Source of the DNA: an uncultured Flavobacteriales bacterium | GTDB taxonomy: Bacteria; Bacteroidota; Bacteroidia; Flavobacteriales_D; Crocinitomicaceae | Reading direction: 5' to 3' | Assembly (NCBI GenBank): GCA_913031405.1 | Contig: CAJWCX010000001.1 | Coordinates: 1-31,242 of the forward strand | Length of the DNA stretch: 31,242 bases | Shown: piece by piece, positions 1-31,242 of the stretch | Layout: every line of letters starts with the position of its first letter | Position numbering within the stretch: position 1 is the first letter of the stretch | Translations under genes and position numbers: made by a program | The notes under the pieces: generated by a model | Databases searched by the model: none | Told to the model about the DNA's origin: nothing | The model's input: only the letters and a program-made list of their open reading frames with translations

Positions 1-2153
1 CTGCTTTCAAAATCAAAGACAACATTTCCCCAACGATTGAAAATGATTAGTCTTAGAACAGATAGGTTCTTTGACTCAAGGAAAAACTCTTCATTGGACT
101 CTTCAGTATCTCCATTGGGCGTAAAAACGTTTGGCGCCGTTACAATTGGATCTGGAGGCACGGGGTAAATACATGAACCGTCATCAATAGTCGCTAACTC
201 ATTATAGTTTTCAGCAACAGGGTCCATACATCCACAAATCTCAATTTGGATTTGGACAGTAGTGGAATCCTTACAAAAATCGCCTTGAGAGACAACCAAC
301 TGAGCAATAAAACTAGAAGAGGAAGGAGAGTCGTACGTATAATAAAAAACACCTAATTCATTACTAGAATCGCCAGTTCCATCACCATAGGTGATGTCAT
401 ACGAATCCCCATTCTCACTTGAGGAATAATCAAAAGTGACGGCTAATGGGCCACATCCAGAACTCGGGCTGGCAACCAGGTTAGCTATTGGAGGGTTCAG
501 TAGATCGACAAAAGCGGAATCAGATGTAACGCAAACAGCGTCCTCAACAGTTACGTAATACCATCCTGAGGCCAAATCAATCCAAACAGAAGCTGCGGGG
601 CCCGTCTGTCCCCCTGAACCTGCCCATGAATAATAAACTGTTTGTTGTGGTGTCGTTGTTTCTCCGCTGACCATTGCGGACACATATCCATCAGGTTGAC
701 AGGTTGCGGGACCAACCAAGATAGTATCGATGCTAAGTGTTTGATTCAACGTAATGGTCACTGTGTCTATGGCGCTAAAATCACAATTGTCTGTAGCTTC
801 GACTATAACGTCAAGAGTTCCGTTTTCTGAAATTCCTTGATATATCGAATCCCCTATATCAACTAGGCCGCCTTCAATGTCGAACCATTCATAGGTATAG
901 GGAGCATAGCCCCCTGACGCGGAGGCACCAATAAGAACGCTGTCACTAGCACACAAAATTAGGGTGTCTGATTCGTCGATGTTGATAATTGGACCATCAC
1001 CAATATAAATCACCCCCGAAGAAACAATCGTATCACCACAGATATTTACCAATTCTACCGTTACTGTTACAGATTCAAATCCTTCATTTAATCCATCTTG
1101 AAAAGGAGTAAGAGTAACTATTACAGTATCCTCTCCAGGTAAAAAAACAATAGAATCAGGTATGTTATTGTAGTCCTCTGCCTCAATAGCCACACCGCCT
1201 ACTTCGTAGCTAATAATAAGTGTATCTGCTGTATCACTCTCTGGTCTTGTAAAAATAAAATTCGCATCTGTGCATCCTTCCACTATTGTTGAGTCGCCTG
1301 AAACCGTTGCTACTGAAACATTTACAGCATCAGAAACAAAACTTCCCGCTTGTAGAAAAACTCCTGAATCATATGACTGATCAAAAACATTCGCAATAGC
1401 CAGTTTAATGTGATATATCTCATTACAACTAACCGATGCCGATGCCGCTAACTGCACCGTTGTTCCATCGTACTGTATTGCATCTCCATATGTGGAATTA
1501 GGTGATTCATTAAAAACATAATACGCCGTATTTGTTTCATCACCAACATTATTTATTGTTACAGGAATATTTCCAGGTATTACAGCTATGTTGGCACCCC
1601 CATTTGGATAACCTGCAAGAGCATGTGGGCCATTAATGCCTGGACCCCAAAGAAATAATCCGAATGCATCATTAAAGCTCGATGGGGAAAATTCCGGATA
1701 CTCGTCAGATCCAAATATATAATTAAAACTGACTGTATCTCCCGATGGGACGAAGTCAAACTCTAAAACCACTCCATTGGTTACGTTGCCATTGGCTACA
1801 GCCGATAAGTGCGGGTCAGAGGCAACATTTGATGTAGCAGGTATATTATCCGTATGGCTTCCAGAATTGTTTGGCCCAATAGCTCCCGTGCCATTTCCTG
1901 TTGTTAGAAGCAACCCTGAACCAAAGGGAAATAAAGAGTTTGTATTTGAAAAATAAGTAACATTTGGAACTGGAGATTCAGCCGTTAAAGAATTCCCATT
2001 TATGGTTACATTAAAAGCATTTACCCCTTGTCCTAATAAGACATCATTAACCAACTGAGTTGGAGTCTGAGTATTGGACACAACTATTGACTGTGCTTCA
2101 AAACTGCTTACAATAGCTAAGACAAATATGCTACTTACAATAAAACCTTTCAA
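1..2153 (-). CDS. T9SS type-B (gliding motility-associated CTD) surface protein: choice-of-anchor L, Calx-beta-like, SprB-like repeats, PKD, GCxDP Cys motif; 3' end runs off the window
   Basis: Manual minus-strand translation from TTG at 2153 (in-frame TAA just upstream); every segment translated was open, and the ORF lacks a stop in the window, so it is absent from the ORF track. Signal-peptide-like start LKGFIVSSIFVLAIVSSFEAQ. Choice-of-anchor L motifs TPTQLVNDVLLG, LEFDFVP, FGSDEYPEF, FNDAFG, HIKLAIA, YDSGVFL. ASGGYAPYTYEW (SprB-like). SGCGPLAVTF..YGDG (PKD). C-terminal PNVFTPNGD...IFNRWG. Confidence 0.9.
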   Translation of the reverse strand, partial: MKGFIVSSIFVLAIVSSFEAQSIVVSNTQTPTQLVNDVLLGQGVNAFNVTINGNSLTAESPVPNVTYFSNTNSLFPFGSGLLLTTGNGTGAIGPNNSGSHTDNIPATSNVASDPHLSAVANGNVTNGVVLEFDFVPSGDTVSFNYIFGSDEYPEFSPSSFNDAFGLFLWGPGINGPHALAGYPNGGANIAVIPGNIPVTINNVGDETNTAYYVFNESPNSTYGDAIQYDGTTVQLAASASVSCNEIYHIKLAIANVFDQSYDSGVFLQAGSFVSDAVNVSVATVSGDSTIVEGCTDANFIFTRPESDTADTLIISYEVGGVAIEAEDYNNIPDSIVFLPGEDTVIVTLTPFQDGLNEGFESVTVTVELVNICGDTIVSSGVIYIGDGPIINIDESDTLILCASDSVLIGASASGGYAPYTYEWFDIEGGLVDIGDSIYQGISENGTLDVIVEATDNCDFSAIDTVTITLNQTLSIDTILVGPATCQPDGYVSAMVSGETTTPQQTVYYSWAGSGGQTGPAASVWIDLASGWYYVTVEDAVCVTSDSAFVDLLNPPIANLVASPSSGCGPLAVTFDYSSSENGDSYDITYGDGTGDSSNELGVFYYTYDSPSSSSFIAQLVVSQGDFCKDSTTVQIQIEICGCMDPVAENYNELATIDDGSCIYPVPPDPIVTAPNVFTPNGDTEESNEEFFLESKNLSVLRLIIFNRWGNVVFDFES

Positions 2154-2222
2154 ATCAGCAATAATTTCAAGTTAATTCATTTTCTGTCATAAAGACTATT
2201 ATGAAGTCCATTAAGTTGCATG

Positions 2223-2230
2223 CAAAATTA
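2223..2230 (-). promoter_or_regulatory. Bacteroidota sigma-70 -7 element (TAATTTTG) upstream of the T9SS surface protein
   Basis: Exact TAnnTTTG match on the minus strand about 70 nt upstream of the TTG start. Confidence 0.5.
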
Positions 2231-2287
2231 AGCATTTATTAAGTACTTAAAAAAAAGCATTATTTTGGTCGCTAAATTTAGATCAAT

Positions 2288-3676
2288 ATGCACCAAACTC
2301 AAGCCTACATATCCTCAAATAAAAAGCGTTTTTTAGACGAACTTTTAGATCTATTAAGCATTCCATCTATTTCGGCAGATTCATCCTACAATGAGCACGT
2401 TGAGAAATGCGCAAAAAAACTTTCAAAAAACCTAAGGAAAATCGGACTTTCTAATGTCGAGATTTATTCAACTGCAGGACACCCCATTGTTTATGGAGAA
2501 AAAATAATTGACCCTAAACTGCCAACAGTGCTCATTTATGGCCATTATGATGTTCAACCCGCAGACCCTCTAGATTTATGGGATTCTGACCCCTTTAACC
2601 CCGTTATACGAAAAACACAATTACACCCTGAGGGAGCTATTTTTGCAAGAGGGGCTTGCGACGATAAAGGACAAATGTTTATGCATGTTAAAGCTGTTGA
2701 AGCTATGATTGCATCTGAAGAGCTGAAGTGTAATGTGAAATTTATGATTGAAGGTGAAGAAGAGGTTGGAAGTGAGAACCTTGCGATTTTCGTTAAAAAC
2801 CAAAAAGAACTATTAGATGCAGATATTATCCTTGTATCTGATACCGGAATGCTGGCCAATGATGTACCATCAATAACAACAGGTCTTCGCGGCCTAAGCT
2901 ATGTTGAGGTTGAAGTAACGGGGCCAAACAGAGATCTTCACTCCGGACTTTATGGTGGATGTGTAGCAAATCCGATAAATATTCTATGCGACATGATTAG
3001 CCAACTTCAAAATAAAGACCTGAGCATCTCTATTCCGGGTTTTTATGATCAGGTTATCAATCTATCTATGGAAGAAAGAAATGAAATGTCTAAAGCGCCC
3101 TTTTCACATGATGCATATTGCAAGTCAATCGACATCAATGACACCCACGGAGAAAAAGATTTCTCGACAATGGAGAGGGGTTCCATTCGCCCAACTTTAG
3201 ATGTTAATGGAATCTGGGGTGGTTATACAGGAGAAGGTGCAAAAACAGTGATCCCCTCAAAGGCCTATGCAAAAATATCTATGCGACTGGTTCCGAATCA
3301 AGATCCTGAGGAAATCACAAGGCTTTTCTGTGATCACTTTGTTTCCATTGCTCCTGATGGAGTCCGCGTTAGAGTCACCCCTCATCACGGGGGAGAGCCC
3401 GCAGTCACCCCGGTGGATTCAACAGGTTATCAGGCAGCTAGTTATGCCTATGAAAAGTCTTTTGGGAAAAAACCTATTCCAGTTAGAAGTGGCGGAAGTA
3501 TTCCCATTATAGCAATGTTCGAAAAAGAACTAGGTCTGAAGACGGTTCTCATGGGATTTGGTCTGGATAGTGATGCCATACATTCACCCAACGAACATTA
3601 TGGTCTCTTTAATTTTTACAAAGGCATTGAAACTATTCCTTATTTTTTCGAATCATTTTCACAACTATCAAAATAA
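2288..3676 (+). CDS. M20 family metallo-dipeptidase (ArgE/DapE-like fold)
   Basis: Metal-binding motifs GHYDVQP, RGACDDKGQ, EGEEE, SDT, IHSPNE; 462 aa. Confidence 0.9.
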   Translation: MHQTQAYISSNKKRFLDELLDLLSIPSISADSSYNEHVEKCAKKLSKNLRKIGLSNVEIYSTAGHPIVYGEKIIDPKLPTVLIYGHYDVQPADPLDLWDSDPFNPVIRKTQLHPEGAIFARGACDDKGQMFMHVKAVEAMIASEELKCNVKFMIEGEEEVGSENLAIFVKNQKELLDADIILVSDTGMLANDVPSITTGLRGLSYVEVEVTGPNRDLHSGLYGGCVANPINILCDMISQLQNKDLSISIPGFYDQVINLSMEERNEMSKAPFSHDAYCKSIDINDTHGEKDFSTMERGSIRPTLDVNGIWGGYTGEGAKTVIPSKAYAKISMRLVPNQDPEEITRLFCDHFVSIAPDGVRVRVTPHHGGEPAVTPVDSTGYQAASYAYEKSFGKKPIPVRSGGSIPIIAMFEKELGLKTVLMGFGLDSDAIHSPNEHYGLFNFYKGIETIPYFFESFSQLSK

Positions 3677-3677
3677 T

Positions 3678-4136
3678 ATGAAAACATTTTTATTTGGTTT
3701 CAGTCTCTTTTTTTTGTCCGCCTGCGCCACCATTCAGCAACCGGAAATCGTTTCTTTTAATGGGGTTTCTGATTTCAAAATGTCTTCGGGTAAAATTCTC
3801 TTTACGGTTTCTGCTGATGTGAAGAACCCAAATGGACATAGGTTTAAGCTATTTCCTTCTCAATTAGATGTCATAATTGATGGTAAAAAACTAGGGCAAT
3901 TGAGTAATCCAGACAAACACATTTTGAAAAGAAAGGAAACAAGCAGTGTGTCTGTACCACTTGTTGCCGAAATTGAGAAAGGATCATTACTGCGGTTAAC
4001 AACTCTTGCTTTAAAAGACTCGGTTGAAATTCAGTTTTTTGGTGACATTACGGCAGGATTCAGTATCTTTAAAAAGAAGGTTCCATTTGAAGAATCATTT
4101 AAAACTTCAACGCGCTTTTTAAAATTGAACAACTGA
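3678..4136 (+). CDS. LEA type 2 (WHy-like) family lipoprotein
   Basis: Start moved to ATG 3678 (track gives 3558, overlapping the dipeptidase). MKTFLFGFSLFFLSAC is a lipobox signal. V.NPN...L......IDG..LG pattern typical of LEA_2. Confidence 0.7.
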   Translation: MKTFLFGFSLFFLSACATIQQPEIVSFNGVSDFKMSSGKILFTVSADVKNPNGHRFKLFPSQLDVIIDGKKLGQLSNPDKHILKRKETSSVSVPLVAEIEKGSLLRLTTLALKDSVEIQFFGDITAGFSIFKKKVPFEESFKTSTRFLKLNN

Positions 4137-6976
4137 TGCTATCGGCAGATATTGAAAAAAAACTTTTCTTACTTGATGCGTATGCACTAATTTATAGGGC
4201 CTACTTTGCATTCTCAAAAAACCCAAGGATCAATTCAAGAGGAGAAAACACCTCTGCTGCATTTGGTTTTACGAACGTCCTTATAGACATCATAAAAAAT
4301 GAGAAGCCCTCTCATATTGCTGTTGTTTTTGACCCTCCAGGGGGCTCTGTTCAGCGACAAGAGGATTACACTGAATATAAGGCTAATCGAGAGGAAATGC
4401 CTGAAGACATACGCTCTATGATAGCGCCAATAAAAGAGCTAATAAGGGCGTTTAACATTGAAGTTTTGGAAGTTGCTGGCTTTGAAGCAGACGATGTTAT
4501 TGGGTCGCTATCTAAGTATGCAGAAAAAAATGGCTTTACAACCTATATGATGACCCCCGACAAGGATTATGCGCAGCTTGTAAGTGCAAATACATTTATT
4601 TATAAGCCAGGAAGAGGCGGTGCGCCTGCTCAAGTCTTGGGGGTAAAGGAGGTTTGTGAAAAGTTCGAGGTTTCTGACCCCATACAGGTCATTGATATAT
4701 TAGGTCTTTGGGGTGATTCATCAGACAACATTCCCGGAATTCCCGGAATCGGTGAAAAAACATCTAAATTACTTGTTTCAAAGTACGGATCTGTTGAGGG
4801 TTTGATTGCCAACGTCGAAGAACTGAAGGGGAAGCAGAAAGAAAACGTTATTAACTTTCAAGAGCAGGGATTGCTTTCCAAAAAGTTGGCAACCATCATA
4901 ACAGACATTGAACTCGAATTTGACGAGCAAAAACTTTTGCTAAAAGAATTAGATCGAAAAAAAATCAAAGACATCTTTACGGAGTTGGAATTTAGAAACC
5001 TTTCAAAACGTGTTTTGGGTGAAGAACTTGTTGTTAAAACAGGGTCTAATAATGTGGTCGAAACCAAGAAAGAAAACTCCAAGGAAAAAGAAACAGTGCA
5101 ACTGGACTTATTTGGTGCTCAAAGCATGATCGAAGACAGAGATGTTGAGGAGACAGCAAGTTTAAAAACCATTGTTACAGAAAAAGCAAAGTATCATTTG
5201 GTCAACGATGAGGAACAGCTCAAAGAATTAATCCAATTGCTAAACAGGCAAAAAGAAGTTTGCTTTGATACGGAAACCTCCTCGCTTGAGGCAAGAAAAG
5301 CGGAACTTGTCGGGATATCCTTCTCCTTTAAACCAAAAGAGGCTTATTACGTACCCATTTTTGAAAGCAAAACATTAGAAGAAAATAGAATTCAAAGGTT
5401 TAAAGACTTTTTTTTAAACACTTCTATTCTCAAAATTGGGCACAACCTTAAGTACGATATTAAGGTGCTCAATCGCTATGGATTATCCCTCTCTCAGAAT
5501 TGTTTTGATACCATGATTGCTCATTATCTCATTAATCCAGAGGCAAGACAGAGCATGGACTTTTTAGCGGGTTTCTACCTGAATTACAAAACAATATCCA
5601 TTGAGGACTTGATTGGAAAAAAAGGCAAAAATCAAAAAAGCATGAAAGACCTTTCACCTGAAATGGTTTGTGACTATGCTTGCGAGGATGCTGATATTAC
5701 ATTTCAACTTAAACAACATTTTGAAGAAGAAATCAACAAGCCCCATTTAAAAAGCCTGTTTTATGATGTGGAAATGCCCCTTATGTTTGTCCTGAAAAAC
5801 ATGGAAAATGAAGGAATTTCACTTGATAAATCGGCATTAAATACATTTGGAAAAGAGGTTGAAAAAGACCTCATTCGATTGAGCGATGAAATAACAAAAT
5901 TGGCTGGGGTGCCTTTCAATATTGACTCCCCCCGACAGCTTGGAGAGATTCTTTTCGACCGGTTAAAAATTGCCTCGAAAGCAAAAAAAACAAAATCCGG
6001 TCAATATGCAACATCCGAAGACGTTTTAGTTAAGTATCGGAAGCAACATCCCATTGTTGAAAATATTTTAGAATATCGCCAACTCAAAAAACTCAAGAGT
6101 ACTTATATCGACCCACTGCCAGAATTATGTGATGAAACAGATGGAAGAATTCACTCACATTTCATGCAAACCGTTACTGCTACTGGCCGGCTAAGCTCAA
6201 ACAACCCGAATCTTCAAAATATCCCTATTCGTTCTGAAAAAGGAAAAGAGATTCGAAAGGCCTTTGTTCCAAGAGATAAGAACCACCTTTTGATGGCTGC
6301 CGATTACTCTCAAATTGAGCTTAGAATAATTGCTGCCCTGAGTGATGACCAAGCGATGATAAATGCGTTTTCAAAAGGAATAGACATTCATGCGGCAACG
6401 GCTTCAAAAGTCTTTGATACCAGCGTCTCTGAGGTTTCGAGAGAGCAAAGATCACAGGCCAAGGCGGTCAATTTTGGGATCATTTATGGACAATCTGCAT
6501 TTGGCCTTTCTCAAACCCTTGGAATACCGAGAAAAGAAGCAAAAGCGATTATTGATAGCTATTTTGAGCAATACCCTACCATTAAAAAATACATGGAGAA
6601 TGTGGTTGCACAGTCTCGTGATAAAGGTTATGTGGAAACATTACTCAAAAGAAGACGCTATCTACCAGATATAAATAGTACCAATGCCATTGTTCGCGGA
6701 TACGCGGAAAGAAATGCAATTAACGCACCAATTCAAGGATCTGCTGCCGACATTATCAAGCTGGCTATGATCAATGTCCAAAAAGCAATTGAATCAAAAG
6801 GTCTCAAATCTAAAATGATTCTTCAGGTACATGACGAATTGGTATTTGATGTCCTTAAAGAGGAACAATCGGAACTTGAGTTTATTGTCAAGGAAAACAT
6901 GGAGGGCGCTATAGACTTATCGGTTCCTTTGGATATAGAATACAAAGTAGCCGAAAATTGGCTAGAGGCACATTAA
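4136..6976 (+). CDS. polA: DNA polymerase I
   Basis: 5'-3' exonuclease (LLDAYALIYRAYFA, EADDVIG, DSSDNIPG); 3'-5' exonuclease motifs FDTET, HNLKYD, YACEDAD; polymerase motifs DYSQIELR, KAVNFGIIYG, QVHDEL; TGATG overlap with the upstream gene. Confidence 0.99.
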   Translation: MLSADIEKKLFLLDAYALIYRAYFAFSKNPRINSRGENTSAAFGFTNVLIDIIKNEKPSHIAVVFDPPGGSVQRQEDYTEYKANREEMPEDIRSMIAPIKELIRAFNIEVLEVAGFEADDVIGSLSKYAEKNGFTTYMMTPDKDYAQLVSANTFIYKPGRGGAPAQVLGVKEVCEKFEVSDPIQVIDILGLWGDSSDNIPGIPGIGEKTSKLLVSKYGSVEGLIANVEELKGKQKENVINFQEQGLLSKKLATIITDIELEFDEQKLLLKELDRKKIKDIFTELEFRNLSKRVLGEELVVKTGSNNVVETKKENSKEKETVQLDLFGAQSMIEDRDVEETASLKTIVTEKAKYHLVNDEEQLKELIQLLNRQKEVCFDTETSSLEARKAELVGISFSFKPKEAYYVPIFESKTLEENRIQRFKDFFLNTSILKIGHNLKYDIKVLNRYGLSLSQNCFDTMIAHYLINPEARQSMDFLAGFYLNYKTISIEDLIGKKGKNQKSMKDLSPEMVCDYACEDADITFQLKQHFEEEINKPHLKSLFYDVEMPLMFVLKNMENEGISLDKSALNTFGKEVEKDLIRLSDEITKLAGVPFNIDSPRQLGEILFDRLKIASKAKKTKSGQYATSEDVLVKYRKQHPIVENILEYRQLKKLKSTYIDPLPELCDETDGRIHSHFMQTVTATGRLSSNNPNLQNIPIRSEKGKEIRKAFVPRDKNHLLMAADYSQIELRIIAALSDDQAMINAFSKGIDIHAATASKVFDTSVSEVSREQRSQAKAVNFGIIYGQSAFGLSQTLGIPRKEAKAIIDSYFEQYPTIKKYMENVVAQSRDKGYVETLLKRRRYLPDINSTNAIVRGYAERNAINAPIQGSAADIIKLAMINVQKAIESKGLKSKMILQVHDELVFDVLKEEQSELEFIVKENMEGAIDLSVPLDIEYKVAENWLEAH

Positions 6977-7025
6977 GAATATGTTAATCAACCTTAAATA
7001 TACCAACTGACCTCACGAATAGTTG

Positions 7026-7033
7026 TATCTTTG
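7026..7033 (+). promoter_or_regulatory. Bacteroidota -7 element (TATCTTTG) upstream of rseP
   Basis: Exact TAnnTTTG match about 20 nt before ATG 7053. Confidence 0.55.
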
Positions 7034-7052
7034 TGTTTCAATTTTTTAAAAA

Positions 7053-8474
7053 ATGGACATTTGGATTAAGGCGGCACAGCTATTTTTATCTCTCGCTATT
7101 CTTGTTACCCTTCACGAACTAGGGCACTTTATTCCTGCTAAGTTATTTAAAACCAGGATTGAAAAGTTTTATCTTTTTTTTAACCCTTGGTTTTCGCTCT
7201 TTCGCTACAAACGAGTAAATGGGAAAAAGAAATATGTTTGGATTACGAAAGAATCCCCTGAAGATTGGAAAGAAGACGAGAAAACAACCGAGTGGGGTCT
7301 TGGCTGGCTTCCTTTAGGTGGTTATGTGAAAATAGCAGGAATGATAGACGAATCCATGGACAAAGAGCAGATGGAAAAACCGCCTGAGCCTTGGGAGTTC
7401 AGATCAAAGCCTGCTTGGCAAAGACTCATTATTATGATTGGCGGAGTTACTGTCAATCTGATTTTAGGTTTCTTTATTTACACCATGGTTCTATTTACTT
7501 GGGGACAGGTTCAAATTGATACCGAAAAAATGACTCATGGCGCAAGTATACACCCTTATCTTGGCGATAAGTACGGGCTGTATTCCGGCGATGTTATTCT
7601 AAAGGTGGACGGGGAAGAAGCTCCCCATTTAGATGAGTTGAATAAAATCATTATGCTCCGAGATATTTCTAATATCACCGTGAGGCATGAAGATGGGAAA
7701 ATTGAAACCGTAAACCTGCCTAAAGATATTGGCTCAGAACTCTTCCGAGCCGGAGCATTTCCTGCATTCGGGATGAGAATGAAAAATGCATCCGTTCAAA
7801 GTGTTGGGTCTGGATCGGGGGCGGAGAAAGCAGGCATCTTACCTGAAGACGTCCTTTACTCTGTAAACCAAAAAGACGTGACTTATTTTGATCAAATTCA
7901 ATCCTTACTATACAGCAATAAAGGAGACTCTGTTGACCTGTGTGTTCTAAGAAAGGTAGGCGGTGCGAATTTAGATACCGTGACTCTTCGTTCGGCTGTT
8001 GATAAGGATGGTAAAATTGGTTTTGGAGTAGGAATGGGATCCATTGAAGATTCCTCAGCGGTGACAACAATAAAATATGGTTTTTTAGAAAGCATTGTTA
8101 AGGGCACTCAGTATGGGATGAACACCTTATCCGATTATGTCGCTCAATTCAAATTTATTTTTACTAAAAAAGGGGCTGGTTCAATTGGCGGTTTTGCTGC
8201 AATTGGAAATATGTTTCCGCCTGTGTGGGATTGGCAAGCATTTTGGTTAAACACAGCATTGTTATCTATTATTTTGGCCTTTATGAATATTTTACCCATT
8301 CCCGCTTTAGATGGTGGTCATGTCGTATTTTTAGTTTATGAAATGGTCACTGGTAAAGAGGCTCCGCAGCGTGTTTTAGAGATTGCTCAATACGTGGGGA
8401 TTTTCCTTTTGTTGGGACTCATGATTTATGCGAATGGAAACGATTTAATTCGTTGGATTAATGGTGCTTTTTAA
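7053..8474 (+). CDS. rseP: RIP metalloprotease RseP (M50, PDZ domains)
   Basis: HELGH zinc motif, LPLGGYVKIAG, GGVTVN, NILPIPALDGGH. Confidence 0.95.
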   Translation: MDIWIKAAQLFLSLAILVTLHELGHFIPAKLFKTRIEKFYLFFNPWFSLFRYKRVNGKKKYVWITKESPEDWKEDEKTTEWGLGWLPLGGYVKIAGMIDESMDKEQMEKPPEPWEFRSKPAWQRLIIMIGGVTVNLILGFFIYTMVLFTWGQVQIDTEKMTHGASIHPYLGDKYGLYSGDVILKVDGEEAPHLDELNKIIMLRDISNITVRHEDGKIETVNLPKDIGSELFRAGAFPAFGMRMKNASVQSVGSGSGAEKAGILPEDVLYSVNQKDVTYFDQIQSLLYSNKGDSVDLCVLRKVGGANLDTVTLRSAVDKDGKIGFGVGMGSIEDSSAVTTIKYGFLESIVKGTQYGMNTLSDYVAQFKFIFTKKGAGSIGGFAAIGNMFPPVWDWQAFWLNTALLSIILAFMNILPIPALDGGHVVFLVYEMVTGKEAPQRVLEIAQYVGIFLLLGLMIYANGNDLIRWINGAF

Positions 8475-8512
8475 ATCAAATCATTTTTTGTTTCTTTACA
8501 AAAATTTGCACA

Positions 8513-8734
8513 ATGAATACTAGAAATAACAAACCTATCTTTTTGTTCTCGATGATTTCTGCGGGATTTATCCTTTTTTCTTGTGGAGCGCCAGGGGCTT
8601 GTGAATGCAAGAAAAACGCTGGCCTAGGCAGCAAAGCTGATTCAACTACGACCAATGAATGTAAGGATGCTTTTGAGGCCCTTTCTAGAGAAGAAAAAAA
8701 CGAGTATAAAGAAGAGTATACAGCTTGTAAATAA
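8513..8734 (+). CDS. Small Cys-rich hypothetical lipoprotein (73 aa)
   Basis: Hydrophobic signal ending LFSC (lipobox), then ACEC...C...C; sits alone between rseP and paaZ on the same strand. Confidence 0.65.
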   Translation: MNTRNNKPIFLFSMISAGFILFSCGAPGACECKKNAGLGSKADSTTTNECKDAFEALSREEKNEYKEEYTACK

Positions 8735-8772
8735 GCAATCATAAACAATTCTTTTTTCTTTTCCTATCACAT

Positions 8773-8804
8773 TTTGTGACTGTCTAATAACTTGGTTATC
8801 TTTA
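8773..8804 (+). promoter_or_regulatory. Bacteroidota -33/-7 promoter for paaZ
   Basis: TTTG (8773-8776), 20-nt spacer, TATCTTTA (8797-8804; one mismatch to TAnnTTTG). Confidence 0.5.
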
Positions 8805-8825
8805 GACGTTTTCAATTAATTATTC

Positions 8826-10880
8826 ATGATGAATCAATACCAAAATTACATTCAAGGTAAATGGGTCAGTGGCGATGGCTCTGAAACGAAGCTATATAAT
8901 GCGATTAACGGAGACCTTCTGGGCGAAGTGTCCAGCAAAGGAATTGATTATAAATCTGTGCTTGAGTATGGGAGGTCTATTGGAGGACCCGCTTTGAGAA
9001 AAATGACCTTTCAAGAGCGGGGTCGAATGCTAAAAGCATTGGCTTTTTTCTTACTTGAAAAAAAAGAACGTTACTATGGAGTTAGCGCTTGGACGGGTGC
9101 CACGAAAACAGATTCGTGGATCGATATAGAAGGGGGTATTGGCAACCTATTCGCCAATGCGTCCTTAAGAAAACAATTTCCAGACCTTCCATATTATGTT
9201 GATGGTGTGGCCGCACCCCTCTCAAAAGGAGGAAGCTTTATAGGTCATCACATTATGGTTCCAAAAGAAGGGGTCGCAATTCACATCAATGCCTTTAATT
9301 TCCCGATATGGGGTATGCTAGAAAAAATTGCTGTCAACCTAATGGCAGGTGTTCCGGCCATTGTTAAACCATCTGAGTTCACCTGCTATTTGACCGAAGT
9401 GATGGTTCGTGACATTATTGAATCGAAAATACTTCCTGAAGGGTCCTTACAGCTTGTGTGCGGATTAGGACGCGGTATTATTGATCATGTGGATAGCAGA
9501 GATACAGTGACTTTTACGGGCAGTGCCAATACGGGTAAGGTTCTTAAGGGACTGCCTCAAATCACAGAAAACAGTGTGGCCTTCAATCTTGAAGCGGATT
9601 CATTGAATGCGAGCATTCTTGGAAAGCATGCTGCACCTGGAACAGCAGAATACGACCTGTTTATTAAAGAGTGTGTTAAAGAAATTACGATTAAAGCAGG
9701 TCAAAAATGTACCGCGGTAAGAAGAATTATTGTTCCGGAAAACCTCATCGATGAGGTGGAGTCATCAATTGCTCAAAGACTCGATAAAACAACTATTGGA
9801 GACCCCGCTAAAGAAGGAGTCAGAATGGGTGCTTTAGCTACTAAAATTCAAGTCGATCGTGTCAGGGAAAATGTAGATCTTCTCGCAAAGAGTCAAAAAA
9901 TAGTATTTGGCGATCTTGATGGATTTGAAGTGATCGGTGCAGAAAAGAAACTTGGTGCTTTTTTCTCACCTGTGCTTTTTAGAAACAATGACCCTTTCAA
10001 GAAAACAGACTGTCATGATATTGAGGCTTTTGGTCCCGTTTCAACAATCATGCCTTACAAAGAAATTGAAGATGCCGTTGAATTGGCTAAAATGGGTAAG
10101 GGTTCCCTGGTTTCCTCTATAGTGACTCCCGATAATAAAGAGGCACGAGAATATGTGGTTGGCGCCGCAAGCATGCACGGACGGATTTTGGTCCTTAACA
10201 AAGACTGCGCAAAGGAAAGTACAGGACATGGTTCTCCTATGCCTCTTCTTACACATGGGGGACCAGGACGCGCTGGTGGAGGAGAAGAAATGGGTGGAAA
10301 AAGAGGTGTTTTACATTACCTTCAAAGAACGGCGATTCAAGGGCATCCAACAACCATTACTGAAATTACGCAACAGTTTCAAGTTGGAGCAGAAACTCCG
10401 GAAGCAAATCCACACGTATTTAGAAAACACTTCGAGGAATTAGTCGTCGGAGAAACTGTTTTTACCCATAAACACACTGTCACAGATGCAGACATTGTGA
10501 ATTTTGCAAACGTATCTGGCGACAACTTCTATGCGCACATGGACGCCACATCTTTGGATGGGACAATATTTGAAAAACGAGTAGCACATGGCTATTTTAT
10601 TTTATCCAAAGCAGCGGGATTATTTGTAGATCCTAAAAAAGGACCTGTTCTTTTAAATTATGGGCTGGATGAAGCTCGATTCATCAAGCCGGTTTATCCC
10701 GGGACAACTATCGGAGTTCGATTTACCGTAAAAGAAAAGCTCGACCAAGAAAAACGAAGTGATGATGATATTGCAAAGGGAATTGTTCGATTCTTAGTAG
10801 ATGTCTATGACGAAACTGGGGAAACTGTTGCGCTTGCAACGATTCTAACAATGGTTCGAAAGCTAGATCAAAGTCAATGA
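8826..10880 (+). CDS. paaZ: Phenylacetate degradation bifunctional protein PaaZ (aldehyde dehydrogenase plus MaoC oxepin-CoA hydrolase)
   Basis: ALDH motifs INAFNFP, FTGS, EADSLN, GQKCTA, EAFGP; PaaZ-typical HGSPMP..HGGPGRAGGGEE; C-terminal MaoC SGDNFYAH...AHGYF. Confidence 0.93.
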   Translation: MMNQYQNYIQGKWVSGDGSETKLYNAINGDLLGEVSSKGIDYKSVLEYGRSIGGPALRKMTFQERGRMLKALAFFLLEKKERYYGVSAWTGATKTDSWIDIEGGIGNLFANASLRKQFPDLPYYVDGVAAPLSKGGSFIGHHIMVPKEGVAIHINAFNFPIWGMLEKIAVNLMAGVPAIVKPSEFTCYLTEVMVRDIIESKILPEGSLQLVCGLGRGIIDHVDSRDTVTFTGSANTGKVLKGLPQITENSVAFNLEADSLNASILGKHAAPGTAEYDLFIKECVKEITIKAGQKCTAVRRIIVPENLIDEVESSIAQRLDKTTIGDPAKEGVRMGALATKIQVDRVRENVDLLAKSQKIVFGDLDGFEVIGAEKKLGAFFSPVLFRNNDPFKKTDCHDIEAFGPVSTIMPYKEIEDAVELAKMGKGSLVSSIVTPDNKEAREYVVGAASMHGRILVLNKDCAKESTGHGSPMPLLTHGGPGRAGGGEEMGGKRGVLHYLQRTAIQGHPTTITEITQQFQVGAETPEANPHVFRKHFEELVVGETVFTHKHTVTDADIVNFANVSGDNFYAHMDATSLDGTIFEKRVAHGYFILSKAAGLFVDPKKGPVLLNYGLDEARFIKPVYPGTTIGVRFTVKEKLDQEKRSDDDIAKGIVRFLVDVYDETGETVALATILTMVRKLDQSQ

Positions 10881-11105
10881 ATCGTAAAAGACATTTCGGG
10901 CTACATCAGCTAAGTAAATGTTAAAGATAAATCTTGGTGAAGTATATTTATGAGCTATCGGGATTAGCTCTATGTTGTTAATGAATGGCGAAAAAACCAA
11001 GACCACAAAAATGCCAAGTCAAAAGGGAAACAATGGTACTCGGCTTATCACAACATGCTCGTCAAAATCGATTACTCTTCTGAGCATAATAGTGATGTTA
11101 TATAG
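10881..11105 (+). pseudogene. Decayed antibiotic-biosynthesis-monooxygenase (ABM) family gene, 5'-truncated
   Basis: One frame reads IVKDISGYIS*VNVKDKSW*SIFMSYRD*LYVVNEWRKNQDHKNAKSKGKQWYSAYHNMLVKIDYSSEHNSDVI*. It matches the ABM pattern PGY...ITVSYW.S...W.....H..A...G..WY..Y and has 3 internal stops and no start codon. Confidence 0.65.
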
Positions 11106-11216
11106 TCTTGAATAGAAGAACCCTTCAAGTTGATTCGTGATTAATTTACCTTGAAATAGGTATTGTGATTGAGCAAAGTTCTGTTTTGATTTGCAAAGCC
11201 AAAGTTCGTTTTAAAA

Positions 11217-11945
11217 ATGATCAATACAGAACAAAGTCCATATCATATTGTCAAAGAGTGTGCTTCGACCAGACACGTATTTCAACGTTATGGTTTGTCA
11301 TCAAAAAACAATACCCCTCTTGCTAAAATTGATAAATCCAGTTTTAGCGACTATGACTTTTTCATTGACCTTTTGGAAACCTATGAAAATATTGATGAAA
11401 ACTTTGTTAATATTTTTGAGCATTATCCGTTACCTATTTTAACAGACTATCTGAAACGTTCTCACGACTATTATCTTACCGTTAGACTTCCCCATATTGA
11501 AAAAATGATTGTTGAACAAATCAAACAACATGAGGAACCACATCCCATTCTTGTGGTTTTAAAAGAATTCTTCAAAATGTATCGGGCAGATCTGGAAGAA
11601 CATTTTAAAGAGGAGGAAGAGTCTGTATTTCCATTGGCCAATCATTTATTCAAGCTACAAGAAAACCCTCTAGAACAAAACAGTTTGCATTGGATTGCTA
11701 AAAACAAAAAAGGAGCTCTTGATTTTATTGAAAACCACAAAAACGAAACTTCAGATTTAAAAGAAATAAATTCCGCCTTTTTGGGTTATAATGTTCAAGA
11801 TAAATCATTTACCGGACACGAGCTCATCCTAAAAGAGTTCAATGATTTTCAAAAGGACTTAAAGATTCATGCAAGTATTGAAGATTTCGTTTTCGGTAAA
11901 AAAGTTCACGAGCTACTTCACACCTACCAAAGTCGTTTAAACTAA
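11217..11945 (+). CDS. Hemerythrin-domain di-iron protein (RIC/ScdA/YtfE-related)
   Basis: DYLKRSHDYYL..RLPHI, EEHFKEEE..VFP, KIHASIED give the His/Glu di-iron ligand pattern; weak ScdA-like N-terminus. Confidence 0.75.
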   Translation: MINTEQSPYHIVKECASTRHVFQRYGLSSKNNTPLAKIDKSSFSDYDFFIDLLETYENIDENFVNIFEHYPLPILTDYLKRSHDYYLTVRLPHIEKMIVEQIKQHEEPHPILVVLKEFFKMYRADLEEHFKEEEESVFPLANHLFKLQENPLEQNSLHWIAKNKKGALDFIENHKNETSDLKEINSAFLGYNVQDKSFTGHELILKEFNDFQKDLKIHASIEDFVFGKKVHELLHTYQSRLN

Positions 11946-11959
11946 CATACTTTTAGTTT

Positions 11960-13147
11960 TCAATACAAAAAGTTATTATACGGGTATCTTACTTTAAAAA
12001 TTTCCTTAACCTCTTCATATAGGACTTCTCGCAGTTCCTCCATATTCTCTTTTTTCTGGGCTGAAATAAAGATGGCTTTTTTTGAACCTAATTTTGACAT
12101 CCATGAGTCCTTCAATAAATCCAGTGAACTTATACCACCTGGATCCTCGAGTTCATTTTCGGGTGGCTTATAGGCGTCTATTTTATTAAAAACAACTAGT
12201 GTTGGTTTTTCTGACTTATCAATTTCTGCGAGCGTTTCGTTTACAACCCTAAAATGATCTTCAAAATTAGGATGAGAAATATCAAGAACATGAATTAAAA
12301 TATCCGCTTCTCTCACCTCATCGAGAGTCGACTTAAATGATTCCATAAGCTGTTTGGGAAGCTTTCTTATAAATCCAACCGTATCAGTTAGTAACATGGG
12401 CAGATTTCCCAAAACAACTTTCCTAACAGTCGTGTCAAGGGTGGCGAATAACTTGTTTTCTGCAAAGACCTTGGACTTCGATAGAACATTCATCAAGGTA
12501 CTTTTTCCCACATTCGTATAACCCACAAGTGCGACTCGGACAAGTTGCCCCCTATTTCCACGTTGGGTATTCATCTGCTTATCAATGTCCTTCAGCCTTC
12601 CTTTCATTAAAGAAATCCTTTGTCCAATAATCCGCCGGTCTGTTTCAATTTGAGACTCTCCCGGACCCCTCATGCCTATACCTCCTTTTTGTCTTTCGAG
12701 GTGGGTCCAAAGTCCTGTCAAACGCGGTAACATGTATTGTAATTGAGCCAATTCAACTTGTGTTTTTGCATGAAAAGTCATTGCTCTACTCGCAAAAATG
12801 TCTAGAATCAAAATGGTTCTATCTAAAATTTTACAGCACAATTCACGTTCAATATTTCGAAGCTGCGATGGGGAAAGCTCATCGTCAAAAATAACCAGTT
12901 CAATATGATTTTCGATAATATACTCCTTAATCTCAACCAATTTACCTGAACCCACATATGTTTTTGGATTAGGAACCGGAAGCTTTTGGAGCACCTGTTT
13001 TTTAGTATCAGCTCCGGCTGTATGAGCTAAAAACTCAAGCTCATTGAGGTGTTCAAAGGCCTCTTCTTCTGAGATATTAGAATGTGCGACTCCCACAATG
13101 ATGCAAGCCTCATTTTGTTTCTCTATTTTTAGTTTTGCTTTGGCCAT
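11960..13147 (-). CDS. hflX: Ribosome-splitting GTPase HflX
   Basis: LILDIFA, QVELAQL.Y..PRL, RGPGE, GYTNVGKS, LFATLD, DTVGFI, NKID. Confidence 0.98.
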   Translation of the reverse strand: MAKAKLKIEKQNEACIIVGVAHSNISEEEAFEHLNELEFLAHTAGADTKKQVLQKLPVPNPKTYVGSGKLVEIKEYIIENHIELVIFDDELSPSQLRNIERELCCKILDRTILILDIFASRAMTFHAKTQVELAQLQYMLPRLTGLWTHLERQKGGIGMRGPGESQIETDRRIIGQRISLMKGRLKDIDKQMNTQRGNRGQLVRVALVGYTNVGKSTLMNVLSKSKVFAENKLFATLDTTVRKVVLGNLPMLLTDTVGFIRKLPKQLMESFKSTLDEVREADILIHVLDISHPNFEDHFRVVNETLAEIDKSEKPTLVVFNKIDAYKPPENELEDPGGISSLDLLKDSWMSKLGSKKAIFISAQKKENMEELREVLYEEVKEIFKVRYPYNNFLY

Positions 13148-13170
13148 TTACTTTTTTAAATCCATTTAAC

Positions 13171-13206
13171 TATTAAAATCAGTCAAGCATGCTTGATGAT
13201 TTAATA
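13171..13206. repeat. Imperfect inverted repeat with perfect 14-bp palindromic core (TCAAGCATGCTTGA, 13183-13196) upstream of hflX
   Basis: Direct inspection: TATTAAAATCAG-TCAAGCATGCTTGA-TGATTTAATA. Confidence 0.7.
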
Positions 13207-13254
13207 TTGTCAAAACAGCCCGCATTTGAAAATCAAGTCAGCACAAAACCATGT

Positions 13255-13617
13255 TTAGGCATCTGACTTTTCTCTTTCTTTTCTAGCGTCTATAAAACTT
13301 TTGATAAAATAAACCATAGACAAGGCGGAGGCGACAATCATTACCGAAACCCTAATAGTCGCTTCTGTATCAGATCGGTCAATGGCTCCTTTTAATGGCT
13401 TAAATAGGGCAACAAGTACCACTAGCGTCAACAAAACGGCAACATGGGCAATAACCTTATTTTGTGTTTTTACACCTTGATAACAGAGCAATAATACTAC
13501 GCCAAAAAATAAAGGAATTAAGGCAGTAAAAGATCGGGTATCTGAGCCAAAGTAACCCCAAGCACTCATTGCAATGAGTATAACCGAATTTACTAGAGAG
13601 ATTGTATGTGCTTTCAT
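13255..13617 (-). CDS. Small hypothetical multi-pass membrane protein (TMEM14-like pattern)
   Basis: About 4 hydrophobic segments; GY...S.TALIP motif; 120 aa. Confidence 0.7.
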   Translation of the reverse strand: MKAHTISLVNSVILIAMSAWGYFGSDTRSFTALIPLFFGVVLLLCYQGVKTQNKVIAHVAVLLTLVVLVALFKPLKGAIDRSDTEATIRVSVMIVASALSMVYFIKSFIDARKEREKSDA

Positions 13618-13681
13618 ATGTGTTGTTTTAATTCAAATCTATAAAGATGATTTCAATAATAATGATTTCATCTCTGGATTT

Positions 13682-15478
13682 TTAGTCGTTTAATTTTAAT
13701 ACCGCCAGAAATGCCTCTTGAGGAACCTCTACTTTCCCAACCTGGCGCATCCTCTTCTTTCCTGCCTTTTGCTTTTCTAATAATTTTCTTTTTCGAGTAA
13801 TGTCTCCACCATAACATTTCGCCGTAACATCTTTTCTCAAAGCCTTTATAGTCTCCCTAGCGATTATCTTAGCGCCTATTGCTGCTTGAACAGGTATTTC
13901 GAATTGTTGCCTCGGGATTAGCTCTTTTAACTTTAAACAGATTTTCTTTCCTAGGTCAAAAGCATTGCTTCTATGAACTAGTGCAGAAAGTGCATCAACC
14001 TGCTCACCATTTAGTAACAGGTCCATTTTTATCAAGTCCGAAGTGCGGTATCCTATCGGGTGATAATCAAATGAGGCATACCCTCTTGATACAGATTTTA
14101 ATCGATCATAAAAGTCAAAAACAATCTCAGCCAAGGGCATTTCAAAACTTATTTCAACACGATCCTGTGTTAGGTAGACTTGGTTTTTTAACTCTCCTCT
14201 TTTTTCGATACACAAGGTCATAATAGCCCCTACATATTCGCTTTTCGTGATGACCTGAGCTTTGATGTAGGGCTCCTCTATTCTTTCCATACTTCCTGGG
14301 TCAGGTAATTCAGAGGGATTATTTACGATAATAAGTTCATCGGGGTTTTTCTTTAGATAAGACTTATAAGACACGTTGGGTACCGTAGTAATTACCGTCA
14401 TATTAAACTCGCGCTCTAATCGCTCTTGGATGATCTCCATGTGGAGCATTCCTAGAAAACCACATCGAAAACCAAAACCAAGTGCTGCAGAAGACTCCGG
14501 CTCGAAAACCAATGAGGAATCGTTCAACTGGAGTTTTTCCATAGAATAACGCAATTCTTCATAGTCTTCGGTATCAACAGGATAAATCCCAGCAAAAACC
14601 ATGGGCTTAACATCCTCAAAACCCTTTATTGCTTCCTGGCAAGGGGCTTCAGTAGATGTGATAGTGTCTCCTACCTTTACTTCATTGGCTTGTTTTATTC
14701 CTGAGATAATGTAGCCCACATCCCCCGTTCTCAATTCTTTTTGTGGGACTAAACCCATTTTTAAAATACCAATTTCATCGGCGTTATAATCTCTCTTTGT
14801 GTTGTAAAATCTAATTCGCTGGCCCTTTTTGATGATACCATTCTTAACTCTGAAATAAGCAATAATTCCTCTAAACGGATTAAATACTGAGTCAAAAATC
14901 ATCGCTTGAAGTGGTTCTTGATCGCTTCCTTTTGGAGCTGGCACATTCTTAATCACAGAGTCCAATATCTCCTCGACGCCAAGTCCTGTTTTTCCTGATG
15001 CTCTGATGATTTCCTCTTCTTGACAACCAATCAATTCAACAATCTGATCAGAAACCTCTTCTGGCATGGCTCCAGGGAGATCCATTTTATTCAAGATGGG
15101 TATAATCTGCAGATCATGTTCTAATGCCAGATATAAATTTGATATTGTTTGGGCTTCAATTCCCTGAGAAGCATCTACAATCAAAAGCGCCCCTTCGCAT
15201 GCGGCGATAGATCTAGAAACCTCATAAGAAAAATCAACATGACCAGGGGTATCAATTAGGTTAAGTACATATTCCTGTCCATCACGCTTATAGCTCATTT
15301 GAATGGCGTGACTCTTTATGGTGATTCCTCGCTCCCTTTCGAGTTCCATGTCATCTAGCGCTTGATTTTGCATTTCTCTTTCAGAAATGGTTCCTGTCGT
15401 TTGCAGAAGTCGATCCGCCAAGGTGCTCTTACCGTGATCAATATGGGCAATGATGCAAAAATTGCGAATGTGTTTCAT
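13682..15478 (-). CDS. lepA: Translation elongation factor 4 (LepA)
   Basis: [63 protein letters not shown]. Confidence 0.99.
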
Positions 15479-15485
15479 GAGTTGT

Positions 15486-15493
15486 CAAAATTA
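15486..15493 (-). promoter_or_regulatory. Bacteroidota -7 element (TAATTTTG) just upstream of lepA
   Basis: Exact TAnnTTTG match ending 7 nt before the ATG, implying a very short leader if used. Confidence 0.4.
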
Positions 15494-15546
15494 CGTTTTA
15501 AATACCAAAATGACTATTTCAAGTTGTGAAATTATTCTCTTATTAT

Positions 15547-16593
15547 TTATACGTCTTTTTTATTAAACCTCATCAGCTGAACCTCTCTGTTCAAGGGCTT
15601 GTCCGACAAGATAAAATGCATCATTTCCTGTGACAAAAGTGGCGCCATTAAGTACCCTTTTGTTCCCAGGCCATTAAAAATATAAAGCCCGTTATGCACT
15701 GGATGTTGTCCCAAAACGGGCCTTCGGTCAAAAACCGTTGGTCTTATACCTGCCACCTGCTTGGAAACCTGATAGCTCCCAGAAAACATGCCCTCTAAAA
15801 TATGGATCAGGTTCTCCATACCCTCTTTGGTAATTCGGGTATCTCTAGCTCCACGTTCAATTGTTGCCCCTACTTTAAATAAATTGGGACCAGTAGGGAG
15901 TAAAAATCCTTTATGATTCCATGTTTCCTTTTCAGTCATGTCACATGAATTGATGGTTAAAAGCTGTCCCTTGGTATGCTGTATCTCAACTCGATTAAAA
16001 TATGGTATCCGGTCCTGATCTGAACCACAACAAAAAACAACTGAATCATACCGCTCATTTTTGTAGGTCAGCTCATAAGGGTTCAATTGGTTCTGATCGA
16101 AAAACTCGTATCTCAAGGATTTGCGGGATAGTAATAAGGTTTGAATTTCCTTCATAAAATAAGCGGCATCCACCCGATAAGCGTTTTTTACAATGCCCGA
16201 CCCCCATTTTTTATCCGAGTTTGAATAAGGCCTTTTGAGATTTTCTGAAGGTGAAAGATAGTTCTGGTATTCAGTGGTTTTTTGTTTTTCATCCCAGTAC
16301 TTTTTTTCCTGTTCGCTCGCAAAAAACCTTCTTATTTTTATCTCTTTGAAAAACTTACACTGAGTAGATCTCTCAAGATCCTGGTAAAACCTAACTGCTT
16401 CCGGTAAAAACTCATCTACCCTCCATGATTTTGTTACTCTTCTGAATACTATTGGGTTGATCATTCCAGCAGCGATTGATGAAGATTTATTCTTTTTATC
16501 ATCAATAAGGCGAACTTGCTCTCCATTCTGAATCAACCTCCAGGCTAAAGAACACCCAGCTATACCACCCCCAATAATTAAATGTCGTTTCAT
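15547..16593 (-). CDS. FAD-dependent oxidoreductase (DAO / glycine oxidase / MnmC-C-terminal-like family)
   Basis: N-terminal GGGIAG dinucleotide-binding motif; SS.IAAGMINP, KGQLL, GIRP, NGLGTKG. Confidence 0.85.
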   Translation of the reverse strand: MKRHLIIGGGIAGCSLAWRLIQNGEQVRLIDDKKNKSSSIAAGMINPIVFRRVTKSWRVDEFLPEAVRFYQDLERSTQCKFFKEIKIRRFFASEQEKKYWDEKQKTTEYQNYLSPSENLKRPYSNSDKKWGSGIVKNAYRVDAAYFMKEIQTLLLSRKSLRYEFFDQNQLNPYELTYKNERYDSVVFCCGSDQDRIPYFNRVEIQHTKGQLLTINSCDMTEKETWNHKGFLLPTGPNLFKVGATIERGARDTRITKEGMENLIHILEGMFSGSYQVSKQVAGIRPTVFDRRPVLGQHPVHNGLYIFNGLGTKGYLMAPLLSQEMMHFILSDKPLNREVQLMRFNKKDV

Positions 16594-16628
16594 ATGTTCC
16601 TTACGAATGAAAATTAATTTGTCTGTCT

Positions 16629-17648
16629 TTATGAGATGGACAATATGAGCTTTAAATGTAAATCTAAAATCTGTCCCATGTTTTTACAATCGGAAAAGCT
16701 TTTTTTATGATACCTCTCCAATTCCTTTCGTAGACGACCTATTTTAACCTTTGTAGATAATTCATCATTACAAAGGCAATGTACTAATTTTTGAAAACGG
16801 TGTTGAGCCGTTTCATATCTCCTTCTAATCAGCACCCTTTCCTCCTGTCGATATTGTTCAACTGTCTCGGGTGTCATAACCTCTGAACAGAAATCCACCA
16901 CCATTATGTTTTCTTTAAAAAACTGTGGTAAGTACATGTTTTTTCGTCCCTCATAACATTGCTGGTCAAAATCAATAGCTCGGACCCTATATTGTTCGTC
17001 TTCAAAATCAGGAGTAATATCCACAACGTAATTGTATGATCTCATATCTCCTAAAAGACGAACAAAGCAACGCTCATTAAACTTTACGAACTCTTTAGCG
17101 ATACGCACTTTATTAAATGACGGTGTTTGGGTATATGAATCCATGAACTTATCTCCGGGAATACCGGGAATATGTTCTTCGATGAGGGTGTCTCCATCTA
17201 CATAGAAGTTAATCCTATTTGGGCTTAAAATATATTCAAGTTCGAGTCCGTAAACCCTTGAGGCATCGGTTTTTTTTACATAGAAATAATCGTAGTTATC
17301 ATTGAACTTGTTGACGATTCTAATTCTAAATGGCTTTGAGTTACCAAAGTGACAATAATCTATTCTATCCACATAAAGGTGCTGCATAAATGACATGTCT
17401 CCATCTGTTTTGAGTAAGGAATAAATGTATGTAAGGCCATCGTTAAATTCCTGAATAGCGTCTACACTGTATATAACTGATTCCCACAAGGTATTATTTC
17501 CATGTTTATCCATTAGAGGAAAGCCATCAGAGTATCTTAAAAGGTCCGCGTAAGATATGGGTAGTTTTTTAACTCTACCTATATCTACTAAGTATCTCTT
17601 TAGCAAGTGACTTACAGGAAAAAACGGTTTCTTTTTCGATATATCCAT
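16629..17648 (-). CDS. Hypothetical protein with atypical-kinase-like motifs
   Basis: Long 339-aa ORF in an operon-like minus-strand run; motifs FYVKK, LLGDMRSYN, AIDFD. CDS is secure; function is inferred. Confidence 0.85.
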   Translation of the reverse strand: MDISKKKPFFPVSHLLKRYLVDIGRVKKLPISYADLLRYSDGFPLMDKHGNNTLWESVIYSVDAIQEFNDGLTYIYSLLKTDGDMSFMQHLYVDRIDYCHFGNSKPFRIRIVNKFNDNYDYFYVKKTDASRVYGLELEYILSPNRINFYVDGDTLIEEHIPGIPGDKFMDSYTQTPSFNKVRIAKEFVKFNERCFVRLLGDMRSYNYVVDITPDFEDEQYRVRAIDFDQQCYEGRKNMYLPQFFKENIMVVDFCSEVMTPETVEQYRQEERVLIRRRYETAQHRFQKLVHCLCNDELSTKVKIGRLRKELERYHKKSFSDCKNMGQILDLHLKLILSIS

Positions 17649-17685
17649 TCTGTTTTTCGTGGTTTTTTATACCTGCTTTTAGGCT

Positions 17686-18432
17686 TCAATCATGACCAAC
17701 AACACCTAAAACAAAAATAGTGATTCTTATAGAACGATTGATCTCTAAAATCGTTTTGCATAACTCTTTAATGGTTGCTCCAGATGTAATTACGTCATCT
17801 ACAATTCCAATAGAATTTACGTTGCTAAACTTAGGGGAAGCCAAAAAAGAATTCTTGACATTTTGGGCCCTTTCATTTTTATTTAACCTCGTTTGGCTTG
17901 AGGCGTTTATAATTTTAAAGGTAAAATCAGCAGAAAACGGTATGTTCAATTGTTTAGACAAACCTTTTGCAATTGCTTCAGACTGATTGTATCCTCTATC
18001 ATATTTCTTTCTGTGATGGGATGGAACTGAAATAAGCAAATCTATAGAACCCTCTTGAATTTTATTTTTGAGTTTTTGACCAAGCCGCTTTCCTAAAAAA
18101 AACCCTGTATATTTCGAGTCCTGATATTTCAAATGATGAATCAAGACCTGCTCAACCCCTTCTTTGGTGAAAAAAAACAAACTGTACGCATCCCAAACAC
18201 AGGGTAAATTAACGAGCTGTATAATTTGACTATGAACCTCTTTATCCATATGCGACGTCCATTTTATTCTAGATGCACAACCGAAACAAAGAAGCTTGAA
18301 CTTATCACTTATTTCTAGTCCACAACTTACACACTGGATAGGAAAAACAAGAGTGAACGCAGACAACAGAAATTCCTTAAGTACCTTTCGACTATTCCAA
18401 GTTCTTTTGTTCGGGAAACCACTTCTTTTCAT
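17686..18432 (-). CDS. comF: ComF family protein (Zn-ribbon plus phosphoribosyltransferase domain)
   Basis: CVSC...CFGC, HHLKY, RGYNQS, RAQNVKNSF, IVDDVITSGATI. Confidence 0.88.
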   Translation of the reverse strand: MKRSGFPNKRTWNSRKVLKEFLLSAFTLVFPIQCVSCGLEISDKFKLLCFGCASRIKWTSHMDKEVHSQIIQLVNLPCVWDAYSLFFFTKEGVEQVLIHHLKYQDSKYTGFFLGKRLGQKLKNKIQEGSIDLLISVPSHHRKKYDRGYNQSEAIAKGLSKQLNIPFSADFTFKIINASSQTRLNKNERAQNVKNSFLASPKFSNVNSIGIVDDVITSGATIKELCKTILEINRSIRITIFVLGVVGHD

Positions 18433-18690
18433 GTCCGTGCTTTAAAAAATCCAACATCCCAAAAAAAATATTAATGATGATTTTTCAATTTTTGACTGAT
18501 TAATATTCAAAAAATATCAATACGAATCGGGAAAAGAATAGATTAAAGTTTTACATCATCAAGATAAAACGATGTGGATATCTTTCAATTACATGTTAAT
18601 AATCGCTGAAATGACTATGTATGAATGACTTGCAAAATGACCTGTTAATAACCCAATTGCATTGTTCATTTCTTTAGTTTGAAAAGGGTA

Positions 18691-18698
18691 TATTTTTG
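18691..18698 (+). promoter_or_regulatory. Bacteroidota -7 element (TATTTTTG) upstream of nrdA
   Basis: Exact TAnnTTTG match about 160 nt before ATG 18859; AT-rich context lowers specificity. Confidence 0.35.
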
Positions 18699-18858
18699 AC
18701 AACTTTTGTATTGCCTCGGTAAACGAAGACAGCAATGAAGTTTGACAATAACTTTTGCCCGAAAATCTGAGGAAGCAAGACTCACCTAGAGAACATTATT
18801 ATCAGGAACACCAATCACCTTTCCCTGAATAATTTGTTTGACTAACAAAAAAATTGAG

Positions 18859-21165
18859 ATGTACGTAGTTAAGAGAGATGGAAGAAAAGAACCAGTGAAA
18901 TTTGATAAAATCACTGCAAGAATAGTAAAAATGTGTTATGGCTTAGACCCTCTGGTTTCTCCCGAAACTGTTGCGATGAAGGTTATTGAGGGTATCTATG
19001 ACGGTGTAACCACATCTGGTCTAGATAACCTTGCCGCCGAAGTAGCTGCGGCAAAAACAATTGATCATCCAGATTACGCATTATTGGCCTCACGAATTAT
19101 CATTTCCAATTTGCATAAAGAAACAAAAAAAACGTTTTCCGATGTGATGCAGGATCTATACAACTATATAGACCCTAAAACAGGAGAAAACGCATCTCTT
19201 TTGTCTGAAGATGTTTACAATATCATCATGCAAAATAAGGAGGTTTTTGATTCAAGCATCATGTATGATCGTGACTTCCGATATGATTACTTCGGTTTTA
19301 AAGCTCTTACGCAATCCTATTTGATGAAGTTAGAAGGAAAAATAGCTGAAAGGCCTCAACAAATGTTAATGCGTGTATCCATAGGAATACATAAAAACAA
19401 CGTAGACGAGGCGATAAAGACCTACAACTTAATGTCTGAAGGATGGTTTACTCATGCAACGCCCACATTATTTAACTCTGGAACACCTCGGCCTCAAATG
19501 TCATCTTGCTATGCTTTAACAACGAAAGAAGATAGTGTCGCTGGTATTTATGACACACTTAAGTCTTGTGCTCAAATCTCTCAATCGGCGGGTGGTATTG
19601 GACTTGCAATACACGACATTCGCGCAACGGGTTCATATATTAAAGGCGCTAATCGCTTTTCTGATGGGATCGTGCCTATGCTGAGGGTCTTTAATGACAC
19701 GGCGCGTTATATCGATCAGGGCGCGGGAAAAAGAAAGGGTTCTTTTACTATTTATTTGGAGCCTTGGCATGCGGATGTTTTTGATTTTTTAGATCTAAAA
19801 AAGAATCATGGTAAGGAAGAACTTAGGGCTCGTGACTTATTTTTCGGACTGTGGATTCCTGATTTATTTATGAGGCGGGTAAAAGAAAATGGTGATTGGA
19901 CTCTGATGTGTCCACACGAATGTCCTGGCCTATCAGAAAAACACAGTGGGGAATTTGAAAAGCTTTACATAAATTATGAAAAATCAGGAAAAGGTAGAAA
20001 AACTATAAAAGCTCAAGATCTTTGGTTTAAGATCCTTGAATCTCAAATTGAAACAGGGGCACCATACATGTTGTATAAGGATGCCGCTAATCAAAAGTCG
20101 AACCAGCAAAACCTTGGAGTTATCAAGTCATCGAACTTGTGTGCCGAGATGATTGAATATTCGGCTCCAGACGAGGTCGCCGCGTGTAATTTGGCTTCAT
20201 TAGCTCTTCCAAAATACATTAACGGTGACAAGACCTTTAACCACGAGAAACTCTTTGAGGTCACCTATCAAGTCACATTAAACTTGAACAAAATTATTGA
20301 TGAAAACTATTATCCTATTGAAGAGGCCAAGAGCTCAAGCTTAAAACACCGCCCCATTGGCATTGGGGTGCAGGGGCTTGCTGATGCCTTTATTCTTATG
20401 GGTCTTCCTTTTGATTCGGAGGAAGCAAGGGCATTAAATAAAGAAATTTTTGAAACCATGTACTTTGCCTCCATGACGGCTTCAAAAGACCTTGCAAAAG
20501 AAAATGGGCATTATGACTCTTATCCGGGATCCCCCGTCTCTAAGGGCTTTTTTCAATTCGACATGTGGAGCATAACACCCACGAACCGATGGGAGTGGAA
20601 CCTTTTAAAAGAAGAAGTTCAAAAATATGGGATTCGAAACTCACTGCTTTTGGCCACAATGCCAACAACTTCGACAGCCCAAATTCTGGGAAATAACGAG
20701 TGTTTTGAACCATATACTTCAAACATTTATACCCGCCGGGTGCTTTCTGGTGAATTTGTTGTTGTCAATAAACACCTCCTAAAGGACCTCGTAAAAGAGA
20801 ATCTTTGGGACGCGAAGATGCGACAAAAAATAATGGCCGATAACGGCTCCGTACAAAAAATAGAAGGGATTCCAGAGCGTATTAAAAACCTATATAAAAC
20901 CGCTTGGGAAATCTCACAAAAATCCATCATAGAGATGGCTGCAGAACGTGGAGCTTATATTTGTCAAAGCCAGTCTTTAAATGTCTTTATGGAAAATGCA
21001 ACTTTTGGAAAGCTAACCTCTATGCACTTCTATGGATGGGAAATGGGGTTGAAAACAGGAATGTACAATTTAAGGACAAAGGTGGCAACGGATGAAATTA
21101 AGTTCACAATAGACAAAGATGTTCTATCAATAAACGCAGCCAAGTCAAAAGAGGAGAATGCCTAA
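18859..21165 (+). CDS. nrdA: Class I ribonucleoside-diphosphate reductase alpha subunit with ATP-cone; degenerate and possibly inactive
   Basis: Start placed at ATG 18859 ([11 protein letters not shown]-cone; track uses TTG 18838). Motifs [36 protein letters not shown]. Radical-transfer motif reads GMYNLRT and the C-terminal CxxC is absent. Confidence 0.95.
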
Positions 21166-21301
21166 AAAATAGACAAGGACAATGATTGTAAAATGTATGT
21201 ATAATAATCTTAAATTGTATTAATTTTACCCCTCTGTAAAATGTTTGTGAAAACAACCCTTTATACGTCATTAAAAAGACAGACCCTATTATTTTAATTC
21301 T

Positions 21302-22822
21302 ATGAAACATATAAAATCTGCACTTATATCAGTCTACTACAAAACAGGCTTGGAGGATATTGTTAAGGAGCTTCACAAAAACAATGTCGAAATATATTCC
21401 ACTGGAGGAACTCAGTCCTTTATTGAGGAGCTCGGAATTCCTGTTATTGCTGTAGAAGATCTCACAGAGTATCCCTCGATTCTTGGAGGCCGAGTCAAAA
21501 CACTTCACCCTAAGGTTTTCGGGGGCATTTTAAATCGGCGATCCCTCTCTGAAGATCAAAAAACAATCAAAGACTTTTCTATACCTCAAATCGATTTAGT
21601 TATTGTAGACCTTTACCCGTTTGAAGAAGTCTGTGCATCTGGAGGAAGTCACGAAGAAATTATTGAGAAAATAGATATCGGTGGTATTTCTTTAATTAGA
21701 GCTGCTGCAAAAAACTTTAATGACGTCATTGTTCTTTCATCCATTAGTCAGTATGCCGGTTTTGTTGATTTATTAAAAATCCAAGGCGCCAAGACATCGG
21801 AAGAGCAAAGAAAAAATTATGCCGGAGAAGCCTTTCAGGTTTCGTCTCACTATGACACCGCTATTCATGATTATTTTGCTCCCGAAAAAACTGATGTTCT
21901 TAAGATAAGTAGCACTGATGTTCGGTCGCTCAGGTACGGCGAAAACCCGCACCAAAAAGGTTTCTTTTATGGGGATTTCAGGGCCATGTTTAGTCAACTA
22001 CATGGAAAAGAGTTATCTTACAATAACCTTCTTGATATTGATGCGGCCATGAATTTGATTCTCGAATTTCAGGACGATTTGCCAACATTTGGTATATTAA
22101 AGCACAACAATGCCTGCGGTTTTAGTACAAGAGATACAATAAAAGAGGCATATGAAGCTGCTCTTGCAGGAGACCCCGTCAGCGCATTTGGAGGTGTTCT
22201 TGTTTCCAATAGACCTATAGATAGCTCCACTGCCAATTTAATCAATGATTTGTTCTTTGAGGTTGTTATTGCTACGGATTATGACTCCGACGGGCTGACT
22301 GTTTTGAAGTCTAAGAAAAATAGAATTATTTTAGTTTCTAAATCCCTAAAGCGATCAAAAAAGCTAGTTCGTACCGCATTAAACGGGTTTCTCGTTCAGG
22401 ATCGAGATGAACAAATAGAAACTGAAGAAAACCTCGAATGTGTAACAAAAGAGTCTACAAGCGCTAATGACATTTCAGACTTGTTGTTTGCCAATAAAAT
22501 ATGTAAGCACACCAAGTCAAACACCATTGTTTTGGCCAAAAACAACCAACTACTTGCGAGTGGTACAGGTCAAACTTCGAGGGTTGATGCGCTCCGACAG
22601 GCGATTCATAAGGCTAAATCATTTGATTTTGATTTGAATGGAGCGGTAATGGCAAGTGATGCCTTTTTCCCTTTTCCTGATTGTGTCGAGATTGCAAATA
22701 ACGAGGGTATAAAAGCCGTCATTCAGCCCGGCGGATCGATTAAAGACAATTTGTCTATTGACTATTGTGACGCGAATAAAATGAAAATGGTTTTTACTGG
22801 GATTCGTCATTTCAAACATTAA
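21302..22822 (+). CDS. purH: Bifunctional AICAR transformylase / IMP cyclohydrolase
   Basis: ALISVYYKTG, STGGT, GRVKTLHP, IDIGGISLIRAAAKN, LRYGENPHQ, SDAFFPF, QPGGSIKD, RHFKH. Confidence 0.99.
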   Translation: MKHIKSALISVYYKTGLEDIVKELHKNNVEIYSTGGTQSFIEELGIPVIAVEDLTEYPSILGGRVKTLHPKVFGGILNRRSLSEDQKTIKDFSIPQIDLVIVDLYPFEEVCASGGSHEEIIEKIDIGGISLIRAAAKNFNDVIVLSSISQYAGFVDLLKIQGAKTSEEQRKNYAGEAFQVSSHYDTAIHDYFAPEKTDVLKISSTDVRSLRYGENPHQKGFFYGDFRAMFSQLHGKELSYNNLLDIDAAMNLILEFQDDLPTFGILKHNNACGFSTRDTIKEAYEAALAGDPVSAFGGVLVSNRPIDSSTANLINDLFFEVVIATDYDSDGLTVLKSKKNRIILVSKSLKRSKKLVRTALNGFLVQDRDEQIETEENLECVTKESTSANDISDLLFANKICKHTKSNTIVLAKNNQLLASGTGQTSRVDALRQAIHKAKSFDFDLNGAVMASDAFFPFPDCVEIANNEGIKAVIQPGGSIKDNLSIDYCDANKMKMVFTGIRHFKH

Positions 22823-22828
22823 CTTTAT

Positions 22829-22836
22829 TATATTTG
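22829..22836 (+). promoter_or_regulatory. Bacteroidota -7 element (TATATTTG) upstream of mreB
   Basis: Exact TAnnTTTG match in the purH-mreB gap. Confidence 0.45.
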
Positions 22837-22887
22837 AACGTTGTTCATTTATAGGTAAGTATAACATCACTTCAATACAATTTTAAA

Positions 22888-23913
22888 ATGGGGATTTTTA
22901 GTTTTTTGACGCAAGAAATAGCAATCGATCTTGGTACGGCCAACACCCTCATTATTTGGAACGATAAAGTTGTTGTTGATGAACCTTCCATTGTTGCCAA
23001 AGACATCCAATCACAAAAAATTGTTGCAATTGGTAAGAAAGCACAGCAAATGCATGGGAAAACGCACAAATTAATCGAAACAATTCGGCCTCTTAAAGAC
23101 GGGGTAATTGCGGACTTTCAGAGCGCGGAGCAAATGATTCGAGGAATGATCAAAATGATCAATTCTGGTAAAAGCATATTTAACCCGACATTGAGGATGG
23201 TTATTTGCATCCCATCTGGAATTACGGAGGTTGAAAAAAGAGCCGTTCGAGATTCAGCAGAACACGCCGGGGCGAAGGAAGTATATTTGATTCACGAGCC
23301 AATGGCTGCTGCTATTGGAATTGGAATCGACGTGGAAGAACCAATGGGAAATATGATCATTGACATTGGTGGAGGAACTTCAGAAATTGCGGTCATTGCA
23401 CTTGGTGGAATCGTTTGTGACAAGTCTATTAGAGTTGCTGGAGATGACTTCACTAGTGACATTGAAGACTATATGAGGAGGCAGCATAATATTTTAGTTG
23501 GTGAAAGAACCGCAGAGCAGATCAAGATCGAGGTTGGGGCAGCCCTTCCTGATCTTGAAAGCCCTCCAGATGATTTTGCCGTGAGGGGAAGAGACTTAAT
23601 GACGGGTACCCCTAAAGAAATAATGGTCTCGTATACAGAAGTTGCTCATGCACTTGATAAAACCATTCAGAAAATTGAAGCGGCGATATTAAGCGCTCTT
23701 GAGATGACGCCTCCTGAGCTTTCAGCAGATATATACAGGACTGGCATTTATTTAGCTGGTGGGGGGTCCATGTTAAGGGGACTTGACGATAGGATATCGT
23801 CTAAAACCAAACTCCCAGTTCACATTGCAGAAGACCCTTTAAGAGCGGTTGCCAGGGGGACAAGCATTGCTCTAAAAAACATTGACAAGTATCAATTTCT
23901 TATCAAGGATTAA
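22888..23913 (+). CDS. mreB: Rod shape-determining protein MreB
   Basis: IDLGTANT, RPLKDGVIADF, EPMAAAIG, DIGGGTSE, LAGGGSML. Confidence 0.99.
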   Translation: MGIFSFLTQEIAIDLGTANTLIIWNDKVVVDEPSIVAKDIQSQKIVAIGKKAQQMHGKTHKLIETIRPLKDGVIADFQSAEQMIRGMIKMINSGKSIFNPTLRMVICIPSGITEVEKRAVRDSAEHAGAKEVYLIHEPMAAAIGIGIDVEEPMGNMIIDIGGGTSEIAVIALGGIVCDKSIRVAGDDFTSDIEDYMRRQHNILVGERTAEQIKIEVGAALPDLESPPDDFAVRGRDLMTGTPKEIMVSYTEVAHALDKTIQKIEAAILSALEMTPPELSADIYRTGIYLAGGGSMLRGLDDRISSKTKLPVHIAEDPLRAVARGTSIALKNIDKYQFLIKD

Positions 23914-23972
23914 TTCCTTATTATTTTCTTAATTGTTCAATTCATTTCACGGCTTGTTTCTTATCTTTGAAA

Positions 23973-24803
23973 ATGCAGAATTTGATTGCTTTTATTCAAA
24001 AACTTAGGGTCTTCTTTGTTTTTATGGTTCTTCAAGTTATTACATTTTGGTTATATGTTTCATATATGTCGGTTCCAAAAAGTAATTTTTTCACCACGGC
24101 ATCTTACATTTCTGGTGTACTTTTTGAGGTCGAGCACACCATAACTAAACACTTCAACCTAGAAGAAAACAATTTAAACCTTCAAAAAGAAAACATTCTT
24201 CTTCGAAAAAAAGTCCCTTCCTTTTTGTATAACGATAGCCCTGACTCCTTGTTCCAAAAAGACCTTTCGTATCGGCAACAATTCAGCTATATACCATCAA
24301 CAATCATTAACTCCACGACTACTAAAAGAAATAATTTTTTTACCATCAATGTTGGTCAAAATCATAAAATATCGAGAGGGATGGGTGTCTTTTCGAGTAA
24401 CGGAGTTGTTGGAATTATTCACAGTTCGAGTAATCACTTTAGTTTGGTAAAAAGTGTCTTAACATCAGACATCAATATTGATGTCATGATAAAAGATGTT
24501 GGTGCTTTCGGGCTGTTGAAATGGGATGGGAAAGACCCTCGTTTTGCGACGATTTATGGGATAACAAATGACATTAGCGTTCCTATTGGTTCAAGTGTAA
24601 TAACCCGTGGTGGTGGTGGAATCTTTCCGAAGGGTATTTCTGTTGGGAGGGTTAAGTCTGTTAAATCCATCGAGGGAAAACCCGTCTGGCGCATTCAAAT
24701 TGAGCTGTCAGAAAAATATGGGTCTCTTGAAAATGTTTATGTGTTAAGAAATGTATTTATTGAAGAGTTTTCTTCTCTTCAAAACGAAATTCAATCACAA
24801 TAA
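23973..24803 (+). CDS. mreC: Rod shape-determining protein MreC
   Basis: N-terminal TM, short coiled coil (LQKENILL), NFFTINVG, GMGV...GVVG, FPKGISVG; position after mreB; ATG 23973 preferred. Confidence 0.92.
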   Translation: MQNLIAFIQKLRVFFVFMVLQVITFWLYVSYMSVPKSNFFTTASYISGVLFEVEHTITKHFNLEENNLNLQKENILLRKKVPSFLYNDSPDSLFQKDLSYRQQFSYIPSTIINSTTTKRNNFFTINVGQNHKISRGMGVFSSNGVVGIIHSSSNHFSLVKSVLTSDINIDVMIKDVGAFGLLKWDGKDPRFATIYGITNDISVPIGSSVITRGGGGIFPKGISVGRVKSVKSIEGKPVWRIQIELSEKYGSLENVYVLRNVFIEEFSSLQNEIQSQ

Positions 24804-24804
24804 G

Positions 24805-25314
24805 ATGAGATTATTTTACGGTGTCATTTTGCGGTTTTTTCTGTTTGTTTTTCTTCAAGCGTTTATTTTCAATCAGCTCGAAATTAGTCCATATGTACAT
24901 GTGATGATCTCTCCTCTTTATATCATGTTGCTTCCTTTTGATACGCCCGTAATTCGTTTGTTATTGGCTTCATTTATTTTAGGGCTTTGCATTGACTCTT
25001 TGTCAAATACCTTTGGTCTTCACGCCTCGTCACTGGTTATTTTTGCTTATCTAAGACCCCTTGTTTTTAGATGGTTTTCGCCTCGAGAAGGCTATGACTT
25101 TATCAAAACTCCGTCTATATTTGACATGGGAAATTACTGGTTCCTTATGGTTTTTGGGATCCTCTTGCTTTTACATCACCTGTGGTTCTTTACCATGGAA
25201 AGCTTTTCTTTTGATGAGCTTTTGTTAATTCTTCTAAAAACATTGCCAAGCTCAATGCTGTCTTTTATTGTATGCATTATATTACAAACGTTATTCTTAA
25301 AAAGATCAAAATAA
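24805..25314 (+). CDS. mreD: Rod shape-determining protein MreD
   Basis: Highly hydrophobic; LYIMLLP...GLCIDSLSNTFGLHA pattern; position between mreC and mrdA; ATG 24805 preferred over 24751. Confidence 0.9.
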   Translation: MRLFYGVILRFFLFVFLQAFIFNQLEISPYVHVMISPLYIMLLPFDTPVIRLLLASFILGLCIDSLSNTFGLHASSLVIFAYLRPLVFRWFSPREGYDFIKTPSIFDMGNYWFLMVFGILLLLHHLWFFTMESFSFDELLLILLKTLPSSMLSFIVCIILQTLFLKRSK

Positions 25315-25315
25315 T

Positions 25316-27181
25316 TTGAACGTAGAAAATAGAAGATATGTTATTATTACCTTCATTCTGTTTGTTGGGCTTATGTATTTTTTTCGTTTATTCTACATGC
25401 AGGTTTTAGACGACACATGGAGTAATAGAGCACATCAAATCAGCGAAAAAAGAAGGGAAATCACTCCTCCTAGGGCTATAATATACGATCGAAACGGCGT
25501 AAAAATTGTCGGAAACAAAACGTACTTCAATCTCATGGTTGTTGAAGAGAAAATGGGAGGGGATTTTGATACTTCCGCGTTTTCAGATTTAATTGGATGG
25601 TCGGTGGAAGAGGTGCACAATCGATTCGAAGAAATTGTAAAGGGTGAGGGGAAATACTACAATAAATATTCAGGGAAAAAAGAAGCAAACTACCAAAAGA
25701 ATCGATCATACCCCTTTTTAAAAGAACTTACAAAAGAAGAAATGGTTCGCATTGCTCCATATTTAGATGCTTTTCCTGGTTTTTACGAGGAAGAGACCAG
25801 CATGCGCACCTACCCATATCCAAACGGTGCAAATATATTAGGTTATTTATCCGAAGTCAACCGGCAGGAAATCGCTAAAGACCCTTTTTACAAACCAAGC
25901 TTCAATATTGGTCGTGCAGGCATAGAAAAGTTTTATGAAAAACAACTTCGTGGATCGAAGGGAGTTCACTATATCGTTCGGTCAGCAATGAATAACGAGG
26001 TTAAAAAATATGAGGGGGGCAGGTATGACACCATGGCATTACAAGCCAATCCAATATACCTAGGTCTTGATATTGAGCTACAGGCATACGGGGAAAGACT
26101 GATGAAAAATAAAAAGGGGTGTATTGTTGCTCTAGAGCCAAAATCAGGAGAGATTTTATCTATGGTTTCTGCACCGTCATATGACCCCAATATTCTTGTG
26201 GGTCGCAAAAATATAAGCACCCACTATCCTCGGCTCCTTAATGACCCGGACAAGCCCCTCTACCCTCGTCCTACGCAGGCAGAGTATGTTCCTGGCTCAA
26301 TTTTTAAACTAATTCAGTCCTTAATAGGCTTGCAGGAAAAAGTGATCACAAAAAACACAAGCTTTCCGTGTAACCAAAGCCTTGTTGGCTGTCACAATCA
26401 CGCCGCCCCCAATTCCATAGCAAAAGCAATAAAATTTTCTTGTAACCCTTATTATTACTATGCTGTTAAAAAAATCATTGAACAAAAAAAATTAGATAAC
26501 CGATACGAAGATGCAGAATCTGGTTTGAATCGCTGGAACGATTATATGCAAAGCTTTGGACTTGGTAAAAAGTTAAACAGTGATATATATGGATTAAAAC
26601 CAGGGCTGATTCCAAACTCGAGTTATTATGACAAGTGGTATGGTCAACATCGTTGGGCTTTCTCTACAATAAGATCTATAGCCATTGGACAAGGAGAGGT
26701 AAAATTGACTCCTTTGCACATGGCAAATCTTGCGGCAATCATAGCCAACAAAGGCTGGTATTATGACCCACACTTTTTAAGGTCTCCTTTAAGCGGATTT
26801 CCCCTGAAAATAACAAGAAACAAAACAATGGTAAACCCAGAATACTTTGACCCAGTAATAGATGGAATGTGGCGCGTTGTAAACGAAACTGGAGGTACTG
26901 GTGTTCGGGCTAAAATCAACGGGATTAATGTGTGTGGAAAAACAGGAACGGTAGAAAATTACAAGGGCGGAGTTAAACAAAAGAATCACTCCGTTTTTAT
27001 TGCTTTTGCTCCGATGGAGAACCCAAAAATAGCTATTGCAGTTTTTATTGAAAATGCTGGTTTTGGAGGGACCTGGGCTGCGCCTATAGCTGGCCTAATG
27101 ATGGAAAAATATTTAAATAAATCAATCTCCAATCCCGAAGAAGAGAAACGTGTTCTTGATGCAAAATTGAACAATAAATAA
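25316..27181 (+). CDS. mrdA: Penicillin-binding protein 2 (class B)
   Basis: N-terminal TM, PPRAIIYDRNG, RTYP, transpeptidase motifs GSIFK (SxxK), SCN (SxN), KTGT. Confidence 0.96.
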   Translation: MNVENRRYVIITFILFVGLMYFFRLFYMQVLDDTWSNRAHQISEKRREITPPRAIIYDRNGVKIVGNKTYFNLMVVEEKMGGDFDTSAFSDLIGWSVEEVHNRFEEIVKGEGKYYNKYSGKKEANYQKNRSYPFLKELTKEEMVRIAPYLDAFPGFYEEETSMRTYPYPNGANILGYLSEVNRQEIAKDPFYKPSFNIGRAGIEKFYEKQLRGSKGVHYIVRSAMNNEVKKYEGGRYDTMALQANPIYLGLDIELQAYGERLMKNKKGCIVALEPKSGEILSMVSAPSYDPNILVGRKNISTHYPRLLNDPDKPLYPRPTQAEYVPGSIFKLIQSLIGLQEKVITKNTSFPCNQSLVGCHNHAAPNSIAKAIKFSCNPYYYYAVKKIIEQKKLDNRYEDAESGLNRWNDYMQSFGLGKKLNSDIYGLKPGLIPNSSYYDKWYGQHRWAFSTIRSIAIGQGEVKLTPLHMANLAAIIANKGWYYDPHFLRSPLSGFPLKITRNKTMVNPEYFDPVIDGMWRVVNETGGTGVRAKINGINVCGKTGTVENYKGGVKQKNHSVFIAFAPMENPKIAIAVFIENAGFGGTWAAPIAGLMMEKYLNKSISNPEEEKRVLDAKLNNK

Positions 27182-27182
27182 A

Positions 27183-28574
27183 ATGAGAAAAACAAAGTCC
27201 CTTACGAATAATTTGGACTGGCCTTTATTGATTGGCTTTCTTACATTGATCTGTTTTGGCTTAATGACTATTTATTCCGTGGCCTTCAATGATGAAAGCC
27301 CAAGTATTTTTAGCTTTTCTGAGAAATACGGAAAACAGATTATGTGGATTTGTTTGTCGCTTTTTCTTGGGGTAATCGTTTTTCTAATCGATTCTGATAT
27401 TTACAAGAAATTTGCCCTTCCTGTTTATTTTGTAACACTTGGATTGTTGGTTCTTGTATTATTTATGCCGCCAATTAATGGTGCCAGAGCTTGGTTAGGT
27501 ATTGGAAGCATGGGAATACAACCCGCAGAATTTGCAAAAACCTCAACGGCATTATTGCTGGCAAGGTATATAGGAGGCTTAAATCTTAAACAATTAAACT
27601 CAAAAAAAGTATTCATAGCGCTTATCATTATTGTTATACCCATGGCTTTGATTCTGCTTCAACCAGACGCGGGAACATTTATTGTCTTTACCGCCTTTTT
27701 TTTCGTTTTGTACCGTGAAGGCTTAACGTTTGACCCTTTTATTTTAAATTTCATCAATTTAATACCAAAAGTGAAATATAAAAGTACCTGGATTGGAAGC
27801 CATTTTATTCCGATACTATTTGTTTTGGTTTTTTTGTCTCTACTCACCCTTTTGCTGGGACATAAAAATATCGGCATTATTCCCGGGGTGCCTTTATACG
27901 GTTCTCTTGGAATCATTGTGAGTCTTCTGCTGATATCTATCGCTGGAATTTTATTTGTACAAAAGTTCGGAACAAAACGAGAACTTAAAAAAGTTCGTTT
28001 AATCATTATCTTGTCTTTTATCGTTGCCAGCTTTACCTCCTTTATTGTGGAATATTCTTTTGTTCAAATAGCAGATCATCAAAAAGACAGAATAGAACTT
28101 TTTCTCGGGCTAAAAGAAGACCCAAACGGCAAAGACTATAATCGAAATCGTGCAATGGCGGCGGTGGGCTCCGGAGGGTTTATTGGCAAAGGGTACAAAA
28201 ATGCATCCGTTTCTAGTGTAAAAACTAATCATGTTCCGGAAAGTGAAACCGATTTTATATTTTGTCCTTATGCTGAAGAGTGGGGGTTTTTAGGGTCGAT
28301 AGTACTATTGTTTCTATACCTTTTTGTAATTATACGAATTCTTATTATTGCTGAGCGACAACGCTCTTCTTTCAATCGAATATATGCTTATTCTGTGGGC
28401 ATGTTTTTCTTTTATCATTTTGCTATTAACATAGGAATGAACATCGGTTTTGCACCTGTAATAGGTATCCCGTTACCATTCTTTAGTTATGGCGGATCTT
28501 CGATGATGTCTTTTTCGATAATGGTTTTTATCTTGTTAAAATTAGATAGCCAAAGAAGACACGTACTGAGATAA
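27183..28574 (+). CDS. rodA: SEDS peptidoglycan glycosyltransferase RodA
   Basis: GARAW..IQPAEFAK, LQPDAGT, VGSGG..GKG, PESETDFIF..EEWGF, GIPLPFFSYGGSS. Confidence 0.96.
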   Translation: MRKTKSLTNNLDWPLLIGFLTLICFGLMTIYSVAFNDESPSIFSFSEKYGKQIMWICLSLFLGVIVFLIDSDIYKKFALPVYFVTLGLLVLVLFMPPINGARAWLGIGSMGIQPAEFAKTSTALLLARYIGGLNLKQLNSKKVFIALIIIVIPMALILLQPDAGTFIVFTAFFFVLYREGLTFDPFILNFINLIPKVKYKSTWIGSHFIPILFVLVFLSLLTLLLGHKNIGIIPGVPLYGSLGIIVSLLLISIAGILFVQKFGTKRELKKVRLIIILSFIVASFTSFIVEYSFVQIADHQKDRIELFLGLKEDPNGKDYNRNRAMAAVGSGGFIGKGYKNASVSSVKTNHVPESETDFIFCPYAEEWGFLGSIVLLFLYLFVIIRILIIAERQRSSFNRIYAYSVGMFFFYHFAINIGMNIGFAPVIGIPLPFFSYGGSSMMSFSIMVFILLKLDSQRRHVLR

Positions 28575-28590
28575 ATTGTAATTTTAACTT

Positions 28591-31146
28591 ATGGCAGAAA
28601 ATAAAGCTTCTATATCTAAAAAGGAAAAAGCCATTTTAACCTTCGTTTTTTGGTTTGGAATGCTTCTTCCTATGATGTTGGTTTTCTCCATCTATTTGAT
28701 GCAGTCCGAGGACGACCTCCCCCCTGTTTCTATGCTGGATAATCCTCCAGAATTATTAGCTTCAGAGGTAATCGCCAAGACTGAAACAGGGCAAGACACT
28801 ATTATAGGACACTATTGGAAGATTAATCGCTCAAGTGTAAAGTATCGAGAAATTTCACCTTATGTCATCGATGCATTGATATCTACGGAAGATGAGCGCT
28901 TTTATGAACATTCGGGTATTGATTTTAGAGCTTTGGTTCGTGCTGCCTCTTCTGGTGGAAAATCTGGCGGGGCTTCTACAATAACACAACAATTGGCCAA
29001 ACAGCTTTTTACACTTCAAAAGCGTGCAAAAGAGAGAGAAAATGGTTCAAAGGAATCAGTTAGAATTAGCACTTTCAGTAGAATTCATGAAAAAGCACAA
29101 GAACACATTATTGCTACTCGACTTGAACAGCGATATACAAAAGAAGAAATTATTACCATGTATTTAAATCAATTTGATTTCTTATACAATGCTGTAGGAA
29201 TAGAAAGTGCCGCAAAGGTTTATTTTAACAAATCAGCCATTGAACTCTCAAAAAATGAAGCTGCGATTCTTGTTGGTATGTGTAAAAACCCTAGTCTTTA
29301 CAACCCTTTTTCATACAAAAACAAGAATTATGCGACTAAAATCGCCCTAAAAAGGAATATTGCTGTTTCTAATGTTTCACTGAAGGAAATTCGAGAGGCA
29401 AAAGCAAAGGATTCTAGCCGTTCTATTGAGCGAAGAAACCAAGTTTTGTATCAATGGCTAAGAAATAGTGAAAACAACAATGTGTCAATCAAAAATAAAC
29501 TGACCAGAAAAGAATACGAAAAACTATGTAAAGAACCCATAATTGTGGATTACCACTCCGTGGACCATAAAGAAGGAATGGCTCCTTATTTTCGAATTGA
29601 ATTGAAAAAAGAGGTTCAAGGCCTTCTTAAAAGAAAAAACAACAGTGGGAAATACATCCATGCCAAAAGGGATGGTACGCCATATGACATCTACGAAGAC
29701 GGGCTAAAAATATACACGACCATCAATACATCTCTTCAACAAAAAGCTGAGGATGCTTTAGTACAGCATCTTAGTGGATCTGACCCGAGCGGTATAAATA
29801 AGAGGGTGAAATCATGGCAAGAACGTTTTGATAAAACCATTAGATACAAAAAGAAAAAATACCCCTTTTTGAAAAGCACCCCTGATAAAACAATAAAAAA
29901 TCACCTGCGGAAAAGGGTAAGGGGAAGCAGGAGATACTCAAGTCTTAAACGGGCGGGTGTTGCTGAGTCAGAAATTCTCAAAATTTTTGACAGTCCAAAA
30001 GAAATGCGTGTTTTTACTTGGAGAGGAGAAGTAGACACCGTAATGACCCCAAATGACTCTATTGTTCACATGCTTTCTTTTCTGCAAAGCGGATTAATTT
30101 CTTTAGAACCTAAAACAGGGTTTGTCCGGGCCTGGGTAGGTGGGATTAATTTCAAATACTTTGAGGACGATCAGGTGAGAAAAGTGAAACGTCAAGTGGG
30201 TTCAACCATTAAACCCTTTATTTATGCCACTGCTCTCGAGCTAGGAAGTGTAAAACCTTGCACGAAATTTACAAAAGAGGACTGTCAGGTCATTGAAGTT
30301 GATAATAGTGGAAAGATTGTAGAAAAGGATCAGAATCCTTACATCCCTAATTTCAAGAACATGGACAATGTCGATTGGATGGCAAGAGACGGCCTTTTAG
30401 AAAATGGACTTATTCAATCCAATAATCCAACCACCGCTGCTGTTTTTGGAAGTATGGGTCCAGTGAACTCCAGCCTTGAAATTGGAGGGCCGTTTCAATT
30501 AGACAAGCTGTTAAAAAAAATGAACATTTTCATCCCTCGTGATCAATTGGTGCCGTCTATGTGCTTGGGAACTATGGACCTTTCACTGTATGAACTGGTT
30601 GCTGCACAGTGTGTTTTTGTAAATAATGGCGTCTTCACCAAACCCACCATTATTGAGCGTATTGAGGATAGAAATGGGAAGGTTATATACAATGCAGAGC
30701 AAGAAACGGAGCAAGTTTTGAGCCCTGGTGTAGCATACGAGGTATTGAAACTCATGAAGGGGGTTGTTCAAAGAGGAACTGGGGCTAGCCTGAGAGGTAG
30801 CTATAATCCATGGGGAGGCATCACTTATCCAACGGCTGGCAAAACCGGAACAACCCAAGGGAATGCGGTTGGTTTATTTATGGGGCTAACACCGGATTTG
30901 GTAACCGGTGTAAGTACAGGGGGAATGTTTAAAGAAATTGCTTTTGAATTTACAAGTGACGGTCAGGGTGCTCGAATGGCACTTCCTATCTATGGATATT
31001 ACATGCAAAAAATATATGCTGATCGTGGAATAAAAATATCAAGAGAGGATTTTATGGAGCCATTGGATTATATTCCAGAACGATTTGAATGTGAGGAAGA
31101 GCCGCTTCCCATAATTGATTTAGATACTGATTTTGGTGAATTTTAA
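28591..31146 (+). CDS. Class A penicillin-binding protein (GT51 transglycosylase plus transpeptidase, PBP1A-like)
   Basis: TEDERFYEHSGID, GASTITQQLAK, KEEIITMYLN; transpeptidase GSTIKP, SNN, KTGTT. Confidence 0.93.
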   Translation: MAENKASISKKEKAILTFVFWFGMLLPMMLVFSIYLMQSEDDLPPVSMLDNPPELLASEVIAKTETGQDTIIGHYWKINRSSVKYREISPYVIDALISTEDERFYEHSGIDFRALVRAASSGGKSGGASTITQQLAKQLFTLQKRAKERENGSKESVRISTFSRIHEKAQEHIIATRLEQRYTKEEIITMYLNQFDFLYNAVGIESAAKVYFNKSAIELSKNEAAILVGMCKNPSLYNPFSYKNKNYATKIALKRNIAVSNVSLKEIREAKAKDSSRSIERRNQVLYQWLRNSENNNVSIKNKLTRKEYEKLCKEPIIVDYHSVDHKEGMAPYFRIELKKEVQGLLKRKNNSGKYIHAKRDGTPYDIYEDGLKIYTTINTSLQQKAEDALVQHLSGSDPSGINKRVKSWQERFDKTIRYKKKKYPFLKSTPDKTIKNHLRKRVRGSRRYSSLKRAGVAESEILKIFDSPKEMRVFTWRGEVDTVMTPNDSIVHMLSFLQSGLISLEPKTGFVRAWVGGINFKYFEDDQVRKVKRQVGSTIKPFIYATALELGSVKPCTKFTKEDCQVIEVDNSGKIVEKDQNPYIPNFKNMDNVDWMARDGLLENGLIQSNNPTTAAVFGSMGPVNSSLEIGGPFQLDKLLKKMNIFIPRDQLVPSMCLGTMDLSLYELVAAQCVFVNNGVFTKPTIIERIEDRNGKVIYNAEQETEQVLSPGVAYEVLKLMKGVVQRGTGASLRGSYNPWGGITYPTAGKTGTTQGNAVGLFMGLTPDLVTGVSTGGMFKEIAFEFTSDGQGARMALPIYGYYMQKIYADRGIKISREDFMEPLDYIPERFECEEEPLPIIDLDTDFGEF

Positions 31147-31149
31147 AAT

Positions 31150-31242
31150 ATGAATAAAGTAATAAATAACGTAACAGATGCCGTTCGAGGCATTGAAGAT
31201 AACATGACACTCATGCTCGGTGGGTTTGGTCTTTGTGGGATT
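31150..31242 (+). CDS. scoA: 3-oxoacid (succinyl-CoA) CoA-transferase subunit A, 5' fragment running off the window
   Basis: Manual translation MNKVINNVTDAVRGIEDNMTLMLGGFGLCGI; GGFGLCGI is the family I CoA-transferase alpha signature. Confidence 0.85.
   Translation, partial: MNKVINNVTDAVRGIEDNMTLMLGGFGLCGI

Follow-up and report, generated by a model that had tools for sequence, protein, structure and literature searches.

To our knowledge, non-catalytic homologues of the R1 (alpha) subunit of ribonucleotide reductase (RNR) have been described in betaherpesviruses only, and our literature searches for RNR pseudoenzymes or inactive NrdA homologues in bacteria turned up no relevant case. On the beta side, yeast Rnr4 (beta-prime) is an RNR subunit homologue that lacks the residues for radical chemistry and is nevertheless retained; it pairs with the active Rnr2 for cofactor assembly. 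Mutants of RNR alpha in the tail cysteines are active only with DTT, the E. coli Y731F and mouse Y738F mutants are inactive, and we know of no class I enzyme that functions without this interface tyrosine. The radical is passed from beta Y356 to alpha Y731, Y730 and C439 (PMC9231603, PMC4618407). The betaherpesvirus R1 homologues (HCMV UL45, MCMV M45 and HHV-6B U28) are inactive, full-length and under selection, and have no matching R2 (PMC5469499, PMC11772975). Many of their catalytic residues are lost, and they target the cell-death and NF-kB signalling of the host, in some cases by means of an additional N-terminal RHIM. A further system of relevance is the class Id RNR of Leeuwenhoekiella blandensis, with its ATP-cone NrdBi; all species with ATP-cone NrdBs encode another RNR as well (PMC5794259).

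The locus described here lies in a 31,242-nt stretch of DNA (the window) from an uncultured marine Crocinitomicaceae genome, a fragmented MAG of 348 contigs that is 68% complete. Its gene nrdA-YN encodes an alpha subunit of the eukaryote-like class Ia type (NrdAe), with the same order of ATP-cone, all-alpha domain and ten-stranded barrel as in human RRM1 and yeast Rnr1; unlike these proteins it has Asn for the interface Tyr and no Cys tail, and its nrdB is deleted. We consider it likely (with a probability of about 0.6) that nrdA-YN is no longer a reductase and is retained as a non-catalytic, nucleotide-binding protein. As in the betaherpesvirus proteins, an element essential for catalysis and the R2 partner are lost and the protein is conserved. 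Still, the YN alpha is bacterial, carries no added domain and keeps the barrel residues; its losses are confined to the site of radical entry, the tail and the partner, and the host-signalling roles are inapplicable. Common descent with the herpesvirus R1 proteins was considered and dropped, as the tree nests the YN alpha inside the NrdA clade of its own bacterial genus. In comparison with Rnr4, the presumably dead subunit here is the alpha, without an active class Ia alpha or beta to pair with.

The protein has ATP-cone, Ribonuc_red_lgN and Ribonuc_red_lgC domains (PF03477, PF00317 and PF02867, all above the cut-offs), the domain search found no extra N-terminal domain, and the match to human RRM1 chains is near full-length (bit score 1178-1180); yeast Rnr1 chains were also matched full-length. 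The automated ORF call begins at TTG 18838; we preferred ATG 18859, where the relatives begin (MYVVKRDG). The barrel catalytic residues C217, N426, C428, E430 and C443, as well as the first tyrosine of the dyad, Y736, are all in place, at positions that align with their human counterparts. Near them, the Thr between C428 and E430 is replaced by Ala across the whole YN clade, i.e. the group of homologues sharing the Asn, and the Val preceding Cys443, invariant elsewhere, varies inside this clade (A/G/V/T). About 8% of the invariant columns are changed, and the preservation of all barrel catalytic residues may thus reflect either chance or retained chemistry.

Table 1. Features of the nrdA-YN locus (positions in the window)
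Feature	Position	Strand	Remarks
Leader inherited from the deleted nrdB	18433..18858	+	Similarity to sister comF-nrdB intergenic region
nrdA-YN, class Ia (eukaryote-like, NrdAe) RNR alpha gene, 768 codons; span includes the TAA stop	18859..21165	+	Domains, RRM1 match, synteny
ATP-cone domain	18859..19122	+	Strictest-kept module; 0/48 family-invariant columns altered in any YN-clade member
Cys217 codon (human C218 equivalent), active-site redox pair	19507..19509	+	Kept; flanks altered (F218Y, L219A)
N426-L-C428-A-E430: catalytic Asn, thiyl-radical Cys and Glu	20134..20148	+	Kept; human alignment
Cys443 codon, second active-site redox Cys	20185..20187	+	Kept
TAC AAT, Y736-N737, broken tyrosine dyad	21064..21069	+	N737 at the interface Tyr (E. 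coli Y731, human Y738)
TAA stop exactly at the relatives' first C-terminal tail Cys (...A-C-S-L-D...)	21163..21165	+	All four YN clusters end here
Fossil redox tail, in frame past the stop: K-I-D-K-D-N-D-C-K-M-Y-V, then two stops	21166..21207	+	

In frame with the ATG, the codons ATG TAC AAT TTA AGG ACA at 21061-21078 read M735-Y736-N737-L738-R739-T740, confirming inside an intact gene the broken pair that the sequence-only reading had reported, and comparison with the human RRM1 chains aligns N737 with Y738. Among 161 close homologues the first dyad column is invariantly Tyr, while the second holds Tyr in 155 and Asn in six only, these being the window's own clade. The sequence-only reading had raised the idea of a clade of YN variants; such a clade was found, made of four 90%-identity clusters with mutual protein identity of 90-96% (differences of 4-9.5%) and evolving under purifying selection. 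One population variant within it reads F-N, the first Tyr being replaced too. A metagenome pattern scan with a ten-residue motif matched the window's own population only; a species-genome scan with the same motif, which covered this exact motif only, gave no match. In a MAG as fragmented as this one, one might suspect that a sequencing, assembly or binning error produced the Asn codon, or even the divergent gene as a whole. Nevertheless, the independent Tara contig CEUU01022159.1 contains the same locus with three base differences in nrdA and the AAT kept, and 12 different protein sequences, found across five sources (Tara, JGI, NCBI, ENA and Logan assemblies), carry the Asn and an identical stop position, so the codon is not an assembly slip. 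With the flanking genes also syntenic with sister genomes, we regard the chance of an artefact as negligible.

The relatives' C-terminus reads ...ACSLDxPDxCEMCSG, and the YN alpha, ending at the first of these cysteines, is without the C-terminal Cys pair used for re-reduction by thioredoxin or glutaredoxin. Past the stop, the fossil tail is identical in 22 of 30 bases (73%) to the codons of a sister genome for I-D-N-G-D-D-C-E-M-C; being so well preserved, it speaks against a very old truncation.

The genes follow the order lepA-DAO-comF, nrdA-purH-mreB, as in sister genomes, and nrdA-YN is the positional orthologue of the only class Ia nrdA of the genus; its YY orthologues elsewhere in this Crocinitomicaceae genus, which occupy the same genomic position, are 84% identical to it. 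The earlier suggestion of a repurposed paralogue is thus not borne out. Upstream of nrdA, nrdB is present in 38 of 38 YY relatives with upstream sequence and missing both in the window and in the Tara contig, and the same deletion-junction sequence appears in the N-terminal read-through of a protein from another YN cluster (P0003). No remnant of class Ia NrdB was detected by tblastn within the window, and the sole PF00268 match in the 68%-complete genome is an ATP-cone NrdBi on another contig (C240), with no class Ia NrdB. The proposal that the protein titrates beta is therefore inapplicable to the cognate beta, its own nrdB being deleted. The nrdA ATG now occupies the position of the nrdB ATG of relatives and, because the adjacent nrdB was cleanly deleted, nrdA has come to be preceded by the conserved promoter and leader of nrdB, ∼220 nt of which (18502-18722) are ∼70% identical to the sister comF-nrdB intergenic region and include several invariant blocks. 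The three lesions are independent of one another and all affect parts essential for turnover, and the Tyr to Asn change and the same stop are common to all four YN clusters.

The NrdBi on C240, Mn-type and class Id-like, has an N-terminal cone and a ferritin-like NrdB; it is 92% identical to, and syntenic with, the operons of three relatives (G044, G142 and G041). In these the downstream gene encodes NrdAi, a cone-less alpha of ∼600 aa bearing both YY and CxxC; an NrdAi gene also comes next in a fourth relative (G073). A tblastn search for NrdAi across the 68%-complete assembly matched the YN gene alone; its absence is accounted for by the end of contig C240, which falls inside the operon, within nrdB. 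A search of the genome for class III NrdD found none. The likeness to the Leeuwenhoekiella enzyme lies in the ATP-cone NrdBi and in the cone-less NrdAi of the relatives, and in the window's lineage the 'other RNR' would be the crippled class Ia alpha. We infer that this class Id-like RNR (NrdBi and NrdAi), native to some members of the genus, has taken over the supply of dNTPs; it is the probable replacement for class Ia, with the NrdB portion alone seen in this genome. The presence of a second RNR would have made the loss of class Ia possible.

Selection on nrdA-YN is relaxed but clearly present; what it maintains is an open frame, the protein fold and, most strictly, the ATP-cone. The YN lineage evolves ∼4-fold faster: the branch lengths are 0.12 substitutions per site for the YN stem and 0.078 for the window tip, against 0.006-0.03 for the sister lineages, and identity of NrdA drops from 96.7% to 84.6%, whereas that of LepA drops merely from 96.5% to 91.3%. 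Thirteen changes are fixed in the YN alpha at columns with at least 97% conservation. YY control quartets of equal divergence show 0.26 changes at invariant columns on average, as opposed to 22 in the YN clade. The relaxed sites lie around the active site and the tyrosine dyad and in both specificity loops and the phosphate-binding loop; changed invariant columns number 18 of 84 in active-site or allosteric segments, which were delimited in part on general grounds and after the changed columns were known, versus 13 of 323 elsewhere (odds ratio 6.5), with none in the cone. The NG86 comparison with sister genomes yields no absolute omega, synonymous sites being saturated in all genes; a rough estimate for the YN clade puts omega near 0.1.

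These data bear on a reading in which nrdA, made useless by class Id redundancy and the nrdB deletion, is slowly decaying, the remaining constraint reflecting a short time or selection against misfolding. The accelerated rate, the many changes at otherwise invariant active-site positions, the fairly recent loss of the tail to a premature stop and the existence of the F-N variant all fit such a decay. Still, the four diverged YN lineages contain no stop, frameshift or indel apart from the tail stop, where ∼10 nonsense changes are expected neutrally (P < 1/2000). Their substitutions shun conserved columns, as 22 of the 100 columns varying within the clade are invariant in the 155 YY sequences against a neutral expectation of 53% (binomial P of 2e-10), and are conservative in type. 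Given also the unaltered cone, the conserved promoter and leader and a deletion that puts nrdA exactly at the nrdB start, we find a decaying gene unlikely; the 'young pseudogene' of the sequence-only reading is rejected on the absence of stops and indels and the non-random substitutions.

Alternatively, the protein might still be a reductase that takes its radical from NrdBi or from unassembled beta, a tail Tyr reaching Y736 through the vacated space, with re-reduction independent of the tail. Retention of every catalytic residue of the barrel, strong overall conservation and the kept promoter would be natural for a working enzyme; the C-terminus of NrdBi is acidic (...DDLF, with a Tyr 14 residues from the end) and broadly resembles the ...DEDF tail of class Ia, and NrdAi was not seen in the assembly. 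On the other hand, the contig end suffices to explain the latter, the NrdAi partnering this beta in relatives has YY and CxxC of its own, and the NrdBi is unremarkable, with two conservative singleton changes and no sign of co-evolution. Relaxation exactly at active-site, specificity-loop and phosphate-loop positions, the variant without the first Tyr as well, and the need of all known class I enzymes for the interface Tyr also argue against turnover, and we judge it distinctly improbable. Complex prediction for the YN alpha and the C-terminal 45 residues of NrdBi scored 0.00, which is evidence neither way. Even more speculative, and in our estimate very improbable, is a version where the YN alpha works with a cross-class radical delivered by the Mn-type NrdBi along a shortened pathway and without a tail or, in milder form, where it senses dATP/ATP as a pseudo-subunit and, by capturing the NrdBi tail, controls the class Id enzyme from across the class boundary. 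If true, the cross-class radical path would bypass the interface tyrosine and dispense with the C-terminal tail.

Retention as a non-catalytic, nucleotide-binding protein would have come about as follows. In the ancestor of the small YN clade nrdB was cleanly deleted, which brought nrdA under the control region and leader of nrdB; the interface Tyr that accepts the radical from beta changed to Asn, and a stop codon cut off the Cys tail that passes reducing equivalents from thioredoxin or glutaredoxin. The Mn-type class Id-like RNR would then have taken over the supply of dNTPs. Judging from the E. coli and mouse mutant data, the YN alpha has most likely ceased to produce DNA building blocks, and the earlier view that it is unable to function as an ordinary class I RNR and is a candidate pseudoenzyme is borne out and strengthened, the tail and the cognate nrdB having been lost too. 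The weakest step concerns the retained role, which may require the binding of adenine nucleotides and the fold or oligomerisation of alpha, but not nucleotide reduction; ATP/dATP sensing or buffering and a moonlighting interaction are examples.

Such a role would point to an unrecognised non-enzymatic function of bacterial RNR alpha. Intact sister orthologues, a clean junction, a fossil tail and a second RNR make the transition readable stepwise in a free-living marine bacterium. It also amounts to a natural experiment showing what in alpha persists for non-catalytic reasons, with the ATP-cone and the scaffold kept and the active site and specificity loops relaxed. For annotation, genes of this kind are labelled 'ribonucleoside-diphosphate reductase alpha chain' and would be miscounted as functional RNRs when the metabolism of marine Bacteroidota is reconstructed.

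Two further ideas on the locus were dropped: regulation of the leader of the NrdR type, as the genome yielded no third ATP-cone protein and no NrdR-box-like palindrome was seen, and a link to the extra 339-aa upstream gene, for which there was no evidence. Scanning the leader against Rfam yielded no credible match. RNAalifold applied to six leaders produced a weak structure (-8.4 kcal/mol), in which one short stem shows a compensatory change.

The product of nrdA-YN, the class Ia (eukaryote-like) RNR alpha gene of the window, has all the domains expected of such a subunit (ATP-cone, all-alpha and barrel, each far over its Pfam cut-off), and human RRM1 and yeast Rnr1 align with it end to end, placing human Y738 opposite N737. 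In the established numbering E. coli Y730/Y731 are human Y737/Y738; thus N737 stands at E. coli Y731, and the residue lost is the subunit-interface tyrosine that takes the radical from beta. It is from Y356 of beta that the radical reaches this residue (PMC9231603, PMC4618407). Across 161 aligned close homologues the first Tyr of the dyad is invariant, while the second column holds Tyr in 155 sequences, with Asn confined to the window's own clade. The broken tyrosine pair claimed in the sequence-only reading is therefore found both in the codons ATG TAC AAT TTA AGG ACA, in frame within the ORF, and in the alignment.

The Asn codon is not peculiar to one assembly. When metagenome contigs were scanned by pattern, Tara contig CEUU01022159.1 emerged, with the same 12-kb gene order and an nrdA that differs from the window's by three bases and keeps AAT. 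A search of 5.8 billion proteins yielded four 90%-identity clusters (P0002–P0005), 90–92% identical to the window's protein and 92–96% among themselves, all with G-M-Y-N-L-R-T and the same terminal residue; their members, drawn from Tara, JGI, NCBI, ENA and Logan assemblies, amount to 12 distinct sequences. That YN variants might form a clade in relatives proved correct: in a maximum-likelihood tree the four clusters are a single clade (SH-aLRT 100) nested in a sister group with 782-aa proteins. The nearest proteins outside this clade, 84% identical and annotated as Crocinitomicaceae or Flavobacteriales, have Y-Y and the full C-terminal tail. The independent Tara contig and the 12 proteins from five sources rule out a sequencing or assembly error, or a singleton, as the origin of Asn, and that the YN gene is an artefact has next to no probability left. 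Within the genus, only the window's own genome out of 164 species genomes has the variant, and a scan of ~185,000 species genomes for the exact YN motif (and for that motif only) found it in none of the others. In P0125, a member sequence of the window's 90% cluster, the first Tyr is changed as well, to Phe, giving a G-M-F-N-L-R-T population variant. Other population variants of this cluster are N372T, V665L, K157R, T222M and I487L (768-residue numbering).

The redox tail is lost too. The NrdA of every relative ends in ...A-C-S-L-D-x-P-D-x-C-E-M-C-S-G, and the TAA of the window occupies the position of the first tail Cys codon. A fossil of the tail follows the stop in frame and matches a sister genome's codons for I-D-N-G-D-D-C-E-M-C at 22 of 30 bases, which indicates that it is real and that the tail was cut off after the lineage had parted from the sister group.

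The third loss is the partner gene. A 327-aa class Ia nrdB lies directly upstream of nrdA in all 38 relatives with an intact dyad (YY) and upstream sequence; we found no nrdB upstream of nrdA in the window or in the Tara contig. In the related species genomes G148 and G044 the order is lepA-DAO-comF-like / nrdB-nrdA-purH-mreB-mreC, and the window has the same order minus nrdB; nrdA-YN is thus a positional orthologue, and not the repurposed paralogue suggested from the sequence alone. The window retains about 220 nt from between comF and nrdB, invariant blocks included (~70% identity, E 1e-24), and the ATG of nrdA takes the place of the nrdB ATG in relatives; the deletion is clean. Since the called N-terminus of P0003 translates through the same junction sequence, the deletion is indicated to be older than the split of these lineages.

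Features of the window and of contig C240
Feature	Position	Strand	Remarks
nrdA-YN ORF	ATG 18859 to TAA 21163-21165		768 codons; start set by comparison with all relatives (MYVVKRDG...), which favour it over TTG 18838 of the automatic ORF call
Dyad codons	21061-21078		M-Y-N-L-R-T
Fossil tail	in frame 3' of the nrdA-YN stop		K-I-D-K-D-N-D-C-K-M-Y-V, then two stops
nrdA-purH spacer	21166-21301		136 nt; fossil tail, then AT-rich sequence
comF-nrdB intergenic region	18502-18740
339-aa ORF	16629-17648	-	between DAO-type oxidoreductase and comF-like gene; no Pfam match
class Id-type nrdBi	C240 (L002/L052) 1-1275	-	contig ends 16 codons short of stop
Relaxed place 1	beside Cys217
Relaxed places 2-3	aligned to human residues about 265-270 and 286-298		presumably specificity loops 1 and 2
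Relaxed place 4	around N-L-C-x-E finger and Cys443
Relaxed place 5	P-T-A-S-T phosphate loop
Relaxed place 6	directly after tyrosine dyad

The window belongs to a MAG of 1.76 Mb in 348 contigs, 68% complete, whose RNR inventory consists of one PF02867 match (nrdA-YN itself) and one NrdB, on contig C240; no NrdD was found in it. A second RNR is present in part: the NrdB of C240 bears an ATP-cone at its N-terminus, and the 348 contigs contain no other PF02867 alpha. The NrdBi in the Mn-dependent class Id RNR of Leeuwenhoekiella blandensis is built in this way (PMC5794259, PMC6754362). The C240 protein, in itself unremarkable, has 92% identity and an upstream neighbour in common with the operons of G044, G142 and G041, in which a 596-aa cone-less NrdAi comes next, bearing a Y-Y and a C-x-x-C tail of its own. 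The nrdAi gene is missing from the MAG because C240 ends inside nrdBi, at the point where nrdAi overlaps nrdBi in relatives, which suggests an assembly break from strain variation or from an element inserted in nrdAi. The class Id operon occurs in nine of 163 other species of the genus, sister-group members among them, and in G073 and G045 both RNR operons stand in tandem at the RNR locus of the window. G148 (94% complete) has class Ia only, so the genus is not generally reliant on class II or III RNR.

The tandem locus of G073 (L066, G073:C4:14000-27000) reads ATP-cone-nrdBi, nrdAi, class Ia nrdB and class Ia nrdA beside the comF-like gene, where the window carries only the crippled nrdA. G143 has its class Id operon divided over small contigs (G143:C21, G143:C49; L049, L050, L063), with an NrdB fragment 94% identical to the one in the window's MAG, as against only 84% for NrdA; the operon may be mobile between lineages, or harder to assemble and bin.

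The YN clade evolves faster than its sisters: its stem measures 0.12 and the window tip 0.078 substitutions/site, against 0.006–0.03 for sister tips. Between two YY sisters NrdA and LepA are equally conserved (96.7 and 96.5%); between the window and a YY sister NrdA falls to 84.6%, LepA only to 91.3% and MreB to 94.7%. At columns invariant in 28 relatives the window has 34 changes (six of them tail columns lost by truncation), and other sequences have 0–9. Changes at family-invariant columns concentrate in six places, with 18 of 84 such columns changed there and 13 of 323 elsewhere (OR 6.5, P 2e-6, indicative only, the segments having been set partly on general knowledge and after the hits were known); in the ATP-cone none of 48 is changed. 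Several relaxed positions still vary inside the clade (A/A/A/S, D/E/D/S, A/G/V/T), which, on the alignment, looks more like relaxation than a new optimum.

The young pseudogene proposed earlier does not agree with the following data. Of 100 columns variable within the clade, 22 are invariant in all 155 YY sequences, compared with a neutral 53% (binomial P 2e-10); equally divergent YY quartets show on average 0.26 changes at such columns (maximum 4). For ~169 amino-acid changes in the clade, simulation on the window's codons predicts ~10 nonsense changes, and none was observed (P < 1/2000); the clade's nrdA has no indels either. Synonymous sites are saturated against every sister genome, and YY pairs calibrate omega at about 0.01; from this calibration, the ~4-fold acceleration and the preservation of the fossil tail we estimate, rather than measure, that omega within the clade is roughly 0.1.

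In the simplest history, an ancestor would have had both class Ia and class Id RNR, class Ia would have become dispensable, and nrdB would have been deleted and alpha would have lost its radical entry point and redox tail. The retention of alpha afterwards is unexpected: the old operon promoter stands in front of it, the frame is intact, the ATP-cone is unchanged and most of the barrel is conserved. We consider its product to be probably a non-catalytic, nucleotide-binding alpha (probability about 0.6). A specific role in ATP/dATP sensing or buffering, or in an older moonlighting interaction, is possible and is the weakest step, drawn from what is conserved. A slowly decaying relic seems unlikely in a gene free of indels and, the tail stop apart, of nonsense changes. 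Still less likely is an enzyme that remains active by using NrdBi, the one beta found in the MAG: the NrdAi of relatives retains its own dyad and tail, no co-evolution is visible in NrdBi, the relaxed part is the surroundings of the active site, and the F-N variant exists.

The putative non-catalytic alpha descends from the eukaryote-like class Ia alpha and resembles it in its working, but departs from functional members in three defining features: dyad, tail and partner beta. The closest analogue described is the R1 of betaherpesviruses, which is inactive (PMC5469499, PMC11772975), and the likeness is one of convergence, without kinship in the tree; the literature searched yielded no description of a bacterial counterpart.

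Across the genus the comF-nrdB intergenic region (upstream of nrdB in L044–L048) is conserved far above the comF-like gene (38% aa) and the DAO gene (47% aa) that flank it. Its invariant blocks include TGTGGATATCTTT, ATCGCT, GATTTTT(G/A)ACAA and TTTCTTTA(G/A)TTTG, the last resembling a Bacteroidetes -7 box; a short stem, CCTCAG...CTGAGG, has a compensatory version in G010. The region has no Rfam match and probably serves the RNR operon as its promoter together with an operator or leader. The 339-aa ORF is missing from the same position in the sister genomes G148, G044 and G073, which makes it a lineage-specific insertion beside the remodelled RNR locus.
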